Shown here: piece after piece, positions 1 through 59,659 of the stretch
Numbering within the stretch: position 1 is the first letter of the stretch
How the letters are laid out: each line of letters opens with the position of its first letter
Translations under genes and position numbers: made by a program
IMG/VR virus record: IMGVR_UViG_3300027889_000037
Span: 1 to 59,659 of that record
Direction: 5' to 3' (one strand)
Length of the DNA stretch: 59,659 nucleotides
From: a virus
Lineage: Duplodnaviria; Caudoviricetes
The notes under the pieces: generated by a model
Told to the model about the DNA's origin: nothing
The model's database searches: none
What the model saw: only the letters and a program-made list of their open reading frames with translations

Positions 1-651
1 AATGGTCTAGCTTCTCTCGCACTCACGCCGTCGCCAGTACAGATGATCGGCCAAGTCCCGCCACTCGAACAGCAGGGCCTCACGATTGCAACTGGCCCAG
101 TCAAGGAACGCATCGACGACAAATTGTTTGCAACCTACCGCGACAACCTCCACAACATCCGCTTAGGCAACTGGAAACTTCCCGACACCCTGTTCCACCG
201 CGACCAAAATGGTGGCTACACCATCTTCGCCCATCAGATCGGTGCCATTGGCGGCCACTACCAGGGTAAGTGGAAGCTGAAAGATGCCCCCGGCTTCGGC
301 CCGTTCGGCTGGATAGCAGACAGCGAGCAGGAGGACTTCGACCCACGCATCTTCATTCCCGTCGCCGGCCCGTGCGAGGTCATGGTCTCGGGTGGCTCGG
401 TTGGCGGTCAGGTTGAGATTGTGGACGAGCAATCCGGTTTCAACGCGCGACCGATCCTGCCTCGCGAGACCGATCAAGGCACCATCGTCTCCGTCAACCT
501 GCCGGGTAACGTCGCGTACCGGACGATTCGCATCAACATGAGTACGCCCGGTTGCGTGTTCTACGGCATTCGAACCCGTGACGAGCAGCCGCGCGTGACT
601 AACTGGAAGTTCGACTGGAATACTTTGCCGCATGGGAGGATGGAGCTATGA
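1..651 (+). CDS. Hypothetical protein, 5'-truncated by window edge
   Basis: Frame 1 is open from base 1 (NGLASLALTPSPVQMIGQ...); stop overlaps next start. Confidence 0.7.
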   Translation, partial: NGLASLALTPSPVQMIGQVPPLEQQGLTIATGPVKERIDDKLFATYRDNLHNIRLGNWKLPDTLFHRDQNGGYTIFAHQIGAIGGHYQGKWKLKDAPGFGPFGWIADSEQEDFDPRIFIPVAGPCEVMVSGGSVGGQVEIVDEQSGFNARPILPRETDQGTIVSVNLPGNVAYRTIRINMSTPGCVFYGIRTRDEQPRVTNWKFDWNTLPHGRMEL

Positions 652-1035
652 GCCTTTTTACGCGGATGGCCTGCGGCGAATGTGGTATTGAATTCGATGT
701 GCCGGAACATTTTTACAAAGAGAGAAAAGAGAACGGTAAAGGTTGGTACTGTCCGAATGGCCACTCTCGCGTGTTCCGAGAATCCGATCTGGATAAAATG
801 CGTCGCGAGCGCGATCAAGCCAAGCAGCAGTTGGCTCGTGTTGAGGAAGAAAAGCGTCTTGAATTTGGCGGCTAAGGAGCGCGAGATTAAGCGTATGAAG
901 AAGCGCTCGGCAGCGGGGACCTGCCCCTGCTGTTCACGAACCTTTTCCAACATGGCAACACACATGAAACGACAACATCCCGATTTCATCCGAGATACGG
1001 GCGCAAAAGTGATTCCGATGAAGGCTGTAAAATGA
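648..1035 (+). CDS. Zn-finger/coiled-coil phage protein split by a +1 frameshift near 864
   Basis: CxxC...CPNGH N-half (648-875) and CPCC...HxxxxH C-half (frame of 682-1035) join if one T of GAATTTGGCG is removed. Confidence 0.7.
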
Positions 1036-2042
1036 AGGTACTCCTGACGGGCGGACTGGGGTTCATCGGAAGGGCGTTTGCGAAACGCTTGCTGGATGCC
1101 GGCCACATAGTAACCATCGTGGACAACATGTATTCCGGTGTCGAGCTGGTCGATTGGATGTTTAAGCCCAACGCCTACGACCCGCAGACCAGATCCGTCC
1201 CCAACCTCCAGCTTATGATCGGCGACTGCCGCAGCTTCTTTGCCAGCGCGCCACCAGGTAGTCTCTGGTCCGCCTCCCGCTTCGACCTGATCATCCACTG
1301 TGCGGCAATCGTCGGCGGTCGGATCAAGATCGAGGACGATCCGCTTGAAGTGGCAACCGACCTTTCCATCGACTCGGAGTTTTTCCGCTGGGTGACCAAG
1401 GCAAATCCATCCCCGAAAGTGGTATATTTCTCATCGTCCGCGGTATATCCGTTGGAGCTGCAAACCCGCGAGAAGCATGTCGCACTGGCCGAAGCTTTCG
1501 TTGACCTCAACCAGAATCGTTGGAGTAAGCCGGATCAGACCTACGGCTTCGTGAAGTTTGCCGGCGAGTACCTGGCGAAGTTCGCGCACGAGAAATATGG
1601 CCTCGACGTTGCGATCTACCGGCCGTTCGGAGGGTACGGCGAAGACCAATCTCTGCACTATCCGTTCCCGAGCATCATCAAGCGCGTCGCGGACGGCGAG
1701 AACCCGGTGATGGTGTGGGGCTCGGGTTATCAGGAGCGCGACTTCATTCACGTCGATGACATCGTGGAGGCGGTGCTGACGACTTACGACAAGCTCAGCG
1801 GTAAGGTGCTGAATCTCGGCACCGGCATCCCGATTTCGTTCTTCAAATTGGCTGAGCTGGTCGTGGACAATTGGCGTACCAGCATGATGGATTCGCCAAG
1901 TGTTCGTAACGATCCTCTCAAACCTGGGGGGGTGTTCAGTCGCGTGGCCGACGTGCATGAAATGCACAAATTCTACAAGCACAAAATTCACTTGCCTGTT
2001 GGTATCAAGCGGGCACTTGACAGGGCCAAAGCGAAGGTGTAG
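1032..2042 (+). CDS. NAD-dependent epimerase/dehydratase (extended SDR)
   Basis: TGGLGFIG Rossmann motif, SSSAVY, YGFVK catalytic YxxxK, WGSGYQERDFIHVDD. Confidence 0.93.
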   Translation: MKVLLTGGLGFIGRAFAKRLLDAGHIVTIVDNMYSGVELVDWMFKPNAYDPQTRSVPNLQLMIGDCRSFFASAPPGSLWSASRFDLIIHCAAIVGGRIKIEDDPLEVATDLSIDSEFFRWVTKANPSPKVVYFSSSAVYPLELQTREKHVALAEAFVDLNQNRWSKPDQTYGFVKFAGEYLAKFAHEKYGLDVAIYRPFGGYGEDQSLHYPFPSIIKRVADGENPVMVWGSGYQERDFIHVDDIVEAVLTTYDKLSGKVLNLGTGIPISFFKLAELVVDNWRTSMMDSPSVRNDPLKPGGVFSRVADVHEMHKFYKHKIHLPVGIKRALDRAKAKV

Positions 2043-2056
2043 TTGATTGAACTACA
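2017..2056 (+). promoter_or_regulatory. Sigma70-type promoter with overlapping inverted repeat upstream of serine recombinase
   Basis: TTGACA(2017)-N17-TAGTTG(2040); TGTAGTT-N5-AACTACA inverted repeat 2038-2056. Confidence 0.6.
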
Positions 2057-2069
2057 TTGGGAGGCGGTG

Positions 2070-2765
2070 ATGTTTTTCATTTACGGCAGGACAAGCACGC
2101 TGGAACAGGCCGAAGCTGGCGCCGTTTCCATTCCCGAGCAGCTTCGCAAAGGCAAGGCGCTGGCGCAACTTCGCGGTGTTGCGGGAAAAGATTGCGTGAC
2201 CTTCGTGGATAAGGGCGTTTCCGGCTCGACGCCGCTCGCCTTTCGCCCGCAAGGTAAGGAGATGCTGGAGGCTGCGCAGCAAGGCGATTGTATTGTTAGT
2301 TCGAAGATGGACCGCCTGTTCCGTTCTGCTATTGATGCGCTCCAGACTGCCGACGATCTCAAGCAGCGCGGTGTTGATCTTATTCTAATCGACGTTTCGG
2401 CCGATCCGGTGACTAGCAACGGCACTGGCAAGCTCTTTTTCTCGATCCTTGCCGTCATGGCCGAGTTCGAGCGCGACCGCATCCGCGAGCGAACCGAGGA
2501 AGGCCGGCGCGGCAAGCGCGCCCGCCGCGGCTTCATGGGTGGTGGCGTGCCGATCGGGTTCAAGGTGCAAGGCAAAGGTCGCGAGGCCCAGCTTGAGGAA
2601 GACGAGCGCGAGCAGGCGGCGATTGCCAAGGCGCGCGAACTGGCCGAGGGTGGTCACGCGCCGGGTCGGATCGGGCGATATCTGACGAAATACTACCCGA
2701 CGAGATCGGGTCGCAAATGGCAATGCGTTCAGGTGCAGCGCATTTTGGCGCGAGTGGAGGCATGA
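2070..2765 (+). CDS. Serine recombinase (resolvase/invertase family)
   Basis: YGRTST catalytic Ser, DKGVSGS, RP, KMDRLFRS, AEFERDRIRERT; GGAGG RBS before ATG 2070. Confidence 0.92.
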   Translation: MFFIYGRTSTLEQAEAGAVSIPEQLRKGKALAQLRGVAGKDCVTFVDKGVSGSTPLAFRPQGKEMLEAAQQGDCIVSSKMDRLFRSAIDALQTADDLKQRGVDLILIDVSADPVTSNGTGKLFFSILAVMAEFERDRIRERTEEGRRGKRARRGFMGGGVPIGFKVQGKGREAQLEEDEREQAAIAKARELAEGGHAPGRIGRYLTKYYPTRSGRKWQCVQVQRILARVEA

Positions 2766-2884
2766 TGAGCGGATTTCCGCGCGCATCTTATTATTTTGCG
2801 CTGTTTTGGGGTTGCATCATGATAGTTGGCGGCTTGGCGGCATTGGTTTTTGCCGTTTCTGTAATTATGCACTAAGGAATAAAA

Positions 2885-4309
2885 ATGGGCGATCGCGCGA
2901 GTTCAATCAAAATGTACAACGCCGCGTTCGACGCGGTGCGCAACCAGAATTACAAGGACTGGGCCACCCACGCTTTCGGTCTCCTGCAATCCGCCTGCAT
3001 CGTCGATCCGACCATGGGGCAGGCGTGGGCCGACAACGCCAATTCCAACGGCGACATCAACCGGCTTCATGCGGCTGTTGCCTGCTACCGCCGCGCGCTA
3101 GACGGCGATCTTGGCACCGACAAGCAGATCGAAGTGCTGTCCAACATCTCCTGGCGCCTCAATCAGCTTGGCGAGCTTGAGGAAGCTCTGAAGTTCGCCC
3201 AGATGGCCGTCGAGCTAGGCCCGCACGAGGCGTACCCGTGGGTGAATCTGTCGCAAGCTCACGGCGCCTTTGGCCAGCGCCTAGCCGCGGTCGAGACGGC
3301 GCGCGAGGGCCATCGCCTCAAGCCCAACGATACCGCGACCCAGTTCAATCTCGCATTTGCGCTCCTGTTCAACGAGGAATACGCTGAGGGCTTCAAGTTT
3401 CTGGAGTCGCGGTTCGAGCATCGGCTGAAGAACTATCTCACCTATCCGTACCCGAAGTGGGAGGGCGAGAAGGACGCGATCGTGTTTCTCGTGGCCGATC
3501 AGGGCATGGGCGATACTCTTAGCTTCGCCCGCTTCCTCGACGCTGCGGCAAAGCGGGCCAAGTACATCCACGCCATGGTGCAACCGGTCCTGCTGCGCGC
3601 GTTCACCGAGGCGTTCGTGCATCTGCCCAACGTGAATTTCACGCCGACCTCGACCTCCTACCCGCCTGCCGATGCATGGACTACGTTCGTCTCGCTGCCC
3701 TACGCGCTCAAACTGACCGATCAAGAGATCAAGGACGCGCCGCATCCGAAGCTCCCGGTCTACGGCATGGCCGACACATGGAAGATGCCGGATATAAAGC
3801 TGCATATCGGCATCGCCTGGGCTGGCTCCGCGTTCAACGATCTCGACAAGTGGCGCTCATTTCCGCTCACTCATTTCCTCGATCTCTACAAGGTGCCCGG
3901 TATCCAGCTTTACTCGCTGCAAAAAGACGAGCGCACCCGAGATTTGAATGATTTTTGCTGCGAATCGCTTGTTCGGGATATGAGCCCGTGGATATCCGAT
4001 GCTGTCGATACAATATCTGTGCTCCAGAAGCTCGATCTTGTCATTTGCGCCGAGTCATTTCTCGCACATATTTGCGGCGCAATCGGCAAGGAGGTGTGGA
4101 TCCCGTATTCGTTCCACGCCCATGATTATCGTCTCGGTCACGACGGCAAATCGATGCTGTGGTACGGCAAGACGCACCGGTTGTTCTTGCAGGATCGCGA
4201 CATGCGGTGGGATAAAGTTTTTCAGCGCATCACACTGGCGCTAAGGGAGAAGGTCAATGGACTTGCCGTTGTTGATCCGCAAGCTAAAAGAAAAGTCGCG
4301 ATACGCTGA
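2885..4309 (+). CDS. TPR-repeat protein with C-terminal GT-B glycosyltransferase-like domain
   Basis: N-terminal TPR helices; DQGMGDTLSFARFL, IGIAWAGS, LYSLQK, LDLVIC motifs typical of TPR-glycosyltransferases. Confidence 0.85.
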   Translation: MGDRASSIKMYNAAFDAVRNQNYKDWATHAFGLLQSACIVDPTMGQAWADNANSNGDINRLHAAVACYRRALDGDLGTDKQIEVLSNISWRLNQLGELEEALKFAQMAVELGPHEAYPWVNLSQAHGAFGQRLAAVETAREGHRLKPNDTATQFNLAFALLFNEEYAEGFKFLESRFEHRLKNYLTYPYPKWEGEKDAIVFLVADQGMGDTLSFARFLDAAAKRAKYIHAMVQPVLLRAFTEAFVHLPNVNFTPTSTSYPPADAWTTFVSLPYALKLTDQEIKDAPHPKLPVYGMADTWKMPDIKLHIGIAWAGSAFNDLDKWRSFPLTHFLDLYKVPGIQLYSLQKDERTRDLNDFCCESLVRDMSPWISDAVDTISVLQKLDLVICAESFLAHICGAIGKEVWIPYSFHAHDYRLGHDGKSMLWYGKTHRLFLQDRDMRWDKVFQRITLALREKVNGLAVVDPQAKRKVAIR

Positions 4310-4493
4310 ATTGGCGTGGCAGGACGAGCGCAAGCCCGAATTCCTCGATCTGCACATTGTTCTGAAAGAGGCTGCGGAGCGGTTGTGCTATCCACCGCCC
4401 CTTATGGTTTCTGAAGGGATGGATGACGGGATTCTACACAACTACCGAGCGGTGGGCTACATTCACTACGGACCAGATGCCCCAAACCGTTGA
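4257..4493 (+). CDS. Hypothetical protein
   Basis: ORF with GGAG RBS bridging two genes of the operon. Confidence 0.55.
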   Translation: MDLPLLIRKLKEKSRYAELAWQDERKPEFLDLHIVLKEAAERLCYPPPLMVSEGMDDGILHNYRAVGYIHYGPDAPNR

Positions 4494-5289
4494 CATCAAT
4501 TTCGAGATCAACAAGCGCAAGTTTGCGTTCAAGATGACGCATGACCCGTCGTCCCTGCCCGACCGCGACATGATGCTGTGCATGGACCAGTTCGGTTGTC
4601 CCGAGCCCGAGGTCATGCATCTTCTGGTCCGCGTTTTTCGCCCCGGCGACTTCGCGATTGATGGTGGCGCCAACATTGGCTTCTTCACCATCGTCATGTC
4701 GAAGCTCGTCGATACGAACGGCATTGTGTTGGCGGTCGAACCGGGTGAGAACAACCTGCCCAAGCTGCGCGATAATCTCAAGCTCAACGGTCTAAAGAAC
4801 TTCGAGATTTGCAACCGTCCACTCTGGTCCTCCAACGAGGACGTAACGCTGCACTACAGCCAGCACGGCGGCATGAACTCGCTGAGCGCTCACCAGCCGA
4901 TGATGGGCAAGAAAATCCTGCAAGGCATCACGTTGAGTACGTGGCACACCACGCCACGCTTGATCAAGCTGGACATCGAGGGTGCCGAGGAACACGCATT
5001 GCGCGGCGCGCAGAAGCATCTGGTCAATGGCGTGCCTTACATTGTCTGTGAGTTGAACCTACCGGCGCTTAAGGGCCTCGGCTCGACCCAGGAGTCGCTC
5101 CGCAAGTTCATGCGCGAGTGGGGCTACTCAACCTTCATTCTGTTCCGCGATGGGCAACTGCCCTGCCTGATCCCGGAGAAGACCCAGATATTCGAGGCTG
5201 AGGACTACAATGGCACAGTTAACGTGCTATTCTCGACGGTCGAGGCGGTGAGCAATGTGTGGCCGAGAGCGGTGTTGAGATATGCCTGA
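4477..5289 (+). CDS. FkbM-family SAM-dependent methyltransferase
   Basis: IDGGANIGFFT, AVEP, LIKLDIEGAE motifs. Confidence 0.92.
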   Translation: MPQTVDINFEINKRKFAFKMTHDPSSLPDRDMMLCMDQFGCPEPEVMHLLVRVFRPGDFAIDGGANIGFFTIVMSKLVDTNGIVLAVEPGENNLPKLRDNLKLNGLKNFEICNRPLWSSNEDVTLHYSQHGGMNSLSAHQPMMGKKILQGITLSTWHTTPRLIKLDIEGAEEHALRGAQKHLVNGVPYIVCELNLPALKGLGSTQESLRKFMREWGYSTFILFRDGQLPCLIPEKTQIFEAEDYNGTVNVLFSTVEAVSNVWPRAVLRYA

Positions 5290-5800
5290 CAATATTTCGG
5301 ACGATGAGTTCACCTGTTTGGAGATCATGTCGCGCGGCGAAGCGATGCTGGCGATCAGCCGTTGGGAAAGGCCGTTGAAAAACCTTGCTGCTAAAGGAAT
5401 GGCTGATCCCCAAGATGGATTCAATTACATCATTACCGAGAAGGGCCGGGCGGCACTGGGTGGCCACAAGCAAGAGGTTGACACCGACTGGGCAAATTCT
5501 TTCATCAAGGTGAATAACACGCGCTATTTCGAGCGCACGTCGAAGGCAAAGCCGGCTGGCGCCTACGTTATTGAAGGCGTATTATTTTTTAAGCTGTTGG
5601 ACGGCTCGACGCTGACGTGCAACTGCATTAAAGACCCTTACGCTTCCAAGATCGTGGAGTTGTTCAATGGTCGTAACGCTGGTCAAGAACGACCCGGATT
5701 CCCAGTGGTTCCACAGTTATCCAGACCGGCAGAGCCACATTCGGAATCCGATCAAGATTCTGATGACGGACAAGCAAAGGGGGACTCACTACGTCGATGA
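5282..5800 (+). CDS. Hypothetical protein (N-terminal winged-helix-like)
   Basis: LxxKGM...YIITEKGRAAL pattern; coupled to upstream gene. Confidence 0.6.
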   Translation: MPDNISDDEFTCLEIMSRGEAMLAISRWERPLKNLAAKGMADPQDGFNYIITEKGRAALGGHKQEVDTDWANSFIKVNNTRYFERTSKAKPAGAYVIEGVLFFKLLDGSTLTCNCIKDPYASKIVELFNGRNAGQERPGFPVVPQLSRPAEPHSESDQDSDDGQAKGDSLRR

Positions 5801-6023
5801 ATTGGCCGGCGAGTTCTGGTCGCTCGGCGACCACAACAAGGATCGTCGCCGCATCCTGCTGTGGAAGGTGCCGCCGGACAATCCGTTCTACGATCCGAAG
5901 AAGCCTGCGATTTTGAAGGTGCCATTTTTACTCTTTGGAGATGAAAGTGTGGAGGACACAGATGCCGTGCTCCTCCCCATTTTACATGAAATTATGACCG
6001 ACGCTGCGAGGAAAACGCGATGA
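5667..6023 (+). CDS. Hypothetical protein
   Basis: GGAG RBS, ATGA overlap with next gene. Confidence 0.65.
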   Translation: MVVTLVKNDPDSQWFHSYPDRQSHIRNPIKILMTDKQRGTHYVDELAGEFWSLGDHNKDRRRILLWKVPPDNPFYDPKKPAILKVPFLLFGDESVEDTDAVLLPILHEIMTDAARKTR

Positions 6024-6232
6024 CCTGGGAAAAATCAGTCTACTCGACGATGGCCAGTTCCATCGGCTACGATGCCGAGAAGGAAGAAATGTACGTGACC
6101 TGGGCCAACGGTCGCGTGTCGATCTACTCGGGCGTGCCGGAAGGTGTCGCGCTGGAGGCGTCCACCGCGGCCTCGGTCGGGCAGTTTCTCAATTCGGAGG
6201 TGAAGCCAATCTATGCCCACCGATACGGCTGA
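6020..6232 (+). CDS. KTSC domain protein
   Basis: STMASSIGYD...YSGVP...SVGQFLNSEVK...Y matches KTSC pattern. Confidence 0.85.
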   Translation: MTWEKSVYSTMASSIGYDAEKEEMYVTWANGRVSIYSGVPEGVALEASTAASVGQFLNSEVKPIYAHRYG

Positions 6233-6458
6233 GCCTTTCGCCAAGATGGCGGAACGGATTGTTCATAATACCGGTGCGACCTTCGGCGGCGCTTGCGTGA
6301 TCGTGCCTCCGGGCGAGACTACGCCGATCGAGATGTATGTTCTCGACTCGGCGCAGGATCCCGGTCAGTTCTGGTCCACTTTGAAGACCCGCATCGAGAT
6401 GGCGATCTTGGAGATCGACACTAAGAAGCGGATGGAGATGGGCTACGGCCGGCGCTAG
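6213..6458 (+). CDS. Hypothetical protein
   Basis: GGAGG RBS, overlaps KTSC gene. Confidence 0.7.
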   Translation: MPTDTAEPFAKMAERIVHNTGATFGGACVIVPPGETTPIEMYVLDSAQDPGQFWSTLKTRIEMAILEIDTKKRMEMGYGRR

Positions 6459-6910
6459 ACCGCTGCTGGGTTCGGCGCCGGCTGTCCGGAAAATATGCCT
6501 CCCGCGGGCTTGACCGGTTCGACAACCGGTTTCTCGGCTGCCAGCGGCAATACCGGCTTCGGCGCTTCGGCACGCTTCCACATCTTGGAGCCAACTGCAC
6601 CCTCGACCGCGGTAACGCGCTTCTCCAATTCCTCGACCTTCTTGGCATCGGCCGCCGGCTGGGCGACGACGGTGGCGAGCTGCTCGGCGTGGGTCTGGCG
6701 GTCCTGGGCGAGCGAGCCGATCGAGACGCCATGTGATTTCGTTTCGGCGTCCAGTGTTGAGATCGCCTGCCTGGTGCCGAGACTGGCGGCTTCGAGGTTT
6801 TTGATGCGCTCGTTCTGTTCGGTCACGATATCAAGAACTTGCAGCATGGTGGGGGATTCGAAATTTTCGGCTTTGAGGGCGGCGATACCGTCCTCGAATT
6901 TGGTCGGCAT
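6455..6910 (-). CDS. Coiled-coil hypothetical protein
   Basis: AAGGA RBS, heptad-rich sequence, convergent with upstream operon. Confidence 0.7.
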   Translation of the reverse strand: MPTKFEDGIAALKAENFESPTMLQVLDIVTEQNERIKNLEAASLGTRQAISTLDAETKSHGVSIGSLAQDRQTHAEQLATVVAQPAADAKKVEELEKRVTAVEGAVGSKMWKRAEAPKPVLPLAAEKPVVEPVKPAGGIFSGQPAPNPAAV

Positions 6911-7037
6911 GGGGTTTCCTTTTCGGGGTTATAGCTTTGGGTCTTCGTCAACGCGCGGAATGCTTTTTGGTTCCGGGAACTTATTTCAAACTGCTGCGTT
7001 GTCCGACGCGCGCCTTGTGGGCGCAGGAGTTAACGTC

Positions 7038-7256
7038 ATGGCCGGCATTGCACTCGATCTGCTTTGGGCACTGTTTTGGATTATCGTCTGCGCAGGCGTT
7101 CTTTTTCTCTTTATCTATGGGATCAAAACCTACGTTTATCCTATCCCGCCTCGCCTCGAAGGTGGCATCTGGTTTCTGTTCCTCATTCTTTGCCTGATCG
7201 CCACGATCACCATTTTTGCCGGTGGGGGTGGCATGCACATGCCGTCCTTTCGGTAG
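7038..7256 (+). CDS. Small two-TM membrane protein
   Basis: AGGAG RBS, MAGIALDLLWALF... two hydrophobic helices. Confidence 0.7.
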   Translation: MAGIALDLLWALFWIIVCAGVLFLFIYGIKTYVYPIPPRLEGGIWFLFLILCLIATITIFAGGGGMHMPSFR

Positions 7257-7358
7257 CCGCGAGAGCCGCGTAGCGCCCATCCCGCCTGACAGGGAACCCT
7301 TGCCGAGTATCTGTCGGGGGTGTTGACTTTCAATTAAGTTAAATGCTAGTCATGCGAG

Positions 7359-7997
7359 ATGGCACGCGCCAATCTCACCGGGCGGTCTTTTGGCCGCTGG
7401 CAAGTTATTGCTTTCCACAGTACTATAAAAGAGCGGGCGCGCTGGACGTGCCGCTGCTCCTGTGGAACTGAGCGTATTGTTACTGCTGGTGCTCTTAACT
7501 CGGGAAGATCGCAAAGCTGTGGGTGCGCGCGGAACGAAAAGCTTAGTCAGATGCGAACTACGCACGGCGCGTCTATGGCGCCAACGCTTACCTTGCGCTC
7601 ATATTATTCCATGATTAGCCGTTGTTATTGCGAAGGAAGCACTCAGTTTGAGTGGTACGGAGAGCGTGGAATTATGGTTTGTCGTCGCTGGCGCGGCAAA
7701 AATGGGTTCGCGAATTTTCTAGCGGACATGGGCGAGCGTCCGTCTAAGAAACACACCATTGATAGGCGTGACCCAAATGGTAACTATACTCCTAAGAATT
7801 GTCGCTGGGCCACGTGGAAAGAGCAGCAACGCAATCGGCGGAATACAATTTTTGTGGAAGTTGGTGGCCAGAAAGTTAGCCTGAAAGAAGCGTGTGAAAC
7901 AGCGGGCGTTAATTATATGCGGACGTGGGAACGTGTAATGCGTAAGAATTGGAATATTGAAGACGCCTTGCGGGTTCCAGCTTTTGGTAGGCCATAA
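7359..7997 (+). CDS. HNH homing endonuclease
   Basis: CRCSCG, SCGC, YGERGIMVC, TIDRRDPNGNYTPKNCRWATWKEQQRN. Confidence 0.9.
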   Translation: MARANLTGRSFGRWQVIAFHSTIKERARWTCRCSCGTERIVTAGALNSGRSQSCGCARNEKLSQMRTTHGASMAPTLTLRSYYSMISRCYCEGSTQFEWYGERGIMVCRRWRGKNGFANFLADMGERPSKKHTIDRRDPNGNYTPKNCRWATWKEQQRNRRNTIFVEVGGQKVSLKEACETAGVNYMRTWERVMRKNWNIEDALRVPAFGRP

Positions 7998-9916
7998 TGA
8001 GTGGCGCTTGGTCGACCAAAAAGAGAGATGCTGTCGAAACGGCATTTTATCAGTTTTTGAATTGTAGCTATATAAATTCAAAGGACGCCGGCCGAATTTG
8101 TTTAGGAAAAAGTCTCTACGAAGGGCAGCGTCGCACCATCACGGAAATTTTCGACGCGCTGGAAAATGACCTTCACGACATTTACATTTTGAAAAGTCGG
8201 CAGTTGGGCATCTCGACTTTGGTTCGGGCGTTGTCTATTTTTATGATTGGCATCCATCCGGGTTTGAAGGGTGCCATCATATTTGATTCTGCTGAAAATA
8301 AGAATGAGGCGCGGGCTGAAGTGGAGGTCATGATTGAAGACCTTCCTAAAACTTTGAAATTTCCGGGCATTAAAGGCAACAATCGCAGCGGGCTAACTTT
8401 GGATAATGATGCCAAAGTTCTTTTTATGTCGGCTGGCGTGAAAAAAACCAAAACGAGCGGTACACTTGGCCGTTCGGTTGGTATCGCTTTTTCCCACGCA
8501 TCTGAAATTTGTTCGTGGGATAACGATGAGGGTTTAGAATCGTACAGGAACTCCCTATCCGACATAAACCCAGATCGTCTGTACATCTGGGAATCTACCG
8601 CACGCGGGTTCAATGCGTGGGAGACTATTTGGCAAGAAGCGCGCAATGATCCTTACCATTGCAAGTGTATTTTCTTAGGGTGGTGGTCCAAGGAAACGCA
8701 GATGATCCCGCGCGATCATCGCGATTTCAAGCTGTATGGCGAAGCACCGCCTAGTGAAGAAGAAGCGCGGAAAATTGCACAAGTCAAGGAATTGTATGGG
8801 CATCAAATTACGCCGGAACAATTGGCGTGGGCCAGAAGGAAATATGACCCTACTGCGTTGCCCGAAGGTGATGCTGAAGTAAAGTTTGAGGGCAATCCTA
8901 ATCGAGTGCAGGAACAGCCATACACGGAATCTGAGGCGTTCCAGCAAACTGGCTCCGTCTTTTTCGCTCCCGAGAAATTGACGGATCAGTTCAATGCAAA
9001 TGTAACTGATAAATTTCAAACCTATATGTATATCGTGCTGGACGAGTTCGTGTACACGCAGGTTTTGAAGGCTCCCAACGCGAAAATGGTGGAGCTTAAA
9101 GTCTGGGACGCACCCGCCGCAAACGATGGTGTGTACGTGATCGGCTGCGATCCCGCTTTCGGCACTTCCGAATCGAACGCGCGCTCGTGCATTCAGGTCT
9201 GTCGGTGTTACGCCGATGGCATAGATCAAGTGGCGGAATATGCATGGCCTTTGATCACGGCTCAACACCTCGCGTGGGTGCTGGCCAGCTTGCTGGGCTG
9301 GTACGGATCGAACAACTCGACGGTGCAATATGCTCTTGAGCTGAACGGTCCCGGCATGGCGGTATTTACGGCGCTCAAGAGCCTAAAGTTTCAATTGGAG
9401 AATGGCCAGCAGTCCAAAGAAGTGAAGGAAAAAGGGTTGCAAGACGTGTTCCGAAATGTTCGTACCTACGTCTACAATCGAGCCGATTCCATGGGCTCGG
9501 GGGCTAACTACCACATCAAAACGACCCGGCAGACGAAAAGCTCCATGCTGGAGCAGTTGCGGAACGCGGTTTCCGCTGGTAAATTGCGGATCAAGTCGGC
9601 GGAATTGCTCAAGGAGATGACGCGAGTTACGCGGGACAAGGATGATGGCGACATCATTGGCGTTCCGTCAGGCTCGAAAGACGACCGCGTTATGGCGATG
9701 GCTTTCGCGGTCCACTGCTGGGAAGAAAAAGTACGACGGACGTTGATAAATACCAATCGGACGAGAGACGCGGAAGCGGCGCGGCAGAGGTTGACCTTGA
9801 CCGATCAGGTGTACCTGTTCCAGCAGAACCAGTTGGGCCAGTTCTTCAAGGCGAAGCGGATGGAGCGATTGGTTACGGCACGCGCGCAGAATTACCGGGG
9901 CTGGAGATATCGCTAG
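7997..9916 (+). CDS. terL: Terminase large subunit
   Basis: Walker A LKSRQLGIST, Walker B FSHASE, ESTARG coupling motif, nuclease IGCDPAFG and KDDRVMA. Confidence 0.92.
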   Translation: MSGAWSTKKRDAVETAFYQFLNCSYINSKDAGRICLGKSLYEGQRRTITEIFDALENDLHDIYILKSRQLGISTLVRALSIFMIGIHPGLKGAIIFDSAENKNEARAEVEVMIEDLPKTLKFPGIKGNNRSGLTLDNDAKVLFMSAGVKKTKTSGTLGRSVGIAFSHASEICSWDNDEGLESYRNSLSDINPDRLYIWESTARGFNAWETIWQEARNDPYHCKCIFLGWWSKETQMIPRDHRDFKLYGEAPPSEEEARKIAQVKELYGHQITPEQLAWARRKYDPTALPEGDAEVKFEGNPNRVQEQPYTESEAFQQTGSVFFAPEKLTDQFNANVTDKFQTYMYIVLDEFVYTQVLKAPNAKMVELKVWDAPAANDGVYVIGCDPAFGTSESNARSCIQVCRCYADGIDQVAEYAWPLITAQHLAWVLASLLGWYGSNNSTVQYALELNGPGMAVFTALKSLKFQLENGQQSKEVKEKGLQDVFRNVRTYVYNRADSMGSGANYHIKTTRQTKSSMLEQLRNAVSAGKLRIKSAELLKEMTRVTRDKDDGDIIGVPSGSKDDRVMAMAFAVHCWEEKVRRTLINTNRTRDAEAARQRLTLTDQVYLFQQNQLGQFFKAKRMERLVTARAQNYRGWRYR

Positions 9917-10546
9917 ATGGCTCGCTTCCAAATCCGTTGCCCTGGCTGCCGCAAAGCTTTCCCGTGGGACCCGGCTATCGACCTGCCCGAGCGCTGCCCG
10001 CTCAAGGGTTGTGGCTATGTGTCTAAGAAGCGCGAACCGGAAGTAGACGAGGATGGGGTAATTGTCATCGCCGCGCCGTTCCTACGCAGCTCGACGATGA
10101 AGGCCAACGACGATTGCTACCGCCAGCTCGAAGACTCATCGCGGGTTCGCGCTCAGATGGCAGCCGAGATGGCTGGCGTGCCCGAGTCGGAGATGTCACA
10201 TCTCAAGGTAACAAACATCCGCGACACGCGAGCGGGTGAAGTGGCTGCTATGCCGATCGTGAACGACGTGACCCGGCAGATGGATTTCTTGAAGGCGCGT
10301 GGTGGTAATGTTGGGTTTGGTGCTGATGCGAGTCAGTTCGGGGCGAGCATTATGTCGGGCAGTATTGAATTGAACGGGCGTCCCTTGGTGAATGCCATAG
10401 GCCAGCCGGTTGTTGTGCAACCCAGTGCTGGAGCGCACATGCGCAAGGCGCTGCACCAGCACCACGAGACGCTAAGTCATGGCTCGGCGACGAGCGATAT
10501 GCCCGCGTTGGAGACTCAGCAGCCGGGGTATAGGAGCCGCGCTTGA
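9917..10546 (+). CDS. Hypothetical protein with N-terminal Zn-ribbon
   Basis: CPGC...CPLKGC; between terL and portal. Confidence 0.75.
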   Translation: MARFQIRCPGCRKAFPWDPAIDLPERCPLKGCGYVSKKREPEVDEDGVIVIAAPFLRSSTMKANDDCYRQLEDSSRVRAQMAAEMAGVPESEMSHLKVTNIRDTRAGEVAAMPIVNDVTRQMDFLKARGGNVGFGADASQFGASIMSGSIELNGRPLVNAIGQPVVVQPSAGAHMRKALHQHHETLSHGSATSDMPALETQQPGYRSRA

Positions 10547-12297
10547 TACTCCCTGGAGGGATTCCGAGCGACCACCAGAAGCTCATCACGCAAGTCAATG
10601 AGTGGATCGAGATTTGCCGCGTCAGCGTTGGGATGCGCAAGTCGTACTACCGCCTGCTGAACGCCATCACCGAGACCGGCAAGTACGACGGCACCAAGGC
10701 GCTCGTGAACATGATGGCGCCGAGCCTCAAACGCACAGCGGCACACCTTTTCAGTCCGGTCGAGCTGAAGTTCGCCATGAGCTTCGACCATCCGCAGCCC
10801 GATCCGACTTATTCTCGCGGCCAGCAGGTGGCAAAGCAGCTCACGTTGAATTGGGAGCGCAACGGCACTGGCAACACGTTCGGCCGCGGCACTTACGAAG
10901 CCCTAAAGTACGGCGCCGCTTTTCTCAAGCAGTGGACCGAGCGCGATTCCGAGGATCATCTTGTTCTTAAAGACCGTCTGGTGATGCCGTGGAACCTCGG
11001 TGTTTATCGCGAGGATCGCGGGCTCGACGAGCAACCGATCATCTGCGAGACGACCACGCTCACCATGCCCGAGGTGTGGCAGAAAATCTGGAAGTTTCCG
11101 AACGCTGAAGACCTTTTCAACCGGGTCAAGTCGCACACGGCTCGCGGTGATGCCGGTTCGGAGCCGAACAGCTTTTTTCATCAGGTGCTCTCCACCTCGC
11201 AACTGAATACCGGCGTGCAAGGCATGGTCAGCCCGGTGCCTGGTGGTATCGTTCAGCTCAACAGCGATCCGAACTATGCGCTGATGGGGCCGACGATCGC
11301 AGCCGAAGTGGTCGAATTCCACGAATTGTGGGTGCAGGACGAGCACGATTACATCACCATTCAGATGATCATGCCCGATATCCTCATCACACCGCTGTTC
11401 TCCCGGATTGAGAAGCGCGATGTGATGATGAAAAAGCAGAATTTGCTCGGCGCGAACAGCCGTTTGCAGCCCTATCGCATCATCCAGCCCAACGAGACGA
11501 CCGATTGGATATGGGGTCGCTCCGAATTGGTCGATGTGATCGAGCCGCAGCAGCTTCTGGCGGCGTGGTGCGACGATGCCAAGCGCCTTGTAGGCTTGCA
11601 GATAGACAAATTCCTCGGTTTTTCCGGCGAGAACGGCATGACCGACGAGCTTTACGCTCAAGCGCGCATGTCGGGCTTCATCAACCAAGGTCCGAACTCG
11701 AAAATCGAGGATTTGACGCCTAAATTCCCCGACCAACTGTTGCCGATGGTCAAATGGTTGATGGAGCAGATCAATGTGATCCTAGGTTTCCCGCCGATCA
11801 TGCAAGGCCAAGGTGAACCGGGCGTGCGCGCCGGCTCGCACGCCAACACTTTGATGAAAACCGCCTCGCCGGACTTGCGGGATCGGTCTTTGCTGGTCGA
11901 ACAGCAGTGCGCGGCTGCCGCGGACCTCACTTTGACCTTGATGGAGCTGAAGGACGACCGGTTTTACTGGACCAAGGCCGACAACCCGATCGAGGACATC
12001 GAGAAGACCAAGTTTTTGCTGTCAGACCTGCCGGATGACTGGCGCGTCACGGTCGATAGCCACTCGTCGTCGCCGATCTTCGCTGACGAGAACGCTCAAT
12101 TGGTGCTCGCGCTCAACGGACGAGGCATTGTCGATGGAGAGTACGTCATCAACAACACGGATGCCCCCAACAAGGAGACCGCTATACAGGCGTTCCGAAA
12201 GAAACAAGAAAAAGAGGCTGAGATGTTTCAGATGTTGCTTAAGGTTGACCCGGAAGCGGCGATCAAGACCCTAAAGGGTGGCGGTCACCACAAGTGA
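10543..12297 (+). CDS. Portal protein
   Basis: 584 aa after terminase, TTG start; WGRSELVDVIEPQ and MQGQGEPGVRAGSHA portal-like segments. Confidence 0.8.
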   Translation: MILPGGIPSDHQKLITQVNEWIEICRVSVGMRKSYYRLLNAITETGKYDGTKALVNMMAPSLKRTAAHLFSPVELKFAMSFDHPQPDPTYSRGQQVAKQLTLNWERNGTGNTFGRGTYEALKYGAAFLKQWTERDSEDHLVLKDRLVMPWNLGVYREDRGLDEQPIICETTTLTMPEVWQKIWKFPNAEDLFNRVKSHTARGDAGSEPNSFFHQVLSTSQLNTGVQGMVSPVPGGIVQLNSDPNYALMGPTIAAEVVEFHELWVQDEHDYITIQMIMPDILITPLFSRIEKRDVMMKKQNLLGANSRLQPYRIIQPNETTDWIWGRSELVDVIEPQQLLAAWCDDAKRLVGLQIDKFLGFSGENGMTDELYAQARMSGFINQGPNSKIEDLTPKFPDQLLPMVKWLMEQINVILGFPPIMQGQGEPGVRAGSHANTLMKTASPDLRDRSLLVEQQCAAAADLTLTLMELKDDRFYWTKADNPIEDIEKTKFLLSDLPDDWRVTVDSHSSSPIFADENAQLVLALNGRGIVDGEYVINNTDAPNKETAIQAFRKKQEKEAEMFQMLLKVDPEAAIKTLKGGGHHK

Positions 12298-12639
12298 TTA
12301 GCTTGTAAGTCCGCCATTGAACGGCGTCATCACCGCCGGTCCGCGCCGCGTAGCATTTAACGCCGGATCGCTTTGTGCTCGATGTTGCGCGGCTGCTTGA
12401 ACCCGCGTGTTGTGCAACATTAGTTCAACCTGGGCCAACTTCGCTTGATCCATGTCCTCGATGATGATGCCGTGGATCGACGTGGCCTTGATCTCGGCGT
12501 GCTGGCCGAAATCGTCGTCGATGGTCAGGTCCTGGGTGGGATGATCAGTCTTGAAATTCTTGTGGGCTTCCGCTTTTTCTTTGGTCTTGAACATGAAGCC
12601 GAGCGCGGTGGGGCCTAAGACGACAGTAACTCTGTGCAT
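12298..12639 (-). CDS. Hypothetical protein
   Basis: GAGG RBS, phage-like codon usage. Confidence 0.65.
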   Translation of the reverse strand: MHRVTVVLGPTALGFMFKTKEKAEAHKNFKTDHPTQDLTIDDDFGQHAEIKATSIHGIIIEDMDQAKLAQVELMLHNTRVQAAAQHRAQSDPALNATRRGPAVMTPFNGGLTS

Positions 12640-12647
12640 GTAATCCT

Positions 12648-12851
12648 CTAGCGGTTGTCGGTTGTCTCGCACCAGTCCTCGAACTTCTGGCGCGGTATCA
12701 GGATTTTTTTGCCGATACGTTTGATTGGGAAGCAGCCAACTTTATTTTCTCGCGCCCATTTCCAGAGTGTCCATGGACCGATGCTGAGTTCGTGCGCGGC
12801 TTCCTTGACGGTGATGAATCGACTTTTCTTTTTTGATTCGCCCGCCGGCAT
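12648..12851 (-). CDS. Excisionase/MerR-like helix-turn-helix protein
   Basis: ITVKEAAHELSIGPWTLWKW...RIGKKILIP...FEDW. Confidence 0.8.
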   Translation of the reverse strand: MPAGESKKKSRFITVKEAAHELSIGPWTLWKWARENKVGCFPIKRIGKKILIPRQKFEDWCETTDNR

Positions 12852-13011
12852 GGCAATCCTTCCAGGTAGCCCGCACCAATTTGCTATAACCAAAATACAC
12901 TATAGTTCAGAGAAGTAAACTGGGTTTTTCATGCTCTGTCGGAGGATAGTGCAGCAGTCGGTGCCTAATGGTGGGCCTGACGCGACGCAACCTCGCAACA
13001 GGGAGAACGCA

Positions 13012-13056
13012 ATGTTCACTCGCAGCAAGCGCAAGCATCGCAAGGGCCGCAAGTAA
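13012..13056 (+). CDS. 14-aa Arg/Lys-rich peptide MFTRSKRKHRKGRK
   Basis: GGGAGA RBS upstream; first ORF of head operon; stop 4 nt before next ATG. Confidence 0.6.
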   Translation: MFTRSKRKHRKGRK

Positions 13057-13060
13057 GCCC

Positions 13061-13453
13061 ATGCCTGATGGCACCCCCGGCCAAGTTCCTGGCCAACCGC
13101 AGCAACCACAAGCCCCATTCGGATCGACGCCGGCCGTTTCGCCGTCGCCGAACCGAGGCCACGAAGCGGCTGGGTTACAAAAGCTGGGGGTTGCACTTCA
13201 GAGTCTCACCGATGCACTGCCCCTGGTCGGCGCCAGCTCCGAACCGGGTCAGGCCATTCTCGACATGATCAAGAAGCTGGCCAAGTTCGTTCCGCCCGGC
13301 ACGATGACGCCGGCCGCCAACCGCAACCAGCTCGAAGCTACGGCGATGAAGCAGGGACAGAACAATCAGCAGATGCAGCAGCTCAAGGCAATGAAGGCCG
13401 GTGGCGGTGGCCAGCCTCAACCGGGCGCGCAACCGCAGCCGGCTGCCGCATGA
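13061..13453 (+). CDS. Hypothetical Pro/Gln-rich head-module protein
   Basis: ATG 13061, ATGA overlap with next ORF. Confidence 0.7.
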   Translation: MPDGTPGQVPGQPQQPQAPFGSTPAVSPSPNRGHEAAGLQKLGVALQSLTDALPLVGASSEPGQAILDMIKKLAKFVPPGTMTPAANRNQLEATAMKQGQNNQQMQQLKAMKAGGGGQPQPGAQPQPAAA

Positions 13454-13629
13454 GCATCTTCAAGACTGAAGTGCCTGAAGGAATTTGCTGCACGATGGAT
13501 CAAGTCGTGCGGACCAACAACGCGGACGACTTCAGCACCGAGAAACTGCCGTGGCTGGGTAAGGCCGCGAAGATGGATGTGCAGAATACGCAGCGCGGGG
13601 CTGTTCGAAGAAAGTCAGGAGAAAACTGA
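13450..13629 (+). CDS. Hypothetical 59-aa protein (not in ORF track)
   Basis: MSIFKTEVPEG...RRKSGEN; overlaps both neighbours (ATGA / TGATG). Confidence 0.65.
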   Translation: MSIFKTEVPEGICCTMDQVVRTNNADDFSTEKLPWLGKAAKMDVQNTQRGAVRRKSGEN

Positions 13630-13814
13630 TGGTCAATATTTTTCAGAATCCGGCTAAGACGGTCCCGATGAAAGCCGACGACCAGACCATTCGCGTCGAT
13701 CTCGACGTGAACGAGATCGGTGGCCGGAAAAGCCATCTGCCGGCTGCGGACAAGTCATCGGCACTGCCGATCAGTCACGTTCCGAACGCTGGCTCCAGCA
13801 TCGGTGGGAAGTAA
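13629..13814 (+). CDS. Hypothetical protein
   Basis: AGGAG RBS, translational coupling. Confidence 0.7.
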   Translation: MVNIFQNPAKTVPMKADDQTIRVDLDVNEIGGRKSHLPAADKSSALPISHVPNAGSSIGGK

Positions 13815-13817
13815 TCC

Positions 13818-14414
13818 ATGGCCAAGATGATCGAGGTCGATGAGACTGAGTTTGCCAACGGCCAGGAAACCATCAAGGCCGTTCGGGAGATGTTGGCCCA
13901 TCCCGACGCGGCGCTGCTCGTCGAGCGAGCGCGCAAGCTGGTGAAGCCGGACGTGCCGACCCCGCGGCTCGACGCTCACAAGCAGGCGAATGAGCCGATC
14001 GAGAAGCTTCACACCGAGATTGCCGACCTGAAGAAGTCGCTCGCCGACAAGGAAGCCGAGAACGAGAAGAACGCCAAGCTGTCCGCACTCGCCAAGCGGG
14101 TCGAGGACGGCAACAGCGCGTTGCTCCGCGAAGGTTGGACCAAAGACGGCCTCAAGGCACTCGACGAATTCCGCGAGAAGGAAGGCATTCTCGATCCGAT
14201 CCATGCCGCTGCTGTGTACGAGAAATTGCACGGCTCGCAGGTCGCACCGGTTACGCCGTCCAGCCACACGGGCGGCTGGGACTTCACGCAGCCTTCGACG
14301 CAGGACGAGGACTACACCAAAAAGCTCTTGGAGACTCGCGGCGAGAGCGAGTCGCTTGTCATGCAGCAGGCGAACAAATCGCTGATGGATTTTCGCGGCA
14401 ACAACCGGCGCTGA
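13818..14414 (+). CDS. Putative capsid scaffolding protein
   Basis: Charged coiled-coil protein immediately upstream of the capsid gene. Confidence 0.7.
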   Translation: MAKMIEVDETEFANGQETIKAVREMLAHPDAALLVERARKLVKPDVPTPRLDAHKQANEPIEKLHTEIADLKKSLADKEAENEKNAKLSALAKRVEDGNSALLREGWTKDGLKALDEFREKEGILDPIHAAAVYEKLHGSQVAPVTPSSHTGGWDFTQPSTQDEDYTKKLLETRGESESLVMQQANKSLMDFRGNNRR

Positions 14415-14440
14415 GCCAGTTTCTGATATAGGAGGCTACC

Positions 14441-15481
14441 ATTCCGCTCCCAGGCATAGGTGTTGCCCCCGCAGCAGGCGGGTTGTATACCGAGCTTGCT
14501 GCAACCACAAGACGCGCATTCGTTCCGCGTTTGTTCGTGCAAATTTATTTCGGAAGCCCCACGCTTTTCTACATGATGGGCAACGCCCAGAAAGCTGCGG
14601 GCGGCCTCAACCAAATCACCGTACCCATGCAAGCGCAAAGCATGGTTCAAGGCCAGTTCACTGGCTACGGTGGCGGCTTCAACTCACCGCAGATCATTCC
14701 CGCGATTCAGAACGGCCAATGGAATCTGGCGTACTGGGTCGTGCCGGTCCCGCTGCCCTTCGGTGAAACGATCATCCAGGCAACCGACCGCGAGATCAGC
14801 CTGCTCAAAGCTCGCATGAACGACGTTGCGGCGGTGACCAAGCAGAATTTCGCCAATCTGCTGTTCACCAACAACACCGCGAACTCGCTCTACCCGAACA
14901 GCTTCTACGATGCGTTTGACGACGGCACGAACGTTCCGAATTACGGCGGCATCAACCGCAACGCGCAGGGCAATACGGCCTTCAAGGGCCAGTACATCAA
15001 CACCAACAACGCCGCGCTGTTCTCCTTCTCGTCCGGCTTCACGCGCCAGAATATGGCAACGATGCTGTCCTACATCACCAACCAGGCCGGCGGCGAAGCG
15101 CCGACCTTCGTGGTCATGTCGCCCGGCGATTACGCGACGCTGAACCTGTCGTTCATTGGAACGGAAAACACGTACATCGTGCCGGGCAATACCTACACGA
15201 TGGATACCGCGGTACGGTCGAGCTTCCCGAACCTCAACGTCTCGGGCATCCCGATCTTTCAGGATCACTTCTGTCCGACCGGTACGGCCTACGCGATCAG
15301 CACCAAATACACCGCGATGTATTTGTCCGAGGATGCCGCGTTCGACTTCAGCGGGTTCTACTCGCTGGTGCCTTTGGGGCAGATCGGTCAGCAAGGCGTC
15401 GTGGTCGTCGGCTACGATGTGGTGTCCGCGAAGTCGGTGTCCGGCGCGCACATTTACAACATCCAGAACAACCAGTTCTAA
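14441..15481 (+). CDS. Major capsid protein (probable ATT start at 14441)
   Basis: Position after scaffold, ~345 aa, YGGINR motif; AGGAGG lies 5 nt before in-frame ATT. Confidence 0.85.
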   Translation: MPLPGIGVAPAAGGLYTELAATTRRAFVPRLFVQIYFGSPTLFYMMGNAQKAAGGLNQITVPMQAQSMVQGQFTGYGGGFNSPQIIPAIQNGQWNLAYWVVPVPLPFGETIIQATDREISLLKARMNDVAAVTKQNFANLLFTNNTANSLYPNSFYDAFDDGTNVPNYGGINRNAQGNTAFKGQYINTNNAALFSFSSGFTRQNMATMLSYITNQAGGEAPTFVVMSPGDYATLNLSFIGTENTYIVPGNTYTMDTAVRSSFPNLNVSGIPIFQDHFCPTGTAYAISTKYTAMYLSEDAAFDFSGFYSLVPLGQIGQQGVVVVGYDVVSAKSVSGAHIYNIQNNQF

Positions 15482-15493
15482 GGAGAGACCAAC

Positions 15494-16642
15494 GTGAATC
15501 AGCCTCTCGCAGGTCCGGGCCTTGGACTGCCGCCGCCCCAAAACCTGTATCCTTCCGAACTGAACAACGCGCCCTACGATTTCGCGACCAACCACGTTTG
15601 CCTCGCGCCCGGCGAGAACATCGTCATTCCGGCGGGCGATTGGTTCCTCGGCATGGGCGGGTATTTGGTCCTTCAATGGCGCGACCCGATCACCAATCTG
15701 TGGGTCTTCGGTTCTGGCGGCGCCTACAATCGCACCAAGTTCGTCAAGAGCGACGGTTTCAACGTTCGCATCGCAAACCTGACGGGCTGTCCGGTATCGG
15801 CGTTCATCGCCAGCCAGGGCTCGGCTTACGTCCAGTCCACGACGACTGTGACCGCGACCGGCGGCACCTCGACCTGGCAGCCGATCGTTGGCGGCGCGCT
15901 CGCGTTTGTCGGCGGCTCGGTGGCTTCGGTCGGCGGTGGCTATGGCATCGCACCGCTGTTGATCATCCCGGCACCGCCCGGCCCCTCGAATAACGCGAAT
16001 GGCGTTGGCGGCGTGGCGGCGTCCGGTTATGTCGGTATCTCCAGCGGCACGGTTGTTCTGACCGGTGTGACTTTCACCAATCAGGGCGCCGGCTATCCGA
16101 CCGCGCCTGCTAACATCGCACTGTTGCCGGTGCCGACCGATCCGAACCTCTCGGTCGGTATCACGCTCGCCACTGTCGCGTTCAGTCTGACCAATTCGGG
16201 CCTCCTGACCGCGGTGCTCTGCACCAATCCGGGCGCTCCGCTCGCCACGCCGACCGCCATCACCTTGGCGGTGACCGGCGCGGGCGTGACCGGCACGGTG
16301 TCGGCGGTGGTCATGCAGACCATCACGGCGGCGTCCGTGGCTGGTGCGGGTATTGGTTATGCGGCGTCCTCGCCGGTCATCACGGCCGGTGGCGTGCCGT
16401 CGCAGGGCACCATCACCGGTTCGCCGAACAACAAGTACCTGTCGTGGTTCCCGCGGCCGGCGAACATTGCCATCACTGGTTCGACGCAGGGTGCTCCCGG
16501 CACGATCTACGACGGCGGCTTGTTCCTCGCTGCGCCCATTGCTTCGTGGCCGCCGACACTTGGCGCCACCGGCACCGTTGGCACCGTCTCGCTGGTCATG
16601 GGTAGCGCGCCCGATATCGCGGTCATCCAGCCGGCTCCGTAA
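15494..16642 (+). CDS. Virion structural protein (decoration/minor capsid-like)
   Basis: AAGGAG RBS; Gly/Thr-rich beta repeats (QGSAY, GGGY, QGAGY). Confidence 0.7.
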   Translation: MNQPLAGPGLGLPPPQNLYPSELNNAPYDFATNHVCLAPGENIVIPAGDWFLGMGGYLVLQWRDPITNLWVFGSGGAYNRTKFVKSDGFNVRIANLTGCPVSAFIASQGSAYVQSTTTVTATGGTSTWQPIVGGALAFVGGSVASVGGGYGIAPLLIIPAPPGPSNNANGVGGVAASGYVGISSGTVVLTGVTFTNQGAGYPTAPANIALLPVPTDPNLSVGITLATVAFSLTNSGLLTAVLCTNPGAPLATPTAITLAVTGAGVTGTVSAVVMQTITAASVAGAGIGYAASSPVITAGGVPSQGTITGSPNNKYLSWFPRPANIAITGSTQGAPGTIYDGGLFLAAPIASWPPTLGATGTVGTVSLVMGSAPDIAVIQPAP

Positions 16643-16893
16643 TGGCGACGTACTCGCTGAGCGCAACGGGGGTCGTGGCGGGCGGGTTTCAGTTGAACAC
16701 CGCCAAGATCTACGACATCCCCGATCTTAGCTCGTCGAGCGTCATGACCGGCGTGGACGAGGGTCGCAAGCAGGCCATGCGGCTTGGCGATCCGATCTTG
16801 GTCAAGCAGCCGGACGGGTCGCAGCGGTGGATGAAGCTTGACGCCGAGCGATCGACGGGGGCAGCCCCCATTCTCGTGCCGGTGGGGCCGTGA
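16642..16893 (+). CDS. Hypothetical virion-module protein
   Basis: TAATG coupling. Confidence 0.65.
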   Translation: MATYSLSATGVVAGGFQLNTAKIYDIPDLSSSSVMTGVDEGRKQAMRLGDPILVKQPDGSQRWMKLDAERSTGAAPILVPVGP

Positions 16894-16918
16894 TATAACG
16901 CGGCAGAGGTAGCTTGCC

Positions 16919-17692
16919 GTGTTGACTCAATATCTCACGCTTACGCAGAACTTGCTTCAGGCGCCGGGTGCGCCTGTCTCGCTGTATCCTACGGCGTTGC
17001 TCACGTCATATGTGAATATTGCCCGCGGTCAAGTGGCCGGTGAGGGTCGCTGCGTTCGTGCAATTGGCACGATCTCGACGGTGATCGGGCAGCGTGCGTA
17101 TAATTTTTCCGGCATTAGTTTTGGAACGGTAGCTACCACCGGCATCCAAGGTGCGATCAACGTTCGCCGGATTCAATACGTAGTGGGGCAAGGCCAAAAA
17201 TGGGTGAAGGGCAAGAGTTGGCCTTGGTACGACTTCCAACGGTTTAACAACCCTGTTCCAGTAAATGGGGCACCGACCGAATGGGCGCAGTATGGTCAGG
17301 GATCGGCAGGCGAAGGTTCGATTACGGGTGTTGGGACCGGCACAATGTCGAGCGGCAGCTTTTACATTGATCCTCCACCGGACATGGTTTATCAATTGAA
17401 TTGCGATTGTGTTTGTTATCCGCAGGCGCTTGCCGCCGATACCGATGTTGAAGCACTTCCATATCTTTTTACAGATTCAGTAAGCTACTTTGCCGCGTAT
17501 CTAGCGCTCATGTCTGCACAGACCTCGACGCGCATACAGCAGGCTCAACAGTTGTTCGCGTTGTACGAACAGTTCATGGCTCGTGCGCGAGACTTCTCTA
17601 ATCCCGATCTTAATAACTTTGCGTTCGAGCAGAGCCAAGACCCAACTAAGGCGAATCGATTTGGTTCGAGCGGAGGCACCCGTGCTCAATAG
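16919..17692 (+). CDS. Putative head-tail adaptor protein
   Basis: Position; LTSYVNIARGQVA...YIDPPPD..YQLNCDC...YFAAYLA. Confidence 0.65.
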   Translation: MLTQYLTLTQNLLQAPGAPVSLYPTALLTSYVNIARGQVAGEGRCVRAIGTISTVIGQRAYNFSGISFGTVATTGIQGAINVRRIQYVVGQGQKWVKGKSWPWYDFQRFNNPVPVNGAPTEWAQYGQGSAGEGSITGVGTGTMSSGSFYIDPPPDMVYQLNCDCVCYPQALAADTDVEALPYLFTDSVSYFAAYLALMSAQTSTRIQQAQQLFALYEQFMARARDFSNPDLNNFAFEQSQDPTKANRFGSSGGTRAQ

Positions 17693-18677
17693 CTATATTG
17701 CTGGCGTGCAGCGCTTCGCTCGTGACCAGAAGCAGCAATTTTTAGATGTGGGCAACCTCACGGATTATATTAATAGGGCGCGACGTGAGATCGCGATGCG
17801 CTGCCAGTGCATAAGAGTCGTGCCCCCAGTTAGTGGCTCGATTATATCGTGGGCTGTGACGAATGAAGGTAGCGGGTATTCGAATAATCCGACACTGACA
17901 ATCACGCCTCCTGATTTTCCCAGCGGACAGTTGCCTAGTCCAAATGGCGCGCAGGCTACCGCGAACTGCATCGTGTCTGGTGGCAAGATCGTTTCTATCT
18001 TCAGCACCTTCGGCGGTTACGGCTATTTTCAGCCGCAGATGACAATTACCGATGCAACTGGGCATGGTGCAACAGCAACGCCGGTTATGTCGCCTATGAA
18101 TTTATTGAACGCAAATCAGGAAGAATATTTATTTAGTAATGTTGATCTTAGTAGTTTTCCTGGCGTGGAAAGTATTTTCAATGTGCGCGGTGTCACAATC
18201 ACCTATGCGAACTATAACTATTCACTTCCTTGCTACGCCTACTCGGTTTATCGCGCACAAATTGCCCAATTTCCGTTCCAGTACACCTATGTCCCAACTT
18301 TTTACACGCAGAAGGGCCAAGGAGTTTCTGGTTCGTTGCTGTTTTATCCTTGGCCTTCGCAAACGTACCAAATGAGTTGGGATTGTTGCTGCACACCAAT
18401 TGATTTGATTGACGATCAAAGTGTCGAAGCGATTCCGCAACCGTGGCAAGATGCTGTGATCTACTATGCTGCTGGTATGGCCTACGAGGAACTACAAAAC
18501 CTTAATAGTGCCCGCTGGTTCTACGACCAATTCGATAAGCGCGTACTAGGATATTCTCAGTACGCTCGTATCGGGCGAGCAACAAATCCATACGGCAGGT
18601 ACGTTTTGCCATTCATCCTGGGAGGCTTAGAACTAGCCCAGCATATTTTGTCGAGTGGTGTTCAACAATGGCTTTAG
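17682..18677 (+). CDS. Putative adaptor protein, paralogue of preceding gene with beta-repeat insertion
   Basis: GGAGG RBS before GTG 17682; LTDYINRARREIA...FYPWPSQTYQMSWDC...YYAAGMA. Confidence 0.65.
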   Translation: MLNSYIAGVQRFARDQKQQFLDVGNLTDYINRARREIAMRCQCIRVVPPVSGSIISWAVTNEGSGYSNNPTLTITPPDFPSGQLPSPNGAQATANCIVSGGKIVSIFSTFGGYGYFQPQMTITDATGHGATATPVMSPMNLLNANQEEYLFSNVDLSSFPGVESIFNVRGVTITYANYNYSLPCYAYSVYRAQIAQFPFQYTYVPTFYTQKGQGVSGSLLFYPWPSQTYQMSWDCCCTPIDLIDDQSVEAIPQPWQDAVIYYAAGMAYEELQNLNSARWFYDQFDKRVLGYSQYARIGRATNPYGRYVLPFILGGLELAQHILSSGVQQWL

Positions 18678-19344
18678 CAATTTTCAGCATGTCAGCATCC
18701 GTGCTCACATGTTTAAATTGGTTTACGGCCCATAGTACAAACCGGCAATTGTCTGGTTCGTATCCTTTTGAGTTGTCGATTCTATCTAAACTTGGGGAGA
18801 ATGGATGGCGCACAGACGCGTTCAGGATAAACTCAATATCGGTAACTTCGCATCTGCCGGTCCATTTCGCGGCACACCAATTTCGCGTCAAATTGAATGT
18901 TCTTTTAAAAGTTTTTGCGCGATGCCTGGCTCCAGTCAGTAGCGCGATCCATGGGTAACGACTTTTTACATACTTGGATTCTTTGCCGCGCTCGTCGCGC
19001 ATTTGTGCCCACGTTAGGCGATCGCGCCTTCGGCAGTAAGCCAGTTGTTTTCGGCGCAAGCGTTTCATTTTATCGCGGTGCTTTTGCGGATTTTCTTTAT
19101 ATTTTTTTCGATCCCAGCAACGTTTTGAACAGCAATCTTGCGATTTGCGTTTCGGCAAAAAAACGGTGGGACACATTATACATTTTATTTTCTCCGTTGG
19201 CAGCGGGTAGAAAATTTTTCGAGAGTTTTTTAGCGCATAAAATCTATTTCTGCATGGAAATGAACAGAATTTTTGCCGCGCACCACGACGTTTTTGTACA
19301 AATACAGCATTGCATCGTGGATTTATGCAAACAACTTCGCTCAC
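18613..19344 (-). CDS. HNH-type homing endonuclease with N-terminal Cys clusters
   Basis: SLDRIDNSKGYEPDNCRFV...NQFK; AT-rich, antisense to tail operon. Confidence 0.8.
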   Translation of the reverse strand: MSEVVCINPRCNAVFVQKRRGARQKFCSFPCRNRFYALKNSRKIFYPLPTEKIKCIMCPTVFLPKRKSQDCCSKRCWDRKKYKENPQKHRDKMKRLRRKQLAYCRRRDRLTWAQMRDERGKESKYVKSRYPWIALLTGARHRAKTFKRTFNLTRNWCAAKWTGRCEVTDIEFILNASVRHPFSPSLDRIDNSKGYEPDNCRFVLWAVNQFKHVSTDADMLKIAKAIVEHHSTKYAGLVLSLPG

Positions 19345-19613
19345 GGCGCAATATGTCCCTGCCGATCCAGCAGTCGATCAGTGTGCCAAGGATGGAAGTT
19401 GTTTATTGGAAAGTCGGTAAAATCTTCCGGTGTCAGCACACGGCCAATCCTCTTTTCGAGGCAACCGACGCACAGAAAGCCGTCCGTCATGCCAGCCGCT
19501 TTCCAAATAGTGTTGTGAACCATGTAATGCTCCCAGCGACCTTTGTGCCGGCATCCTCGTTTGCCCGAGCAAGGCGTGGTGTCGATACCGCAATCTTTGC
19601 AGATGTAGCTCAT
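19341..19613 (-). CDS. Zn-binding hypothetical protein
   Basis: CKDC...YMVH..W...LCVGCLEKRIGR.L...DF. Confidence 0.7.
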   Translation of the reverse strand: MSYICKDCGIDTTPCSGKRGCRHKGRWEHYMVHNTIWKAAGMTDGFLCVGCLEKRIGRVLTPEDFTDFPINNFHPWHTDRLLDRQGHIAP

Positions 19614-19822
19614 TTCGCGATCCTCTTGTACACTCGCGGTAGCATTGTCTCGCGCGTCGTTTTGATAAGCATCTTGCGCGTGGTAGTGTCGTACTTGAGC
19701 CCCCTGCGGGCGTCGTCCACGACACGGCGAACGACCTCGCTTGTGGTGAGGCCGAGCGCCTTGGCTTCCTCTTGGAGCCAGTCGAATTGGGGGTCGCTGA
19801 AAGTTACGGACTGTCTAGCCAT
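19610..19822 (-). CDS. Ribbon-helix-helix (CopG-like) regulator
   Basis: RQSVTF...LQEEAKALGLTTSEVVRRVVD. Confidence 0.8.
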   Translation of the reverse strand: MARQSVTFSDPQFDWLQEEAKALGLTTSEVVRRVVDDARRGLKYDTTTRKMLIKTTRETMLPRVYKRIAK

Positions 19823-19868
19823 GTGGCGCAGTGTTGCACCACTTTATGCCGTTGTCAAGGAGTAAAAA

Positions 19869-20318
19869 ATGCCCGCCACCGCCGAAAAACTCGAAACCCC
19901 AATCTCAACCTTACGCCGCTTCGCGCTCCCCGACCTGGACACCCACGGCGCCTTCCTCCTGGAGCGCCTGAAGACCTCATACGTCCATCTGAATGACCGC
20001 GCGATTCTAGGCTGGATCAGATCGTTGCTCTACGACAACGCCAACCTGTTTCTATACCAAGACCACAGCGTCGCGCTGTTCCAGCTCACCAACATCTACT
20101 CGCTGGCTCCTAAGCCCGAGATCATCGAACGTTTCGTTTTCTGCCAGGAAGGTTTCCAGAAGGAAGGTGGCGCGTTCTACGCGGAGGTGGCGCGTTGGGC
20201 GAAGCCACAGGGGATCGAGAAAATCTGGGTCGAGGAAATGAGCGACGTTCCTCACGATACGATCAAGGAAAACATTGGCCGTATCTTCACGAGGCAGCAG
20301 CAGTTTGCGCGGGTGTAG
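19869..20318 (+). CDS. Hypothetical protein (possible GNAT-like fold)
   Basis: AAGGAG RBS; ...VARWAKPQGIEKIWV pattern; tail-module position. Confidence 0.6.
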   Translation: MPATAEKLETPISTLRRFALPDLDTHGAFLLERLKTSYVHLNDRAILGWIRSLLYDNANLFLYQDHSVALFQLTNIYSLAPKPEIIERFVFCQEGFQKEGGAFYAEVARWAKPQGIEKIWVEEMSDVPHDTIKENIGRIFTRQQQFARV

Positions 20319-20321
20319 TGA

Positions 20322-22649
20322 ATGCCCCCTAACCAGCAACAACAGCCTCAACAGGGCGATCTTGCTGGCCTGACCTTCAACCAGTTTGCCGGCGTCAATA
20401 CGGCCACGACTCGTCCGGGCGTACCGGATGAGATGGCGTACTGGCTCGACGGTTTCATACCGCTCGCACCGGGCAATCTGCGCACGCTATACGGCATCGG
20501 CAGCGCGCTCTATACGGCGACCGGCGGCAAGACCATTGTCTGCTTCTATTTCTATAATCTGGGCGCCACGCCCTACGCCATCGTCTTCCTATCGGACGGC
20601 TCCGCGATCCAGGTTAACACGAATACCGGTGGGGCGACGACGGTCCTGACGGCCGGCACGATCGTCCTTCCAAGCATTCTCAATCTTGGAATCACCCAGT
20701 ACGGTTCTCAATACCTGATCATCGTTGCGAACCAGCCCAACGGCTACTGGCTTTGGGACGGTTCCTTGCTTTACACAGGCGGCACGCTCGCCCCCCAAGT
20801 GGATCTGACCAACGTCGGCAGCGCCTATCAAACGCCGCCCTCAGTGACCGCGAGCGGCGGCCACGGTTCAGGCGCAACGTTTGTCGCTACGATCGGTGGC
20901 GGCATCGTGACCAACGTTACCGAGACCAATCCAGGGTTGGGCTACTTGCCGGGCGACGTGGTGACGCTGACTTTTACGGGCGGCACGCTTGCCGGCAGCG
21001 GCGCGTCTCTTACCGCCGTTCTTACTCACGTTGTTGCGGGTTCGGGTGGCGTACTCACGCCGAATTTTGTTCTAGTTAGCTCTGGCGGCGGGAAAAGCGT
21101 TTATCAATGCACGGGCATTACGATCACGAGTGCCGGTTCTTCCTACACTACAAATATTGCCGCCGGGTTCAACGCAACACCGGCCGGGTCGTTCTGGGGA
21201 GTAAACGTATTGGCACCCACGCCCGGCGTATCGGTCACCGAAACTACCGGCGCTATAACAGGTGCTGTTCTTACTGCTAATCCAAGCAATCCCAACAATT
21301 TTTACGAGACGCCAACCGCGTCGCCGGCTTTTCCTACGATCTCGGTGACCGATACCAGCTATTACTATGTGTCAAGCGTTACGATCAGCAACGGTGGAAC
21401 GAATTACAGTCCAGGCACGACGATCACGGCGTCAAGCGGTGGTTCGCCGGTAACGCAAGCATCGATTTTGCCCATTATTTCGTCTGGCGTCATTACCGGC
21501 ACGAATATCACAAATGGCGGGGTGTACGATTCCAACTCGGCACCAACCTTGACCGTGACCGACACCGCCGTCAGTGCAGCCGGCACCGTCACCCTCATGC
21601 CGTTTGGTATCCAAGGCACTGCTGCCGAGACCTATCAGGGCCACGTCTGGGTGGTGAACGGCACACTGATCAATTTCAGCGCTCCAGGTTCAGTCTCTAA
21701 CTTCGCCACGAGCGCGGGCGGCGGCTCGGACCAGACCAACAACTCCTACACCAAGGTCGGCTACACCCAACTCGTCTCGACCAACGGCTTTCTGTTCCTC
21801 ATCGGTGACAACTCGATGGATTACATATCGGGCGTCGTCACCAACACGCCGCAGGGTGGCAATCCGACGACTACTTACACGCAAAACAACAGCGATCCCG
21901 AGGTCGGGACGCCTTATCCGGCTGCGGTGACGACGCTGGGGCAGGAGATTCTTGCCGCCAACTCGGCCGGTATCTTCGTGTCCTCGGGCGGCGCGTTCGT
22001 CAAGAAGTCCGAGCCGCTCGATGGCGTGTACAACACGGTGCCCAACTTCGGTGGTAGCCAGTTGAGTGCCGCGAAGGCGACGATCTTCGGCAAGCGGGTG
22101 TGGATGGTGCTTGCCTCGATCATCGACCCGGTTACGAATGGCCAGCAACGCAAGATTCTGATGTATAACGGCCAGCGCTGGTGGGCATCGCTGCAAGACG
22201 TGACGCTGACGTTCATCGGCGGGCAGGAGATCAACTCGGTTTACACAGCGTGGGGGACAGACGGAACGAGTCTCTACCCGCTGTTCAATCAGCCTTCGAC
22301 GGCGTTCGTGAAAACTTTCCAGACCAAGCTGTGGGACGATCCGGGCGGGATCGAGTCAACAAAGGCCGACTCGCGGTTTTGGAGCGTATGGCAGTGCTAT
22401 ACGATCACCGCGGGGCAAATCAATTTGTACATCGATGGGGTTGGTATCGACGGCAGCGGTAATCAGTACACCAACCAGCAGCAATATGGAATCGCGGGCG
22501 TGTCTGCCGCACTTGGCTATTTCGTTTCGCCACCTCTGGCGATAGGGCAGCAAGGTATTTTGACTGGTTTCACAGTTACGACTTCATCCGGCGATATCGC
22601 GTTGATCAACGCCAAGATCGCAGCCGAGAACACCGGATACCGCGGATGA
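20322..22649 (+). CDS. Tail nozzle/stabilisation protein
   Basis: 775 aa beta-rich; FAGVNT N-terminus; internal GxGY repeat insert. Confidence 0.7.
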   Translation: MPPNQQQQPQQGDLAGLTFNQFAGVNTATTRPGVPDEMAYWLDGFIPLAPGNLRTLYGIGSALYTATGGKTIVCFYFYNLGATPYAIVFLSDGSAIQVNTNTGGATTVLTAGTIVLPSILNLGITQYGSQYLIIVANQPNGYWLWDGSLLYTGGTLAPQVDLTNVGSAYQTPPSVTASGGHGSGATFVATIGGGIVTNVTETNPGLGYLPGDVVTLTFTGGTLAGSGASLTAVLTHVVAGSGGVLTPNFVLVSSGGGKSVYQCTGITITSAGSSYTTNIAAGFNATPAGSFWGVNVLAPTPGVSVTETTGAITGAVLTANPSNPNNFYETPTASPAFPTISVTDTSYYYVSSVTISNGGTNYSPGTTITASSGGSPVTQASILPIISSGVITGTNITNGGVYDSNSAPTLTVTDTAVSAAGTVTLMPFGIQGTAAETYQGHVWVVNGTLINFSAPGSVSNFATSAGGGSDQTNNSYTKVGYTQLVSTNGFLFLIGDNSMDYISGVVTNTPQGGNPTTTYTQNNSDPEVGTPYPAAVTTLGQEILAANSAGIFVSSGGAFVKKSEPLDGVYNTVPNFGGSQLSAAKATIFGKRVWMVLASIIDPVTNGQQRKILMYNGQRWWASLQDVTLTFIGGQEINSVYTAWGTDGTSLYPLFNQPSTAFVKTFQTKLWDDPGGIESTKADSRFWSVWQCYTITAGQINLYIDGVGIDGSGNQYTNQQQYGIAGVSAALGYFVSPPLAIGQQGILTGFTVTTSSGDIALINAKIAAENTGYRG

Positions 22650-23221
22650 GTCTGCCCGCCCTCTACGCGCAACCGACCGATCCTGCCTCGTGGCAGGCGT
22701 GGGCCTGGAATCATCAGGCCAACCATTTCGATATCGTGCAGGCGGGGATGCGCTACCAGAACACATCGCTCACTATCGCGACGAATATCGCTTCGCTGTC
22801 CGGCGGCTTCGTGCTCAGCTTTGCCTCGACAACTGGTGTCAAGGTCGGCATGGCGGTGAGCGATACGACCGCGCCTTCGTCGATTGCTGCCGGCAGTGAG
22901 GTGAACGGGCTCAACGCGACCGAGGTTCAGATCAGCATTGCGCTGGCGGGGAACGTAGGGAGTAGCGATAGCATCTTCTTCGGGCCGGGGGCGAACGTCC
23001 TCCCGCTCACGCAGTACCAGCTTAGTCCGGTGGACCCGGATAATCTCGGTATGTGGCTATATTTGCATTCCGTCATGCATCAGCAGATAAATCAGGTCCT
23101 TGGCACCCAAGGGTTCAATCTGCTAGACTTGGATTGGGAAGATCCGGATCAGTTCCAGCAATGGATAAATGAAAATGCTTCGGAACACCAAATGATCTGC
23201 ACTGCTTTAGGCATCGGGTAG
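22646..23221 (+). CDS. Hypothetical virion protein
   Basis: ATGA coupling; repeated W...H...H segments. Confidence 0.65.
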   Translation: MSLPALYAQPTDPASWQAWAWNHQANHFDIVQAGMRYQNTSLTIATNIASLSGGFVLSFASTTGVKVGMAVSDTTAPSSIAAGSEVNGLNATEVQISIALAGNVGSSDSIFFGPGANVLPLTQYQLSPVDPDNLGMWLYLHSVMHQQINQVLGTQGFNLLDLDWEDPDQFQQWINENASEHQMICTALGIG

Positions 23222-23230
23222 GAGGCAGCT

Positions 23231-24400
23231 TTGTCTTTTCTGAGTGACCTCGTAGAAGGCAAAACCGGCAACCTGACCAAGGACCTGTCCAACCCCTTCG
23301 ACGATGCCGGCAGCGATTTCGCCAAGCAGCCCGCCTGGGCCAAAGACCTCGAAATCGCGGCACCGGCCGTGATCGGCACGGCGTTAACCTTTGGCGGCGA
23401 TCTCCCCTTCCTGGCTGGCGGCGCGGGGCTTCTTGGTGGTGCCGACGCGGCGGCCGGCGGCGTGGCCGCGGGAGCCGACGCCCTGGGCTTCGCAGGCGAC
23501 GTGGGCGCGGATACTGCCGCGGCAGGCGGCACGGACGCCCTGAGCGCCATCGACACGGCCATAGGCGCTGGAGGGGCCGCACCGGGCGGCGCGCTCTCCC
23601 TGGCTGCTCCTGACGTGGCTGCTGCGGCCCCTGCTGGGGCTGGAGCTGCGTGGCCTGCCAGCCTTGACCTTGGGACGGGTACGGCTGCGGACGTGGGCGG
23701 TACAGCGGGTGCCCCCCTAAGCCTTACCGGTGGGGTTACGGCCACAGCAGGCTCGACCGGTCCCGGCGGCGTCCTTTCCAGCCTCACCAGCGGCTTGAAG
23801 ACCGCGGCCCCCTTCGTTGGCGCCGCCGGTTTGGGCGCCAGTCTCTACTCGGGCTACGAGCAAAAGGAACAGCTCAACTCCCTGAACAAGCAGGAAGCGG
23901 CCAACGCGCTCAACGCTGGCAACATCGCCGCCACCGCCCAGTCGATTGCCGCACCACTTCTCAACAACGGCCAAGCGCTGACCACCTACCTGACCAGCGG
24001 CACGCTTCCCCCGCAATTCCAGACCCAGGTCGATCAGACCATCGCGAGCCAGAAGGCCGGCATCATCCAGGGCTACGCCTCGCGTGGCATGTCCACCGAC
24101 CCGAAGCAGAACTCGCAGCTTCAGCAAGACCTGGCCGCGGTCGATAACTCGAAGAACGAGTTGATGACCTCGCTCGAAAGCACCTTGGCAACAGCCGGCA
24201 ACCAGATGATCACGACGGCGAATAACTTGCTGAGCCAAGGCTTGAGCGCGACGCAGCTTGAAGCGCAAATCCCGATCCAGATTTCGCAGCTCAACCAAGA
24301 ACTGAACCAGTCGATGTCGCAGGCCATCTCGAACTTCGCCGCGGCGATCAACGGCGGGCAATCGGGCGGTCAGAAGTTTAGCCTTGTGAGTACGGGATGA
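23231..24400 (+). CDS. Putative DNA ejection/internal virion protein
   Basis: AGGAGG + TTG start; Gly/Ala-rich hydrophobic N-half, Gln-rich helical C-half. Confidence 0.7.
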   Translation: MSFLSDLVEGKTGNLTKDLSNPFDDAGSDFAKQPAWAKDLEIAAPAVIGTALTFGGDLPFLAGGAGLLGGADAAAGGVAAGADALGFAGDVGADTAAAGGTDALSAIDTAIGAGGAAPGGALSLAAPDVAAAAPAGAGAAWPASLDLGTGTAADVGGTAGAPLSLTGGVTATAGSTGPGGVLSSLTSGLKTAAPFVGAAGLGASLYSGYEQKEQLNSLNKQEAANALNAGNIAATAQSIAAPLLNNGQALTTYLTSGTLPPQFQTQVDQTIASQKAGIIQGYASRGMSTDPKQNSQLQQDLAAVDNSKNELMTSLESTLATAGNQMITTANNLLSQGLSATQLEAQIPIQISQLNQELNQSMSQAISNFAAAINGGQSGGQKFSLVSTG

Positions 24401-24582
24401 ACGAACAGTGGCGTCGATACCAACTAGCGTACATAGAGCGCGACCTTGGATTAACCGGGGCGGCGGCAGAAGCTTTGTTGTCGGAACGTGCTCGGGCGTG
24501 CAGATACGCCGCCCAATTCACTAAGGCGCGGCAGAAAGCGGGCATTAAATCCGTGCGCTGGGAGGATTTTGAACGTGCCTGA
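24397..24582 (+). CDS. Hypothetical protein
   Basis: ATGA coupling, fills gap between ejection genes. Confidence 0.5.
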   Translation: MNEQWRRYQLAYIERDLGLTGAAAEALLSERARACRYAAQFTKARQKAGIKSVRWEDFERA

Positions 24583-26149
24583 ACCGGCTTTTGACGTACC
24601 GGATTCTCCCCCGCCGCTTCCAGTGGTGAGCGGAGCTACGGGTAAAGGCGATTCACCCGCCGCAGGCGGGCCGGCAAAAAGCCTCGACGACCTGACCGGC
24701 GGCAGCGACGCGCAGTATGACGCCATCACCAAGGCCGACCTCGCGCTGACCAAGCAGAAGATCGGCGCCGAGGGCGGCATGGCTGCGATCCAGAAGCGGC
24801 AGGACGATGCTTACGCACAGCGCCAGGAGCGAATGCTGGGCGCCGAAGGCGCAACCATGGACGATCTCAAGCCGTGGAACGCCGAGAAGGAGATGGCGAA
24901 GCGGGAAACCAATCTTTGGGAACAGTTCGGCTCGCCGGGCTTCGTGATCTCGATGCTGGCTTCCGCGTTCACGGCCATGCCGATGAACTCCGCGCTCAAT
25001 GCCGGTGCCGCTGCGATGAACGCGATCAACCAGGGCAAGATGGAGGACTATCACAAGGCGTTCGATGCCTGGAAGGAGAACTCGAACCTGACCTTGAAGC
25101 GCCTCGATATCGAGGAACACGAGTTCAACCAGATCGGCGACCTTCGCTCGAAGAACATGGAGTCGTGGCGGGCGCAGGCGACGGCTTTGGCGGCGCGGTT
25201 CAACGACAAGCGGCTGCAAATTCTGTTGGAGAACGGCATGGACGCACAGGCGCTCGATGCCATCGATGCCAAGGCGAAGTCGAAGGTCGAGTTGGCGGAT
25301 GCGACCAAGCGGCTGGAGCAGAATAATCTCGAACTCCAGATCGCGACGGCGTTGCGCGGCGATAGCAAGGACCCGATGAAGCTGGTGGAGGCTAAGCGAA
25401 TTGCTGAGACGATTACGGAGCCTGGACCGAAGACGCCGGAACAGCAGGCGATCATAACCGTGATGTCAGAACCAGGTTTCATTGATTTGTCGAGCGCAGA
25501 GAAGCAGAAAAAGCTCAACGAGGCGGTTGCGGGCGTGTCTCAAGCCAAATTTTTCGGCCACGGTGGCGTTCCGTCGATGGCCAAGGAGGAAACGCAGCTC
25601 GTCGAGGAATACGTCAAGCAAGGCATGTCGCGCGAGGATGCCATCAAGAAAGCAAAAGCTGCCGCTGCGCCTCCGATCACCGGCAATAAGCGCGTCGATC
25701 TGGAATCGCACCTCGGCCAGTATGACGATGCGCTCAAGATTATCGATGGTATTGACAAGACGCTGAATAAGTATGCTGGCGCTGCTGGTGTGGCCGGTCG
25801 CGCGACGCGCATGGGCGAGCGGGTTGGCAATATCCTGGGCTCGAACAACACCGACCGTGTGCAGATGATGCGCGACATTGAGCAATTGCAAGTCATGGGG
25901 CCACGCTTGTTGCTCGACCAGAAGACTGGGCGCCCGCTGTCGATTGAGGCCGGTAAAATCAGCGATATTATCGCTGGCCTGAACATGGGCGACACCACGG
26001 CGAACACTTTGCGTGCGATGAAAGAGATCAAGGAGCGACTGACGACGATCCGTGACCGCGACAAGGCGCAGATGGGTGGTGCTGCCGTTGCCGACCCGCC
26101 ACCCGTGACCGAAGACAAGCCTTGGGAAAACGACCCTATTCAAAAGTGA
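24575..26149 (+). CDS. Putative internal virion/ejection protein
   Basis: GGAGG + GTG 24575; long alpha-helical protein. Confidence 0.7.
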   Translation: MPEPAFDVPDSPPPLPVVSGATGKGDSPAAGGPAKSLDDLTGGSDAQYDAITKADLALTKQKIGAEGGMAAIQKRQDDAYAQRQERMLGAEGATMDDLKPWNAEKEMAKRETNLWEQFGSPGFVISMLASAFTAMPMNSALNAGAAAMNAINQGKMEDYHKAFDAWKENSNLTLKRLDIEEHEFNQIGDLRSKNMESWRAQATALAARFNDKRLQILLENGMDAQALDAIDAKAKSKVELADATKRLEQNNLELQIATALRGDSKDPMKLVEAKRIAETITEPGPKTPEQQAIITVMSEPGFIDLSSAEKQKKLNEAVAGVSQAKFFGHGGVPSMAKEETQLVEEYVKQGMSREDAIKKAKAAAAPPITGNKRVDLESHLGQYDDALKIIDGIDKTLNKYAGAAGVAGRATRMGERVGNILGSNNTDRVQMMRDIEQLQVMGPRLLLDQKTGRPLSIEAGKISDIIAGLNMGDTTANTLRAMKEIKERLTTIRDRDKAQMGGAAVADPPPVTEDKPWENDPIQK

Positions 26150-26152
26150 TTT

Positions 26153-29107
26153 ATGGTTGATCTTGCCAGTGTAGGACCCGAAGGCGTCACCGCGGACCTG
26201 GAGAAAGCGCCTCCAGCCGTGACCGATGCCGATTCCTATGAGAAGATCGCTGCCGGCACCGACTACCTCGATCCCAAGGGCAACAAGCGGACCAAGCCGT
26301 ATCGGGTGAAGGACGCGGACGAATATGCCGCGCTCCCCGAAGGCGTGCCGTACATCGACCCCGAGGGCAACTCGCGCACGTCGCCGAAGTACGAAGACCT
26401 CGATTTCACCACTCAAACGCTCTATAACATGAGCGTGAACGACGCCGAGCGCAAGAAAGCGCTGGAGCGCGGCTACCCCGGCAAGGTCAAGACCAACAAG
26501 CAAACCGGCGAGATGTACGTCGATGAGGACGGCACCTTGCGCCGTTCGCGCGGTTACAACAAGTCGCCGATGTCGTTTATCACCTCGCAGGCGGCGCCCG
26601 TCGCTGGTTCAATCACAGGCGAGATTGGCGGCGGGATTGCAGGCGGCATAGGCGGGTCGGTCGTGCCCGGAGCAGGTACGGCAGCAGGCGCAACAGTTGG
26701 TGCGATTGCCGGCGGTGCTGCCGGCGGTGCTGCCGGGCAAGGCTTCAACGACGCGATCCTGGAACTGGCCGGCGTGTACGATAGAACCAAGACCGAGGAA
26801 GCGGGCGAGCTGGGCATGGCTGGCCTGTTTGGCGGGGTCGGCACGGCTGCCGGGCGCGGCTTGGCGGCGGCAGCGCCTGCCATTAAGGGCGCGGTCAAGA
26901 ATGCACTGCCGAAGGTAGTGGGCGATTTCTTAGGCGAGACGCCGGAAAATATCTCACAAGCCAGTGCCCTGCGGGACAAGGGCGTCATGGTGCCGCCATC
27001 GGCCCACATGAAAGAGGCGCCGCATGTCATCAACGTGTCCGAGCGCTTCGATCCTGCGTTTCGCACCCAGGACCCGTTGCTGCAATCGGCGACCGAGCAT
27101 TACGAGAAGTCGGGTAAGGATATCCTCAACACGCTTTCCGGCGATGCTGGGCCTCCCAACGTCAAGTCGCTGACCGATCCGAAGGCGGCAGTGTCCACCG
27201 AGCGAGCGGGCGAGGCTGTGCTGGGTCGCACGCGCGACGAGTTGCGCAAGGCGGATGAAGCATTGCGCCAGGCGCTCGAAGCTAAGCGCGCAAACCTGGC
27301 TGGCTCGATGCAGGAGCGCGTCGCAGCGCAGGAGTCGCAAACCCGGCAGCTCGAAACGGCGGCGGCCGAGGCGCGCAAGGCGGCGCAAGGGGTGATCGAT
27401 GCCGGGTTCCAGGAGATCGACAAGTCCAGCCAAGCCGCGATGGATGCCGTTAAGGCCGGACATAATGGCGGAACCCTTTGGCAGCAGGTTGCCGAGAAAA
27501 TACAGAAGGTGCGCGCCGGTATCATGGGCCGCGCCAACAAGATGTATTCCGAAGCGGACTCGCTGGCCGGCGGGTTGAAGCCGGACATTAGCGGCCTGCC
27601 AGAACGCGCGCAGGCATTTCTCGATCAGTTGCCGGAGGGCTTTGAGGGCAAGTATCCGACCATCATCAAGCAGCTCCGCGACATGGCGGGCGAAGTGGAC
27701 GAGGAAGGCAAGGTTGTTCGCGAACCGGCACAACCGACGTGGGCGCAGTTGCATAATCTGCGTTCGGTGATGCGGCAGAACTATAACCGCCTCGACCTGA
27801 CGCCCGACGTGAAGCAAGGCACGTTCAAGTTTTTTGCTAATCGCGTCGATGAAATCCTTAATGATGCAAACGCCGTGCCCGAGTTGAAGGCAGCGGCCAA
27901 GCAGCTCCGCGAAGCCGACAACTTTTATCGCGAGAACATGGGTGCGTTCAACGACAAGCGCATCCAGGCGGTGATGGATGGCCTAGACGCCGGTCTGCCC
28001 GCTGATCCGAAAGTGCTGTTCGACACCATCGTCAAGGAAGGCCGCTCGGATCTGACGAGGAAAGTGTCCGAGATGGTCGGTCCCAACCTGTGGGCCGGGG
28101 TCAAGGCGGCCGACGTGCGCGAGATGCTGGAACAATCCAAGTCGGTCACGGGCGAGATCGACGGCAAGCGGTTCGTGTCACAAGTGCTGGAGCGCTACCG
28201 CAGCGGGATGCTGGAAGCGGTTCACGGCAAAGAAGTCACGCAGAAATTGCTTCAGCAGGCGCAGAACATCGAGGCGTTGGCTGGGCGCCTGAACATTCCG
28301 GTTCGTCCCGGCGACACGATTCGTGATGTGATCGAGACCGCGCGTGCCGCAGGCGAGGCTGCCAAGGCCGCCGCCAAGCAGGACCCGCTGGGCACTTTGA
28401 CCCGTGAGATGAAGGGTATCGAACGGCAACTTGCAGCGACCAAGCAGACCGCGCGCAAGAATTTGAAGACCAACAATGCGCTCGACTTCCTCTACGATGA
28501 GTCGGTTGGCGCGTCCGAGGCTGTGGACAAGATTCTCGGCAGCGAGGATTTGATTATTGCCGCTGCCTCTAAGTTTGGGCCGAGTTCGCCTGAATTCAAC
28601 CTATTGCGCCAGACGTGGGCGCAAAAGCTGCTCACTGGTACGCTGACGCCGAGTAGCAAGTTGGCGAAGGTTTCCGAGGAAGTGCAACGTATCATGTTTC
28701 CCGGCGTCAGCCTCGATCAGATGAAGACGCTGGCGAAAGAGATGGACTTTCTCATGGGCACACGCGGCAGCATGGGTCAGAGCATGGCCGGCGGCCTCGC
28801 GGCGATGTCCAAGGTCGAGCATCCGTGGTCCAGTATCATCGGAAAAGGTGGCGAATATCTGCCCAAGATACCGTTTGCCGATGCTGGTGGCCGTTACGTG
28901 TTGGGCAAGTATTTCAAGTTTGTCACCAACATCGCGAACAACCCCGCATTCTTGCGTTGGATCGAGAAGGGGCTTAAGGGTGACGATCGGGCACGCGAGA
29001 TGGTCAAGGAATTGGTGCAGCGGCGCATGAAGATCGGCGGCGCGATGGGCGCGGGCGTCGGCGAATCGCAATTCCAGACGCCAAACCAAAACACGATGCT
29101 GCAATGA
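26153..29107 (+). CDS. Large internal virion/ejection protein
   Basis: 984 aa; glycine-zipper segment and coiled coils; third of ejection trio. Confidence 0.75.
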   Translation: MVDLASVGPEGVTADLEKAPPAVTDADSYEKIAAGTDYLDPKGNKRTKPYRVKDADEYAALPEGVPYIDPEGNSRTSPKYEDLDFTTQTLYNMSVNDAERKKALERGYPGKVKTNKQTGEMYVDEDGTLRRSRGYNKSPMSFITSQAAPVAGSITGEIGGGIAGGIGGSVVPGAGTAAGATVGAIAGGAAGGAAGQGFNDAILELAGVYDRTKTEEAGELGMAGLFGGVGTAAGRGLAAAAPAIKGAVKNALPKVVGDFLGETPENISQASALRDKGVMVPPSAHMKEAPHVINVSERFDPAFRTQDPLLQSATEHYEKSGKDILNTLSGDAGPPNVKSLTDPKAAVSTERAGEAVLGRTRDELRKADEALRQALEAKRANLAGSMQERVAAQESQTRQLETAAAEARKAAQGVIDAGFQEIDKSSQAAMDAVKAGHNGGTLWQQVAEKIQKVRAGIMGRANKMYSEADSLAGGLKPDISGLPERAQAFLDQLPEGFEGKYPTIIKQLRDMAGEVDEEGKVVREPAQPTWAQLHNLRSVMRQNYNRLDLTPDVKQGTFKFFANRVDEILNDANAVPELKAAAKQLREADNFYRENMGAFNDKRIQAVMDGLDAGLPADPKVLFDTIVKEGRSDLTRKVSEMVGPNLWAGVKAADVREMLEQSKSVTGEIDGKRFVSQVLERYRSGMLEAVHGKEVTQKLLQQAQNIEALAGRLNIPVRPGDTIRDVIETARAAGEAAKAAAKQDPLGTLTREMKGIERQLAATKQTARKNLKTNNALDFLYDESVGASEAVDKILGSEDLIIAAASKFGPSSPEFNLLRQTWAQKLLTGTLTPSSKLAKVSEEVQRIMFPGVSLDQMKTLAKEMDFLMGTRGSMGQSMAGGLAAMSKVEHPWSSIIGKGGEYLPKIPFADAGGRYVLGKYFKFVTNIANNPAFLRWIEKGLKGDDRAREMVKELVQRRMKIGGAMGAGVGESQFQTPNQNTMLQ

Positions 29108-29355
29108 CCACCCTCGCCGATATCGAGAAACTGGTGCAAACTACCGCTCAGAAGGCGCTAGAAGACGCTACTCCGCTGCAAGAGCGGATAGACGCCTTAC
29201 GCGCGATCGGTCCCTACTATACCGCGCTGAAGAAAGCCGCCGGCCAGGAGTCTCCCGATTCGGGGGGCGACCCGACCATGGACGATATGCGTTCGCAAAT
29301 CGAGGAGTCAGGGAATGGCAGAGCCGTTCAAACTCGAAGTCGTTCCCGAAACTGA
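29104..29355 (+). CDS. Hypothetical protein
   Basis: ATGA coupling. Confidence 0.65.
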   Translation: MTTLADIEKLVQTTAQKALEDATPLQERIDALRAIGPYYTALKKAAGQESPDSGGDPTMDDMRSQIEESGNGRAVQTRSRSRN

Positions 29356-29587
29356 TTCTGAGCAGTCGGATAAGTCCGATGCCGGCATGGCGATGCTGAT
29401 GATGGGGCTGAAGGCTCTGTCGCAGCGAGCGTTGATCGCCTTGTCAGCGTGTTTTACGCTGATCACGGTCGGTTCCTGCTTTTGGTTGTACATGAGCCGA
29501 TCGACGCTCGATCCGCAGGAATTGATCCTGTGCGGCATGTACGCACTGTTCGTTCTCGCAGCGAATGCGATCGTGAGGCGGGCATGA
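29315..29587 (+). CDS. Two-TM membrane protein
   Basis: GAGGAG RBS; two hydrophobic helices. Confidence 0.65.
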   Translation: MAEPFKLEVVPETDSEQSDKSDAGMAMLMMGLKALSQRALIALSACFTLITVGSCFWLYMSRSTLDPQELILCGMYALFVLAANAIVRRA

Positions 29588-30048
29588 TCAGGATTCTGGT
29601 TTTTCTTGCTGCGCTGTTTACTTCTACCGCTGCTTGGGCACAGCAGCCAGTTCAGATGCAGTGCCTCGATCCCAATGGTGGGGCCGGATCGCAATGGGTG
29701 CCGTGTCAACCGAGCAATGCCGCAGCGCTCGGCAATCTCATCTCAGGCACTGGTATGACGACCAGCTCAGGCGCAACAACGATCATCGCCGCGCAAGGCG
29801 CCGGGATAAAAATGCGGATTACCGGCGTGCAGTGCGGGCGGGACGATGCCGGCACGACGGCCATCCATGTGACGCTCAGCGATACAGTATCGACGGTTCT
29901 GGTGATTCCCAACAACGGCGGCGGTGGCGGCAATAATGCCGTATTTTCAAACCCGCTTGTCGTGGCCGCCAACGCAGCATTCACCTACACACCGTCGAGC
30001 GGTATCACCAATACCTACTGCAACGCTCAAGGCTATCAGAGCAAATGA
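29584..30048 (+). CDS. Signal-peptide-bearing beta-rich protein
   Basis: MIRILVFLAALFTSTAAWA-Q signal peptide. Confidence 0.65.
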   Translation: MIRILVFLAALFTSTAAWAQQPVQMQCLDPNGGAGSQWVPCQPSNAAALGNLISGTGMTTSSGATTIIAAQGAGIKMRITGVQCGRDDAGTTAIHVTLSDTVSTVLVIPNNGGGGGNNAVFSNPLVVAANAAFTYTPSSGITNTYCNAQGYQSK

Positions 30049-30995
30049 ACCGGTTGCTGCTCGTCGCCACGCTCCTGCTTGGCATCGTCGGCGCGCATGC
30101 GCAGAGCGACTTGCTGCTGATGGGTGTTGGGACGGCACCTAAGAGCGGAACACCTGCCGGTTTTCAAGGCCCCGGCGACATAACTTCTGGCGCCATCGCG
30201 TTCTACAGTGCGGGTCGTGCGTACAACGCAGCCTACGCCGCCGCGCAAAGCCCGCTCACCGACATAGTGGACACCGCGACGGGATTGGCGACGTGCACGA
30301 TCAAAGTCGGTACGAACGGCTTTGCCAATGTGAGTGCCGTCGTTTGTCCTACCGGCGCACCTGTTGTCAGCGTGACAACGTTCTGCACGGTGACGCACAT
30401 TGGATGTAGCATCGCCAAGCTCTACGACCAGACCGGCAACGGCAATCACGTCGTACAGGCGACGCTCGCCAATATGCCGGGGCTAACGCTTAGCGCACAG
30501 AATGGATTGCCGTGTGCGGTCGGAACCGGGGCTGGATATCTGGTCAGTGCAGGAAATATCACACAGGCTGTTCCCTATACAGTAACGGCTGTTGGAGAAC
30601 GAACTAACAACGTCACTACCGCACAGAGGATAATTACAAACGGCGCGAATATCGGACGCCACACTTGGACCCCCGCGGCCAATACAGTTGCCTATGATGC
30701 CACGACTGCGGTTTCGTTGACCGCAGCAGATGGCGCGTTTCATGCCATGCTTGGGATAACCAGTGCGTCGGCGCCATTGTTTGCTGTCGATAGTAGCGCA
30801 AATACCAGTACGTCAACCAATGGTACGACCGCTTTAAGCAGCACAGAGGAAGTCATGGCGACTGGCGTTGCCGGCAGTCCTATACTACCCGGAAACTTCT
30901 TTTGCGAAGCCGGCATCTGGCCCGCCGATCTCAACGCATCCTATCAAGCGATACTCGCCAATATGCGCAGCGCCGTCTATGGGTGGAATTTCTGA
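30045..30995 (+). CDS. Concanavalin/LamG-like (arabinofuranosidase-B catalytic-like) beta-sandwich protein
   Basis: AFYSAGRAYNAAY and KLYDQTGNGNH motifs; signal-like N-terminus. Confidence 0.65.
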   Translation: MNRLLLVATLLLGIVGAHAQSDLLLMGVGTAPKSGTPAGFQGPGDITSGAIAFYSAGRAYNAAYAAAQSPLTDIVDTATGLATCTIKVGTNGFANVSAVVCPTGAPVVSVTTFCTVTHIGCSIAKLYDQTGNGNHVVQATLANMPGLTLSAQNGLPCAVGTGAGYLVSAGNITQAVPYTVTAVGERTNNVTTAQRIITNGANIGRHTWTPAANTVAYDATTAVSLTAADGAFHAMLGITSASAPLFAVDSSANTSTSTNGTTALSSTEEVMATGVAGSPILPGNFFCEAGIWPADLNASYQAILANMRSAVYGWNF

Positions 30996-31492
30996 TGCCA
31001 AGCGGCAACCCGGTCCTTCAGTCCGGCAACAATATCACCCCCCAGCACCTCGCGAGCTGGACCACGGATGGCGTGATCCAGGATTCGGGCGTCAGCTTCA
31101 ATAATACGCAAGCCTTTTTCCGCTCCGACATTCTCAACGTCAACTTCAACCTGACCAGTTCCGACAACCAGATTCTGATCAATTTGCCGGTTGGGTTTAC
31201 GCGGTGGCGGCCTTCGGTAATATTTATCTCGGGCGCATCAGGGACATTGACGACGGCGACGTGTAGCGTTTACACGCAACCGGCGGCCGGGGGGTTTGCC
31301 ATCGTGTCAAGTGGAACGGCTATTACTGTGACCAATGGATCGATCGACACCAACAATAACATGCAGGCGTTAAGCTTAAACGACGCCAATACGATGGCGC
31401 TGAGCGATACCGCGATCTATTTTCGAGTTCAGAACCCGCAAGGCGCGCCGGCAACGGCCAACATCACGGTTTTTTATGAACCGCTTCCTTAG
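30995..31492 (+). CDS. Tail-associated protein
   Basis: N-terminus VLQSGNNITPQHLASWTTDGVIQDSG paralogous to next gene. Confidence 0.65.
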   Translation: MPSGNPVLQSGNNITPQHLASWTTDGVIQDSGVSFNNTQAFFRSDILNVNFNLTSSDNQILINLPVGFTRWRPSVIFISGASGTLTTATCSVYTQPAAGGFAIVSSGTAITVTNGSIDTNNNMQALSLNDANTMALSDTAIYFRVQNPQGAPATANITVFYEPLP

Positions 31493-33752
31493 CATTATTG
31501 TTGCGCTATTCTGCTCGCCCGCGCTGGCGCAAAATGGTGCGCCGGTCAAGCAGGGAGGTAACGTCACTCCTACGCATGTCGGCGCGTGGACAACGAACGG
31601 CGTTCTTCAGGACGGCGGAACCGCGGCAATTCCCTTTCTCACCTCGATCGGCACCGTCTACAACGGCCCCTCGATCTGCGCCTGGAGTGCCTTGTCTACG
31701 TCAGGAGCGGCGCAGGAGCTGTGCCTGGGCGCGACCAATGCCGGCGGCGCCACGATCACCGTGCAGAACTTCGGCTCGGCTACGGCACTGCCTCTCTCGC
31801 TCAGCCTCAATGGTACGATATACCAGTTTCCCTTTTCCACGAGCGGCGTGATTGGGCCGGTCACCACGATCATCAACGACGGCGCCTGCTGGGGCAATAC
31901 AACCGGCACGCTCCTGAAAGAGTGCGCGCCGCTGGTTTTACTGAATGGCACATCAAATGGCGTTTGGTGGAAAAACGTCAGTGGGACGCCAGACGCGTCG
32001 ATTGCTGAATCGTCGGGTAACAGCCTCCTTATAAAAACTCCAAGTGCGACAAATACCGGTGTCATTACCGATTCGCTCGGTAACCCTATGCTGACTATGT
32101 ACGGGGAGCAACCCAGCAATGGTGCATGGTCGTTCAACCTCACCAGCGGTCATTGCGGTATCGGCGATGAAGATCTGACTGTTACTGGGACGCCTACAGC
32201 GACCGAACAGCCAGGGTTTACCTACACGATTGGCTCAACAACTGCGACTGTGACATACACGGTCCAGCCGGGCGATACCAATAATAGCATCGCAACCGGT
32301 CTAGCGGCGGCGGCACAAGCAAACACGATTTTCAAATCACTCGTCAACGGCACTTGCCCGGACGGAAACACCTACAATGGTGCGATCACAGCCGTATTTC
32401 TTGGTAACGCGCAGATGGGGTTTGACCCTATCTGGTCCGCCAATCCAACCGCAGGCGGAAATAGTTTTAGCGGTATCAACTCGACGCACACGACAATCAC
32501 GACTTTCCCGATCAATGAATTGACCGGTGCGCTTTATCGTTCGGATAATTCGTTCGTCGCAGGACGCAATGCCGCAGTAAATGATAACCCGTTTCAGTAC
32601 CAACTTCTTTACCAAGACAGTACCGGCGCTTCCGCCGTCTATTGGTCCGAAACGGTTCTTGCCCATAGCGTGACTCCGGGGGCGACCACACCAGATGTGA
32701 ACTGGAGTTTTGGCGGTGTCTGCGCGTATGATTGGCTGGTAAATACCGGACAAGCGTTTTTCGAAGCCAGCGCTGGCTGCGATCTAAATCTCGTCGCCAA
32801 CGATTCTACAACTAACAACGTTAATGTTGCGACCGGCAGCGCTGGAGCGATTAATCTTCGTGCCGGGAGCGGGGGGGTAATCGCTGGCAATGGTACTATC
32901 GTCGGCCAATATTGTGTGACCAACGCAACGTCAGGCTCGATTTGCCTCAAACCGCCAACCGGCGCACTCGGCACCCAGACCCTCACACTGCCCGACGCAA
33001 CGGACACGCTGACCGGCAAGGCGACGACCGACACGCTGACCAACAAGACCATCGTTTCCTCGACCGACACGCTGGGCGGCGTGACCATGGGGCTTGGATC
33101 GGACGCGACCGGCGACATCTACTACCGCAATTCGGGTGGTCAGCTTGCCCGGTTGCCGATCGGTTCGACCAACCAACAGCTCGCCGTGGCTGGCGGGCTC
33201 CCGGCATGGACAGCAAGCACTAATTCGATGGCCTATCTCTGCACCATCACCGCCAGCAATTCCACGTCCCTTAACAACGCCTCGCCCACATCCGGCTCGT
33301 GTCCGCTTAATGGCACCTATACATCTTATGAGCTTCGTTTTCATAATATCGTTCCGGCGAGCAATGAAAAAATCCTGGAAATTCAAGTTCACTCCAGCGG
33401 TTCCTACCAGGCTACGGGCTATATCACTTCGCAAAATTTTTGCGCGAACAGTACCTGTGCGGGTGGCAACCCGACGACGTACATTCCGCTTTCCTACCCG
33501 TCCGATGCCAACGCCGCGGCTCTACAAAATGCCGCACCTGGATTTACCGGTACCGTCACGATTACAACTCCGTCAATCAGCGGACTGATAAGCGTAGTTA
33601 CCTACGGTGGCTATCTTGATGGTGGTGGGCTTGCCGGTACTAGCACGGGGTTCGGCTATTGGAATACCCCCGGTGTCGTTGATGGCTTCCAAGTCCTGAT
33701 GGACTCTGGTAATATCGCCTCTGGTTCGATCTTCGTGTATGGGATTCAGTGA
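31476..33752 (+). CDS. Tail fibre / receptor-binding protein
   Basis: TLTLPDATDTL..TDTLTNKT, GDIYYRNSGGQLARLPIGS fibre motifs. Confidence 0.75.
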   Translation: MNRFLSIIVALFCSPALAQNGAPVKQGGNVTPTHVGAWTTNGVLQDGGTAAIPFLTSIGTVYNGPSICAWSALSTSGAAQELCLGATNAGGATITVQNFGSATALPLSLSLNGTIYQFPFSTSGVIGPVTTIINDGACWGNTTGTLLKECAPLVLLNGTSNGVWWKNVSGTPDASIAESSGNSLLIKTPSATNTGVITDSLGNPMLTMYGEQPSNGAWSFNLTSGHCGIGDEDLTVTGTPTATEQPGFTYTIGSTTATVTYTVQPGDTNNSIATGLAAAAQANTIFKSLVNGTCPDGNTYNGAITAVFLGNAQMGFDPIWSANPTAGGNSFSGINSTHTTITTFPINELTGALYRSDNSFVAGRNAAVNDNPFQYQLLYQDSTGASAVYWSETVLAHSVTPGATTPDVNWSFGGVCAYDWLVNTGQAFFEASAGCDLNLVANDSTTNNVNVATGSAGAINLRAGSGGVIAGNGTIVGQYCVTNATSGSICLKPPTGALGTQTLTLPDATDTLTGKATTDTLTNKTIVSSTDTLGGVTMGLGSDATGDIYYRNSGGQLARLPIGSTNQQLAVAGGLPAWTASTNSMAYLCTITASNSTSLNNASPTSGSCPLNGTYTSYELRFHNIVPASNEKILEIQVHSSGSYQATGYITSQNFCANSTCAGGNPTTYIPLSYPSDANAAALQNAAPGFTGTVTITTPSISGLISVVTYGGYLDGGGLAGTSTGFGYWNTPGVVDGFQVLMDSGNIASGSIFVYGIQ

Positions 33753-33753
33753 C

Positions 33754-34323
33754 ATGACCGACCGCTTCTCGATCTGCCTACCGTTTACGATGCAGCAGGA
33801 ATGCAACGTCCATACGGGGACGGCTGCGGACTGGTCTAACCCGCGCAACTTCGATGACGATCCGCACGATCCGGGCGGCGAAACTCAATGCGGCATCACG
33901 GGCAATGAGTACGACGTGTGGCTGCGACAGCAGGGATTGCCGGCGGTCGATGTGCGTAAGATAACTCAGGTCCAAGGTGAGGCCATTTACGATGGCTCGT
34001 ATTGGCAACCTAATTGCCCGAAGTGCCCGGCCGGTGTCGATATGTGCGTGTTCGATGAGAACGTAAACGCCGGCCCGCGGACATCCACCATTTTGCTGCA
34101 ACGGGCACTGGGCATTACCGCGGATGGCGCGTGGGGGTCGAATACCGATAAAGCGGTTGCGGCAATTGCCAACCCGGCAGCGATCGTCAACGCCTTCACA
34201 GCCGAGCGCGAAGCTTACTATCGTTCGCTTTCGACATTCAAATACTTTGGCACCGATTGGATACGGCGGTCGCAAAAAATCGGTGCGGAATCCCTCAAGA
34301 TGGCAACAGGAGCAACGTCATGA
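33754..34323 (+). CDS. Endolysin, glycosyl hydrolase family 108
   Basis: DDPHDPGGETQCGIT, IY...YW, FDENVNAG, LQRALGITADG, FGTDWIRR. Confidence 0.9.
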   Translation: MTDRFSICLPFTMQQECNVHTGTAADWSNPRNFDDDPHDPGGETQCGITGNEYDVWLRQQGLPAVDVRKITQVQGEAIYDGSYWQPNCPKCPAGVDMCVFDENVNAGPRTSTILLQRALGITADGAWGSNTDKAVAAIANPAAIVNAFTAEREAYYRSLSTFKYFGTDWIRRSQKIGAESLKMATGATS

Positions 34324-34655
34324 GTTTCAGTCCCAGAACGCGGTTCATCATCCAGCTCGTGGTGTTCGTATGCGTTGGCATCACCCAGGGCACTGTCCAC
34401 CTCACCAATATGGTTCCTGAAGGCTGGATCCCGGCAGCTCTTGCCTACGCAGGTTTCATCGCTTTCCTCGGCACCGGCTTTACCACGCTGTTGAGCGGGT
34501 ACGGCATGACCACGCAAAACCGCATTGACGCGGCGGCGTCGCTTCCCGAGGTCAAGGCCATGCTGACCACAGAAGATGTGGCCAAGGCGGCGCCCAGCGA
34601 TAAGGTGGTTTCCACTGTGCAAGCCGCTCAGGCGGTCTCACAAAAGGCCGCATAA
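34320..34655 (+). CDS. Putative holin
   Basis: Two TM helices directly after lysin; AGGAG RBS. Confidence 0.55.
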   Translation: MSFSPRTRFIIQLVVFVCVGITQGTVHLTNMVPEGWIPAALAYAGFIAFLGTGFTTLLSGYGMTTQNRIDAAASLPEVKAMLTTEDVAKAAPSDKVVSTVQAAQAVSQKAA

Positions 34656-34825
34656 TGGACCTCTCAGCCATCTTCCAATTCCTGCCCTACGCCTCCCGGC
34701 TAGCGGCAGCAGCACAAACCATCGAACGCCTGGAAAAAGATCCCGGTGTTCAGGACATCATCAAACTGGTTGAAGAACTTGGACCGCTGTTGGCGAAGGC
34801 AGCGGCGCCTGCGCAACATGGCTAA
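34655..34825 (+). CDS. Hypothetical 56-aa protein (not in ORF track)
   Basis: TAATG coupling; MDLSAIFQFLPYASRL... Confidence 0.55.
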   Translation: MDLSAIFQFLPYASRLAAAAQTIERLEKDPGVQDIIKLVEELGPLLAKAAAPAQHG

Positions 34826-34991
34826 CGAACTTTTAACTTTGGCGATGTTTCTGATCCCGGCCTTGGTGCTTTTCGCCATGGGGCGCGGGCCAGACGGCGG
34901 CGGTTGAATTTGGTTGCTGAGTGTGGCGGACTTACCACACCAAGTTGTGGCATCTTGCGAGGGCAAATGCACCACATTCAGGAGAGTTGAC

Positions 34992-35672
34992 ATGCGTGGC
35001 TTGCTTTTCGTTCTTGCCCTAGCGGCGCTCACTGGTTCGGCATTCGCAGCCGACCTCCCCCTTAAGGCCCCTCCCCTCGCGCCCCAGCCGGTGCTCTGCA
35101 CAACGAACCAGTGCTCCGTTCTGTTTGGCGGTATCACCCTGCTCGGGCAGGGCTCGAACGTCGATATCATCGGGCAGGGCATCAGCAATTCGGTGTTCTC
35201 GAACGGTGGCATGGTCGCTGGAACGATCGGCGGCCAATACTGGAATAGCGGCGTGTTCCTCGGCGTCGAAAACCTGGCGGGTTGGTCTTTTGGGGCGCCT
35301 TCCAGCGTCAACGGCGTTGGCGTCGCACAGACCGGCGGCCTCGATATCTTCTGGTTCGAGGCGGGCGGAAGCCTGGGCGACCTGTTCGGCAGTGGCGCGC
35401 AGCCCGTCACCATCAATAGCGCGCTGGCATCAGACCTGATTTCGCTCTACTTCGGCACCGGCCCGGCCCAGCCATTCGGTAATTCATCGCTCGGCACCAA
35501 GAGCTTCTGGACCAGTGGCGCGGGCGCTCGCTATCTGCTTCCCAACACCACGCGGCCGATCCTGCTCGACATCAAATACATCTACGGTAACAACCAGAAC
35601 AACGTTGGCCTGACGACCAACAAGAACGTGCAGTTCGTCGGCGCCACGCTGTCTGTGCCGTTCAAGTACTGA
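34992..35672 (+). CDS. Outer-membrane beta-barrel protein (alphaproteobacterial Omp25/RopB-like)
   Basis: Signal peptide ending SAFA-ADLPLKAPP; amphipathic strands; aromatic C-terminus FKY. Confidence 0.75.
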   Translation: MRGLLFVLALAALTGSAFAADLPLKAPPLAPQPVLCTTNQCSVLFGGITLLGQGSNVDIIGQGISNSVFSNGGMVAGTIGGQYWNSGVFLGVENLAGWSFGAPSSVNGVGVAQTGGLDIFWFEAGGSLGDLFGSGAQPVTINSALASDLISLYFGTGPAQPFGNSSLGTKSFWTSGAGARYLLPNTTRPILLDIKYIYGNNQNNVGLTTNKNVQFVGATLSVPFKY

Positions 35673-35675
35673 GCC

Positions 35676-35762
35676 ATGCAGATTGCGTTTGACATCGTTG
35701 TAGGGCTCATTCTTGCAGGTTTCGTGTTGCGGTTTCTAGCCGCCTGTCTTAGCCGGCAGTGA
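35676..35762 (+). CDS. 28-aa hydrophobic peptide
   Basis: MQIAFDIVVGLILAGFVLRFLAACLSRQ followed by a hairpin. Confidence 0.4.
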   Translation: MQIAFDIVVGLILAGFVLRFLAACLSRQ

Positions 35763-35771
35763 TCCTTTCGG

Positions 35772-35800
35772 ATGGGGGCCTGACCAGCCCCCATACTTTC
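35772..35800 (+). terminator. Hairpin/terminator
   Basis: ATGGGGGC-N7-GCCCCCAT then ACTTT. Confidence 0.5.
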
Positions 35801-35865
35801 GTACCGGTACTAAAGGATGACAATGCGTGTTGCAGAAACTCTCAACGCAAGGATGGAGGCTACGC

Positions 35866-36204
35866 ATGACGTTGCAGGAATTTGTCGCAACTAAAGAGCG
35901 GGCAACGGCATGGGTTTTTCGTCTTGCAATTACAATCATTGGCGCCACGACATCGGCAGCCATCTGGTTGGCGTGGGGCGTTCTGTCGGACGTAAAGGCC
36001 AAGTCGGAAACCGGCATCCAGTTGCAGTGGACGGCGATCGGCAAGATCAATGATGCCCAGCAGAGCGCATCGCGTGACTTGGGCGTTCTCACCACCAAAC
36101 TGGACGATCATATCAGGACCGAATCCGACATTGACATGCAGCTAAAAGATATAACCAAAGACCACGAGCAACGCATTCGCGGGCTTGAAAGACCGCATGG
36201 CTGA
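35866..36204 (+). CDS. TM + coiled-coil protein
   Basis: GGAGG RBS; single TM; DHEQRIRGLE C-terminus. Confidence 0.65.
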   Translation: MTLQEFVATKERATAWVFRLAITIIGATTSAAIWLAWGVLSDVKAKSETGIQLQWTAIGKINDAQQSASRDLGVLTTKLDDHIRTESDIDMQLKDITKDHEQRIRGLERPHG

Positions 36205-36488
36205 TGGACTATCAGCTCGTCATTGCAATTGGAGCATTGGCGATCTCTGTATTGGTCGCATTAACCAGGGCATTGGATAAGTCTCTTTCCATTCGAGAGC
36301 ATGAAGAATTCAGCAAAAACACCAAAGAACAAATTGAGAGACTGCGGCAGGATGCCATCAGAGATACACAAGGACTTAAGACGGATTTTAATCGCGATGT
36401 TGACCGCATTGAGAAGCGGCTCGATTACATCGAACAGACGCGACCAACAACGGGAGAACTTGAGGCCAGACTTGACAAGAAGCCATGA
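36204..36488 (+). CDS. N-terminal TM + coiled-coil protein
   Basis: TGATG coupling. Confidence 0.65.
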   Translation: MDYQLVIAIGALAISVLVALTRALDKSLSIREHEEFSKNTKEQIERLRQDAIRDTQGLKTDFNRDVDRIEKRLDYIEQTRPTTGELEARLDKKP

Positions 36489-36667
36489 GTTCCATCGAGC
36501 TTCCCGCCAACGGCAAGTGCCCCATCTGCGGGACCGCCATACCAAAGGCCAGGATCGTAGCGCACGATACCAAGCCCGAGGCGCTGCACTATTACGATTG
36601 CCCGAAATGCAACAGGCCGGTCCTGGTCAAGGTGTGGGATATTGCGATCAAGAAGGATTCCGGTTGA
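36485..36667 (+). CDS. Zn-ribbon protein
   Basis: CPICG...CPKC. Confidence 0.6.
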   Translation: MSSIELPANGKCPICGTAIPKARIVAHDTKPEALHYYDCPKCNRPVLVKVWDIAIKKDSG

Positions 36668-37013
36668 ACACCACCACGCTCGGCGGCGGATCATCGCCCA
36701 AAGCGGCCAACCTGACCTGTTTCCGGCGGCGTTCTGTCCTGCGAGCTATGGTTTCTTTTGCAATCGCAGCCACGCTTTCCCACTGCTTGTGCATGAATTC
36801 TTCGCACTCGCCATGTTCATCCCGGTCGCGTTCGCTTTCCTCGGTGCGATTCCGCCAGTAGTCGCGTTCCATAGCCATTGCATCAAGCGCAACCCGCAGA
36901 GATTCGGCTTCGGCCTTGAATTGTGCGCGATCCGCAAATGCTTGCGCTACTTTGGTTTCGAGGATACCGGCGATCTTGACCGTTTCCTCGGGGGTAACAT
37001 CTTCGATGGTCAT
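36648..37013 (-). CDS. Coiled-coil hypothetical protein
   Basis: AAGGAG RBS. Confidence 0.65.
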   Translation of the reverse strand: MTIEDVTPEETVKIAGILETKVAQAFADRAQFKAEAESLRVALDAMAMERDYWRNRTEESERDRDEHGECEEFMHKQWESVAAIAKETIARRTERRRKQVRLAALGDDPPPSVVVFNRNPS

Positions 37014-37028
37014 TCCCAGCTCCTTTGG

Positions 37029-37487
37029 TTATTGAACGTGTGCCCAGCTTTTGCCGGCGTATATATCTCTGATCGTTGCGTCAGTGACGCCAAATTGCGT
37101 GGCAATCTCGCGCTGAGTTTTTGTTCCCTTCATGTCTCGTATCTCACGCACTTTGTCTGGCGTTAATTTCGGCCGATGTTTGTAATAGCCGAGAGATTTT
37201 GTGCCATGTTGGGCGCGGTCTAGTTGATTGTGTGTTCGCGTTTTCCAAGACAGATGCTTAGGGTGAACGCATCCGAACTTTCCTCGCCCACAGGAATGCG
37301 CTGCCTCATGGTCAGGCGGACAGGGGCCGTTTACCAGTTCGCACATGACCCGGTGCGCCCAGAGTATCTTGCGGTTCTTCCCCACTCGGCCATAATGCTT
37401 CGCTGCTACGATGATGGCTGATCGAACATCCGAACTCGCGAGGTCCACGATGATCTGTTCGGTTTTCTGTTCACTGACTTGCGCCAT
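37029..37487 (-). CDS. HNH endonuclease-like protein with C-terminal HTH
   Basis: AHRVMCE...AAHSCG...CVHPKHLSWKT..NQLD; KLTPDKVREIR...IATQFGV. Confidence 0.8.
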   Translation of the reverse strand: MAQVSEQKTEQIIVDLASSDVRSAIIVAAKHYGRVGKNRKILWAHRVMCELVNGPCPPDHEAAHSCGRGKFGCVHPKHLSWKTRTHNQLDRAQHGTKSLGYYKHRPKLTPDKVREIRDMKGTKTQREIATQFGVTDATIRDIYAGKSWAHVQ

Positions 37488-37510
37488 TTAAGTCTCCTGC
37501 TGTTGTGATG

Positions 37511-37759
37511 TTAATAGTTGAAACAGCGACGCTGATCGAGTTGCGTCTGCCAATCGTCCGATAGCTTATAGACCTCCATGAGTTTGGTCATGTTTGGTCC
37601 ATTGTTTTCGTCCGCGCGCTTGCGGGCATCTTCTCCCGGCATCACGAACACGGGGTAGTCGGACCAATCGAAAGTGTCGCATACGACCAGGACATGAGTC
37701 GCGCCCTTGGCTTGGCCTCGATGAAGCCAATCGGTAATGTCGTCTCTCGTGGTCGTCAT
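37511..37759 (-). CDS. Hypothetical protein
   Basis: GGGAGA RBS. Confidence 0.7.
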   Translation of the reverse strand: MTTTRDDITDWLHRGQAKGATHVLVVCDTFDWSDYPVFVMPGEDARKRADENNGPNMTKLMEVYKLSDDWQTQLDQRRCFNY

Positions 37760-37776
37760 GGTTTTCTCCCGACAGC

Positions 37777-38067
37777 CTACTGATTAGCGCCTATTGCATC
37801 ATTTTCAATCGCTTCGGCGATTGCTCTTGCCGTTCCTGCGGCTAGGTCCGTTGTGCAGTACGCCGCAGCGAAACGCGCGATCTTGGCGCAGCGTTCGCGT
37901 TCAGCAGCCGCAGCATCGAGGCCGATCAGAGTAACGAGCGCGCGGATGTGATCGTCGGCAACCCATATCTCGCCGGGCTTGAGCATGGCACTAAAGCCGG
38001 GATGTTCGGGACACGTTGCAAACCGATAGCCGTTGCCGCGATCTTCGATCTTGAAAAGGTCAACCAC
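37777..38067 (-). CDS. Hypothetical protein
   Basis: GGGAGA RBS before GTG; AAERERCAKIA motif common in phage accessory ORFs. Confidence 0.6.
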   Translation of the reverse strand: MVDLFKIEDRGNGYRFATCPEHPGFSAMLKPGEIWVADDHIRALVTLIGLDAAAAERERCAKIARFAAAYCTTDLAAGTARAIAEAIENDAIGANQ

Positions 38068-38104
38068 GTTTTTCTCCCTGCTTTGGACGGGTATGTCGGC
38101 TACT

Positions 38105-38440
38105 TCACCAAGTGATGTCGGAGGAAAGCAGCTTGCGGCTAGCGTCGCGCCATTCTCTGCCGATCTGGCCCGAATCCATAGCGAGCTGCCGTGCTTCGTC
38201 CCGAGTGACAAACCGTCCGGTTGTCGTCAGGAAACCCTCAGTGTCGTGCAGATTGCTGGTCGTGGGATTTTCATCGCCGAGAGAGGCGCGAATCCTCCAA
38301 TGCTCTTTAAAGCCGCCGCTGTGAGTTTCCTCATTGCGGATGATGGCAGCGCAAGCCAAGCGCTCTTTGTTATGGTGTCTTTGCGTTGCCAGCGCCGCGT
38401 CTCTTGCTCGTCTCAATCCCGCACCCATAATTTTCTCCAT
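38105..38440 (-). CDS. Hypothetical protein
   Basis: EGFLTTTGRFVTRDEA...LLSSDIT phage protein pattern; start uncertain. Confidence 0.65.
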   Translation of the reverse strand: MEKIMGAGLRRARDAALATQRHHNKERLACAAIIRNEETHSGGFKEHWRIRASLGDENPTTSNLHDTEGFLTTTGRFVTRDEARQLAMDSGQIGREWRDASRKLLSSDITW

Positions 38441-38452
38441 GCTGTTCGGCGG

Positions 38453-38710
38453 TTAGTCGTCCAGTTCATCTTGCATGTCGGCGTCGGTCATTTCTCGCCA
38501 TGCCTCGCAGTGTTTGCAGACCATAATTGGCTCGCCTTCGCTGTCGCACTCCGCAAGCCAGTGGTGGTCGTAGCCTTCACAGACGGTGCAGTGGCGAGCG
38601 CAAGGCTGCAACGCCATCGCGGCGCCGGCCATCGTGCGATATTCATCGTCGGGCTTTGCGCCCGCGATTGCAGCATTGATTTTGTCTAGGCCAAATGGGT
38701 CATCGCTCAT
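38453..38710 (-). CDS. Cys-rich hypothetical protein
   Basis: CTVC..HHW...CKHC; ATGA coupling. Confidence 0.6.
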   Translation of the reverse strand: MSDDPFGLDKINAAIAGAKPDDEYRTMAGAAMALQPCARHCTVCEGYDHHWLAECDSEGEPIMVCKHCEAWREMTDADMQDELDD

Positions 38711-38892
38711 GGCGACATACGTCCTGACTGTCGGCTGTTTTCTGATTTGCTTTCGCATAGGGCTACAAGCAAATGAGCAATTGCCCTGAGATACCACTGA
38801 GTAGCTTCGCCTTGATGCCCGGTTTCAGCGTGCGAACGCTCCGCAAGATTGAGAAGGCGCTTACCTTCATCCAGTTCTGTTTTCAGTCCCAT
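38707..38892 (-). CDS. Hypothetical protein
   Basis: Fills operon between coupled ORFs. Confidence 0.55.
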   Translation of the reverse strand: MGLKTELDEGKRLLNLAERSHAETGHQGEATQWYLRAIAHLLVALCESKSENSRQSGRMSP

Positions 38893-38894
38893 TG

Positions 38895-39092
38895 CTATGC
38901 CGCCTTTACTTCGCGGGCACATTCATCGCAGACGACAAGCCCATAAAGGCCATGACCGAGTGCATCCACTTCAAGGGCGATTATTCCGCCGTCCTCAAAT
39001 TCAAACCGCCAGATATTGCAGGCGCTCGAATCCACCCGCTTGATGGTGCGACCTACAAAGTCTTTTTTTCGTGGATGCAGACGGTGGCTCAT
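38895..39092 (-). CDS. Hypothetical protein
   Basis: GGGAG RBS. Confidence 0.6.
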   Translation of the reverse strand: MSHRLHPRKKDFVGRTIKRVDSSACNIWRFEFEDGGIIALEVDALGHGLYGLVVCDECAREVKAA

Positions 39093-39116
39093 TTTTCGCT
39101 CCCGATTAACCCCGTG

Positions 39117-39680
39117 TTACTCTGCTGCCGTCAGTTCAAGATCGGGATCGCCTGGAAAGCTAAGCACGGTGCGTGCGATCTTCCCGGCCTTCTCAATTTC
39201 GATTGCGTGCGTGATGTGCCAGCCGCCGGTGGCGCGCGGATATTGCGCGGTTAGGTACGGCACGATCACCAAAACCCAGTCGTCCAGGGAGCACCACCCG
39301 GTGCCGTTGTTCATGCAGTTGATGTCGAAGATACCGGTGGTCTGGCTCTTACAGACGCCCACCCAATGGGTGTAGCGATAGCGGGCGCGCATCGGCACGC
39401 CGGGCTTCGTCCATGGGCCTTCCCATTGAATTCGGGCTAGGCCGAAACGCGGCCACTCCGCTCCGATCTTGCGCCACGGGCGCCCGATGCTTCGCAGCGC
39501 GGCATTCATCAGGCTCGGATTGGTGTAGTGCTTGCGCTCAAAGTCGCCCATGTGCGGCCGGACCTCATCGAACGTCATGCCCATGACTGCCGCGAGCGCG
39601 CTAGGACCGCAATTCATGCCCCATTCTTCATAGGCGCGGTCGGCGTCGGCGGGAGTGAAGCGCGGAGGATTGACGGTCAT
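39117..39680 (-). CDS. Papain-like (C39-like) peptidase-fold protein
   Basis: NCGPSALAAV...THWVGV...FDIN Cys-His-Asp arrangement. Confidence 0.55.
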   Translation of the reverse strand: MTVNPPRFTPADADRAYEEWGMNCGPSALAAVMGMTFDEVRPHMGDFERKHYTNPSLMNAALRSIGRPWRKIGAEWPRFGLARIQWEGPWTKPGVPMRARYRYTHWVGVCKSQTTGIFDINCMNNGTGWCSLDDWVLVIVPYLTAQYPRATGGWHITHAIEIEKAGKIARTVLSFPGDPDLELTAAE

Positions 39681-39714
39681 AGTTAGCCTCGTGAAGTTGG
39701 CGAGTAACGACGCA

Positions 39715-39903
39715 TCATTCGGCAACAACGGTTTCAAGAGCGCGTAAAGCATATCGCGCGTTTATTTCGCGCGTCGAAGCCTCGTTCACGGCTTTGTTTG
39801 CTGCCTGCAATTCCGCGATCACCTTAGATTGGTATTCGACCATGGCGGCATATGAGCGCTCGGCACATTCTAGTTCCAGTCTGGCGGCTTCAAGTTTTGT
39901 CAT
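39715..39903 (-). CDS. Coiled-coil hypothetical protein
   Basis: TGATG coupling to recombinase gene. Confidence 0.55.
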   Translation of the reverse strand: MTKLEAARLELECAERSYAAMVEYQSKVIAELQAANKAVNEASTREINARYALRALETVVAE

Positions 39904-40901
39904 CACGCCACCTTCTCGCTGCTCTTTTCCATCCGCATCCGCTGCACGGTATGGGTGTTCTCCCGGCTGGCGCGGCTGTAGTCCATTGTCTGCGATACGT
40001 CGCTGTGTGTAGCGGCATCGCGGACATGCGCAGCCTGGGCGCCCATGGCGATGGCTTCGCTGATCGCACCGGCCCGCGCGTCGCGGTTTTGCACATTCAA
40101 CGGCACGCCACACTCGGTCGCGATGATCCGCCATTCTTCGCGGAAGTCATCGGCTTTATATGGGAAGCCGGTGTATTCATCGATAATCACGGGGCCGCTC
40201 GCCGGCAGCAATAATCGATCGGCAGAGCATCCCGGCCACATATGCTCAAGCTCGGCCATGACCAGCGGCGCCAATGTCAGGTCCGGCTCGGATAGTTTCT
40301 TGCGCTTGCTCGTGACGTGATGGACGACAAAATCAGCGCCGATTTCTTCCCAGCGCAGACCCTTGAGCCACTTCATTGGACCTTTTCGCGGGTGCATCGA
40401 GCAAACGTCCGACAGGCCCGGTTCGCCAATCGGCAGCCATTCGCCGAGAACGTCCTTCTGCCGCCAAGTGCATTCAAATTGGAGGGCCTGTGCGAGCCCG
40501 ACCATCGGGAGGCGCGGGCGCGCGGCGTTGCAAATCGCGGTTGCTTGCTCGCGGGTGATGTGGACCGTTCGCGGCTTGCCGTTGGCGAAGCGGCCTTTGC
40601 TCAGTAGCAGCCCGAGGCGCTGGCAGGCTTCGTCATCGAGCGCGAAGAAGCCGAAGTTGGCGAGCGTGCGCAGCATCCCGATCAGCGCATGGCCCATCGA
40701 AACCTTCCGGCCGCCGTCGCTCCATTGCTGATGCCATTCGTAGATCGTCCGGCCCTTGATGGTCGCCACATCTACGTCGCCGTGGGCGCGCTCGATCTGT
40801 GTCATGAGCCGGACGTAGTATTGCCGCGTGCAGTATTCGAGCTTGGCGAAGTTCGATACTGGGTCGGTGCGGTAAGCGGACATGAGTTCATTGAGACGCA
40901 T
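39903..40901 (-). CDS. Tyrosine recombinase/integrase (no N-terminal arm-binding domain)
   Basis: R (CTWRQKD), K (TSKR), NRDARAG, ATHS, MDYSR catalytic-type residues. Confidence 0.8.
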   Translation of the reverse strand: MRLNELMSAYRTDPVSNFAKLEYCTRQYYVRLMTQIERAHGDVDVATIKGRTIYEWHQQWSDGGRKVSMGHALIGMLRTLANFGFFALDDEACQRLGLLLSKGRFANGKPRTVHITREQATAICNAARPRLPMVGLAQALQFECTWRQKDVLGEWLPIGEPGLSDVCSMHPRKGPMKWLKGLRWEEIGADFVVHHVTSKRKKLSEPDLTLAPLVMAELEHMWPGCSADRLLLPASGPVIIDEYTGFPYKADDFREEWRIIATECGVPLNVQNRDARAGAISEAIAMGAQAAHVRDAATHSDVSQTMDYSRASRENTHTVQRMRMEKSSEKVA

Positions 40902-41079
40902 AACCAGCCCTCACAGTAGCTCGATTTTGTATGCGACCGCGACGCAGGCGGGGTAACTCTGCCATTGCCTCAGCCTTGGCAATGATCTTATCCAGTCGCG
41001 CCAGTTCGCGCTTTTCCTCTGGCGTTAGATACGCCCGCCAGTCGCGTGCATTGGTTTTTGCCCTGCGTAAATCGCTCAT
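40888..41079 (-). CDS. Small basic hypothetical protein (probably leaderless)
   Basis: No RBS; TTGACT-N17-CACGTT promoter places +1 near the ATG. Confidence 0.6.
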   Translation of the reverse strand: MSDLRRAKTNARDWRAYLTPEEKRELARLDKIIAKAEAMAELPRLRRGRIQNRATVRAGYASQ

Positions 41080-41154
41080 GTGAGTAACGTGAACCTCGCT
41101 AGAGGATAAGTCAATAGGGGCTTGCAAATTATTTTGAGGGGTGTATATTGCTCT

Positions 41155-41293
41155 GATCGATCTACCCCTGCCGGTGGTCACGGCAATACCCAGGAGGCGG
41201 CCATGAAGTAACCCCATCCCTTTTCAGAATCTTGCAAGGTTTTGGAGTTTTAATCGGGCCGCTCGGAATGACCACCGGGCGGCCCTTGGTTTT
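41155..41293 (+). ncRNA. Putative small RNA carrying Met-Lys-stop minigene (41203-41211)
   Basis: TTGCAA-N16-TATATT promoter, 5-bp hairpin, AGGAGG, ATGAAGTAA, terminator 41256-41293; paralogous to 53398-53537. Confidence 0.65.
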
Positions 41294-41320
41294 GGCCGCT
41301 GCTACGCTCCCGACAGTACC

Positions 41321-41767
41321 TCAGTTAACCGCCAACTCCCACAGCGGCGGAAATAGATCGTCGGGTATGGCGAACATCCCCTGCTGGCCCCTATATGGAA
41401 TTGGCTCGGTCAGCAGATGAAAGTCGCTGCGCTCCCAAGCATAGCGGCCTTCCGAAAAATCTCCGCACTCGCGATCATCGTCATTCGCTGCTGTACACCC
41501 AAACAGTTCATGCACTGTCGGCTTGCAGGCAACGATCTTGACCGCGCCAATGATAGCGCCGCGCGGCAATTCCAGGCCCCAATGATTTCCCCAAATACCA
41601 TCACAGATTTCATCAAGGCGGTCGCCGCTGAAATCATCGATCCGGCGCTTGGCGGCATGAACGGCAAGCCATCCGCGATGCGAAGTGGGCCAGTGGCGCG
41701 TCTCATGGACTTTGGCGTCGGATAGCCAAAGCGACGCCCACGGTTGCCAGAGTGAAATTGCCTTCAT
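41321..41767 (-). CDS. ASCH domain protein
   Basis: MKAISLWQPWASL...K.HETRHW...RG.LAVHAA...PIPYRGQQG. Confidence 0.9.
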   Translation of the reverse strand: MKAISLWQPWASLWLSDAKVHETRHWPTSHRGWLAVHAAKRRIDDFSGDRLDEICDGIWGNHWGLELPRGAIIGAVKIVACKPTVHELFGCTAANDDDRECGDFSEGRYAWERSDFHLLTEPIPYRGQQGMFAIPDDLFPPLWELAVN

Positions 41768-41803
41768 CGTTTTCCCGACATTGCAGAAGTATGTCGGCTT
41801 TCC

Positions 41804-42862
41804 TTAAGCCGCAGCCTCTTTACGTGCGGCGATCATGCCGCGCAGTTCTTGTTTACTCTCTGGGGACATCGAATAGCCGCGACCCCAATGGGTCTCAATT
41901 TGCAACCCATGCGGTTCAATCTTTGCTCTGATTTTGCAAACGAACACGTCCACAATTTTAATCTCTGGCGCATCATCCGCCCGATCCGAATAAAGGGCAG
42001 TCAAGATCGCCTCTTTGGACATGATGTCGCGCGAGAGCAACGCGGACACGACACGTTCCTCGCTTGCAGTCAGCTTTAGTTCCGGCGGCAACAGTTCTTT
42101 GCCGTTCATTGTTTCTTCAAGCATTCTAACACGTTCGCGCAATTCTTCATTTTCTTCCTCTACCAGAGAGCGACGCAAGGCAGGATCATGCTTGAAGCGT
42201 CCGAAACTCTCCCACGATTCGTTGATGGCCTCTGCCATATATTTGATGTGTTCGCCTAGCAGAGCAGAAGCCGAAACGGCTTCTTCATTGCTGTATTTTT
42301 GAACCCACTCGACAAGCTCACCAAGCGCACCATTTATTGGAATAGGCGCTGCATCGGCCAAGTCTGCGCGAAACTCGGCCACCTGATTGAAGATCGGAAC
42401 CAAGAACGACTTTGCGTTTTGAAACGCTGCAAGATGAGAATACTTGACCCGCCACGCGTCCACTTCGCGGAGTGCAGCCAAGATTTCATCGTTCGGCGAG
42501 CGGACAATTTCAATTGACCGCTCGTCCTCGTCCCAACCGGCCGCGTCGCCTTCGTGCTGCTTAACCGCAACACGGTAGGCTCGTGTCGCATATTCCTTGC
42601 CTTCGCTGACAAAGCGCACGCGCACAGCGTTTATCATGTGGTTGGCTTGGCCGACGCGATATTGATGGGCGGCTTTTTTATCGTCCCACTCAAAATAGCC
42701 GCGTAGCGGGCTGTTGGCGGAGTGGGCAGCCTGCACAACAGCTTCCGCCGTCACATCGCCATCTGTCGCAATCTCTTGGAGCACAGGGCCAATGGCCCGC
42801 GCATCGTCGTTGGAGAACGACGATCCAGTTAGGGCAAAGTATTCTTTGATCGATATAGTCAT
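41804..42862 (-). CDS. Two-domain protein: N-terminal phage domain (SPL..YFEWDD..AA..YR) fused to OmpR/CtrA-like winged-helix DNA-binding domain
   Basis: C-terminal PEIKIVDVFVCKIRAKI...IETHWGRGY closely resembles the CtrA C-terminus. Confidence 0.8.
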   Translation of the reverse strand: MTISIKEYFALTGSSFSNDDARAIGPVLQEIATDGDVTAEAVVQAAHSANSPLRGYFEWDDKKAAHQYRVGQANHMINAVRVRFVSEGKEYATRAYRVAVKQHEGDAAGWDEDERSIEIVRSPNDEILAALREVDAWRVKYSHLAAFQNAKSFLVPIFNQVAEFRADLADAAPIPINGALGELVEWVQKYSNEEAVSASALLGEHIKYMAEAINESWESFGRFKHDPALRRSLVEEENEELRERVRMLEETMNGKELLPPELKLTASEERVVSALLSRDIMSKEAILTALYSDRADDAPEIKIVDVFVCKIRAKIEPHGLQIETHWGRGYSMSPESKQELRGMIAARKEAAA

Positions 42863-43307
42863 GTCATTTCGATTGTCGTGTCGGCATTGCTACGCGCGTC
42901 TCTGCAACTCAAATCGGCTCTTTTGGTAAAGGGCCAAACAAAACATTTCTTCTCAGTTGTTCGGTTGTCCATTGTCGTCGCATGTAAGCTTTTCTTATCA
43001 AATGACAAAGGGACAAAACTTTTCATTTCATCGGTCGTGTCGTCTTTGCATCGGTTCTCGCGTGTCATCGGCTCGGCGGTTCTCGCTTCTGCTCTTATGA
43101 TAAATGGACAAACAATTCATTTGCTTTCGGATGTTTTGTCATCGGCTCTTCTCTCAGCAAGTCTCCTGGTAAATGGACAAACATTTCATTTCAGTTGACC
43201 GCTCGTCCTTTCAAAGCACATCAGGGATTTTGGCCTCTTTTCTTATATCTCGTCTGAGGTCTTCTGGTCGGTTCAACGCATAGCAAATCGACTCTGCTCT
43301 TGTGTTT
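42859..43307 (-). ncRNA. Pentamer-periodic non-coding array (6 blocks, 77 pentamers), candidate guide-RNA array
   Basis: On + strand 76/77 pentamers begin [TG][CG] (43 are TC); blocks at 42859, 42948, 43023, 43117, 43186, 43248. Confidence 0.85.
42924..43190. repeat. Four conserved linker repeats TGRYAAAKGGMCAAAC..WCATT separating array blocks
   Basis: Copies at 42924-42947, 43003-43027, 43098-43121, 43167-43190. Confidence 0.85.
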
Positions 43308-43936
43308 TATCCCGCCTTGGCCCGCACTTTCGAATGGACTTCGGTGGAATCCTTCAAAACGAACTGGCCGAACACGCCGTTAAGCTCGGGGCGCCATGCG
43401 CCGAACCCTACCGCGAATCCGGCAATCTGGAAAAGGTTGAGAATCTGCGCCGGGCCGATGATGCCCGCGTTATACACAACCGGGATTTCCATTTCCCACG
43501 GCCAGAACGAGGGCCGATAGGCGATGCTGGTCACGCCACCTTGGAGGCGCACGGTGTCGGTTCGCATGGTCGGCGGCGGGGATTTGATTTCGATCAAGCT
43601 GCCCAGGATATTGATGGCGCCGCGAAGGTGCGTCATCTTTTCGTCGGCGAACCGTCCGCCGGCAACCACGAGGCACTTTTTGATGCCGATGGACGGATAG
43701 CCGAACGTGCCGTCAAGATCAGTCTTGCCCGCCTTGATGACGTGCAGCTTTTCAACAAACTCAGCGTGCGGGTCGCGGGCTTCCTTGACGCCCTTGGCTT
43801 TCTTTTGCTGCTTGTTCTCAATCGACGTGATGGCATTCTCGCCAAATCGATTAGTCAAAAGCGGGCTGGTGCCGACCACCTTGACGGTAATTCGGTCCAA
43901 TTTGATCTCTGGAATTTCAATCGTCCGTTCGGCCAT
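43307..43936 (-). CDS. Stand-alone RAMP/Cas7 (Csm3-like) RNA-binding protein
   Basis: ITVKVVGTSPLL first strand, YPSIGIKKCL (cf. IPGSSLKG), C-terminal G-rich loop GFAVGFGAWRPELNGVFGQF; AGGAGG RBS. Confidence 0.75.
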   Translation of the reverse strand: MAERTIEIPEIKLDRITVKVVGTSPLLTNRFGENAITSIENKQQKKAKGVKEARDPHAEFVEKLHVIKAGKTDLDGTFGYPSIGIKKCLVVAGGRFADEKMTHLRGAINILGSLIEIKSPPPTMRTDTVRLQGGVTSIAYRPSFWPWEMEIPVVYNAGIIGPAQILNLFQIAGFAVGFGAWRPELNGVFGQFVLKDSTEVHSKVRAKAG

Positions 43937-43977
43937 TCTACCCTCCTGTTTTTAGGCACTAATCTGTCATTATTCGG

Positions 43978-44547
43978 CTACGTTTGCGGATGGACACGGA
44001 TGCCAACGCCAAATGATCCCGGCTCTATTCTGATGACCTTCATTGGTGCCATCGGATCAAACCGGCCATCGGCGTATAGCGTGCCGCAAGAGACAAACCG
44101 AACATCCGGGCGTGGCTTCCCGACTGGCTCATAGTTTGGATTGTCCTCCAGCCATGCTACTTGGACTGGCGTCATGTCGCCGCGACTAAACTCCTGTCTC
44201 ATAATTCTGGCAGTTGTGACGGCGCTCTCTACGACGTGATCTACTCTGTCGCGCATAGCATGTAGCAACGACCAGAGCGTTTTGGACGACACATTGAGTT
44301 CGGGGACAAGCGCACACTCGGCTCGCCATCGCCCGCGCTCGTGGTAGATCGCAATGACCGAATTGGGATGCCGATAAACCGGAACCCCACCTCGGTCGCC
44401 TCGCGCACATACAATCCAGCACGCATTGTCAGTGCCAGCATCAACCTCGCGCAAATAGGCAAGGGGCTCGGGATATTCCTGCCTTAGCATTTCATCGCGT
44501 TCCTCAACCGTCGGAACGTCATAAATGGCGGGGTCTTTCACTTCCAA
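43978..44547 (-). CDS. Hypothetical protein (central HicB-like segment)
   Basis: GGGAGA + TTG; YHERGRWRAECALVPELNVSSKT resembles HicB fold. Confidence 0.55.
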   Translation of the reverse strand: MEVKDPAIYDVPTVEERDEMLRQEYPEPLAYLREVDAGTDNACWIVCARGDRGGVPVYRHPNSVIAIYHERGRWRAECALVPELNVSSKTLWSLLHAMRDRVDHVVESAVTTARIMRQEFSRGDMTPVQVAWLEDNPNYEPVGKPRPDVRFVSCGTLYADGRFDPMAPMKVIRIEPGSFGVGIRVHPQT

Positions 44548-44574
44548 TCTCCCTGCTGTTTCCGTATCAGTCGC

Positions 44575-44928
44575 TCACGCAGCGCGCATCGCTAGGTGCC
44601 AGTTTGGCTTTCCGGTTCTCAGGAATCGACGCAGAGCGTTCGCAGCATGATTGCGTTTCGCGCTATACGGGTCGCACCCTTTCTTGGCGCTCGGATAGAA
44701 AAGCGCGAAAGTCGGGTTCTTATCTGAAAGTCCCTCGAAGCCATGTGGAACAATTGTCCGAGCCCATCCCCGTATGCAGCCGGGGACTCCGCATTCTGGC
44801 GCGCCGCTGGTTCCCATATCAAAAAGTTTTGCTGGAATTTTTCGTGTTTCGAGTTTGTCTAAAACGGCAATTAGAGCATTGCGCTCCCCGGCAGTGATCT
44901 TCAATTCTCTTGCGGTCTTGAACTTCAT
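44575..44928 (-). CDS. Hypothetical protein
   Basis: AGGAGG RBS; FDM...CGVPGCIRGW. Confidence 0.7.
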   Translation of the reverse strand: MKFKTARELKITAGERNALIAVLDKLETRKIPAKLFDMGTSGAPECGVPGCIRGWARTIVPHGFEGLSDKNPTFALFYPSAKKGCDPYSAKRNHAANALRRFLRTGKPNWHLAMRAA

Positions 44929-44976
44929 GGTGTCCTCCTACCTCTAAGTTGGCGACATACTTGTTGTTTGTCGCCG

Positions 44977-45285
44977 CTAAAGTTGGCGTTCGATATAGTT
45001 TGCTATTTCCTTAAATGTCTTGCCATCGTCGTTCATTTTGGCAACCTCGCCCATTTGCGCGCCATCCATTCCTACATGCGCTAGCAACGGGAGTGGCAGT
45101 TCCAGCGCGTCGATTTCGCCGTCCCAGATAAAGGCTTCACCGTCTCGCTCTGCGCGGACCACGCGACACAGCACGCCGAGGCAGCAATGGGCGTCGATAC
45201 GCGCATCATAGAGTTGACTGTCGGTCTGTTTGTAGCGACCGCTGCGAAGGGCCTTAACCCATTTCTTTTTTATCGTCGCATCCAT
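44977..45285 (-). CDS. Hypothetical protein
   Basis: WVKALRSGRYKQ...CCLGVLC...MNDDGKTFKEIA phage pattern. Confidence 0.75.
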   Translation of the reverse strand: MDATIKKKWVKALRSGRYKQTDSQLYDARIDAHCCLGVLCRVVRAERDGEAFIWDGEIDALELPLPLLAHVGMDGAQMGEVAKMNDDGKTFKEIANYIERQL

Positions 45286-45298
45286 CGAAATCTCCCTG

Positions 45299-45577
45299 CT
45301 AACCTGTCGAAAGCGCCCGAAGCTCTTTCAGATATGCAATGCGCTTGCGCGGCGACAGGCGCGGCACCGGGAACTTGGAGTTCTTCGCGATCAGCTTCTC
45401 CAACTTGTCCAGCGTCGCCCATGCCATCGCTGCATCCATCGGCCCCGCCCCTGGTTCGACCCCCTGCTCCACCCAGGATCTCATGGTCGGATGTGGGCGA
45501 TCGAACCAGCGAGCCAGATCGGCAACCGTGAGGTTGCCATCCTTCTGGCATTTTTGGAGTCGGGACTGGAAGGTCAT
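45299..45577 (-). CDS. Helix-turn-helix protein
   Basis: LTVADLARWFDRPHPTMRSW. Confidence 0.65.
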   Translation of the reverse strand: MTFQSRLQKCQKDGNLTVADLARWFDRPHPTMRSWVEQGVEPGAGPMDAAMAWATLDKLEKLIAKNSKFPVPRLSPRKRIAYLKELRALSTG

Positions 45578-46518
45578 GACTTGAAGAAAGCGTTCAGATC
45601 GTTGGCCAGATCAGCCGGCGGTGCTGCCGGCTGCTCGATGCCGAAGGTTGGCGCGGCCTCGGGGCGGAAGGGGGCCATCGTTGTCTGGCCGTTCTCGGGG
45701 GCTGCCGGCGCGGCTTCCTTGGGCTTGGGGCCGCGTTTCTTGGGACCTTCAAGAACAGGTGCTTTTTCTTGCGGCTGAGTTTGTGTGCCGCTAAGCCCCG
45801 TGTTCGTTGCAGCGGTGGGTGCTGCCAGCACCCCCTGAATCGGCTGATCCAGCCGGCCCACGATGCCATCGGTCGCCTTCGAGGTCACGAGCTTGTTGCG
45901 TAGCGCGGTCATCTCCGGGGTCAGCCAGTTGGCCGGCGTAAACGTGACAACGCCGTTCTTGTCCTTCTCGAACTGCATCCGGGTGATCACGTCGCGGATA
46001 TCGAACGGCTGCTTCTTGAATTTCTCCGAGTAGGCCGACCAGTTTTTGAAGGAGCCGGGAGTGACGCGGAACTGGAAGATCAGGTCCTTGTAGCCGTCCA
46101 CAAGCACCGCCAGCCACTTCTCATCGCGGCAGGCTTTGATTGAGGCGCCGCTGAGCTTGCTCACCGCCGAGCCACGCACGTTGTTTGGGCACTGCTGGCA
46201 CGTTGGCGCCTGCGGCGTCATGGCTTCCTTGGACGGGCCGATGCCGTTAGCGGACCAGCAGATGGGCGGGTCCTTCGAATCGGGGGTCCACTCGTTGCCG
46301 TAGTAGAGTTTGCTCATGACATCGCCCAAATCTATAATGGCGACATCCAGATGTTTGGTGTCGATCGACGTTTCCTCGCCGGACGTATCGACCAGCGTGA
46401 ACTCGTTGCCGCGGATCGAGATATGCGGCGGCATCGCCGATCCCATGCCTTCGGTGGCACGGTCGGAGAGGCGGGGTAGAGTCGTTTTGGTCAGGTAGTC
46501 GGGTAACTGCGTAGCCAT
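45574..46518 (-). CDS. Putative ssDNA-binding/replication accessory protein
   Basis: CWS..G..P...CQQCP.N..GS...KAC; Pro/Ala-rich tail ending DLNAFFKS; in PolA-helicase operon. Confidence 0.65.
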   Translation of the reverse strand: MATQLPDYLTKTTLPRLSDRATEGMGSAMPPHISIRGNEFTLVDTSGEETSIDTKHLDVAIIDLGDVMSKLYYGNEWTPDSKDPPICWSANGIGPSKEAMTPQAPTCQQCPNNVRGSAVSKLSGASIKACRDEKWLAVLVDGYKDLIFQFRVTPGSFKNWSAYSEKFKKQPFDIRDVITRMQFEKDKNGVVTFTPANWLTPEMTALRNKLVTSKATDGIVGRLDQPIQGVLAAPTAATNTGLSGTQTQPQEKAPVLEGPKKRGPKPKEAAPAAPENGQTTMAPFRPEAAPTFGIEQPAAPPADLANDLNAFFKS

Positions 46519-46520
46519 GG

Positions 46521-46688
46521 TTACTCCTTAGTCTTGGGTTGTTCAAAAATTTCTTTGGGCAACGTCTTTTCGTAAATAATGTGATCGCCGTAGCCCATCC
46601 AGATCACATCAACTGTCGTTTCGCCAACTGCTTTTACCGTCATCCGGGATGAACCGGAAGGAAGTGCAAGCACGTCTCCAACTTTCAT
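46521..46688 (-). CDS. YodC/DUF2158-like small protein (not in ORF track)
   Basis: MKVGDVLALPSGSSRMTV...VIW. Confidence 0.65.
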   Translation of the reverse strand: MKVGDVLALPSGSSRMTVKAVGETTVDVIWMGYGDHIIYEKTLPKEIFEQPKTKE

Positions 46689-47083
46689 CACGACCTCCTG
46701 ATATTCACCCTATTAAAATAGCTGACCTCAATACCAGGAGGCGGCTGGTTCTTGTTGTCTTCCAGATACTGCTTGAGCGCGTCCTTCTGCGGTGCGCCGA
46801 CTTGCAGCAGCTCATTGCCGATGGCGTCCCAGTTCTCGTTCACGAAATCGAGGTACTTGTCGCGGTCGATCACCTTGGGAGTGGTGATGGTCGAGATGTA
46901 CGCGGTGCCATTGTCCGTAGACATAGAGTTTTGCTTCTGTTCGTGCATCATGCCGAGCAGGATGCCCTTGATCTCGTCCATGCGCTTCTTGTGCGGGGCA
47001 AGGTGTTCGGCGAAGCGCTTGGACTCAGCAGCGCACCAATCGTCCAGCTTGGTGTGTTCGGCGATAAGTTCAGCGGCATTCAT
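46688..47083 (-). CDS. Conserved phage replication-module protein
   Basis: Coiled coil + STDNGTAY...PPPGI...VNIRRS. Confidence 0.7.
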   Translation of the reverse strand: MNAAELIAEHTKLDDWCAAESKRFAEHLAPHKKRMDEIKGILLGMMHEQKQNSMSTDNGTAYISTITTPKVIDRDKYLDFVNENWDAIGNELLQVGAPQKDALKQYLEDNKNQPPPGIEVSYFNRVNIRRS

Positions 47084-48702
47084 AGCGCGTTCGCTTTCAC
47101 TAGGTCGAGCAAAGCGCCTTGAAGCGCCAGATTGTTCTCAAGTCTCCGGAAGATTTCTCTTTCGAGAGGGTTGCTGACAAGTTGGACGACGGTGGTTGGG
47201 AAGCGCTGTCCGGGTCTCTGCATCCTAGCGTTTGCTTGAGCGTACAATTCCGGTTTTTCCGTAACGCCGAACCAAATGGACAGCCGAGCGCGCCACAAAT
47301 CAAGGCCATGCGCCATAGTTTGCGGATCAGCAACAATATCGTCAAGCTCATCGCTTTCCTGGAAAGCCCTAAAAATCTCGCTGCGTTGCTTCTGGCTAAC
47401 ATCGCCGTTCACGATGGCTATGGATCGGTATTTCTTGACGTTCTTATAGATGATGTTGATAACACTTGTCAACGGGCAAAATATCAGCGACTTTCCAGGG
47501 GCTTGCTGTAGCACTTCCTCCAGCTCGGCGTGGCGAGGACTGGCGTCGATCACATGGACCTTGTGATTCTGGTCGTAGATCGCGCCGAGGCTGATTTGGA
47601 CTAACTTGATGCGAGCAGCAGCCTCGTTGACCGCCGAGATGGCAGCGCCAGATTTGACCGTAACCACGAAATCCTTCTTGAGATCGGCCATCAGCTTCTT
47701 TTGTTCTGCTGTTAACTCCACCTCGCGTTGCTGCGTAGTGAGTTTAGGGCCGTCCCAAACATCCTCAATAGCGAAGCGAATAGACGGCTTCAATAGCGCG
47801 CGGGCTCTCTCGTAACCGTCCTTGCGCGGGACCCATTTGAAGCTCTTGGGCGCGACCTGATACATCGTCTCCATCTGGAACGACTGCTTTGATTTGCCAA
47901 AAGCGTTGTTCAGGAGCTTGGCGAGGCCATACGCATCGGTAGGCGCATTAGGGGTGGGGGTTCCGGTAAGCAACCAAAGATACCCCTTTCGTCCAAACAC
48001 TGCTCTGGCAATTCGATGGCGCTTGGTGGTCGAGTCCTTATAGGCGGAAGCCTCATCGATGATACAAATTGCGATGTCGCCCCGTTCCGAGAGTTGCTTA
48101 GAAAAACCATCAAGCTCGAAACGTTTCCTTGTATGTGCTCCCACCCCAACTCCATCGAAGTTGACGATATAGAAGTCGGCAGGTCTTGCCAGAGCCTTAC
48201 TGCGAGCAGCGGCATCGCCGTGGAGGATTTCAACCGTGCGCGCGCCGAGGAAGTTTTTAAATATCCCATCGCTCCACACCCTCTGCATGATCGACAACGG
48301 ACAGACGATAAGCGCCCGACACGTTCCAGGCTTGTGCATTCGCATAACCGCGTCGGCCGCCCACAAGGTCGAGAGCGTCTTACCCACGCCCATATCGGAC
48401 AGCACGAAGCACCGCGGGTGCAGAATCATGAAATTGGTGGTCAGCTTCTGGGACTCGTAGGGATGGCCGATGGAAGGGTGACGGGGCCAGGAATAATTGG
48501 AGTCGGTCAGGACTGGCGGGACTGGGAAGTTGAAGTGCCGAAGGACCTGCGACGTGTGCAGGTTGCGCGGCACCGCCAGATACGAGCCATTCACTTCCCT
48601 GGCCTCGGGGATCGCCTGGCGCAACTGGTCGGTCAGGAATTGCGAGATGCTCCTGTAGATGAGCAAATTCCGAGTCTTGTCGTGGTAGAATTCGCTAGGC
48701 AT
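47080..48702 (-). CDS. SNF2-family helicase
   Basis: DMGVGKT Walker A, IIDEAS, LTGTP, HGLDL, QANARMQRPGQ. Confidence 0.92.
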   Translation of the reverse strand: MPSEFYHDKTRNLLIYRSISQFLTDQLRQAIPEAREVNGSYLAVPRNLHTSQVLRHFNFPVPPVLTDSNYSWPRHPSIGHPYESQKLTTNFMILHPRCFVLSDMGVGKTLSTLWAADAVMRMHKPGTCRALIVCPLSIMQRVWSDGIFKNFLGARTVEILHGDAAARSKALARPADFYIVNFDGVGVGAHTRKRFELDGFSKQLSERGDIAICIIDEASAYKDSTTKRHRIARAVFGRKGYLWLLTGTPTPNAPTDAYGLAKLLNNAFGKSKQSFQMETMYQVAPKSFKWVPRKDGYERARALLKPSIRFAIEDVWDGPKLTTQQREVELTAEQKKLMADLKKDFVVTVKSGAAISAVNEAAARIKLVQISLGAIYDQNHKVHVIDASPRHAELEEVLQQAPGKSLIFCPLTSVINIIYKNVKKYRSIAIVNGDVSQKQRSEIFRAFQESDELDDIVADPQTMAHGLDLWRARLSIWFGVTEKPELYAQANARMQRPGQRFPTTVVQLVSNPLEREIFRRLENNLALQGALLDLVKANAL

Positions 48703-48988
48703 AGTCGTCGATCAGGCGTCTCAATTGCGGAATGACGCGCTCTGCTGTTCCCCAAACGGCGTAACCGCCGGCTTTGCGAATCTCGGCCATGCGCGTGTCT
48801 TGGAGCGCCGTAGGCGCTTTGCCTTCGCGCTTCACCTCGATGCTCACGAATCGCCCGTTAACACAGGCTACGATATCGGGCACGCCAGCTTTACCGTAAC
48901 CCGACATGAACGGCCGGAAATGCCAGCAACCTATGGAGTCGAGATACTTGCCGATGGCTACTTTCTCGTGTCCTTCGGGGCTACGCAC
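48695..48988 (-). CDS. VRR-NUC domain nuclease
   Basis: GVPDIVAC..GRFVSIEVK...PTALQ. Confidence 0.9.
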   Translation of the reverse strand: MRSPEGHEKVAIGKYLDSIGCWHFRPFMSGYGKAGVPDIVACVNGRFVSIEVKREGKAPTALQDTRMAEIRKAGGYAVWGTAERVIPQLRRLIDDYA

Positions 48989-49688
48989 TGCGCGGCCTCC
49001 AATGCTCGCAATCAGAAACGGAACACCATGAGCAGAGGCCCGACTTGCGTTTTTCCCAGATGCCGCTCTTGCGCTTCTCGGCAATAAGCGCCATCAAGCG
49101 CCGCATCTCGCCCCACGTTCCTTTGAAATCCGACAGGTCGTACATCTGACCAGCACGATTTTCCTTGAGCCAGATGTAGCGGCCGACGACTTTCTTTACC
49201 TCGGGGAATTGAACTTTGAGCAAAACGGCGTTGGTCGCCAGCTCGAACGGATCCTCGTACTTGGATGACCCCGATTTCCAGTCAGTAAGCATCGCCTTCT
49301 CACCTTGGACAACAACAGCATCCGCTTTCCCGCGAAAATACACGTCGTTGTCGAAGAACCCGGTCTTGCGGGCTTGCTCGGTCATGCCCCACTTTTGCTC
49401 GACAAGGACATCGAACTTGTCGAACGGTTGCGCGAAATGATCCCAGTCCTTCATGTCGTCCGGTAGGACTTGGCCCTTACCAATTCGCTTCTCGAATGCG
49501 GTATGAACTGCGTTGCCCCACGCCATTTCTGGCGTTTCAACGTAGGGCTGGTCTTTCTTGATGTAGCGTCGCTGGAATTGTTCTTCGCACACATCGCGAA
49601 ACGTGTGCAAATTACTATAAGTGCCCACGAACGGCCGCCGATCAAGGAAAGCCGGGATGTCGCCTGGATCGGCGTCGATGAGGGTCAT
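48981..49688 (-). CDS. PD-(D/E)XK (Cas4-like) exonuclease
   Basis: GNAVH, RGKAD, DWKSG, CSWC....C. Confidence 0.85.
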   Translation of the reverse strand: MTLIDADPGDIPAFLDRRPFVGTYSNLHTFRDVCEEQFQRRYIKKDQPYVETPEMAWGNAVHTAFEKRIGKGQVLPDDMKDWDHFAQPFDKFDVLVEQKWGMTEQARKTGFFDNDVYFRGKADAVVVQGEKAMLTDWKSGSSKYEDPFELATNAVLLKVQFPEVKKVVGRYIWLKENRAGQMYDLSDFKGTWGEMRRLMALIAEKRKSGIWEKRKSGLCSWCSVSDCEHWRPRSA

Positions 49689-49864
49689 CGGTATTCCTTG
49701 GACAGTGCAAAGCCGTCGCCGCAACCATCGCTTTGCAAAGTTGCCGGCCAATAACCAAACGGCCAGAAACCTGGATCAACCGGAAGATCACAATGCCCTT
49801 CCGGCGCCGTGTCGTCATCAGGGTTGAGTGCGGCCCAATGGCGACAGTTTCGACACCGGTTCAT
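49685..49864 (-). CDS. Cys-rich 59-aa protein (not in ORF track)
   Basis: MNRCRNCRHW...GHC...WP....CG; ATGA overlaps at both ends. Confidence 0.65.
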   Translation of the reverse strand: MNRCRNCRHWAALNPDDDTAPEGHCDLPVDPGFWPFGYWPATLQSDGCGDGFALSKEYR

Positions 49865-50202
49865 CCGAATATCTTCCCGAGTGCAGCGGCAATCTTCTGC
49901 CTCGACTTCTTCGGCAGCTTCTGCAAGCCCGAGCCGATCGAGAGCAGCGCGCCGGATTCTTCCTCGGACAAGCTGCCAATCTCCAGCAACATGCTAATGG
50001 GCAGTCTCATTTCCTTGGCGGCGCGGGGTTTGCGGGTTTTCTTCGGCTTCGGCGTATCCATGGTGGAAGCCGGCGCTGCTTCTTTCGCCTTGCCATTGGC
50101 GGCGGTTTTCTTCCCGCGCGACTTCTTCGGCTTGCCCTCCGCAGGCGGGTCGCCCTCAACTGGTGGCTGGCCTTGCTTGAATTCTGCAAAGGGATCACTC
50201 AT
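49861..50202 (-). CDS. Lys/Pro-rich hypothetical protein
   Basis: AAGGAG RBS. Confidence 0.65.
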   Translation of the reverse strand: MSDPFAEFKQGQPPVEGDPPAEGKPKKSRGKKTAANGKAKEAAPASTMDTPKPKKTRKPRAAKEMRLPISMLLEIGSLSEEESGALLSIGSGLQKLPKKSRQKIAAALGKIFG

Positions 50203-50389
50203 TCTTCAGCTCCTTCCGGTTAACGTCTTGAGCATCGGACTGATGCCCCTCGCCGATGTAAGTCGTCAGATCGTGCTCTTTACCCACGGCCCGCTCGCGC
50301 AGTTTATCAGCCAGTTCAAGCAACTCCTTGCGGGCTGTGATCACCGCGCGGATGTTGATCTCGTCGCCGTCGTCTACGATTGTGAACAT
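50195..50389 (-). CDS. Hypothetical protein
   Basis: GAGGTG RBS before ATG 50389. Confidence 0.55.
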   Translation of the reverse strand: MFTIVDDGDEINIRAVITARKELLELADKLRERAVGKEHDLTTYIGEGHQSDAQDVNRKELKNE

Positions 50390-50553
50390 GGTATCACCTC
50401 TTTGCAGGAACAGAGCCACGACATCCCGACCGACCATTGATGATGCGGCCAGCCAAGATCAGGCACGGATATGTGCCAACCGCACATAAGAAAGTCCAGA
50501 ACGTGCTCGTGGCGGACATAGCGGATCGTCCAGTTACTTCGAGTAGCGTTCAC
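50374..50553 (-). CDS. His/Trp-rich 59-aa protein (not in ORF track)
   Basis: IRYVRHEHVLDFLMCGWH...HHQWSVGMSWLC fills gap after polymerase. Confidence 0.5.
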   Translation of the reverse strand: MNATRSNWTIRYVRHEHVLDFLMCGWHISVPDLGWPHHQWSVGMSWLCSCKEVIPCSQS

Positions 50554-52372
50554 CGAGACTACCTTCGCACGCTAATGGCAAACCCGGTAGCCATTCCGGT
50601 GTTCGAGACATCTCATCGCAGCATTCTTGTAGATGGTACTCTTTTTGTGGATCGTTGGCAACAAGAATCAGCAACTCGTCGTGCGTGGTGTTGAGAACGC
50701 GGTAACCGCGTTTAATGAGCCGCAGCATAGCTTGCGACATGACAATACGTGCGAGCCACTGAATGCAATTCTCCACTAATTTTCCGCTATAGAGTTTAGT
50801 CCAACCGTGACGTGTCCGGTAGCGCCAGTATTTATCGCCGCTCTCGGAATCAACATGCCACTGAAGGGTCTCAAAATGAAGCATGGTTCCGCCAGGGCCA
50901 AATATCTTATGGTCTCGAATTGTCATCGGTCCCCATTGACAGGTCTCGCCATTGGCAAGCCGTGGAATCATTCCGCCAGCAATTTTCCAGTAGCTGACAA
51001 CCATGGGATGCGTATCACGATAAAGGTCCCGCCACACAGTTGCTGTGTCGAGATCGATGCGCACAGGGGGGCCGTAGATACCCAGCCGAGCAGTGCTTTG
51101 AATCGTTTTCGCGCCGGCTTGGAAGCCGCAGGAAAGTTCAAGCTGCTTACCCGTTCCTCGCTCTTTGACGTGATCTTTCGTGACTTTGAAACCGTAGGCT
51201 TGCGAGGCAATGTTGACATATGGATCCTCCTTGTTGCGAAAACGTTCGATCACGTCGTCCTGACCAGCAAGATAGTTGAGGATGCGACACTCGATCTGGC
51301 TCAGGTCGATCGGCGCGAGCAATGACCCTTCGGGCGCCATGATGGCGCGTCGAATATCTGAACCACGTTTGAAGTTTTGCCAATTAGCTCCGTCGCCCCC
51401 GCTCCATCGTGTTGTATGAGCGCCAGCGTAACGGAGATAAACTGGCAAGCATCCTCTACAAGCCATCCAGCCCAAGGTCTCGGCCCTGGTTTGCAGTAAG
51501 GTGGATTTCTCACCTAGCCTCGCTTCTGCCAGCGTTCTAACGCGCGGCGAATCATCTTCCAGCAAGTCTCGCATGAACTGATCGGTTTTGGCAAACGCAT
51601 AGATTTCTCGCGGCTTGCCAGTCGCAGGATTAACCTTGCCATCCTTCGTAGCCGGCTCAACTCCTTCAGCTCGGAGCAGATCAGCAAACTTGTCTGCGGA
51701 GGCAAGATCGGTTTTCTCGACTCCCAGTTCGGCAAGCCGAAGTGCCTTGGCATTCGCTTCGTCCTCCCAGACTTTTGCCAAGAGGTCTATGTCGCCTCGC
51801 AGGCATGGCTCGCTGAACATCTTAACCGTGGCATCCACCACGTAAAGTTCTTCCTTCGGGAAACCATCCTTCATCAGCCGGCAAAAGATCGTCCAGATAC
51901 TTTCTACCTCGTCACAAGCGCCTTCGGCCATCTGCTGTTGCGTGGCATGGCTGAGTTCTTCCCATTTTTTTCCGTCAAAAGCTGAGTAAGGCGTAATCTT
52001 GCCGGGCATTCCGAAATGCTTGCGGACTTGCTCCAAGCTAACCGAGAGGTGGTTGCCCAGCATCAGCCGCGCCATGCTGAGCGTGCAACCGATCATCTTT
52101 GGATGGACATTGTAGTGGTGCGATTCGATCAAAGAATCAAAGTTGGCGTGGTGGTGAATTAGAAAGGTGTCCGACCAATCCTCTTGTGCAAGGATGTAAC
52201 GCGCCTGGCGCTCATCGTACCACCGTGCCGCGGTGTCGGACGACCACTTGATTGCGACGCCGTGCGCCTTGAACTGGGCGTCCCTAATGTACGCCTCGGT
52301 CGTCATCTTGCTGAGCGTGAAGCCGCTGGCGCTGCTGAATTCCGTTTCCCAGTCAGCGACGACGAACTTCAC
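50534..52372 (-). CDS. DNA polymerase family A with 3'-5' exonuclease
   Basis: DWET exo I, HHANFD, HTTRWSG, DLSQIECR motif A, RGTGKQLELSCGF motif B, TTHDEL motif C. Confidence 0.93.
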   Translation of the reverse strand: MKFVVADWETEFSSASGFTLSKMTTEAYIRDAQFKAHGVAIKWSSDTAARWYDERQARYILAQEDWSDTFLIHHHANFDSLIESHHYNVHPKMIGCTLSMARLMLGNHLSVSLEQVRKHFGMPGKITPYSAFDGKKWEELSHATQQQMAEGACDEVESIWTIFCRLMKDGFPKEELYVVDATVKMFSEPCLRGDIDLLAKVWEDEANAKALRLAELGVEKTDLASADKFADLLRAEGVEPATKDGKVNPATGKPREIYAFAKTDQFMRDLLEDDSPRVRTLAEARLGEKSTLLQTRAETLGWMACRGCLPVYLRYAGAHTTRWSGGDGANWQNFKRGSDIRRAIMAPEGSLLAPIDLSQIECRILNYLAGQDDVIERFRNKEDPYVNIASQAYGFKVTKDHVKERGTGKQLELSCGFQAGAKTIQSTARLGIYGPPVRIDLDTATVWRDLYRDTHPMVVSYWKIAGGMIPRLANGETCQWGPMTIRDHKIFGPGGTMLHFETLQWHVDSESGDKYWRYRTRHGWTKLYSGKLVENCIQWLARIVMSQAMLRLIKRGYRVLNTTHDELLILVANDPQKEYHLQECCDEMSRTPEWLPGLPLACEGSLGERYSK

Positions 52373-52689
52373 AACCGCACCAACCGATAGATCGACCCAT
52401 GTCCTTTGGTCGAAACAATCTTGAGCGGCGGCTTGAACTGGGCAATTTTTTTGTTCACGTAGTGCGTGGTGACAGCCACGATATTGTGACAGTAGTCGTC
52501 GCCATTAGACCGCGACGGGAAAACGCGCTCGCGAATGGCTTCGTGGGAAAGTCCCTGCGGTGCCTTTTTCAGTAAATTGAACAGAGCTTGCTGGTTCGGC
52601 CCCATGTGGACGACCTTGCCCTCGAAGCCGACAAGATCCGGCGTGAGCTGGCCGCAGCACGGGCAGCGGTAGTTTTTCTTGCTGGCCAT
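52369..52689 (-). CDS. Zn-knuckle + OmpR-like winged-helix protein
   Basis: CPCCGQ; IVAVTTHYVNKKI...IVSTKGHGSIYRL. Confidence 0.7.
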   Translation of the reverse strand: MASKKNYRCPCCGQLTPDLVGFEGKVVHMGPNQQALFNLLKKAPQGLSHEAIRERVFPSRSNGDDYCHNIVAVTTHYVNKKIAQFKPPLKIVSTKGHGSIYRLVRL

Positions 52690-52856
52690 TCTAGTCTCGA
52701 CTGAACACAGCATGGCCGGCGAGGAAAACCAGACCAACCGCAGCGAAGTAGATCAGCGCGAGGACGAAGGGCGTGTACATCGGAGATACCCCAGGACGGA
52801 GAGGACGACGAGGGTGGCGCTGATGAGGTGGGCAGACAAGAAATATAGCATGGAGG

Positions 52857-53066
52857 CTAATCCTTCGGTTGCGGAGGCCGGTAACCGAACTGCATTGCGA
52901 ATTCGACGAAGGCTCGCAGCACATCCGGCTCCAGGAACACTTCTTCGTCCGATCGCTCACGCGGCGCTCGAAGCTTAAACTGGTAGCCGTCGAACGAAGC
53001 ATAGAGGCCATCACCAAGATATGTCTCTCGCTTAGATAGCTCTTTCAGCGTCACGTCTACGGGCAT
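52857..53066 (-). CDS. Hypothetical protein
   Basis: YLGDGLYASFDGYQ..L...VFLEP; GGGGAG RBS. Confidence 0.7.
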   Translation of the reverse strand: MPVDVTLKELSKRETYLGDGLYASFDGYQFKLRAPRERSDEEVFLEPDVLRAFVEFAMQFGYRPPQPKD

Positions 53067-53068
53067 CG

Positions 53069-53320
53069 TCACTCTCCCCAATTAAACTGTTTCCCGTTCC
53101 GCAACTGGGCCTCGACGCCCGCACAGGTGTTGCGGTAGCGTTGCCAGACCGCGGGCTTGATCTTGCCAGACTTCTGCTTTCCCGCAATGTGCTTGGCGGT
53201 GCGGGGCGGGGTGAGCCCTTGTTCGGCCCACCAGATCGTCACAGCGCTATACCCGCTCAGTTTTGCCAACTCGGCCACCGACAGATTGAGAGATTCGCGC
53301 CATTGCTTCGCCTTGCTCAT
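53069..53320 (-). CDS. XRE/Cro-like HTH regulator (probably leaderless)
   Basis: WRESLNLSVAELAKLSGYSAVTIWWAEQG; TTGACA-N17-TAGAAA places +1 near the ATG. Confidence 0.8.
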   Translation of the reverse strand: MSKAKQWRESLNLSVAELAKLSGYSAVTIWWAEQGLTPPRTAKHIAGKQKSGKIKPAVWQRYRNTCAGVEAQLRNGKQFNWGE

Positions 53321-53397
53321 GGCTTACTTTCTACAGTCCAATAACAACCCTGTCAAGTATGCCTTGACTTTTATTTTTAGGAGCGTAGCCTAGTCGA

Positions 53398-53537
53398 GCA
53401 CAGTGCAAACCCCAAGCGGATGAAAGCCGCTGACCCAGGAGGCCGCCATGGTCAACTAACCCAGTTTAATTAAACCGGACTTTTGTAGAACTGAAATCTT
53501 GTGTGGGCGCTGCGGACTTTCACCGCGGCGCCCTTTG
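53398..53537 (+). ncRNA. Putative small RNA carrying Met-Val-Asn-stop minigene (53448-53459)
   Basis: TTGACT-N16-TAGCCT promoter, 5-bp hairpin, AGGAGG, ATGGTCAACTAA, terminator 53505-53537. Confidence 0.65.
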
Positions 53538-53539
53538 CA

Positions 53540-53617
53540 TAAGAAAAGGCCCCAGACCGCCGCAGGGCGATCAGGGGCCAGTCACACTCGTAAGGGAGTA
53601 GTCATCACAGTTCGGAC
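53540..53617 (-). ncRNA. Possible ~75-nt small RNA
   Basis: TTGACC-N17-CAGTCT promoter (53652-53624); GGCCCC..GGGGCC-TTTT terminator; no credible ORF. Confidence 0.35.
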
Positions 53618-53795
53618 GGGCTGAGACTGTCGTAGGTTCTGGCCGGGGTCAAGCAAAACCTTGACGGATTTGCGATTTGGGCTGAGTATGAAAAACCCCG
53701 CCACGGGGGCGGGGCTGATCTGGTGAGCGGTTGAGGAAGGGCGGTCGCACCCCTGATTTAGCCGCACAGCCGAACTTTGTCAACAGGTTGTGCCC

Positions 53796-54128
53796 ATGTC
53801 CTTAACCGCGTTTCTCAATTCTAAAGAAGCTCTGGCCGCTACCGAACAAGCCCACATTGCCGATTCGGCGTGGTTCATTCGGCACCCAGATCGTAAATTT
53901 CACCTCCGCGAGCCTTTTGTTGGCGAGTTTCCCTTCAATATCACCCCGCCGCCCGGCATTCGGTGTGTTGTGGTCTCGCAAATCGCTACTGGCCACCGCT
54001 ACCGCCAGATTGTCTATGTGACCAAATTGCTCGATACCGAGGATATTGCCCGCCTCGCCGCCGAAACCGCCTTTAGCTCGATCGTGCTGGTCGATACGCA
54101 AGACCCTCCCTCGAACGCGCGGCACTAA
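53796..54128 (+). CDS. Hypothetical protein
   Basis: DSAWFIRHPDRKFHLR...EF; upstream of primase. Confidence 0.65.
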   Translation: MSLTAFLNSKEALAATEQAHIADSAWFIRHPDRKFHLREPFVGEFPFNITPPPGIRCVVVSQIATGHRYRQIVYVTKLLDTEDIARLAAETAFSSIVLVDTQDPPSNARH

Positions 54129-54130
54129 CC

Positions 54131-56521
54131 ATGCCAACCCCAATCGATTTTCTTCGCCTTATCCTCCCGCCGGTCGGCCCCTACGCCTATCTGGTCAAGC
54201 CGGCGGGCCGCACCAAGCCGCAGAACGAGTTCGCCCCCACGATCGAGGCCCTGTGGCAACAGATGGCCGCCTGGGACGCCCGCGGCGCCGAGACGTGGCA
54301 CGCCTGCGCCTCGTTCAAACGCGCAGAGAACGACCCCAGAGGCACCAAACAAGCCGACAAGCGCCTCGGGCGCACACACCATAATGTGGCGTTACTGAAA
54401 ACCCTGCGGCTCGACCTCGATGCCGGCAACGGCAAGCCTTACCAAGACGCCGCAGCGGCCGGCGCGCAAGCGGTGGCGTTCGCCAGCGCGGCGCAGCTCC
54501 CCATGCCCATGCTGGTCGCCTCGGGGGGCGGTGCTCACGTTTATTGGCCATTGCACGAAGCTATCATGCCGAGCCAATGGAAGGTCTTAGCCAACAAGCT
54601 CAAACTGTTGTGCCGGCAGCATAATCTGCAAGCCGACCCAGCCGTTACGGCCGACGTGACGCGGGTGCTCCGAACGCCAGGCACGCACAGCCAGAAGCGC
54701 GGCGGTAAGTTAGTTCGGTGTTTTCAACTAGTTAAGCCATATGACTTAAATGATTTTGTTGGCTTAAACGTGGATATCGCCCAACTGGCGCAAGTCCCTG
54801 TGAAGGTTGACGTTCGGGTGCCGGAATACCTGCGAATCGCGGGGTTGCCGCGGCTGGCCGATCGCGCAGCCGAAGGAATGCGCGGGAAGGACGTTTTTGC
54901 CGAGGAAATAGCGGGGCAGTGTGGGCAGTTAGCGGCATTTCGTGACAGCCGTGGCGAGGTGCCCGAGCCGCTGTGGTACGCCGCGCTGGGCGTGTTGGCG
55001 TGGTGCGCCGATGGCGACGAGGCCGGCCATGCTTGGTCGAAGGATTATGATGGCTACACGCCCGAAGAAACGCAAACCAAGCTCGACCGGGCGCGCGAGC
55101 TAAGCGGGGCGACGCTGTGCGAGCGGTTCCACGGCTTGGCACCGGCCGCGTGCGAGGCTTGCCCGCTGTGGGGCAAAGTCAATTCACCAATCGGCGCCAT
55201 GCGCGGGGTGGTCAAGGTTGACCGCCCGGAGTCAGGCGAGACTCTTAATGGTCACGACGCGCTGCCGCCCATGTTTGCGGACGCCTCGCCGCAAACCGAA
55301 TTCATCCGATTTCCCGATGTGGATGGCAAGGGAACCATCCTCAAAACCTGCCGCAACGCGCGGGCTGCGATCAAGGCGTTAGGCGTCACGTGCGAATACG
55401 ATACCTTCCATAACAAAATGCTTCTCGGCGGCCAACCCATAAACCAGTACGCGGGCGAGCTGAGCGACGAGGCCACGCAAATGCTCCGGGTTATGATCGG
55501 GGAGCAATTCAACTTCGACCCTGGCCAGCCAAACACGCACGACGCCGCAGTGCAAGAGTGCCTGCAACACGCTTACGACCCGATCTTGGACTATCTCAAC
55601 GAGGTGCAATGGGACGGTCGGCCGCGGCTGGGGACGTGGCTTGCCGACTATCTGGGCGCCGACCGATCGCCACTCAACGCCGAGATCGGCACCCTTTGTC
55701 TCGTTGCTGCTGTGCGCCGTGCGCGCGTGCCAGGCGCCAAGTTTGACCAGATAACGGTGCTCGAAGGCCGTGAGGGAACCAAGAAAAGCGGAGCGATCGA
55801 GATATTGGCCGGTAGCGAGAATTTCAGCGATCAAACGATTCTAGGGCTGGACGACAAAGCACAACAGGAAATGGTGCAAGGGGTTTGGCTTTACGAAATC
55901 GCGGATCTGGCCGGCATCACCAAGGCAGAGGTGGAACGGGTTAAGGCTTTTGCGTCGCGCAAGGTGGACCGCGCCAGGCCGGCATACGGCCGATCAAGGG
56001 TAGATAGGCCGCGGCGCTGCGTTTTCTTTGCCACCACCAATAACGACACCTATCTAAAATCTCAAACCGGCAATCGACGGTTCTGGCCGGTACGGGCGCC
56101 GCGCGTGAACCTCGACGCATTGACGCGGGACAGAGACCAATTGTGGGCGCAAGCGGCTTACATAGAGCGGAGCGGCGCGAGCGTGTTCTTGCGCGAGGCG
56201 ATGTGGGGCGAGGTCGGAGCACTACAGGATAGCCGGCGCGATCATGACCCTTGGGACGATATTTTAAGGCACGTCAAAGGGGCGTTAAACACCGAGCAAA
56301 CGGAGTACCGAATCAGCACGCGAGATATTTTTGAATTGTGGCTCAGGGTCGGTGGAGACAAGCTCACAGACACTAGCGCTAAGCGCCTCTGTTACACCAT
56401 GACTAGGCTTGGATGGAACGGGCCAAAGGCGTTACGAATTAACGATGAAGTGGTGCGCGGATATTCGCGACCCAGTAACAGCGACGAGCACGTTACGTTA
56501 CATGAGGGCGAAACACCATAA
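54131..56521 (+). CDS. Primase-polymerase fused to VapE-type helicase
   Basis: LDLD, SGGGAHVYW, RVLRTPGT; GREGTKKS Walker A, FFATTN...GNRRFWPV. Confidence 0.9.
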   Translation: MPTPIDFLRLILPPVGPYAYLVKPAGRTKPQNEFAPTIEALWQQMAAWDARGAETWHACASFKRAENDPRGTKQADKRLGRTHHNVALLKTLRLDLDAGNGKPYQDAAAAGAQAVAFASAAQLPMPMLVASGGGAHVYWPLHEAIMPSQWKVLANKLKLLCRQHNLQADPAVTADVTRVLRTPGTHSQKRGGKLVRCFQLVKPYDLNDFVGLNVDIAQLAQVPVKVDVRVPEYLRIAGLPRLADRAAEGMRGKDVFAEEIAGQCGQLAAFRDSRGEVPEPLWYAALGVLAWCADGDEAGHAWSKDYDGYTPEETQTKLDRARELSGATLCERFHGLAPAACEACPLWGKVNSPIGAMRGVVKVDRPESGETLNGHDALPPMFADASPQTEFIRFPDVDGKGTILKTCRNARAAIKALGVTCEYDTFHNKMLLGGQPINQYAGELSDEATQMLRVMIGEQFNFDPGQPNTHDAAVQECLQHAYDPILDYLNEVQWDGRPRLGTWLADYLGADRSPLNAEIGTLCLVAAVRRARVPGAKFDQITVLEGREGTKKSGAIEILAGSENFSDQTILGLDDKAQQEMVQGVWLYEIADLAGITKAEVERVKAFASRKVDRARPAYGRSRVDRPRRCVFFATTNNDTYLKSQTGNRRFWPVRAPRVNLDALTRDRDQLWAQAAYIERSGASVFLREAMWGEVGALQDSRRDHDPWDDILRHVKGALNTEQTEYRISTRDIFELWLRVGGDKLTDTSAKRLCYTMTRLGWNGPKALRINDEVVRGYSRPSNSDEHVTLHEGETP

Positions 56522-56691
56522 AATGCTGGTAATCCAATGTAGTAACACCTGTTATATCTTAATCTATATAACCAATGGAGAGAGGAAAAGAAGAAGGGAG
56601 AAGCACGCATATGTGCGATGGATGTGAGTCAGTTAGCCCTATAGGAGAGTGGTGTTAAACCCGTATCAGGTGTAACGCAGAAAATCCCCAC

Positions 56692-56720
56692 TTGACTCCC
56701 CCTCTAGTAGAGAGTAAAAG
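56692..56720 (+). promoter_or_regulatory. Early promoter 1
   Basis: TTGACT-N17-TAAAAG with TAGAGAGTAAA. Confidence 0.7.
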
Positions 56721-56750
56721 AAAAGACGGTTTCAGCAATGGGAGAGTGAA

Positions 56751-57173
56751 ATGGCGATGGCAGAGCAAGACAGATACGCGCACGCGCGGTCAAACGCTAA
56801 GGGCTGGTTTGAGTCCATCGAGGAAATGCTGGCCGCGCAGAATGCGGCTGCGAAAGATGGCGGGATAGCCGCTATCGAGGAGTCCGAGCGCGCGGTGCAT
56901 GAAAGCGTGCTTTCGATCGAGGTTCGATCGGCTTGGGTATCGTGCGGTGATTGGGATCGGTTTCACTCCGACCGCGTGGCGCCGGACGAATACTGCATCC
57001 TGCTGAGCACTGGCGGCCCGGCGCTCAGGATCGTGGGCCAGCTCGACCAATACGGCCAGCCGAGCTCGGCGGAAATGCAGATGCAAGACTGGGGGATCGT
57101 TTGGGAACGCTACCCGGCGCCTGAGGCGACGCTTTTGGAGTTTGTTAGTCAGTTTTGCTTCTACAACGGCTAG
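56751..57173 (+). CDS. Acidic early hypothetical protein
   Basis: GGGAGAG RBS; LLSTGGPALRI...QDWG. Confidence 0.75.
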   Translation: MAMAEQDRYAHARSNAKGWFESIEEMLAAQNAAAKDGGIAAIEESERAVHESVLSIEVRSAWVSCGDWDRFHSDRVAPDEYCILLSTGGPALRIVGQLDQYGQPSSAEMQMQDWGIVWERYPAPEATLLEFVSQFCFYNG

Positions 57174-57254
57174 GGGCCAAGTGCCAGGAAGCCCGCAAAA
57201 GCCTCTTGGCGCCCCTTAGAACGGGTTTGGAGAGGGTTTTAGGAGGGAAGGACT

Positions 57255-57476
57255 ATGACAATCCAGGTAGATCGAGCGAAGCAGCTCTTAGCGATTGCGG
57301 TACGGCAGAGCCGGGAAGGTCCGCGTTTCTTTGAGTGTGGCTGTTGCGGACACATGCACTCGCCTGACTTTTGGGGCGATTGCCGCCAAGATAGCGAACG
57401 CTTTACGTGCATGGAACTGGACGAGGTGTTCGGGGAGAATGCTTGGGAGGAAGTCGAGCAAGAGTCAGCGTGGTAG
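57255..57476 (+). CDS. Early hypothetical protein (CGCCG.MH)
   Basis: AGGAGG RBS. Confidence 0.7.
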   Translation: MTIQVDRAKQLLAIAVRQSREGPRFFECGCCGHMHSPDFWGDCRQDSERFTCMELDEVFGENAWEEVEQESAW

Positions 57477-57505
57477 TTGACAACCCCAATGATAGAGAGT
57501 AAAGA
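57477..57505 (+). promoter_or_regulatory. Early promoter 2
   Basis: TTGACA-N17-TAAAGA with TAGAGAGTAAA. Confidence 0.7.
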
Positions 57506-57540
57506 GTTAGGCGTGACGGATAAAGCAATGGGAGAGTGAC

Positions 57541-57882
57541 ATGCGGAAAGTCAGTTTTGAGCAAGCTTGCGCGCGTTTCGTCCATCGCTATACGATGGAT
57601 CATGTTCCACAATGGGCGCGGCGCGTGCGGGAGAACGGTAGTTTTTACGCGCCGCAGTTTGCCAGCGACCGCGAGTGGTATGAGCGCACGATTTTTCCAG
57701 GCGAGCCGGGCGTTCACGGCAACAGCTCGCATTGCTACACATCCGGGCAGACGTGGCCGCTCGGGCAATCGCTGGCGCGGCCCTATAGGGGCAAGGCGGC
57801 TTACTTGTCGCGCGATGTGGCGACTAATACGCCGCAGATGGTTATCGACCGCGCGAAAGAGGACTTGTGCCTAGCGCAATAA
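57541..57882 (+). CDS. Early hypothetical protein
   Basis: GGGAGAG RBS; HRYTMDHVPQWA...YAPQFASDREW. Confidence 0.75.
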   Translation: MRKVSFEQACARFVHRYTMDHVPQWARRVRENGSFYAPQFASDREWYERTIFPGEPGVHGNSSHCYTSGQTWPLGQSLARPYRGKAAYLSRDVATNTPQMVIDRAKEDLCLAQ

Positions 57883-57902
57883 GGGAAAGGACATAGGCCA
57901 GA

Positions 57903-57929
57903 AAGCCCGCCCTAGCCGGCGGGTTTTTT
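57903..57929 (+). terminator. Rho-independent terminator
   Basis: GCCCGCC-loop-GGCGGGT followed by T-run. Confidence 0.8.
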
Positions 57930-57993
57930 GTGCTTGACTTATGGTTTGGATTGGTAGAGAGTAAAGGTCGCCTCAAACGATAGGAGACTCGTT

Positions 57994-58239
57994 ATGGCTG
58001 AGATTCGCAAAATTACTGGCGCCGCTTATTGGGCTAGCTATCTCATCAACGGTGACGCGAGCGGCCTAGAGCCGGAAGAGAAAGCCCTGTGTGATGCTTG
58101 GCTGGAACGCGAATTGTGCCTGGAGGAGTCGATCGTGGATTGCGAGGAAGAGTCGCGCTTTACATGGTCCTACGGGCTTTACACTGGCGCCGATTGCCGT
58201 GGCGGGGATGTATTCGAATACACGGTGCTGCGGCCATGA
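57994..58239 (+). CDS. Acidic early hypothetical protein
   Basis: AGGAG RBS; AYWASYLINGDASGL. Confidence 0.75.
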   Translation: MAEIRKITGAAYWASYLINGDASGLEPEEKALCDAWLERELCLEESIVDCEEESRFTWSYGLYTGADCRGGDVFEYTVLRP

Positions 58240-58520
58240 GTAACCTTGACGAATTGCGTGCCGACTTTGAGCAAGTGCAAGTCGCATGGGAATCGCTGAT
58301 AGCGGACCATTTTCCAGGCGCCGACAAGTGGCAGTGGTATCGAGCGTTAAGCGCCGTGCGCGGTGAGGATGTTCGGCGCAATGACGACATGGCGCGCGAT
58401 GCCGAGCTGGCGGCGGATGACGCGATCCGCCAAGCGCACGACGATTATATCCGCAAGCTTCATGTTTTCTACCGTGCGCGTGATGGTGAGCATGGCGTTC
58501 TAGGTGGCCGCGGATTGTGA
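58236..58520 (+). CDS. Early hypothetical protein
   Basis: ATGA coupling, MSNLDELRAD... Confidence 0.65.
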   Translation: MSNLDELRADFEQVQVAWESLIADHFPGADKWQWYRALSAVRGEDVRRNDDMARDAELAADDAIRQAHDDYIRKLHVFYRARDGEHGVLGGRGL

Positions 58521-58523
58521 CGC

Positions 58524-58552
58524 TTGACTCTCGACCTGATAGAGAGTAAAGA
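58524..58552 (+). promoter_or_regulatory. Early promoter 4
   Basis: TTGACT-N17-TAAAGA with TAGAGAGTAAA. Confidence 0.7.
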
Positions 58553-58581
58553 GGGTTTGTCTTTAACCGATGGAGGGGATT

Positions 58582-58854
58582 ATGCCGGATTTAGCTAAAC
58601 TCTCGGCGCGGCAGATCGAAGCGTTGTATGCCAAGCGCCAAGAAGCGTGCAGCGTCAATTGCACGGCGCTTATTAACGCTGGCCGTGGCATGGAGCGGGG
58701 CAACGAGATTTACGCCAAGGGAATCGCTGGCGTCGATCCGTTGTCGGTTGAGTATGTGCGGCTTACTGATGCCGTGCAGTTAGTCATTGCGGAAATGGAA
58801 TCGCGCAAGCGCTGGCATGGTTCGCTGAAACCGATTCGGCGCAAAGCGGCTTAG
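58582..58854 (+). CDS. Early hypothetical protein
   Basis: GGAGG RBS. Confidence 0.7.
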   Translation: MPDLAKLSARQIEALYAKRQEACSVNCTALINAGRGMERGNEIYAKGIAGVDPLSVEYVRLTDAVQLVIAEMESRKRWHGSLKPIRRKAA

Positions 58855-58863
58855 GAGGCGAAA

Positions 58864-59046
58864 ATGATTTTAGGTCCGCTCACCGAATATATTTTGCCGG
58901 AAACGGATTTATACCACTCGAATCATCCGTTCCATTGGCTTGTACTTGAGGAAATTGAGGAATACGAACTGGTGATGGAATTGGACTCTACGTCAAAAGC
59001 GCACGTCGATTTCGGCGATAAGGTTGTGGGAGTGTTTGAAGCCTAG
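58864..59046 (+). CDS. Very acidic small early protein
   Basis: AGGAGG RBS. Confidence 0.6.
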   Translation: MILGPLTEYILPETDLYHSNHPFHWLVLEEIEEYELVMELDSTSKAHVDFGDKVVGVFEA

Positions 59047-59074
59047 CGCCGCGCGCCTGACGCGACTAGGCAAC

Positions 59075-59106
59075 GAGGCCGGCCTAACCGCCGGCCTTTT
59101 TCTTTT
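59075..59106 (+). terminator. Rho-independent terminator
   Basis: AGGCCGGC-loop-GCCGGCCT followed by TTTTCTTTT. Confidence 0.8.
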
Positions 59107-59497
59107 CCGCGTCTGCGAGCGTTTGTGGGGCAAAGCGGCCGGCATATCCGCGCGGCATTCCCTGGTGTGGCTTGCGGCGCTCGACAACGGCATAGTGCAG
59201 TCGGATTCTGTGCGCCAGGATCATGCAAGCGTTGGCGCGTTCCTCTAGCTTTGCGATTAGCATTTCGCGCGCCCATTCTGGTGCCTCGCGCCGACCGCGG
59301 CGCCAATGTTTGATTGTGGAATAGCCGACTCGACCGTCGAATAGTCGGACGATTTCTGAGTGTTTGCGCGACGGGACCAGATGCAAAATTAGTTGCTCGA
59401 TCGGCGGGGGTGCAGCTGCGTTTGGGAGCGGTTCGGGGTGCTCTTGCGACGCGTCGCCTTCAGTGGCTTGCGGCAAATTCTGAGTTCCGTTTGTCAT
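59084..59497 (-). CDS. HTH-containing hypothetical protein
   Basis: VGYSTIKHWRRGRREAPEWA. Confidence 0.55.
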   Translation of the reverse strand: MTNGTQNLPQATEGDASQEHPEPLPNAAAPPPIEQLILHLVPSRKHSEIVRLFDGRVGYSTIKHWRRGRREAPEWAREMLIAKLEERANACMILAHRIRLHYAVVERRKPHQGMPRGYAGRFAPQTLADAEKKKAGG

Positions 59498-59659
59498 GTG
59501 CTTCGATCCTATCCCGGCCGCGACGCTATCGCGACCTGGCACCAGCTCCGTACCCCGTTGCGTGCCTAGTGCTTTGAAGCGCCAATTTATTTGATCTCGG
59601 CGCTTAGGATCATAGTCCTTCTTACAGCCTTACAACACTGTAACTAACCATTGATTTGA

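Follow-up and report, generated by a model that had tools for sequence, protein, structure and literature searches.

Predicted phage RNAs built around a strong ribosome-binding site and a reading frame of at most two sense codons

Introduction

What would a phage do with a small transcription unit whose reading frame consists of a start codon, one sense codon and a stop? The question is raised by a locus beside the integrase-like gene of a soil phage, whose IMG/VR virus record of 59,659 bases, estimated to be 92% complete, forms as a whole the window analysed here. An initial annotation had taken the locus for a minigene with a strong Shine-Dalgarno (SD) sequence, running from a promoter to a terminator, and had proposed that its RNA sequesters ribosomes or tRNA-Lys, acts as a decoy, or forms the toxin half of an RNA-protein module, with CreT cited as an RNA toxin of this build.

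Minigenes have so far been known chiefly as the lambda bar curiosity or as the CreT toxins that guard CRISPR systems. The bar minigenes read AUG AUA UAA/UGA within the pL transcript and are lethal to pth-defective hosts; their last sense codon, AUA, is served by a scarce tRNA, and their translation leads to starvation for it. Start codons followed directly by a stop are known in bacteria only within genes, where they have small effects. For CreT, a requirement for two consecutive rare codons (AGA or AUA) after the start is described, and a location beside the CRISPR-like creA and the cas genes (PMC8501985). The start-stops identified by Ribo-RET comprise 14 E. coli sites, which are located within genes in another frame and affect the host gene only slightly (bioRxiv 10.1101/520783). 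In the chromosomal RNA rreB, a 17-nt SD precedes a 14-aa ORF, the RNA binds the 30S subunit and the start codon affects the stability of the transcript (PMC5711450).

Results

The copy 1 unit and its surroundings

The unit, hereafter copy 1, lies on the plus strand at 41122-41295 and is made up of a promoter-like site, a 5' hairpin, ACCCAGGAGG-N5-ATG AAG TAA and an 11-bp terminator, all on that strand. The promoter-like site TTGCAA-16-TATATT (41122..41149) has 9/12 consensus matches in our promoter scan, and its -35 stands back-to-back with the TTGACT of a divergent 63-aa gene. The predicted transcript would be about 140 nt long (41156..41295), with its 5' end placed from the -10 and its 3' end from the terminator tail. 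An ACCCC (41164-41168) is followed by the 5' hairpin TGCCG-GTGGTCA-CGGCA (41169..41185), which ends 2 nt 5' of ACCCAGGAGG; the latter and its 5-nt spacer CGGCC cover 41188..41202, with the consensus SD at 41192-41197, within an 18-mer, ACCCAGGAGGCGGCCATG, at 41188-41205. The mini-ORF ATG AAG TAA (41203..41211) has TAACCC at its end, and the core as a whole reads ACCCAGGAGGCGGCC ATG AAG TAA CCC. A 44-nt central tract, CCCCATCCCTTTTCAGAATCTTGCAAGGTTTTGGAGTTTTAATC (41212..41255), consisting of a C-rich stretch and then a predicted G-U-rich hairpin, separates the mini-ORF from the intrinsic terminator and its tail, TTGGTTTTGG (41256..41295), which was called on the plus strand only and whose stem (41256-41285) has 11 pairs, 10 of them G-C, around an 8-nt loop. 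Every element that the initial annotation had listed for copy 1 was thus recovered, and its core idea of a promoter-to-terminator RNA around a strong-SD mini-ORF holds as far as sequence can tell. The SD region is largely unpaired or only weakly paired in predicted folds; the SD is also able to pair with the C-rich tract just 3' of the stop, and the mini-ORF then falls in the loop.

The genes on either side of copy 1 are on the minus strand. The divergent 63-aa ORF (40888..41079) has no SD before its ATG and is probably leaderless; it lies directly upstream of the integrase-like gene (39903..40901, minus strand; PHROG 1, E 2.6e-7). The 63-aa ORF has no match in Pfam or PHROG, and the integrase-like ORF none in Pfam. 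To the right of copy 1 stands the final gene of a long minus-strand replication operon, which ends at 41321 without a terminator of its own. Two other readings of this region were rejected. A 109-aa minus-strand ORF across copy 1 (40888-41217) is open in copy 1 only, and the shared ACCTCAGT after the terminator, considered as an att core, is the end of a homologous convergent gene. The window contains no tRNA or tmRNA.

A second copy in the window

A paralogue of the same build, copy 2, lies at 53364..53540 on the plus strand. Its promoter-like site, TTGACT-16-TAGCCT, has a poor -10 (TAGCCT) and was not called by the promoter scan; the equivalent region of copy 1 can be aligned with it, and with that of a related viral locus, L014. 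The hairpin AGCGG-ATGAAAG-CCGCT (53415-53431) is followed by the 18-mer ACCCAGGAGGCCGCCATG (53433-53450) and by the mini-ORF ATG GTC AAC TAA (53448-53459) with CCC next to it, so that the core reads ACCCAGGAGGCCGCC ATG GTC AAC TAA CCC. The unit closes with an 11-bp hairpin, GGGCGCTGCGG-ACTTTCA-CCGCGGCGCCC (53505-53533), and a tail, TTTGCATA, that falls below the T-run rule of the terminator scan.

Like copy 1, copy 2 faces a small divergent gene, here one of 83 aa (53072..53320, minus strand) with a helix-turn-helix (HTH) match (Pfam HTH_31, E 4.2e-7), which opens the long minus-strand replication operon. Since its ATG lies 7 nt after the promoter TTGACA-17-TAGAAA, this gene is leaderless by position. 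The promoter of the units shares its -35 palindrome with the small regulator gene, and the 18-mer is found at both control regions, about 35-50 bp 3' of the promoter-like sites. Downstream of copy 2 come genes on the same strand, one at 53790-54128 and then a 796-aa primase/VapE gene.

Chance expectation

Taken singly, neither the promoter nor the terminator nor the fold of copy 1 exceeds chance expectation. The promoter scan gave 1 site against a shuffle mean of 1.0 and the terminator scan 2 against 1.7, and the fold z-score of copy 1 is -0.98 (that of copy 2 is -2.85). The pattern AGGAGG-N3-9-ATG-NNN-TRR occurs once in the window and at least once in 11 of 100 shuffles. The pattern AGGAGG-N4-7-ATG-(0-2 codons)-stop, searched on both strands, finds only copies 1 and 2, against a mean of 0.2 in 200 shuffles, 5 of which held at least two sites. 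It is the combination of parts, and not any single one, that stands out.

Among viral contigs, 12 of 29 start-stops preceded by AGGAGGCNGCC fell in ORF-free DNA, against an ORF-free background of 7.7%, as did 13 of 65 matches of a second pattern scan, for AAG-stops, against a background of 10.5%; the ORF-free matches of the two scans are partly redundant. Most matches are chance occurrences inside genes (17/29 and 52/65, respectively), and we estimate the raw count of start-stop matches to be about that expected of random sequence. A pattern scan of 5 bacterial genomes gave a few start-stops in each.

A small family in viral and metagenome contigs

Exact matches to the 18-mer ACCCAGGAGGCNGCCATG were found at 21 loci in viral contigs, and 10 of these have a stop within 0-3 codons; in bacterial genomes a stop followed within 8 codons in 3/120 among the 18-mer matches listed. 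A metagenome scan contributed four more loci (L171, L173, L176 and L178). The search of phages with a covariance model that the initial annotation had suggested recovers a clear family. Our model, R1, trained on six units (copy 1, copy 2, L014, L019, L176 and L173), scores copy 1, copy 2, L014/L171, L019, L176 and L173 at 70-112 bits and the next best locus at no more than 30; copy 1 itself reaches 108 bits (positions 41163-41285) and copy 2 84 bits. As for members that did not enter the training, L171 scores 70 bits, and a diverged locus found by another pattern, L288 (CAGGAGGTCGCC ATG AAG TAG), 28 bits (E 1.3e-5).

The features of this type, called type A, are a 5' hairpin, ACCCAGGAGG-N5-AUG, 0-2 codons, UAACC, a spacer and a GC terminator, and copies 1 and 2 both conform. 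The 5' hairpin, with its core GCCG/CGGC in copy 1, is kept with changed sequence in the other members (GCGG/CCGC in copy 2 and L019, GGCGA/TCGCC in L176, TTTGG/CCAAA in L173), and in the terminator stem compensating changes are seen in L014, and L019 and L176 differ there by two double changes. The best-conserved part of copy 1 relative to L014 is the central tract, with 2 substitutions in about 50 nt as we read the alignment. The ORF has no sense codon in L019, L176 and L173, AAG (K) in copy 1 and L014, whose mini-ORFs are identical, and GTC AAC (VN) in copy 2; despite this varying content, the SD, the N5 spacing, the ATG and the stop are constant. A C comes directly after the stop (UAAC) in copy 1, copy 2, L014, L015, L019, L023, L173, L176 and L178.

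These comparisons bear directly on the function first proposed for copy 1. The minigene would have had to be given up if its SD, ATG and stop had varied in homologous loci; it came through, because these elements and the 5-nt spacing are kept while the sequence around them changes. A trap for tRNA-Lys, on the other hand, is unlikely, because many members are bare start-stops with no sense codon, and others, including the Caulobacter-phage units described below, carry other codons (none; AAG; GTC AAC; CTC AAG; TTG CGT). Nor is a CreT-type mechanism supported. The pair of rare codons that defines it is absent, and rare-tRNA starvation is hard to reconcile with codons that are common in the phage, where AAG is used 313 times and AAA 142 times among 8711 codons, and where GTC and AAC are common too. 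The initial interpretation is therefore supported for the strong-SD minigene running from promoter to terminator and not for the specific tRNA-Lys and CreT mechanisms.

The genes around the units vary. Convergent genes follow the unit in three of the five assessable members (copy 1, L014 and L176), and in L173 a same-strand gene follows the terminator. Relatives of the integrase were found in 24 viral loci, and the unit only in the contig of L014 (= L038); close integrase relatives carry different upstream genes and no unit. Synteny with the primase and the HTH gene is limited to 2 loci and 1 locus, respectively. In 25 phage records with integrase or primase relatives, inspected by eye, 5 pattern matches had no in-frame stop, and R1 had no match in 151 sampled alphaproteobacterial genomes, an empty result of low weight. 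The predicted unit is a mobile module, and its family is small. Rfam 15 gave 0 matches for the window at the gathering threshold and, at E <= 10, only unrelated families for the two window units (best E 2 and 0.84); ten related loci gave nothing but one tRNA elsewhere, and two Caulobacter-phage loci nothing relevant. A cobalamin riboswitch, considered at L011/L012 for a likeness to the B12 box, had no Rfam match and was discarded.

Units in cultured Dolichocephalovirinae

A BLAST search of GenBank phages led to Caulobacter phage C1 and its kin, with a match in the unannotated spacer by their portal gene. We aligned four Bertelyvirus lineages, which are 76% identical in the portal-spacer region. 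C1 reads ACCCAGGAGGCGGTC ATG AAG TAA; BL47 has lost one A relative to C1 and retains a stop, giving ATG AAG TAG; CcrSC and CcrBL9 read GCGCAGGAGG(C/T)TGAG ATG AAG TGA, with a different spacer and flank. The SD, the spacing, the ATG, the AAG and a stop are thus kept across the alignment, while the spacer, the flank and the identity of the stop codon vary.

With the portal gene as an anchor, the same spacer was read in five more distant genomes, in which the portal N-terminus is 42-46% identical. Each has a single site, divergent from that gene in orientation: GGAGACCGGT ATG CTC AAG TAA in phiCbK, GGAGACCCAG ATG CTC AAG TAA in CcrBL10, GGAGACCGGT ATG AAG TAG in CcrRogue, ACCCAGGAGGTGCGAG ATG TTG CGT TGA in Brevundimonas phage Bajun, where the spacing is ACCCAGGAGG-N7, and GGAGGAGGTCGCC ATG TGA in Marchewka. 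Any such site arose in 22-31 of 500 shuffles per region. The distant units have a TTGAC-type promoter-like site 5' and hairpins and a GC terminator with a U-run 3', and in those of the phiCbK type a CU-rich, anti-SD-like tract also stands 5' of the terminator and the second hairpin shows ACCCAGG(A/G)G in its loop. In 9/9 genomes examined, then, the space divergent from the portal gene contains a strong SD with an ORF of 0-2 sense codons, together with a TTGAC promoter-like site, hairpins and a terminator, and in all nine a same-strand gene follows the terminator. The ORFs encode nothing, K, LK or LR after the start and use all three stop codons, which matches the range seen in the window's family. 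In addition, the terminal repeats of C1, CcrSC and CcrBL9 hold a perfectly conserved AGGAGG-N5-ATG AAG TAG, which lies 22 nt before the ATG of an early gene with no terminator between them.

The units are unannotated in all nine GenBank records, and the accessible text of the literature, including the phiCbK genome paper and the CtrA-phage paper, supplements aside, does not describe them. Because R1 misses the Caulobacter-phage units, with no match at E <= 1 in the three loci L180, L182 and L183, their homology to the window's family is unproven; on their shared build we place the two in one class, and the likeness may be convergent.

Discussion

We consider it likely that this locus encodes a conserved ribosome-engaging minigene RNA. 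The conserved core of the predicted RNA is a 5' hairpin, an exposed SD, an AUG 5 nt further on, 0-2 codons and a stop, followed by a structured spacer and a terminator, and copy 1 is best read as belonging to a putative class of minigene or start-stop RNAs that take the form of an sRNA or a leader. Because the content of the ORF differs between members and all three stop codons are used, selection appears to act on the engagement of a ribosome, which would initiate and terminate at once, and not on codons, a peptide or one tRNA. What the predicted units have in common is that a ribosome would be captured close to the 5' end of an early transcript or of one from a control region. Our explanation as a whole, in which copy 1 is an independently transcribed, predicted phage sRNA of about 140 nt that is gated by the ribosome, comes in our judgement just short of an even chance.

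The particular mode of action that we favour, a ribosome-gated riboregulator of phage control regions, is put forward tentatively, with the balance leaning somewhat against it. The RNA would act through the ribosome that binds it, the bound 30S or 70S setting its fate or its conformation. The ribosome might shield the 5' part of the RNA, or it might unmask a C- or CU-rich tract otherwise paired with the SD; where genes follow, it might alter passage through the terminator. Hints of such gating come from the fold that pairs the SD with the C-rich tract, from the CU-rich tract of the phiCbK-type units and from the conserved tract after the ORF, and neither the gating step nor the SD:C-tract pairing has covariation support. 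An antiterminator pairing between the SD spacer and an arm of the terminator was rejected, since it shows no covariation and the variable base of GGCNGCC changes independently, as judged by eye. That convergent genes follow copy 1, L014 and L176 implies that the RNA itself must matter, beyond any function as a leader.

The unit could also be a translation poison of the lambda-bar or CreT kind, present in bulk and tying up translation parts, be they ribosomes, initiator tRNA, release or recycling factors, or fMet-Lys-tRNA lost by drop-off; it would serve to shut off the host, to keep out other phages or to form an addiction pair with the divergent regulator. We think this unlikely. A poison would make good use of the consensus SD, the optimal 5-nt spacing, the AUG and the AAG second codon, of the UAAC stop context of copies 1 and 2 and seven relatives, which is a weak termination context in E. 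coli, and of the -35 palindrome that the promoter has in common with the small regulator gene. There is also a resemblance to lambda barI/barII, which are likewise phage-borne, present in two copies per genome with one near int/att, and composed of an SD, a two-codon ORF and a stop without peptide function. Unlike bar, the units described here have a promoter-like site and a terminator of their own, and their sense codon is common or absent, so that the scarce-tRNA feature of bar is lacking. No single tRNA can be the target of such a poison because the codons differ or are absent between members. The same build is moreover found in virulent phages, which depend on host translation, and as the 5' leader of phage genes, and what is most conserved between copy 1 and L014 is the tract 3' of the ORF, for which a simple ribosome trap would have no need. 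The comparison with CreT divides in the same way. Each is a small RNA in which a strong SD and an AUG open a mini-ORF with a stable stem-loop 3' of it, the last being required in CreT, and among the likenesses we list action as an RNA and not as a peptide, and a promoter under a neighbouring repressing element (PMC8501985). Copy 1 has the strong SD and start (AGGAGG-N5-ATG) and the stem-loop (41256-41285) and lacks the pair of rare codons; the units here are phage-borne, hold 0-2 common codons and lie beside an HTH or small regulator gene.

Less probable again is an ordinary base-pairing RNA in which the SD and mini-ORF merely stabilise the 5' end, for which there is a recognised precedent: in the STAB-SD of Bacillus, ribosome binding close to the 5' end stabilises the RNA. 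Such an RNA might act in trans, with its C-rich central tract on host or phage ribosome-binding sites, a notion that fits the little-changed central tract of copy 1 and L014, and the presence of a promoter and a terminator of its own at a prophage end by the integrase, as in moron-type prophage sRNAs. It might equally be a cis-antisense RNA, like OOP or the sib RNAs, directed against read-through of the minus-strand operon into the 63-aa and integrase genes; as that operon is terminator-less where it ends at 41321, its read-through would be fully complementary to copy 1. Against the first form, an exact-complement scan of the rest of the phage gave no match longer than 12 nt, and 10-11-mer complements occur as often as in shuffles; the central tract, too, lacks conservation, both from copy 1 to copy 2 and in the family as a whole. 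Against the second, no known transcript runs antisense to copy 2 or to the Caulobacter-phage units. Both leave the kept in-frame stop and the AUG at its fixed spacing without a role, as a stabiliser requires neither.

An improbable reading, in our view, is that of a terminated leader or attenuator that is read through on a signal, like lambda 6S at tR', with copy 1 as a relic orphaned from such a leader or as the stump left by a decayed gene start. The gene order at many loci would suit it, since copy 2 is followed by the same-strand genes up to the primase/VapE gene, the unit of L173 and 9/9 units of the Dolichocephalovirinae precede a same-strand gene, and the terminal-repeat mini-ORF of C1, CcrSC and CcrBL9 lies close before the early gene. 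Copy 1, L014 and L176, however, face convergent genes and yet retain the full unit with compensating changes, no conserved antiterminator pairing was found, and the stop is retained in three forms, which is unlike a decaying stump. Lambda 6S/tR', OOP, P4 CI and HK022 put are, like the units, small terminated transcripts at phage control regions, and putL and putR even occur as two copies per genome, but we know of none that is built on a conserved SD-AUG-stop. Finally, although the 18-mer is placed at both control regions like an operator or a recombinase arm site and the single parts are not significant alone, a DNA-level site or a purely chance arrangement is very improbable, as the unit is absent from phages with close integrase relatives, the in-frame stop and N5 spacing are kept while the flanks change, and the minus-strand frames across the 18-mer, read by eye, are different ones in copy 1, copy 2 and L014, ending before the neighbouring gene in copy 2 and L014.

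Two further systems share the ribosome-binding character of the minigene RNA that we prefer. The Ribo-RET start-stops resemble it in joining an SD-like sequence to an AUG and a stop, in binding ribosomes and in a purely regulatory role (bioRxiv 10.1101/520783). L019, L173, L176 and phage Marchewka are exact start-stops, and copy 1, with one codon, and copy 2, with two, are not; unlike the E. coli sites, the motif here is at the centre of an intergenic unit of its own, whose hairpins are conserved and which has a terminator. The rreB/rreR RNAs are of about 150 nt, related to Alphaproteobacteria and marked by a ribosome-binding site as their hallmark (PMC5711450). The units here, by contrast, are carried by phages and combine a 6-nt consensus SD with an ORF of 0-2 codons; the complementarity of at least 16 nt to the 16S 3' end that typifies rreB is not seen, AGGAGG alone pairing in a rough comparison made by eye with the 16S 3' end.

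Our findings suggest that an SD-AUG-(0-2 codons)-stop is maintained by phages at the heart of a small transcription unit in its own right, through exchanges among the three stop codons and one deletion by which a stop was formed anew. An autonomous predicted phage sRNA or leader around an ORF of 0-2 codons would be a variant beyond bar, CreT and the start-stops known so far. It also points to a blind spot in annotation, as such units are missing from the Caulobacter and Brevundimonas phage records examined. A bolder version, which we regard as doubtful, is that of a so far undescribed class of phage riboregulators acting only via ribosome capture on a 0-2-codon ORF. The ribosome would switch such an RNA by exposing the anti-SD-like tract, or the initiation machinery would be biased, for example toward the leaderless regulator mRNAs encoded back-to-back with the units, or the drag on a short, strongly transcribed unit would drive the divergent promoter via supercoiling. 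If true, the class would span temperate soil phages and all the Dolichocephalovirinae examined (9/9), phiCbK included, and would give lambda's unexplained bar minigenes a physiological counterpart. In phiCbK, CcrRogue and their relatives the position of the units is constant, and these phages grow on Caulobacter crescentus, a bacterium that has well-developed genetics and in which a large part of the mRNAs is leaderless. Since their host is so tractable, the purpose of a phage minigene would be directly testable in these phages.

Regulator genes next to the RNA units

The two regulator genes divergent from the RNA units of the window both look leaderless (start regions 53318-53370 and 41079-41122, minus strand). 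The ATG at 53320 (-), opposite copy 2, lies 7 nt past TTGACA-17-TAGAAA, and that at 41079 (-), opposite copy 1, has no Shine-Dalgarno (SD) sequence. Arranged back to back, the two -35 boxes create a palindrome, which reads GTCAAG-N5-CTTGAC in copy 2 and could be an operator common to both directions. A candidate regulator is also encoded within the minus-strand operon whose last gene converges on copy 1: the gene immediately upstream of this last one (41804-42862, minus strand) specifies a protein of 352 aa whose C-terminal region matches the winged-helix domain Trans_reg_C (Pfam, E = 2.8e-9).

Mini-ORFs and their settings in other genomes

A metagenome-contig member of the same RNA family (L173:3900-4200, minus strand) sits within a row of co-directional genes, flanked by two near-identical terminators (GGGCCGT...GGGCGGCCC TTTTTATGT), between which no promoter-like site was found.

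In the portal-gene spacers of phiCbK, CcrRogue and CcrBL10 (L351:334-546, L352:325-536 and L353:323-537, minus strand), the hairpin 3' of the mini-ORF carries the apical-loop motif ACCCAGG(G/A)(A/G), which is the SD context of the window units and is not followed by an ATG; a comparable loop in the Marchewka unit contains ACCCAGAGG. Ahead of the terminator, the phiCbK, CcrRogue and CcrBL10 units have a CU-rich tract resembling an anti-SD sequence, together with a conserved (A/U)AGCAGCA. In the portal spacers of the Caulobacter and Brevundimonas phages (L351-L355), the word CATGGTTAA, which is similar to the CtrA half-site, is repeated on either side of the RNA unit. The portions consulted of a paper on CtrA and phages (PMC9437464) make no mention of this spacer.

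Sequence comparison of the terminal repeats of the Caulobacter phages C1, CcrSC and CcrBL9 (L185, L186 and L187) revealed a mini-ORF, AGGAGG-N5-ATG AAG TAG, that is near-identical in all three together with the next 26 nt, the sole variable base of this stretch being the one just before the ATG of the following gene, whose coding sequence has diverged. The early promoter motif TGTTGAC-N15-19-GCGAGA occurs 16 times in the CcrSC repeat, and one copy precedes the mini-ORF.

Another conserved block, unrelated to the first and roughly 150 nt long (L015:2300-2520, minus strand; also in L178 and L234 and in L127, the Novosphingobium guangzhouense genome), likewise has ACCCAGGAGGCCGCC ATG TAA, with TAG as the stop in L127. 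It is enclosed by the long-range pairing GATCTCCC...GGGAGAGATC. The genes upstream of it differ: in L015 and L127 the block follows a C-terminus like that of a cytosine methyltransferase, whereas L178 has a different gene there.

Finally, three low-GC viral contigs (L320, L323 and L337) contain, in ORF-free DNA, CAGGAGG-N5-ATG AAG followed by TAA or TAG and then by a clean intrinsic terminator within about 30-90 nt. Such sites are present in these AT-rich phages too; the combination of mini-ORF and terminator may extend beyond the phages of Alphaproteobacteria.

What the first reader, a model, noticed from the sequence alone, without database searches (positions are those of the whole stretch)
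42859..43307. Hidden strict 5-nt periodicity across a 450-nt intergenic region
Seen (hand-parsed, + strand): block 43023-43102 reads tcatt tcatc ggtcg tgtcg tcttt gcatc ggttc tcgcg tgtca tcggc tcggc ggttc tcgct tctgc tctta tgata. Six blocks have 14, 12, 16, 11, 12 and 12 pentamers. Of 77 pentamers, 76 start with [T/G][C/G] (43 are TC; the only exception is gattt at 43226). Position 3 is almost never C, and positions 4-5 vary freely. On the transcribed strand this is NN-(A/C/U)GA with ACA/ACC/UGC/AGC variants. A 5-nt period is incompatible with codon structure, and the variable positions differ between blocks, so this is not a simple microsatellite. Inference: each block stores about 20-30 nt of information in its NN positions.
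Basis: seen in the sequence. Interest (0 to 1): 0.93.

Follow-up and report, generated by a model that had tools for sequence, protein, structure and literature searches.

The report
Phage VIPR guide array targeting transposases
The 5-base rhythm is the guide-RNA array of a phage VIPR system, a CRISPR-like DNA-silencing device first described in 2026, and most of its guides spell conserved parts of jumping-gene (transposase) genes.

Summary
Lag-5 autocorrelation in 42859-43307 is 0.392 against 0.264 in dinucleotide-preserving shuffles (z 5.5). It is the strongest such signal in the window.

On the minus strand the region parses into six tracts of 12, 12, 11, 16, 12 and 14 pentamers. Each pentamer is a degenerate scaffold H-[G/C]-[A/C], mostly HGA, followed by a free NN.

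The gene just upstream (43307-43936, minus) is a Vipr homologue. Its family profile hits PDB 36pp 'SUSP1 Vipr protein' at E 4.8e-15.

This is therefore a VIPR locus, as described in bioRxiv 10.64898/2026.04.26.720920 and .720927. It differs in having a non-GGY scaffold, an unstructured A/U-rich separator and a different partner gene carrying an OmpR-type winged helix.

Read with the published 1-nt-skip rule, four of six guides spell conserved motifs of IS1595-family and IS1-like transposase genes:
- G1: 97 exact hits in IMG/VR, against 0 for the pattern read backwards.
- G6: 66 exact hits.
- G4: 29-30 of 32 NN positions at three of four metagenome hits.
- G5: 19-21 of 24.
- G2 and G3: no target found.

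The kind is already known. This scan also reached the same reading on a close relative (e1-6176482).

The parts
43307..43936 (-). vipr gene: 209-aa RAMP (Cas7-like) protein that would coat the guide RNAs, one protomer per pentamer.
   Evidence: No Pfam hit; phrog_4652 at 1.4e-19. A profile of 44 family members hits PDB 36pp_D 'SUSP1 Vipr protein' at E 4.8e-15 over chain residues 4-189 of 202. The same profile finds one place in the SUSP1 genome, 28495-29070 minus, at E 1.4e-17. The AF2 model has pLDDT 93.8. Its best PDB folds are Csm3/Cmr4/Cas7 backbone subunits, E about 2e-6, TM 0.44-0.55.
43246..43305 (-). Guide tract G1: 12 pentamers, starting 2 nt after the vipr stop codon.
   Evidence: Segmentation. 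The 10-NN gapped pattern has 97 exact hits in IMG/VR, against 0 for the backwards control. In 96 of 97 the opposite strand encodes R-x-LGVTYKTAW with the skipped base at the wobble position. Two of these ORFs were scanned and both are IS1595-family transposases (NF033547, 204 and 209 bits).
43184..43243 (-). Guide tract G2: 12 pentamers, 2 nt out of phase with G1. No target found.
   Evidence: Segmentation. The 10-NN pattern has 0 hits in IMG/VR. The full pattern with up to 3 mismatches has 0 hits in the window and four relatives' records.
43170..43183 (-). Separator 1: conserved A/U-rich element (with the preceding TGAAATGAAA).
   Evidence: Repeat family D1, 4 copies spaced 79, 95 and 69 nt. 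An alignment of 11 separators from three phages gave no predicted consensus base pair.
43115..43169 (-). Guide tract G3: 11 pentamers. No target found.
   Evidence: Segmentation. 0 hits in IMG/VR. 0 hits with up to 3 mismatches in the window and relatives.
43101..43114 (-). Separator 2, identical in sequence to separator 1.
43021..43100 (-). Guide tract G4: 16 pentamers.
   Evidence: Segmentation. The 10-NN pattern has 0 hits in IMG/VR. The 11-NN pattern has 4 exact hits in metagenome contigs. Three lie on the sense strand at Y-A-[S/R]-EAAWREDNRR and match 29-30 of 32 NN positions. Two full ORFs of 318-319 aa are IS1595-family transposases (NF033547, 156 and 147 bits).
43006..43020 (-). Separator 3: 15 nt, so G4 and G5 stay in phase.
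42946..43005 (-). Guide tract G5: 12 pentamers.
   Evidence: The 10-NN pattern has 0 exact hits in IMG/VR. A mismatch-tolerant scan of 163 fetched loci finds 7 sites at 19-21 of 24, where shuffled NN orders reach 17-18. All seven read F-Y-N-F... in the guide's frame. Three lie in the same roughly 290-aa IS1-like ORFs as the G6 motif.
42927..42945 (-). Separator 4: 19 nt, a longer variant.
42857..42926 (-). Guide tract G6: 14 pentamers. Its last two pentamers overlap the ATG of the partner gene at 42862.
   Evidence: The 10-NN pattern has 66 exact hits in IMG/VR. In all 66 the opposite strand encodes MRR[F/L]TRLTNA[F/H]S[K/R]. Two ORFs were scanned and hit Pfam DDE_Tnp_IS1 at 36.5 and 26.4 bits (cut-off 24.1). 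The NCBIfam IS1 model scores 55-70 bits, below its cut-off of 100.
41804..42862 (-). Partner (vap-like) gene, 352 aa: conserved N-terminal domain, long helices, C-terminal OmpR/PhoB-type winged helix.
   Evidence: Trans_reg_C at E 2.8e-9, residues 261-331; phrog_15946 at 1.1e-14, residues 27-152. A homologue lies next to vipr in all 8 other loci examined (tblastn E 0 to 7e-8). No similarity to the gene next to vipr in SUSP1 (BLASTP E 2.3).

Best explanation
The region is the guide-RNA (vrRNA) array of a phage VIPR system.

Proposed mechanism:
- The operon vipr (43307-43936), array, partner gene (41804-42862) is transcribed on the minus strand.
- Vipr protomers polymerise along each tract, one per pentamer.
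- They hold the three scaffold bases (here H-[G/C]-[A/C], mostly HGA, instead of the published GGY) and present the two free bases.
- The NN pairs of one tract (11-16 of them) pair with double-stranded DNA that carries the same dinucleotides separated by one skipped base. The skipped base usually falls on the codon wobble position.
- Binding blocks transcription.

Four of the six guides are aimed at conserved motifs of IS1595-family and IS1-like DDE transposase genes. The phage therefore most likely silences insertion sequences, or elements that carry them, in the cell it occupies.

Shown here: the periodicity, Vipr homology, the conserved gene-array-partner arrangement, and the gapped matches to transposase genes.

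Inferred from the published SUSP1 work: filament formation, DNA binding and silencing.

Inferred by me: processing at the A/U-rich separators, the role of the partner protein, and the biological benefit of silencing transposases.
For: 1. Periodicity: z 5.5-7.4 against dinucleotide-preserving shuffles.

2. Vipr homology: PDB 36pp at E 4.8e-15. One hit in the SUSP1 genome at the gene between two long intergenic regions, E 1.4e-17. The fold is closest to Csm3/Cmr4/Cas7.

3. Conserved linkage: all 8 other loci with a homologue have a strong lag-5 region touching the gene. These are L004-L007 from IMG/VR and the phages Ecliptus, Saal and UmaThurman. In the actinophages the units are plain NNGG[C/T].

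4. Gapped code: G1 has 97 exact hits against 0 for the backwards control. G6 has 66. Four other 20-base guide patterns have 0, so the background is near zero. Skipped bases sit on wobble positions.

5. Independent test of rule and register: the target loci were not selected with G5. There G5 reaches at least 80% NN match at 4 sites under the 1-nt skip. It reaches that at 0 sites under skips of 0, 2 or 3, or under the shifted register.

6. Convergence: G1 and G4 hit two IS1595 subfamilies. G5 and G6 hit two motifs of one IS1-like gene. Other guides of relatives L004 and L005 hit further motifs of the same families: KKG.SAHQLHR, YKTAFVLFHKLREAMA and DEIWSF.

7. G1's tenth NN differs between phages. 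It reads TC in the window, GT in L004 and GC in L005. These are the antisense of E, T and A codons at the one variable residue of the target motif. All three variants occur among the hits.

8. In orthologous guides the NN positions change less (12 of 122) than the scaffold positions (36 of 183).

9. Protein-RNA covariation. In SUSP1, H17 and D177 contact the first scaffold G (paper section read). The actinophage Viprs with GGY arrays keep H and D/E. The window's clade has N29 and A180 and almost never has G at scaffold position 1 (3 of 77). R141, W181 and R182, the equivalents of R138, W178 and R179, are kept.

10. No self-target reaches 80%, as the preprint reports for its own systems.
Against: - No expression data: no RNA run holds the locus. 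Transcription, RNA ends and processing are therefore unshown.
- No sigma-70-like promoter above chance and no terminator in the array.
- The published 3' tail is structured (a pseudoknot in the SUSP1 clade). Here the conserved separator shows no consensus pairing, and the units fold no better than shuffles (z -0.1 to +2.2).
- G1 has no separator of its own.
- G2 and G3 have no target.
- G4's core with up to 3 mismatches hit 5 of 401 genomes of the putative host order, against 4 control hits. That is chance level.
- G1 with up to 2 mismatches hit only 2 of 81 genomes of that order (control 0). The targeted IS are therefore not shown to be common in the likely host.
- The host itself is only a lead: one Lichenihabitans MAG with a 66%-identical Vipr.
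- The IS1-like assignment passes Pfam's cut-off but not NCBIfam's.
- Only 6 target ORFs were scanned against family models.
- The partner protein has no similarity to SUSP1's neighbour gene.
Confidence: 0.85

Rival explanations
1. It is a genuine VIPR locus, but the real targets are rival phages, prophages or satellites that happen to carry these transposase genes, or domesticated transposase homologues in them. Insertion sequences as such are not the target. Silencing would then serve inter-phage competition, as in the published cases.
For: All G1 and G6 hits come from a viral-contig collection. The published natural targets are satellites and prophages, including a satellite recombinase (abstract and section list seen; text read). 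G1 matched only 2 of 81 sampled genomes of the putative host order.
Against: The hit ORFs have full IS1595 architecture (Zn ribbon plus DDE domain) and typical IS transposase lengths of about 290-320 aa. The hits are spread over 97 and 66 unrelated-looking contigs, not one element family. I did not examine their ends or neighbours.
Confidence: 0.2
2. It is a VIPR-derived locus that no longer guides anything: a decaying or orphan array. Alternatively its RNAs act only as a decoy or sponge for Vipr-like proteins. The transposase matches would be relics.
For: The scaffold is degenerate (13 different trinucleotides). There is no structured tail. Two guides lack a target. The October 2026 preprint describes stand-alone vrRNAs used as decoys (abstract).
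Against: The vipr gene is intact and models with high confidence (pLDDT 93.8). NN positions of orthologous guides are conserved better than scaffolds, which indicates selection on target matching. Matches of 23 of 24 and 30 of 32 are not relic-like. The same arrangement is kept in complete phage genomes with terminal repeats (L004 and L005).
Confidence: 0.06
3. The pentamer tracts are protein-binding sites read as double-stranded DNA or as RNA with no guide role. Examples: operators or iterons for the winged-helix partner protein (origin, partition or autoregulation), or a TRAP-like RNA wrapped round a protein ring. This was my own first guess before the Vipr homology was found.
For: A winged-helix DNA-binding gene starts inside the last tract. 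The 11-12 units per tract recall the 11 triplets of TRAP sites; this comparison is recalled, not tested.
Against: The neighbouring protein is a Vipr homologue. The free NN positions spell transposase motifs in the gapped code, which no operator or sponge model predicts. The winged helix is absent from the partner genes of L006, L007, L010 and the actinophages, which still have arrays.
Confidence: 0.03
4. It is a chance or compositional artefact of an A/G-rich spacer.
For: None beyond the purine bias of the minus strand.
Against: z 5.5-7.4 against dinucleotide-preserving shuffles. It is the top signal of the whole window. The same signal lies next to every homologue examined.
Confidence: 0.005

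Closest known systems
Type II VIPR system of Escherichia phage SUSP1. Sources: bioRxiv 10.64898/2026.04.26.720920 (Results and methods sections 20, 26, 27 read); 10.64898/2026.04.26.720927 (sections 5 and 6 read); PDB 36pp.
   Same: - A small RAMP protein homologous to Vipr.
- Arrays of 11-16 pentamers, each three scaffold bases plus two free bases.
- Several guides in tandem beside the gene, in a phage genome.
- Targets read with one skipped base that falls on the codon wobble position, on either strand.
- No self-targets.
- An adjacent accessory gene with a predicted DNA-binding domain.
   Different: - Scaffold is H-[G/C]-[A/C] (43 of 77 HGA) instead of GGY.
- The two residues that contact the first G in SUSP1 (H17, D177) are N and A here.
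- The conserved element between guides is A/U-rich with no predicted structure, instead of a pseudoknotted tail.
- Gene order is vipr-array-partner, instead of vipr-partner-array with one upstream guide.
- The partner protein is unrelated by BLASTP (E 2.3) and carries an OmpR-type winged helix.
- Targets are IS transposase genes, not a satellite or prophage regulators.
Non-canonical VIPR arrays. The classification methods of 10.64898/2026.04.26.720920 list NNNGG, YNNNG and NNNNG repeats. 10.64898/2026.10.21.760802 reports 21 clusters with GAC, CAC, WGT or TGH scaffolds (passages read).
   Same: Five-nt arrays next to Vipr-like folds whose fixed trinucleotide is not GGY. In the preprint's notation the window's units would read NNNNG.
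   Different: HGA or H-S-M is not among the motifs named in the text I could read. The figures and supplements that list them are not held. No targets or protein-scaffold covariation are given for those clusters in the passages I read.
Actinophage loci with the same gene pair: Gordonia phages Ecliptus (genes 19-20) and UmaThurman (genes 39-41), and Mycobacterium phage Saal (genes 51-52).
   Same: Vipr homologue at 32-36% identity. The same partner N-domain (E 1e-14 and 6e-11). A pentamer array of 235-340 nt touching the vipr gene.
   Different: Canonical NNGG[C/T] units. No A/U-rich separators, but recurrent GGCAGG[C/T] four-base steps. In Saal the array lies upstream of vipr. The partner has no winged helix. 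In UmaThurman the array is annotated as a protein gene.
Class 1 CRISPR-Cas backbone subunits (Cas7, Csm3, Cmr4).
   Same: Best structural matches of the protein model (E about 2e-6, TM 0.44-0.55). One protomer per fixed step of guide RNA, with periodically flipped bases; this point is from the preprints.
   Different: No CRISPR repeat-spacer array. No other cas genes were recognised among the ten neighbouring ORFs scanned. No PADLOC hit. The step is 5 nt, and pairing is non-contiguous.

Membership tests
VIPR system | Vipr protein: a minimal RAMP homologous to the described Vipr family. | tested here: met
   Profile against PDB 36pp 'SUSP1 Vipr protein': E 4.8e-15, nearly full length. Profile against the SUSP1 genome: E 1.4e-17. 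Pairwise BLASTP: E 3e-9 over the G-loop region. Foldseek top hits are Csm3/Cmr4/Cas7. G-loop glycines G173, G177 and G179, and R141, W181 and R182, are conserved.
VIPR system | vrRNA: 9-16 tandem pentamers in which a conserved trinucleotide alternates with a hypervariable NN. | tested here: met
   Six tracts of 11-16 pentamers. Positions 2-3 carry 1.0-1.2 bits; positions 4-5 carry 0.03-0.08 bits.
VIPR system | Scaffold trinucleotide is GGY. | tested here: not met
   0 of 77 units are GGY. 43 are HGA; the rest are ACA, TGC, ACC, CCA, AGC, TCA, GGA, ATC, GCA or CGC. The preprints themselves admit related consensuses, so this feature defines the canonical type, not the family.
VIPR system | Targets follow the 1-nt skip rule, with the skipped base mostly at the codon wobble position and on either strand. 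| tested here: met
   G1: 97 hits against 0 for the control. G6: 66 hits. G4: 29-30 of 32. G5: 19-21 of 24. G1 and G6 are antisense; G4 and G5 are sense. For G5, only the 1-nt skip reaches 80%. G2 and G3 have no target.
VIPR system | Invariant 3' tail with conserved secondary structure after the repeat tract. | tested here: inconclusive
   A conserved A/U-rich element follows four of the six tracts. RNAalifold predicts 0 pairs on 11 copies from three phages. Rfam finds nothing, and no hammerhead. RNA ends are unknown.
VIPR system | Adjacent accessory (vap) gene predicted to interact with DNA. | tested here: met
   The partner gene is adjacent in 9 of 9 loci. The window's copy has a Trans_reg_C winged helix. 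Identity with one of the published vap1-6 families could not be tested. It is unlike the SUSP1 neighbour gene.
VIPR system | vrRNAs are expressed and co-purify with Vipr, and the complex silences DNA targets. | not testable with these tools
   No RNA run holds the locus.
VIPR type II (SUSP1 / P. fulva clade) | Type-specific Vipr clade, vap1, GGY vrRNAs with a pseudoknot tail, and vipr-vap-array order. | tested here: not met
   Partner protein unrelated. Scaffold, tail and gene order all differ. Which of the seven types this is cannot be told without the preprint's supplementary data.
CRISPR-Cas | Repeat-spacer array with contiguous spacers, plus cas gene set. | tested here: not met
   No such repeats. 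No PADLOC or Pfam cas hits among the neighbours scanned.
TRAP-like RNA-binding ring site | About 11 (G/U)AG triplets with 2-3 nt spacers, bound by a TRAP protein (feature recalled, not from a call). | tested here: not met
   The neighbouring protein is a RAMP, not TRAP. The free bases carry target information.

The most novel reading that the evidence does not exclude
This clade of soil and freshwater temperate phages uses VIPR as an RNA-guided anti-transposon device.
- Most guides in three related phages are aimed at the most conserved codons of IS1595 and IS1-like transposase genes. One array can therefore silence whole IS families regardless of synonymous drift.
- The clade has re-tuned the protein-RNA interface: H17 to N and D177 to A, with a scaffold that excludes G at position 1 and prefers A at position 3.
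- That pairing gives a natural example of how the scaffold code and the protein co-evolve.

Transposase genes as a natural VIPR target class are not stated in the text of any of the four papers I could search. The preprints' supplementary target tables were not visible.
Probability: 0.45. Interest if true: 0.7.

Novelty: new variant of a known kind. Interest (0 to 1): 0.5.

Why it matters
VIPR was described only in 2026 and has been characterised in one clade (SUSP1 and P. fulva). This locus adds four things.

1. It shows by sequence evidence that the 1-nt-skip code also holds for a non-GGY scaffold.

2. It pairs the scaffold change with changes at the two residues that read the first scaffold base in the solved structure. 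That is a direct, testable handle on how Vipr recognises its repeat.

3. It points to insertion sequences as a target class. That would extend VIPR from phage-phage and phage-satellite conflict to the control of transposons by a virus.

4. It shows that annotated 'hypothetical protein' genes in actinophage records (for example UmaThurman gene 40) are probably guide arrays.

The kind of system is already known. The same reading was reached earlier in this scan on a close relative. The gain is one of breadth and detail, not of principle.

Tried and rejected
Readings I rejected:
- My first guess was a TRAP-like RNA wrapped round a protein ring, or a dsDNA iteron site. I dropped it after the Vipr match and the target hits.
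- A coding reading of the region was rejected. ORFs 42859-43068 (minus) and 42878-43198 (plus) exist mechanically. However, the 5-nt phase, the lack of a lag-3 signal and the variable unit number among relatives argue against coding.

Searches that found nothing useful:
- blastn of 41800-43940 against phage records: no match.
- PADLOC: no hit. NCBIfam: only sub-threshold winged-helix hits for the partner gene.
- Rfam at E <= 1: only a chance-level lncRNA hit outside the array.
- Promoter and terminator scan: at chance level.
- Folding of each unit: no more stable than shuffles. These were mononucleotide shuffles, despite the function name in my script.
- Consensus fold of 11 separators: 0 pairs.
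- Sequencing runs: no RNA holder listed. Only one DNA run holds the stretch, and it may be its source. I did not lay reads.
- Protein atlas for the partner N-domain: only unnamed viral clusters.
- PDB search with the partner protein: only weak OmpR-family hits, E 0.03 and above.

Failed or wasted steps:
- Single-sequence AF2 of the partner protein gave pLDDT 40.5, which is unusable. That was the last fold job, spent without an alignment.

Target searches that failed:
- G2, G3, G4 and G5 10-NN patterns in IMG/VR: 0 each.
- G2-G4 full patterns with up to 3 mismatches in the window and four relatives' records: 0.
- G4 core with up to 3 mismatches in 401 genomes of the order of G001: 5 hits against 4 control hits.
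- G2 and G3 in all fetched target loci: not above shuffles.

Caveats on my own tests:
- The skip-rule comparison is circular for G1, G4 and G6, because the loci were fetched with 1-nt-skip patterns of those guides. Only the G5 line is independent.
- The weaker lag-5 signal at 2653-2802 lies in a coding ORF and shows no pentamer array by eye. I did not pursue it.
- Supplementary files of the preprints (type tables, Data S3 target lists, figure S17 logos) were not seen. They may already list this clade, its scaffold or transposase targets.


Full report
WHAT IS THERE

The window is an IMG/VR virus record of 59,659 bases, estimated 92% complete. It carries a family-A DNA polymerase, an SNF2 helicase and an integrase-like gene.

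Between two minus-strand genes, 43307-43936 (209 aa) and 41804-42862 (352 aa), lie 444 non-coding bases. In 42859-43307 the lag-5 match rate is 0.392. Mononucleotide shuffles give 0.265 +/- 0.020 (z 6.2), and lags 10-25 are also raised while lag 3 is not. Dinucleotide-preserving shuffles give z 5.5. The two best 150-nt windows of the whole record for this signal both lie here. Tandem Repeats Finder reports nothing in the region.

ANATOMY

Read on the minus strand, a simple dynamic-programming parse gives six tracts:
- G1: 43305-43246, 12 pentamers.
- G2: 43243-43184, 12 pentamers.
- G3: 43169-43115, 11 pentamers.
- G4: 43100-43021, 16 pentamers.
- G5: 43005-42946, 12 pentamers.
- G6: 42926-42857, 14 pentamers.

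Over the 77 pentamers:
- Position 1 is A36 T23 C15 G3.
- Position 2 is G54 C22 T1.
- Position 3 is A60 C17.
- Positions 4 and 5 are nearly uniform.
- 43 units carry GA.

The same parse finds 39 +/- 5 conforming units in shuffles, against 77 observed.

G1 and G2 are separated by 2 nt. The other tracts are separated by a conserved A/U-rich element of 14-19 nt (TGTTTGTCCATTTA and variants), preceded by TGAAATGAAA. G6 runs into the ATG of the downstream gene.

THE NEIGHBOUR GENE AND THE LINK TO THE ARRAY

The 209-aa protein has no Pfam family and belongs to phrog_4652, of unknown function. It is a member of a large family: 2,651 representative clusters at E <= 1e-3.

tblastn found homologues at about 32% identity in 33 phage records, mostly of Mycobacterium and Gordonia. 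In Gordonia phage Ecliptus the homologue (gene 19) and a homologue of the N-terminal part of the 352-aa protein (gene 20) flank 262 bases. These read as plain GGCAT-type pentamers.

I then scanned every fetched locus. All eight have a strong lag-5 region touching the gene. These are four IMG/VR relatives at 62-98% identity, plus Ecliptus, Saal and UmaThurman. In the actinophages the unit is NNGG[C/T].

At that point I thought of an oligomeric protein binding one unit per 5 nt. A look-up of earlier notes of this scan named the VIPR systems.

TESTING THE VIPR LEAD

I read the Results and three methods sections of bioRxiv 10.64898/2026.04.26.720920. I also read two Results sections of 10.64898/2026.04.26.720927.

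VIPR is defined there by three things:
- A small RAMP protein (Vipr).
- vrRNAs made of 9-16 YNNGG repeats, that is GGY scaffold plus NN.
- An accessory vap gene.

The NN pairs pair with DNA that has one skipped base between them.

The test results:
- A profile of 44 family members hits PDB 36pp 'SUSP1 Vipr protein' at E 4.8e-15 over almost the whole chain.
- In the SUSP1 genome (accession taken from the third preprint) the profile finds exactly one place, E 1.4e-17. This is a 195-aa gene between two long intergenic regions.
- The AF2 model (pLDDT 93.8) is closest to the Csm3/Cmr4/Cas7 backbone subunits of class 1 CRISPR complexes (E about 2e-6, TM 0.44-0.55).

The protein is a Vipr.

DO THE NN PAIRS CARRY TARGET INFORMATION?

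I took the two bases after each scaffold, put one N between pairs, and searched exact patterns of 10 pairs (20 specified bases) in IMG/VR.

G1:
- 97 matches. The same pattern read backwards gave 0.
- In 96 of the 97 the opposite strand encodes R-x-L-G-V-T-Y-K-T-A-W, with every skipped base at a wobble position. The 97th is a 62-codon remnant with the same peptide.
- Two of these ORFs were scanned. Both have the IS1595 zinc ribbon and DDE domain and pass NCBIfam's IS1595 model (204 and 209 bits, cut-off 75).

G6:
- 66 matches, all antisense to M-R-R-[F/L]-T-R-L-T-N-A-[F/H]-S-[K/R] in ORFs of about 300 codons.
- Two ORFs scanned hit Pfam DDE_Tnp_IS1 above its cut-off, but NCBIfam IS1 below its cut-off. 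I call them IS1-like.

G2, G3, G4 and G5 gave 0 exact matches. This also shows that the background for such patterns is near zero.

G5:
- In a mismatch-tolerant scan of the 163 fetched loci it reaches 19-21 of 24 at seven sites. Shuffled NN orders reach 17-18.
- All seven sites read F-Y-N-F-[C/V]-R-I-H in the guide's frame, on the sense strand.
- In L123, L129 and L139 the site lies in the same ORF as the G6 motif, about 25 codons downstream.

G4:
- An 11-pair pattern in metagenome contigs gave four matches.
- Three lie on the sense strand at Y-A-[S/R]-E-A-A-W-R-E-D-N-R-R and match 29-30 of all 32 NN positions. The fourth matches 25 of 32 in an unrelated frame.
- The two full ORFs are IS1595-family transposases (156 and 147 bits).

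Four of six guides therefore point at transposase genes of two IS families.

CONTROLS ON RULE AND REGISTER

- No site in the window itself reaches 80% (best 17 of 24, 20 of 32 and 19 of 28).
- The target loci were not chosen with G5. For G5, only the 1-nt skip with the HGA-then-NN register reaches 80% (4 sites). Skips of 0, 2 and 3, and the register shifted by one base, give none.
- The same comparison is circular for the other three guides.

EVIDENCE FROM RELATIVES

The array has the same build in L004 (98% identical Vipr) and L005 (91%), but a different number of units. The middle guides are wholly different.

Where guides are orthologous, scaffold positions differ more (36 of 183) than NN positions (12 of 122). 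In G5, five scaffold bases differ between the window and L004 and no NN base does.

G1's tenth pair is TC, GT and GC in the three phages. These are the antisense of Glu, Thr and Ala codons at the one variable residue of the target motif. RELGV, RTLGV and RALGV versions all occur among the hits.

Other guides of L004 and L005 reach 21 of 24, 25 of 32 and 22 of 26 on further motifs of the same transposase families: KKG.SAHQLHR, YKTAFVLFHKLREAMA and DEIWSF.

L006 and L007 (63-70% Vipr identity) have arrays with mostly HGC/ACC scaffolds and no match in the fetched loci.

WHY THE SCAFFOLD DIFFERS

In the SUSP1 structure, the first scaffold G is read by H17 and D177. The second is read by R138 and W178, and the pyrimidine by a pocket that includes R179.

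The HMMER alignment maps these to N29, A180, R141, W181 and R182 of the window's protein.

In the alignment of nine Viprs:
- The three actinophage proteins, whose arrays are GGY, have H and D/E at the first two positions.
- All six proteins of the window's clade have N and A.

R141, W181 and R182 are invariant across all nine. This fits a scaffold that keeps G (or C) at position 2 and has lost G at position 1 (3 of 77). It also supports equating H-G-A with G1-G2-Y3. It is a correlation over two clades, not a proof.

THE PARTNER GENE

The 352-aa protein has a conserved N-domain (phrog_15946), long predicted helices and a C-terminal OmpR/PhoB-type winged helix (Trans_reg_C, E 2.8e-9).

A homologue of the N-domain lies beside vipr in all eight other loci. 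The winged helix is aligned only in L004 and L005.

It shows no similarity to the gene next to vipr in SUSP1 (E 2.3). I take that gene to be vap1 from its position only.

The preprint says vap genes of several types encode DNA-binding proteins, including winged-helix-like ones. Which vap family this is I could not test. My single-sequence fold of it failed (pLDDT 40.5).

WHAT IS NOT SHOWN

- There is no RNA evidence.
- No promoter or terminator was found above chance.
- No Rfam family matched.
- The separator has no predicted consensus structure, unlike the pseudoknotted tail of the SUSP1 clade.

I suggest the separators are processing sites or a protein-recognised tail. That is inference only.

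The host is unknown. The only genome hit is a Lichenihabitans MAG with a 66%-identical Vipr. In samples of that order the G1 target is rare (2 of 81, control 0), and the G4 core is at chance level (5 of 401 against 4 control hits). Whether the targeted genes are free insertion sequences or passengers of rival elements was not examined.

COMPARISON WITH WHAT IS KNOWN

The kind is known:
- VIPR is described in two April 2026 preprints.
- An October 2026 preprint covers satellite competition. I saw its abstract, section list and searched passages.
- Non-GGY scaffolds are also in print in general terms. The first preprint lists NNNGG, YNNNG and NNNNG. 10.64898/2026.10.21.760802 lists GAC, CAC, WGT and TGH.

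Transposase genes as natural targets are not mentioned in the text of these four papers. My searches were: 'transposase', 'insertion sequence', 'transposon' and 'IS1595' within papers, and a library search for vrRNA plus transposase.

Within this scan the same conclusion was already reached on a close relative (e1-6176482, sharing 47 of 50 words with this Vipr). Single IS1595-directed guides were also noted in two other phages.

VERDICT

- The locus is a VIPR system of a non-canonical variant.
- Its interest lies in three things: the demonstration that the gapped code holds for an HGA-type scaffold, the matching change in the two G1-contact residues, and the aim at insertion-sequence transposases.
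- Interest is 0.5. Novelty is 'new variant of a known kind'.

Noticed in passing
L009:3140-3463 (Gordonia phage UmaThurman, annotated gene 40): The annotated 'hypothetical protein' CDS lies entirely inside a 340-nt NNGG[C/T] pentamer array between the Vipr homologue (gene 39) and the partner homologue (gene 41). It is probably a guide-RNA array, not a protein gene.
   Followed up: partly
L008:2090-2370 and 2342-3088 (Mycobacterium phage Saal, gene 51): In Saal the pentamer array lies upstream of the Vipr homologue. The annotated start of gene 51 (2342) reaches into it, while homology starts near 2489-2501. The gene start is probably annotated too far upstream.
   Followed up: partly
L008:2090-2370, L009:3120-3460, L001:3965-4200: The actinophage arrays have no A/U-rich separators. 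Instead they show recurrent GGCAGG[C/T] four-base steps, mostly 24-65 nt apart (a few 4-14, one 88), that shift the phase by one base. This may be the 'staggered arrays with 1-nt overlap' mentioned in a figure legend of the first preprint.
   Followed up: no
L001:2100-4951 (Gordonia phage Ecliptus genes 16-21): The vipr-array-partner module sits with two helix-turn-helix genes between the tail assembly chaperone and tape measure genes. This looks like an inserted cassette inside the structural operon.
   Followed up: no
window 2653-2802: This is the third-best lag-5 signal of the window (score 0.26). It lies inside the ORF 2043-2765 and its end, with no pentamer array visible by eye.
   Followed up: partly
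window 42857-42866: The start codon of the partner gene (ATG at 42862-42860) lies inside the last two pentamers of guide G6. The sequence there (GAAATGACATG) resembles the TGAAATGAAATG that ends the other units. The units may therefore have arisen by duplication of the segment just before this gene.
   Followed up: no
L006:3596-3767 and L007:3585-3865: More distant relatives (63-70% Vipr identity) use scaffolds that are mostly AGC, ACC or TGC (C at position 3), although their Viprs share N29 and A180 with the window. The residue at the position of F178 is I in L006 and L010 but F in L007. No simple residue explains A versus C at position 3.
   Followed up: partly
records of L004, L005, L006 (handles G402, G403, G404): IMG/VR classes L004's and L005's records as complete genomes with direct terminal repeats, and L006's as a provirus. 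The clade includes temperate members, in line with the integrase-like gene at window 39903-40901.
   Followed up: no

Follow-up and report, generated by a model that had tools for sequence, protein, structure and literature searches.

The viral record IMGVR_UViG_3300027889_000037, analysed over its whole length of 59,659 nt (the window), very probably hosts a VIPR system of a temperate phage, formed by a vipr gene, a vrRNA array and a vap gene, in which two guides, the first and the last, are directed at transposases and likely silence their transcription. VIPR systems, CRISPR-like silencers of DNA guided by RNA, which the first-pass annotation of this DNA had associated with GGY/NN repeats, are indeed described as the association of a Vipr protein, vrRNAs made of GGY/NN pentamers and a vap accessory gene (10.64898/2026.04.26.720920, 10.64898/2026.04.26.720927), and have been characterised so far in E. 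coli and Pseudomonas phages carrying GGY/NN guides (2026 preprints). The locus provides sequence-level support for a reading mode in which single nucleotides are skipped under a non-GGY code, and points to insertion-sequence transposases as natural VIPR targets.

The vipr and vap genes

The following elements define the locus:

43307..43936, minus strand: vipr gene, encoding a RAMP/Cas7-like Vipr protein of 209 aa (ORF, homology, predicted fold)
42863..43306, minus strand: vrRNA array, six guide tracts of H-G-(A>C)-N-N pentamers (autocorrelation, logo)
41804..42862, minus strand: vap gene, 352 aa (homology to vipr neighbours)
41870..42082, minus strand: OmpR/PhoB-type, CtrA-like winged-helix domain of Vap, residues 261-331 (PF00486, E 2.8e-9)

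Vipr, the 444-nt array and vap follow each other in this order on the minus strand, and the ORF coordinates agree with the gapless, co-oriented arrangement noticed at first inspection. Read pentamers begin 1 nt past the vipr TAA and stop 4 nt short of the vap ATG. Cas1, Rfam families (CRISPR repeats included) and CRISPR-like tandem arrays were all searched for in the 59,659-nt record and none was found, in keeping with the earlier remark that cas genes and classical CRISPR repeats are not recognisable. Class 1 CRISPR-Cas systems are defined by a repeat-spacer array together with adaptation genes and an effector of several subunits, and by these marks the locus does not belong to them.

The 209-aa protein, initially described as RAMP/Cas7-like, is by sequence and model a Vipr homologue with a predicted Cas7-like fold. 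Its sole sequence match in the PDB is the Vipr protein of SUSP1 (36pp_D; phmmer, E 7.9e-4), and the alignment spans the thumb and the G-loop. The family phrog_4652 also matches (E 1.4e-19) and, among the tblastn matches listed, Vipr is paired with genes of Gordonia and Mycobacterium phages (E 8e-25 to 2e-18). The AF2 model of the 43307-43936 product (pLDDT 76.1) finds its best Foldseek matches in Csm3, Cmr4 and Cas7 (E 1.9e-6), which are the folds anticipated. Two of these values, the PDB sequence E of 7.9e-4 and the pLDDT of 76, are moderate. No match to the protein was found in Pfam, NCBIfam and PADLOC.

The partner gene had been credited with a DNA-binding domain, and the PF00486 winged helix bears this out, with the support of Foldseek. 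As in VIPR loci, vipr is thus accompanied by an adjacent accessory gene with a predicted DNA-interacting domain. Vap has its top NCBIfam match in the DNA-binding portion of CtrA (E 3.3e-11), and the C-terminal part of the Vap model (AF2, pLDDT 72.6) resembles the DNA-binding domains of response regulators (Foldseek, rmsd ~2 A over ~74 residues). CtrA boxes fitting TTAA-N7-TTAA are missing in the window (0, with 0.26 expected). The N-terminal part (~residues 1-235) is common to the vipr-neighbour genes of related and actinobacterial phages, and found no PDB match by Foldseek. Vap is matched by phrog_15946 (E 1.1e-14) and, in BLASTP comparisons, by the vipr neighbour of locus L004 (3e-37), UmaThurman gp41 (9e-13) and Quico gp58 (3e-11); no similarity to a SUSP1-like vap1 was detected.

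Pentamer code and inter-guide elements

The array has the top autocorrelation ratio among all the 444-nt windows of the record. Minus-strand G-G autocorrelation reaches 52, 40 and 47 at lags 5, 10 and 15, respectively, other lags up to 15 ranging from 6 to 36. The lag sum of 139, to be compared with 76.1 +/- 12.1 in first-order Markov simulations, was reached by 0 of 5000 simulations, and the suspicion that a pentamer-coded array lies downstream of the 209-aa gene is upheld by this rhythm. Whole-array Fourier power at period 5 is 1.17, below the shuffle maximum of 2.94, and Tandem Repeats Finder reports nothing across the array; both miss the 5-nt rhythm because the phase shifts between units.

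A logo was derived from 189 pentamers, found in 19 guide tracts of the window phage and of two close relatives, the phase being set on position 2. Position 1 is occupied by A in 78 pentamers, T in 56, C in 40 and G in 15; position 2 by G in 141, C in 41, T in 5 and A in 2; position 3 by A in 134, C in 48 and T in 7, and never by G. Information content is ~1 bit at each of positions 2 and 3, and falls to 0.05 bits at position 4 and 0.07 bits at position 5. The logo agrees with the (A/C/U)GA-like constant triplet and the variable dinucleotide that had been proposed, and with the idea of a differently coded VIPR variant: the repeat is H-G-(A>C)-N-N, and departs from the canonical GGY/NN (YNNGG) consensus, as position 1 is G in 15/189 pentamers and position 3 is mostly A. 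In orthologous guides of the three phages, changes were found at 6 of 92 sites at positions 4-5 vs 29 of 138 at positions 1-3 (Fisher p 0.0025). Position 1 was considered as a third read base and rejected, since it is changed in 12 of 46 pentamers between orthologous guides; in a by-eye count on one target, it equalled the skipped target base in 1 of 8 positions.

Residues of the protein plausibly account for the loss of one constant base. In the alignment, N29 and A180 occupy the positions of SUSP1 Vipr H17 and D177, and R141, W181 and R182 are retained, corresponding to R138, W178 and R179. In SUSP1 Vipr, H17 and D177 read G1, R138 and W178 read G2, and R179 is a further RNA-contact residue (10.64898/2026.04.26.720927, section 5); silencing was lost on D177A replacement, and purines are said not to be admitted in the position-3 pocket (10.64898/2026.04.26.720927). 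The first G of canonical GGY would not be required here because the G1-reading residues H17/D177 are replaced by N29/A180. Since A180 and an A at position 3 occur naturally in this system, as opposed to the D177A effect and purine exclusion of SUSP1, RNA contacts must differ from those of SUSP1. In a clade of roughly 150 members, all the four aligned (the window, L003, L004 and L008) combine N plus A/S with x-G-(A/C) arrays, which are x-G-C in L003, L004 and L008, vs H plus D/E at the same positions in 5/5 loci with GGY arrays, a contrast that opposes one clade to the rest and amounts to a single evolutionary event, not to repeated covariation. Phenylalanine at residue 178 (F178, vs I178) was evaluated as the cause of A at position 3 and discarded, because L004 has F and yet mostly C. 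The proposed tie between the loss of G1 in the repeat and the replaced G1-reading residues provides a testable rule, by which the repeat code may be predicted from the Vipr sequence.

Guides and inter-guide elements are ordered as follows:

43251..43305, minus strand: guide 1, 11 pentamers, antisense to an IS1595-family transposase motif
43184..43243, minus strand: guide 2, ~12 pentamers, boundaries by analogy; orthologous to guide 2 of phage L002
43142..43191, minus strand: inter-guide element copy 1 (guide 2 end, tail, guide 3 start), repeat family D1
43115..43169, minus strand: guide 3, ~11 pentamers, boundaries by analogy
43073..43122, minus strand: inter-guide element copy 2, repeat family D1
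43021..43100, minus strand: guide 4, ~16 pentamers, boundaries by analogy
42978..43027, minus strand: inter-guide element copy 3, repeat family D1
42946..42995, minus strand: guide 5, ~10 pentamers, boundaries by analogy
42899..42948, minus strand: inter-guide element copy 4, repeat family D1
42867..42926, minus strand: guide 6, 12 pentamers, antisense to an IS1-family transposase motif

The ~50-nt element of family D1, identified by repeat search, is present in four copies spaced 79, 95 and 69 nt, a spacing that fits the units of ~70-95 nt initially expected. Four conserved A/U-rich inter-guide elements ('tails') come after guides 2 to 5. RNAalifold, run on 13 inter-guide elements from three phages, yielded 0 pairs and no consensus fold, single array units are not more stably folded than shuffled sequences (z from -1.6 to +0.8), and neither a hammerhead nor any other Rfam family was found in the array.

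Direct repeats of this size and spacing, followed by a gene encoding a DNA-binding domain, could also be seen as iterons or operators, that is DNA-level sites bound by the winged-helix protein or by some other regulator, and not as guide RNAs. This is very improbable: arrays are kept in relatives lacking the winged helix, the protein adjoining the array is a homologue of an RNA-binding RAMP, and the variable dinucleotides match coding motifs elsewhere exclusively in the 1-nt-skip register.

Guides 1 and 6 and transposase genes

The non-contiguous, VIPR-style reading of the guides put forward earlier finds support in sequence comparisons: positions 4-5 of guides 1 and 6, with one base skipped, reproduce codon positions 1-2 of conserved transposase motifs. 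For guide 1, the motif read in antisense at codon positions 1-2 is R-E-L-G-V-T-Y-K-T-A-W, the helix-turn-helix motif of IS1595-family transposases; for guide 6 it is [L/F]-M-R-R-F-T-R-L-T-N-A-F, found in IS1-family transposases. Bases skipped at the sites of both guides are third codon positions, and are variable.

Collections were scanned for exact matches under the published 1-nt-skip rule, by using patterns of 9 dinucleotides for guide 1 (viral_contigs) and 10 dinucleotides for guide 6 (metagenome_contigs). Guide 1 gave 20 exact matches, 18 of which fall in IS1595-family transposase genes; the protein context is DDE_Tnp_IS1595 plus Zn_ribbon_IS1595, and 17 distinct site sequences are represented. 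Control scans (0-skip, 2-skip, reversed) gave 0, 1 and 0 matches, respectively. The two 5' pentamers not included in the search match in 17/18 and 18/18 sites, vs 0/18 beyond either end. Guide 6 similarly gave 18 exact matches, 16 of which in an IS1-family context as judged by regex; of these two scans, that of guide 1 had the control patterns. PF03400 was found in one representative of these matches, and the unsearched 5' pentamers match in 16/18 and 11/18 sites. Guide 6 gave 0 matches in viral_contigs.

Orthologues of guide 1 in phages L001 and L002 differ only at the dinucleotides reading residues 2 and 9 of the motif and, back-translated by hand, would read R-[E/T/A]-L-G-V-T-Y-K-[T/S]-A-W. 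For guide 5, the read dinucleotides of the 8 variable pentamers compared are those of L001 guide 6. The host genus of the phage is probably Lichenihabitans. An IS1-family gene of a Lichenihabitans MAG (G005) matches guide 6 at 22 of 24 bases, and for guide 1 no more than 12-14 of 18 bases agree, at the orthologous site, in the IS1595 copies of two Lichenihabitans MAGs. The G005 MAG itself has a related VIPR locus. A truncated remnant of an IS1595 transposase, lacking the guide site, is present in the sister phage G002. IS1595 or IS1 genes were not found within the window.

The other guides were also searched for targets. Guides 2, 3 and 5 have no target above control in phage genomes and Lichenihabitans MAGs. 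In the two Lichenihabitans MAGs, guide 2 has one 17/20 match, in a glycosyltransferase-like gene (~0.4 expected by chance, by estimate), guide 3 has no match, and guide 5 has 2 matches vs 1 control match. Guide 4 gave 0 exact matches in viral and metagenome contigs and, across 401 genomes from the same order as G005, 5 matches at 3 mismatches vs 4 control matches. No match of guides other than 1 and 6 was found at the transposase loci. The window was searched for self-targets, and four related phage genomes for targets, with 0-, 1- and 2-nt skips; nothing exceeded shuffled guides, and the window has no self-target. The initial proposal that guides silence competing phages or host genes has been modified in accordance: no target was found in the five clade phage genomes searched, and the identifiable putative targets, those of guides 1 and 6, are insertion-sequence transposase genes.

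It may be objected that, in a genuine VIPR system, the transposase matches are not working targets, the true ones being competing phages, satellites or plasmids outside the searched collections, and that insertion-sequence motifs are matched just as abundant conserved peptides. Natural VIPR targets published to date are satellites and prophages, four of the six guides have no target in the searches made, and the IS1595 sites of the presumed host agree imperfectly with guide 1, as reported above. Moreover, the 18 IS1595 matches reside in viral contigs with G+C ranging from 0.35 to 0.68, and most therefore cannot come from the host of this phage. We regard this view as unlikely, though still deserving attention. 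Against it, guide 1 outscored its three control patterns, pentamers flanking the searched patterns match as well, transposases are hit by two independent guides, the orthologous guides of L001 and L002 would still read the IS1595 motif with residue alternatives at 2 and 9, and a nearly complete guide 6 site is present in a Lichenihabitans MAG.

The favoured interpretation is thus a VIPR system directed at transposases. By homology with the solved SUSP1 complex, we infer that the array would be transcribed from the minus strand, and that one Vipr protomer would sit on each pentamer, holding G at position 2 and A/C at position 3 and exposing positions 4-5. Exposed dinucleotides would pair with DNA, skipping every third target base. 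Guides 1 and 6 at least, which are shared with a sister phage, would target the best-conserved coding motifs in the transposases of the IS1595 and IS1 families. As codon positions 1 and 2 alone would be read, one guide could cover many diverged transposase copies. The likely effect is the silencing of transposase transcription, which would immobilise insertion sequences competing with or invading the phage. The accessory DNA-binding partner would be Vap, which bears a CtrA-like winged helix. The present analysis shows the homology and predicted fold of the protein, its residue differences, the code of the pentamers and, with controls, the transposase matches; filament formation, DNA binding, silencing and benefit to the phage are, like transcription, inferred.

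In both cases with an identified target (2/2), the guide is the complement of the gene's sense strand, and the Vipr-vrRNA filament might accordingly bind transposase mRNA and not DNA, acting as an antisense-type silencer. This is improbable, since binding to double-stranded DNA, and silencing from either strand, have been published for VIPR complexes, and a strand bias is not demonstrable from two cases.

On the DNA-silencing interpretation, the Vipr clade could represent a phage-borne, broad-spectrum brake on insertion sequences, working with a reduced one-G code after the loss of the G1 pocket (H17/D177), a proposal that we advance tentatively, its chances being slightly below even. If so, one guide would silence a whole IS family regardless of codon usage, and the phage or prophage would be shielded from IS invasion, an event of which the IS1595 remnant in the sister phage may be a reminder. 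More generally, phages would use RNA-guided silencing against transposable elements, by means of compact guides recognising a protein motif whatever the synonymous variation.

Comparison with known systems

Vipr resembles the Cas7 backbones (Csm3, Cmr4, type VII Cas7) in fold (Foldseek E 1.9e-6 to 1e-4, TM ~0.45-0.53) and in the expected association of one subunit per fixed RNA step. Identity is however limited to 8-14%, the step is 5 nt vs 6 nt, and the guide is non-contiguous. Unlike class 1 CRISPR systems, the locus has no CRISPR repeats, Cas1 or other cas genes.

The type II VIPR of SUSP1 is similarly phage-borne and devoid of cas genes. Shared features include a small stand-alone RAMP with thumb and G-loop, in which R141/W181/R182 correspond to R138/W178/R179, 5-nt units with two variable bases, units of ~70-100 nt, and a 1-nt-skip register which places skipped bases on codon wobble positions. 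SUSP1 VIPR has been reported to immobilise a satellite by targeting codon positions that do not vary in the excision recombinase of that satellite (10.64898/2026.10.15.759431). The two systems differ in several respects. Vipr proteins are ~21% identical overall, GGY/NN and H17/D177 in SUSP1 are replaced here by H-G-(A>C)-N-N and N29/A180, vap is unrelated to vap1, which SUSP1 needs for silencing, and the array is located between vipr and vap. A pseudoknot tail is reported in SUSP1, whereas no pseudoknot or hairpin is predicted in the tails described here.

Further relatives are UmaThurman gp39-41 (Gordonia) and Quico gp57-58 (Mycobacterium). Their Viprs are 32-33% identical to the protein analysed over at least 92% of the length, and homology to the N-terminal part of Vap is found in the gene adjoining vipr; UmaThurman also has the same order vipr, array, vap. 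In contrast, their arrays are GGC/GGT-NN, their Viprs keep H and D/E, and their Vaps, 140-151 aa long, lack the winged helix. Pentameric DNA next to vipr homologues had been anticipated, and, among the relatives examined, canonical GGY/NN arrays adjoin vipr at loci L006 and L009 to L012, and this holds for UmaThurman and Quico. In L006, Vipr is 37% identical to the protein described here and the array is directly downstream.

The VIPR described here is not a new kind: such systems have been published, as have units departing from GGY, for instance TGH/NN. One preprint allows 'a related consensus', its Methods naming NNNGG, YNNNG and NNNNG repeats (10.64898/2026.04.26.720920), and non-canonical clusters GAC/NN, CAC/NN, WGT/NN and TGH/NN have been reported beside a Vipr-like fold (10.64898/2026.10.21.760802). 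Transposases or insertion sequences were not found as VIPR targets in the main texts of the VIPR preprints searched; the clade, its code or its targets may already be in the supplements of 10.64898/2026.04.26.720920 or 10.64898/2026.10.21.760802. The non-canonical clusters, compared by their main-text description, resemble the array of the window in that the constant part departs from GGY beside a Vipr-like fold, and differ from it because here A, C and T are nearly equal at position 1 and position 3 is mostly a purine. The TGH/NN cluster overlaps some of the units found here (TGA, 29/189; TGC, 20/189), and the YNNNG repeat fits the x-G-C-N-N units of the wider clade (L003, L004, L007 and L008).

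Layout of the locus and its protein products

The 59,659-nt window spans an entire virus record (completeness 92%, CheckV). Integrase-like and Mu Gam-like genes flank the VIPR locus in the same orientation, and the locus is therefore placed among the early genes of a temperate phage, as part of a long minus-strand early operon.

Features of the VIPR locus and of its surroundings
39903-40901, minus strand, integrase-like gene (tyrosine type; phrog_1, E 2.6e-7)
41321-41767, minus strand, ASCH-domain-like gene (phrog_3193)
41804-42862, minus strand, vap ORF, 352 aa (ORF call)
41870-42082, minus strand, winged helix of Vap (NCBIfam E 3.3e-11)
42863-43306, minus strand, array, 444 nt without coding, between vipr and vap
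43296-43300, 43091-43095 and 42917-42921, minus strand, AGAGC at guide starts
43307-43936, minus strand, vipr ORF, 209 aa (ORF call)
46688-47083, minus strand, Mu Gam-like end-protection gene

The 209-aa protein is a Vipr. It has no match in Pfam, NCBIfam and PADLOC, and matches phrog_4652, a PHROGs family with no assigned function. The sole PDB sequence match is the SUSP1 Vipr protein (36pp_D, E 7.9e-4), in an alignment covering the thumb and the glycine-rich loop. An AlphaFold2 model (pLDDT 76.1, built from 23 homologues) retrieved Csm3, Cmr4 and Cas7 chains in Foldseek (E from 1.9e-6, TM about 0.5). Homologues, mostly from metagenomes, number 156 at E <= 1e-3 among 257 candidates. By tblastn, 39 records were found in isolated phages, each below 60% identity to the window Vipr, and their hosts are Mycobacterium (27), Gordonia (5), Pseudomonas (3) and Listonella (2), the remaining two being a cyanophage and an Escherichia phage.

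Over its N-terminal part, about 235 residues long, Vap shares homology with the vipr neighbours of L004, a locus of the wider clade (E 3e-37), and of the phages Quico (gp58, 3e-11) and UmaThurman (gp41, 9e-13), and has no similarity to SUSP1-like vap1. The C-terminal part is a winged helix of the OmpR/PhoB type, shared, among ten vipr-neighbour genes scanned, only with L001 and L002, the loci of the closest related phages; it is also found in the closest full-length database homologues (P0122-P0134). Its best curated match is the DNA-binding part of CtrA, an alphaproteobacterial cell-cycle regulator. Vap homologues carry the name 'CtrA' in sources though they have no receiver domain, and the full CtrA box, TTAA-N7-TTAA, is absent from the window. 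In the homologue encoded by the Lichenihabitans prophage locus L007 (3777-4652) a zinc-finger-like end (zf-FPG_IleRS, E 4.7e-4, just below cut-off) stands in place of the winged helix, and the C-terminal DNA-binding module of Vap thus varies in the clade.

Array rhythm and the reduced pentamer code

G residues on the minus strand recur most often at lags 5, 10 and 15, where their autocorrelation is 52, 40 and 47; the remaining lags give 6-36. None of 5000 first-order Markov simulations (mean 76.1, sd 12.1) came up to the summed value of 139, and the array region has the top autocorrelation ratio of every 444-nt window across the record. Together with the ORF calls, this bears out the gap-free minus-strand trio with a 5-nt array noticed in the first-pass annotation. 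Cruder periodicity tests are blind to the rhythm because the phase shifts from unit to unit. An element of ~50 nt recurs in four copies, at spacings of 79, 95 and 69 nt, and a phase-tracking script run on the array region delineated six pentamer tracts (guides 1-6) with A/U-rich elements between them.

A consensus unit of H-G-(A>C)-N-N emerges from 189 pentamers in 19 tracts, taken from the window phage and from two close relatives. The counts are A78/C40/T56/G15 at position 1, G141/C41 at position 2, which was used as phase anchor for the unit logo, and A134/C48/T7/G0 at position 3; positions 4-5 are close to random. When five pairs of orthologous guides (46 pentamers) are compared, 12, 6, 11, 4 and 2 substitutions fall at positions 1 to 5. 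Conservation is thus strongest at positions 4-5 (6/92 changes versus 29/138 at positions 1-3; Fisher p 0.0025), as would be expected if they specify the target.

Layout and code are as in the window in L001 and L002, whose Viprs are 98% and 91% identical. In the wider clade (L004, L003, L007, L008; 70-59% identity) arrays are shorter and read x-G-C-N-N; L007 and L008 come from Lichenihabitans MAGs. A canonical GGC/NN array immediately follows the gene in L006 (Vipr 37%), and canonical GGY/NN arrays are found in the SUSP1-like phage LNA6, UmaThurman, Quico and LESphi2. The GGC/GGT-NN array of UmaThurman (NC_031249, record about 33330-33694; L010 2608-2972) coincides with the CDS annotated gp40 ('hypothetical protein', locus 2640-2963), which is flanked by gp39 (a Vipr homologue) and gp41 (a Vap homologue), and probably is a vrRNA array instead of a gene.

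VIPR is described as the combination of a Vipr RAMP, a vap gene and vrRNAs, which consist of 9-16 YNNGG units followed by a 3' tail; pairing with DNA is by the NN dinucleotides, one base being skipped (10.64898/2026.04.26.720920). In SUSP1, H17 and D177 read G1, R138 and W178 hold G2, the Y3 pocket excludes purines, and D177A abolishes silencing (10.64898/2026.04.26.720927). Nine Viprs were aligned: the 4 members of the window clade have N and A (S in L008) at the two sites where the other five, all with GGY arrays, have H and D or E. The alignment also shows R141, W181 (replaced by Y in one) and R182 to be retained. The N/A residues fit a joint loss of the G1 pocket and of G1 in the repeat, as a single change at clade level, with no repeated covariation. 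Given the effect of D177A in SUSP1, other contacts must compensate in the window Vipr.

Transposase genes matched by guides 1 and 6

Read as nine dinucleotides in the 1-nt-skip register, in which every third target base is unread, guide 1 has 20 exact matches in viral_contigs; contiguous, 2-nt-skip and reversed controls gave 0, 1 and 0. Eighteen of the 20 fall at one motif, R-[E/D]-L-G-V-T-Y-K-T-A-[W/H], in proteins of roughly 300 aa. DDE_Tnp_IS1595 was found in all four representatives of these scanned, and Zn_ribbon_IS1595 also in three. The matched gene runs on the opposite strand, skipping falls on its wobble bases, and the 18 sites comprise 17 distinct sequences. The ten dinucleotides searched for guide 6 match exactly 18 times in metagenome_contigs and never in viral_contigs. 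The context is M-R-R-[F/L]-T-R-L-T-N-x-[F/H/L]-[S/P/N]-K in 16/18, and DDE_Tnp_IS1 lies at the site in one of two representatives scanned.

The 5' pentamer pairs of both guides had first been taken as a constant handle, and were hence outside the searched patterns. They match as well (17/18 and 18/18 for guide 1, 16/18 and 11/18 for guide 6), and just past both ends of either guide matching drops to 0-1 of 18. From these sharp ends, guide 1 is set at 43251-43305 (minus strand, 11 pentamers) and guide 6 at 42867-42926 (minus strand, 12 pentamers). Guides 1, 4 and 6 open with a semi-constant pentamer pair ending AGAGC, variants of which start the other three. The GC of AGAGC falls on an alanine codon in both identified targets; with two cases only, this start may be fortuitous or subject to a PAM-like constraint.

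Guide 1 differs from its counterparts, the first guides in L001 and L002, at no dinucleotides but those for motif residues 2 and 9; a manual back-translation of all three would give R-[E/T/A]-L-G-V-T-Y-K-[T/S]-A-W. G005, a MAG of the probable host genus Lichenihabitans which also bears L007, has an IS1-family gene in which 22 of 24 bases agree with guide 6, both mismatches being in the last pentamer, and IS1595 copies that agree with guide 1 at only 12-14 of 18 bases, albeit at the orthologous site. The window has neither IS1595 nor IS1 genes, nor any self-target of the guides. In the sister phage L002 (genome G002), an IS1595 transposase is left with its C-terminal half only, without the guide-1 site; it looks like what remains of an IS insertion in the phage lineage:

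G002:C1:37441-37671 (L073 about 1501-1731), IS1595 half-gene, 126-aa open frame, PF12762 positions 76-153

No target of guides 2-5 was found in the searches, which covered the window, related phage genomes and the transposase loci, two Lichenihabitans MAGs for guides 2, 3 and 5, and 401 genomes plus viral and metagenome contigs for guide 4. The Lichenihabitans MAG has a wobble-register match of 17 of 20 bases to guide 2 inside a large glycosyltransferase-like gene (L077, G005:C13:10336-10364); as about 0.4 such matches are expected by chance (estimate), this was not counted as a target.

Proposed action and relation to known VIPR systems

By homology to VIPR, the array would be transcribed together with vipr and vap and then cut into units, which Vipr would coat with a single protomer on each pentamer. 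Left exposed, the dinucleotides would most likely bind transposase-gene DNA in the 1-nt-skip register and block transcription, with a putative benefit to the phage. The 9 sequencing runs listed for the window include none recorded as RNA.

The locus is a genuine VIPR. The VIPR-like interpretation proposed earlier stands on the SUSP1 Vipr match, the Cas7-like model, the pentamer code and the 1-nt-skip target matches. VIPR as a kind is already published, in seven types, with NNNGG, YNNNG and NNNNG named as alternative repeats (10.64898/2026.04.26.720920), and units other than GGY, TGH/NN among them, are also in print (10.64898/2026.10.21.760802). What the locus adds is a rationale, at the level of residues, for the reduced code, evidence from sequence that the skip rule extends to it, and insertion-sequence transposase genes as natural targets; transposase targets were not found in the main texts of the three VIPR preprints searched. 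The mode of action proposed here has a parallel in the SUSP1 VIPR, which is described as immobilising a satellite through guides aimed at codon positions that do not vary in the recombinase of that satellite (10.64898/2026.10.15.759431).

Follow-up and report, generated by a model that had tools for sequence, protein, structure and literature searches.

Why should a phage keep, at two places in its genome, a strong ribosome-binding site and a start codon that are followed almost at once by a stop codon? The question is raised by a stretch of viral DNA, referred to here as the window, which covers an entire virus record of 59,659 bases and is about 92% complete as estimated by CheckV. It belongs to a temperate phage from soil, and the one sequencing run that contains it is a soil metagenome of DNA. 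Pfam and PHROG scans, which took in 38 of the 82 open reading frames (ORFs) called in the window, find structural genes, on the + strand, as far as about 37 kb. From 53320 down to 41321 runs a long leftward operon. It begins with an XRE-type helix-turn-helix (HTH) gene, downstream of which, on the same strand, lie genes matching DNA polymerase A, a PD-(D/E)XK exonuclease and an SNF2 helicase, and it also holds a winged-helix regulator. A tRNA scan found no tRNA genes in the window. The genes that flank the two elements are as follows.

39903-40901, - strand: tyrosine integrase (phrog_1, E 2.6e-7)
40888-41079, - strand: 63-aa gene, divergent from RNA 1 and overlapping the start of the integrase gene
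53069-53320, - strand: XRE-family HTH gene, 83 aa (Pfam HTH_31, E 5.4e-7; HTH_3, E 0.0022)
53790-54128, + strand: 112-aa gene, which opens the rightward block
54131-56521, + strand: VapE-type primase/helicase, within the rightward block

The RNA units occupy both divergent control points of the genome. Copy 1, or RNA 1, has on one side the pair formed by the 63-aa gene and the integrase and on the other the point where the leftward operon ends; copy 2, or RNA 2, is flanked by the HTH gene and by the rightward block. Copy 2 had been described, from its letters alone, as a minigene RNA, and each of the elements named in that sequence-only reading was recovered at its place when the sequence was checked.

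53364-53540, + strand: RNA 2 unit, a paralogue of copy 1 (41122-41295, + strand)
53364-53391, + strand: promoter-like boxes, TTGACT (53364-53369), 16 nt, TAGCCT (53386-53391)
53409-53413, + strand: ACCCC, read from the sequence
53415-53431, + strand: 5' hairpin of 5 bp, AGCGG / 7-nt loop / CCGCT, present in the minimum free energy (MFE) fold
53433-53450, + strand: conserved 18-mer ACCCAGGAGGCSGCCATG, comprising ACCC, the Shine-Dalgarno (SD) sequence AGGAGG (53437-53442), a 5-nt spacer and ATG (53448-53450)
53448-53459, + strand: mini-ORF, ATG GTC AAC TAA (fMet-Val-Asn), then CCC
53505-53540, + strand: terminator-type hairpin, with an 11-bp GC-rich stem (53505-53515/53523-53533) that includes one G-U pair, and a short T tract

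The promoter-like boxes align with the TTGCAA/TATATT of copy 1. They were not called by the consensus scanner, which found no promoter in 53200-53850, and the -10 box matches at three of six positions. The terminator likewise stayed below the scanner's call, since too few T residues follow the stem. That both signals are sub-threshold counts against taking copy 2 for a mini-ORF RNA. In copy 1 the corresponding signals are called.

41122-41295, + strand: copy 1 (RNA 1), whole unit
41122-41149, + strand: promoter, TTGCAA-16-TATATT, 9/12 matches, called by the consensus scanner
41169-41185, + strand: 5' hairpin
41188-41205, + strand: 18-mer, with one mismatch to that of copy 2 (17/18 identical)
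41203-41211, + strand: mini-ORF, ATG AAG TAA
41256-41285 plus T tract, + strand: terminator, called by the consensus scanner

Are the two units truly related? A search for the 18-mer with up to three mismatches found exactly two sites in the window, a number of matches reached in none of 100 shuffles. The copies align over 220 columns with a mean identity of 74%, promoter region included, and the features brought into register are, on the opposite strand, the -35 box GTCAA and, on the RNA strand, the promoter, the hairpin with ACCCC before it, the 18-mer, the terminator, and the last sense codon together with TAA and CCC. The earlier proposal of paralogy therefore holds, and a chance match is excluded. 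The ORF has one sense codon in copy 1 and two in copy 2. AAG TAA CCC in the one and AAC TAA CCC in the other are common ground, so the stop codon is older than the duplication. A regular-expression scan of the window returned three intergenic sites with a strong SD and a mini-ORF, among which these two copies alone have both AGGAGG and ATG; at 56643 there is a third, weak candidate that begins with GTG.

Structure was assessed on an alignment of five full-length homologues, namely copy 1, copy 2 and the loci L016, L185 and L168. Invariant columns concentrate in the 18-mer and TAACC, the flanks being divergent, and the block from SD through ATG to stop is the best-conserved part. Compensatory changes are seen in 8 of 21 pairs, a count reached in none of 500 shuffles, with slid controls giving 0-3 pairs. 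The 5' hairpin contributes three of its five pairs, with 100% of cells able to pair, as in AGCGG/CCGCU of L016 vs GGCGA/UCGCC of L185, and the terminator hairpin contributes 5 of 12. Between copy 1 and copy 2 alone, both sides of the 5' hairpin differ at two of five pairs, and the count of three reached with the added homologues upholds the suggestion that this hairpin is under structural selection. Single-sequence folds are modestly better than shuffles (z = -2.5 and -1.7). The terminator is present in the MFE and centroid folds of both copies, with no competing helix or antiterminator.

These properties allow one to consider a base-pairing small RNA (sRNA), in which the C-rich stretches (ACCCC, UAACCC and so on), or some other part, would act as a seed and the SD-AUG-stop would merely protect the molecule. 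The size of copy 1, together with its own promoter, terminator hairpin and U tail, fits the look of a bacterial sRNA, and a C-rich segment follows the stop in most members. Against this, the best-conserved block is the SD-AUG-stop and not a candidate seed. Among 83 initiation regions of the phage, none pairs better with the RNAs than with their shuffled versions: the best predicted pairings reach -49.7 and -47.9 kcal/mol, and the medians for the shuffles are -52.3 and -48.9. The finding, described below, that three different stop codons occupy one position is not expected of a pairing seed. We consider an sRNA of this type distinctly improbable.

Relatives were sought in several collections. 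Rfam release 15 gave no matches in the window at the gathering threshold, and at E <= 5 six loci gave three matches, none of them at the element. Nucleotide searches (blastn) of cultured phages found no match to either locus or to the L013-type region described below, and those of plasmids found no match. An exact scan of IMG/VR with the 18-mer gave 16 loci, of which L004 and L005 are identical in sequence. In eight of these 16 viral loci a stop follows after 0-2 sense codons: the ATG is followed immediately by TGA in L011 and L012 and by TAA in L013, L016 and L019, whereas L008 has one sense codon, L015 has two, and L009 has one, within a 266-aa ORF, which could be a chance match. A variant of the query with an A/T change in the spacer found five viral loci with two members, the start-stop L167 and L168, an orthologue of copy 1. 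A metagenome scan, which allowed a gap of 0-6 nt before TAACC, added the start-stops L171, L176, L185 and L187 and the copy 1 orthologues L174/L177. It gave 18 loci in all, with gaps of 0 (4 loci), 1 (3), 2 (4), 3 (5), 4 (2), 5 (0) and 6 (0). The other 12 loci are unrelated, and L175, L181 and L188 at gap 3, with three of the four at gap 2, are repeated or coding sequence, so this gap distribution gives no clean test of frame.

Altogether ten relatives have the start codon directly before a stop (L011, L012, L013, L016, L019, L167, L171, L176, L185 and L187). TAACCG is common to seven of the eight TAA start-stops, and the core is thus about 24 nt. TAA, TAG and TGA are all present as stops among the relatives, and the use of three types indicates selection on the reading of a stop rather than on one sequence. 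The sequence-only reading had left room for a known leader RNA that had lost its gene, or for an element without other instances; an Rfam family is absent and further instances exist.

Ordinary genes may equally begin at the 18-mer, and this counts against the mini-ORF reading. A bacterial scan with one genome per species gave at least 119 loci, and among the 119 matches listed 113 open ORFs of at least 20 codons, four open ORFs of 7-19 codons and two are start-stops, both of these in Novosphingobium and homologous to the viral L013. Short ORFs are thus found at 8 of 16 viral loci vs 2 of the 119 bacterial matches listed (Fisher p = 2e-7). A further bacterial scan gave five loci, three in Novosphingobium and two in Bradyrhizobium; the Bradyrhizobium pair, whose flanks are conserved between both genomes, was taken as chance matches within a gene and set aside. 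When a 38-nt core query was run against phages, 17 records were matched, the best being the Pseudomonas phages PaMx11 and Ab19. These match the copy 2 core at 29 of 32 positions, carry TAC where copy 2 has TAA, and were rejected as members because the match is an ordinary annotated gene start.

Such gene starts are what one would expect if the elements were neutral remnants, that is, what was left of a gene (promoter, ribosome-binding site and first codons) after deletion of its body, duplicated once in this phage. The commonness of this type of ribosome-binding site at genuine gene starts, and the PaMx11/Ab19 match with TAC in place of TAA, are in keeping with that view. It is countered by the stop and CCC that both copies share from before their duplication, by an SD-AUG-stop that is invariant where flanks diverge and hairpins covary, and by immediate stops of three kinds kept by independent phages. 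A remnant is accordingly very improbable.

A covariance model, R1, run on 63 sources (520,725 bases), recovered the five sequences from which it was built, L174, L176 and weak core-only matches, and found no new full-length copies near relatives of the integrase or primase in those sources. Five whole records of related phages hold one copy, in G001, and a scan for the promoter pattern found L168 and L192 only. Literature searches, supplementary files aside, returned papers on CreT, bar and intragenic start-stops and no phage family of this design.

The neighbourhood of copy 1 shows that the unit can be exchanged. L155/L192 share with the window the divergent promoter, part of an integrase gene and a 63-aa gene that is 100% identical. 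From the -10 box to the motif ACCTCAGTTAACC, L155 holds a cassette that is unrelated in sequence to copy 1. It follows the same plan, with AGGAGG, a 5-nt spacer, ATG with four codons (Thr-Pro-Gly-Gly), TAA and a T-tailed GC hairpin; the cassette pattern is unique in IMG/VR. Different mini-ORF cassettes are therefore exchanged at one locus, and the same design in unrelated sequence is a further point against a remnant. In G001 (L156/L168) a 66-aa HTH_3 gene diverges from the copy 1 orthologue, which adjoins the motif ACCTCAGTTAACC. Most other integrase relatives, close ones included, are without the cassette, which is thus dispensable, and this is a point against the mini-ORF reading.

41318-41329: motif ACCTCAGTTAAC, directly after RNA 1, a candidate attP core

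The form ACCTCAGT(T/A) recurs beside the integrase in about ten related phage loci (L142-L163), at the point where phage similarity ends, and is likely to be the attP core. If so, RNA 1 would lie at the very end of the prophage. Prophage ends are typical sites of accessory 'moron' genes.

On the other side of each unit stands a small divergent gene. At copy 2 the space between the HTH gene and the RNA contains the following.

53328-53356, - strand: putative promoter of the HTH gene, read from the sequence as TTGACA, 17 nt, TAGAAA, 7 nt, ATG
53352-53368: 17-bp palindrome, GTCAAG-N5-CTTGAC, formed from two back-to-back -35 boxes; the scanner reports a 6-bp stem

The HTH-gene promoter was missed by the consensus scanner because the last base of its -10 box is other than T. 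The distance from promoter to ATG makes a leaderless HTH mRNA plausible. The palindrome, parts of which (GTCAA and CTTG) are kept in copy 1 and L168, is a candidate operator, and the HTH protein might repress the RNA promoter through binding in this region. The layout in which a small regulator and a mini-ORF RNA diverge, which had been put forward as a repeated module, does recur, in copy 1, copy 2, G001 (L156/L168) and L155. The 63-aa protein of copy 1 has 18 relatives, most of them nameless, and every source name given is 'hypothetical protein'. The element is absent from the 166 nt of upstream sequence available for L020, a relative of the HTH protein at 78% identity.

What, then, might such a unit do? 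A strong, exposed ribosome-binding site, an AUG, a near-immediate stop of any kind and stable hairpins argue together for an RNA whose task requires a bound ribosome and no translation product. Our preferred reading, offered tentatively and at somewhat less than an even chance, is that RNA 2 belongs with lambda bar and CreT as a mini-ORF RNA that is autonomous and engages ribosomes, that it is probably under HTH control and that it acts on translation in trans. RNA 2 (about 53398-53540, + strand) and copy 1 would be self-contained RNA genes, each with its own sigma-70-type promoter. The exposed and near-perfect ribosome-binding site (AGGAGG, a 5-nt spacer and AUG) would cause the RNA to be bound and 'translated', and the RNA would act through this and not through an encoded product. 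Ribosomes would initiate, elongate by 0-2 steps and then either terminate or fall off, repeatedly, on a stable RNA, so that components of initiation would be tied up, and possibly also tRNA-Lys (copy 1) or tRNA-Val/Asn (copy 2) in the form of short peptidyl-tRNAs. The timing of RNA synthesis would probably be set by the divergent small DNA-binding gene. For both RNAs we infer transcription, ribosome binding, the effect on translation and HTH control from the features of the DNA.

Phage precedents exist in the lambda bar minigenes, barI and barII, which consist of an SD, AUG, one sense codon and a stop. They are embedded in long early transcripts, their effect (peptidyl-tRNA drop-off and starvation for tRNA under limiting Pth) is visible in Pth-deficient hosts, and barI adjoins the integrase gene and att. 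With AUG AAG UAA, copy 1 has the single sense codon of a bar site, whereas copy 2 has two, and copy 1 also shares the position of barI, beside an integrase gene and a candidate for the att core. In contrast to the bar sites, each of the present RNA units is furnished with a promoter of its own, a terminator and a 5' hairpin that covaries, and conservation extends to the unit as a whole. One minigene study describes faster ribosome recycling and peptidyl-tRNA drop-off on shorter minigenes, with inhibition rising down to two codons (PMC2490762).

CreT RNA toxins, with the minigenes beside them, are the nearest systems defined by experiment. CreTA modules are described in Haloarcula, Halobacterium, Acinetobacter and Pseudomonas aeruginosa, and the excerpted accounts state that CreT acts as RNA and not as a peptide, that its toxicity requires the SD, the mini-ORF and a stable hairpin, and that Acinetobacter creT is divergent from the repressor gene creA (bioRxiv 10.64898/2026.06.02.729485; PMC10097628; PMC8501985). 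As far as those accounts go, the likeness is that of a small RNA in which a strong SD and an efficient AUG open a mini-ORF of few codons, together with a stable GC-rich hairpin. Here AGGAGG, a 5-nt spacer, ATG and one or two sense codons are followed in both copies by a covarying 11-bp GC hairpin. Two features of CreT are lacking. The first, in the excerpts, is a pair of rare codons (AGA, AUA) or Pro-Pro after the start. Neither copy has a rare-codon pair or Pro-Pro, and AAG, GTC and AAC are preferred codons in this phage (67% of Lys, 34% of Val, joint highest, and 62% of Asn, respectively). The second is repression by CreA-Cascade in a cas locus; here the neighbour is an HTH gene, and no Cas families are among the Pfam/PHROG matches of the 38 scanned proteins (of 82 called ORFs). 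The phage RNA family also differs from CreT in being phage-borne, in having relatives with no sense codon and in showing no sequence relationship. As its codons are common rather than rare, RNA 2 is not a classical tRNA-sequestering CreT.

The suggestion in the sequence-only reading that different codons address different tRNAs does not fare well. The codons are preferred ones, and the many relatives that pass from ATG directly to a stop, without any elongator codon, argue against tRNA trapping, so the addressing of elongator tRNAs cannot be the common function of the family. A weaker form of the idea is kept alive by the four-codon ORF of L155 at the copy 1 locus.

Two further kinds of element bind ribosomes without yielding a protein. 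The 5' ribosome-binding mRNA stabilizers of Gram-positive bacteria and phage SP82, known as STAB-SD, have a strong SD near the 5' end at which a ribosome is bound. They are not known to need a start or a stop codon, whereas both the AUG and the stop are conserved in the phage RNA family. Start-stops have been mapped in E. coli by Ribo-RET (Meydan et al.); they comprise an SD-like sequence and AUG-stop, bind ribosomes, and are situated within protein genes, where they have a modest tuning effect on the host ORF (bioRxiv 10.1101/520783). The ten start-stop relatives share the AUG directly before a stop. In contrast to the Ribo-RET sites, the phage elements are intergenic and often stand-alone RNA units, and the two copies in the window carry one and two sense codons.

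The E. coli start-stops, documented as tuning expression (bioRxiv 10.1101/520783), lend weight to a different explanation, in which the element loads ribosomes in cis and so stabilizes the RNA, opens structure or feeds re-initiation, or modulates read-through of the terminator into the rightward operon (53790-54128, 54131-56521). Copy 2 points at that operon, which, given that no promoter was called in 53200-53850, may rely on transcription that passes through a terminator whose T tract is weak. L011, L012 and L019 sit 50-90 nt upstream of a gene in a leader-like position, which also counts against the mini-ORF reading, and the L176 element lies between two terminators within an operon. In L011/L167 and in the L013 group a 5-bp hairpin stands 6-7 nt past the stop, within the ribosome footprint, and is GCUCG/CGAGC in one and GCGCG/CGCGC in the other. 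On the other hand, copy 1, L016, L185 and L168 each form a closed unit with a strong terminator, downstream of which no same-strand gene lies, the terminators of both copies fold without a competing antiterminator, the distance from AUG to terminator varies from about 20 to 57 nt, and the primase relatives L140 and L141 are without the element. A transcription attenuator with a leader peptide would call for alternative pairings of terminator and antiterminator under control of the leader ORF, ahead of a regulated gene; copy 2 does have a same-strand operon downstream of it, and copy 1 has none. Overall, the family is mixed, some members being closed units with terminators and others leader-like, and a role in cis, the main rival to our preferred reading, strikes us as possible, if rather unlikely.

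A bolder version of action in trans can also be put forward. These RNA genes might be 'moron' genes that form pairs of a protein repressor and an RNA toxin, in which the DNA-binding protein silences a mini-ORF RNA that poisons translation; we regard this as unlikely. Loss or inactivation of the repressor, by prophage induction or by an anti-repressor of another phage, would then allow the RNA to flood the ribosomes and turn host translation off, either in host takeover or as a prophage-encoded guard that acts by abortive infection. The 'warhead' of each unit, its mini-ORF, would be exchangeable (Lys; Val-Asn; Thr-Pro-Gly-Gly; or none), the variants being found at one locus or in related units.

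RNAs that act through being translated, and not through what they encode, are known from few cases, namely lambda bar, the CreT toxins and the E. coli start-stops. What is new here is a conserved, covarying and apparently self-contained phage version, with start-stop relatives and an allelic swap of cassettes. The family is absent from Rfam, and annotation based on proteins is blind to it. Should the preferred reading be confirmed, mini-ORF RNAs would be selected accessory genes of phages and not accidents, and they would offer a compact natural system for the effect of a ribosome parked on a start-stop on the cell or on the transcript. If the pairing of repressor and toxin were true, CreT-like RNA toxins would be a general phage tool that is independent of CRISPR.

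The relatives also occupy varied surroundings of interest in their own right. The order in L011 is a cI-like repressor gene (HTH plus S24 peptidase), promoter, tRNA-Met(CAT), start-stop and gene, and the tRNA-Met(CAT), at L011:871-946(-), ends 5 nt before the start-stop motif. The L008 element is found between a portal gene and a MazG gene. In the L013 group the element lies between genes for C5 and N6/N4 DNA methylases, and about 110 nt after the start-stop are conserved, being nearly invariant in L013:2309-2504(-), L187, L066, L100 and L194, which are Novosphingobium prophages and related viral contigs. This block is probably a larger unannotated structured RNA, although the variation is too small for its fold to be defined. 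In L171 an Acb3-type inhibitor of CBASS (L171:9193-9969(-), Pfam E 1e-42) is encoded just upstream of a start-stop and a DNA methylase gene, and this element is thus in a counter-defence neighbourhood.

Several other features of the window were recorded. An accessory block at 1032-5289 encodes a nucleotide-sugar epimerase, a serine recombinase/invertase (2043-2765), a TPR protein and an FkbM-type methyltransferase. Direct repeats are clustered at 42857-43213, upstream of the winged-helix (Trans_reg_C) gene at 41804-42862(-), and fall into the families D1, D3 and D10, with four repeats of about 50 nt, three of 35 nt and one 22-mer; this array looks iteron-like and could be an origin or an array for binding a regulator. 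A promoter-like 28-mer occurs three times (56691-56753, 57476-57543 and 58523-58550), with TTGAC... and then TAGAGAGTAAA. All three occurrences precede small rightward genes, two are followed by a conserved ribosome-binding block ending in ATG, and the repeats may represent a repeated middle or late promoter module. Finally, between RNA 2 and the gene at 53790, the minus strand carries terminator-like hairpins with T tails at 53549-53568 and 53695-53710 and a perfect TTGACA near 53775-53780, which together hint at a short RNA that would run leftward, antisense to the rightward operon's leader.
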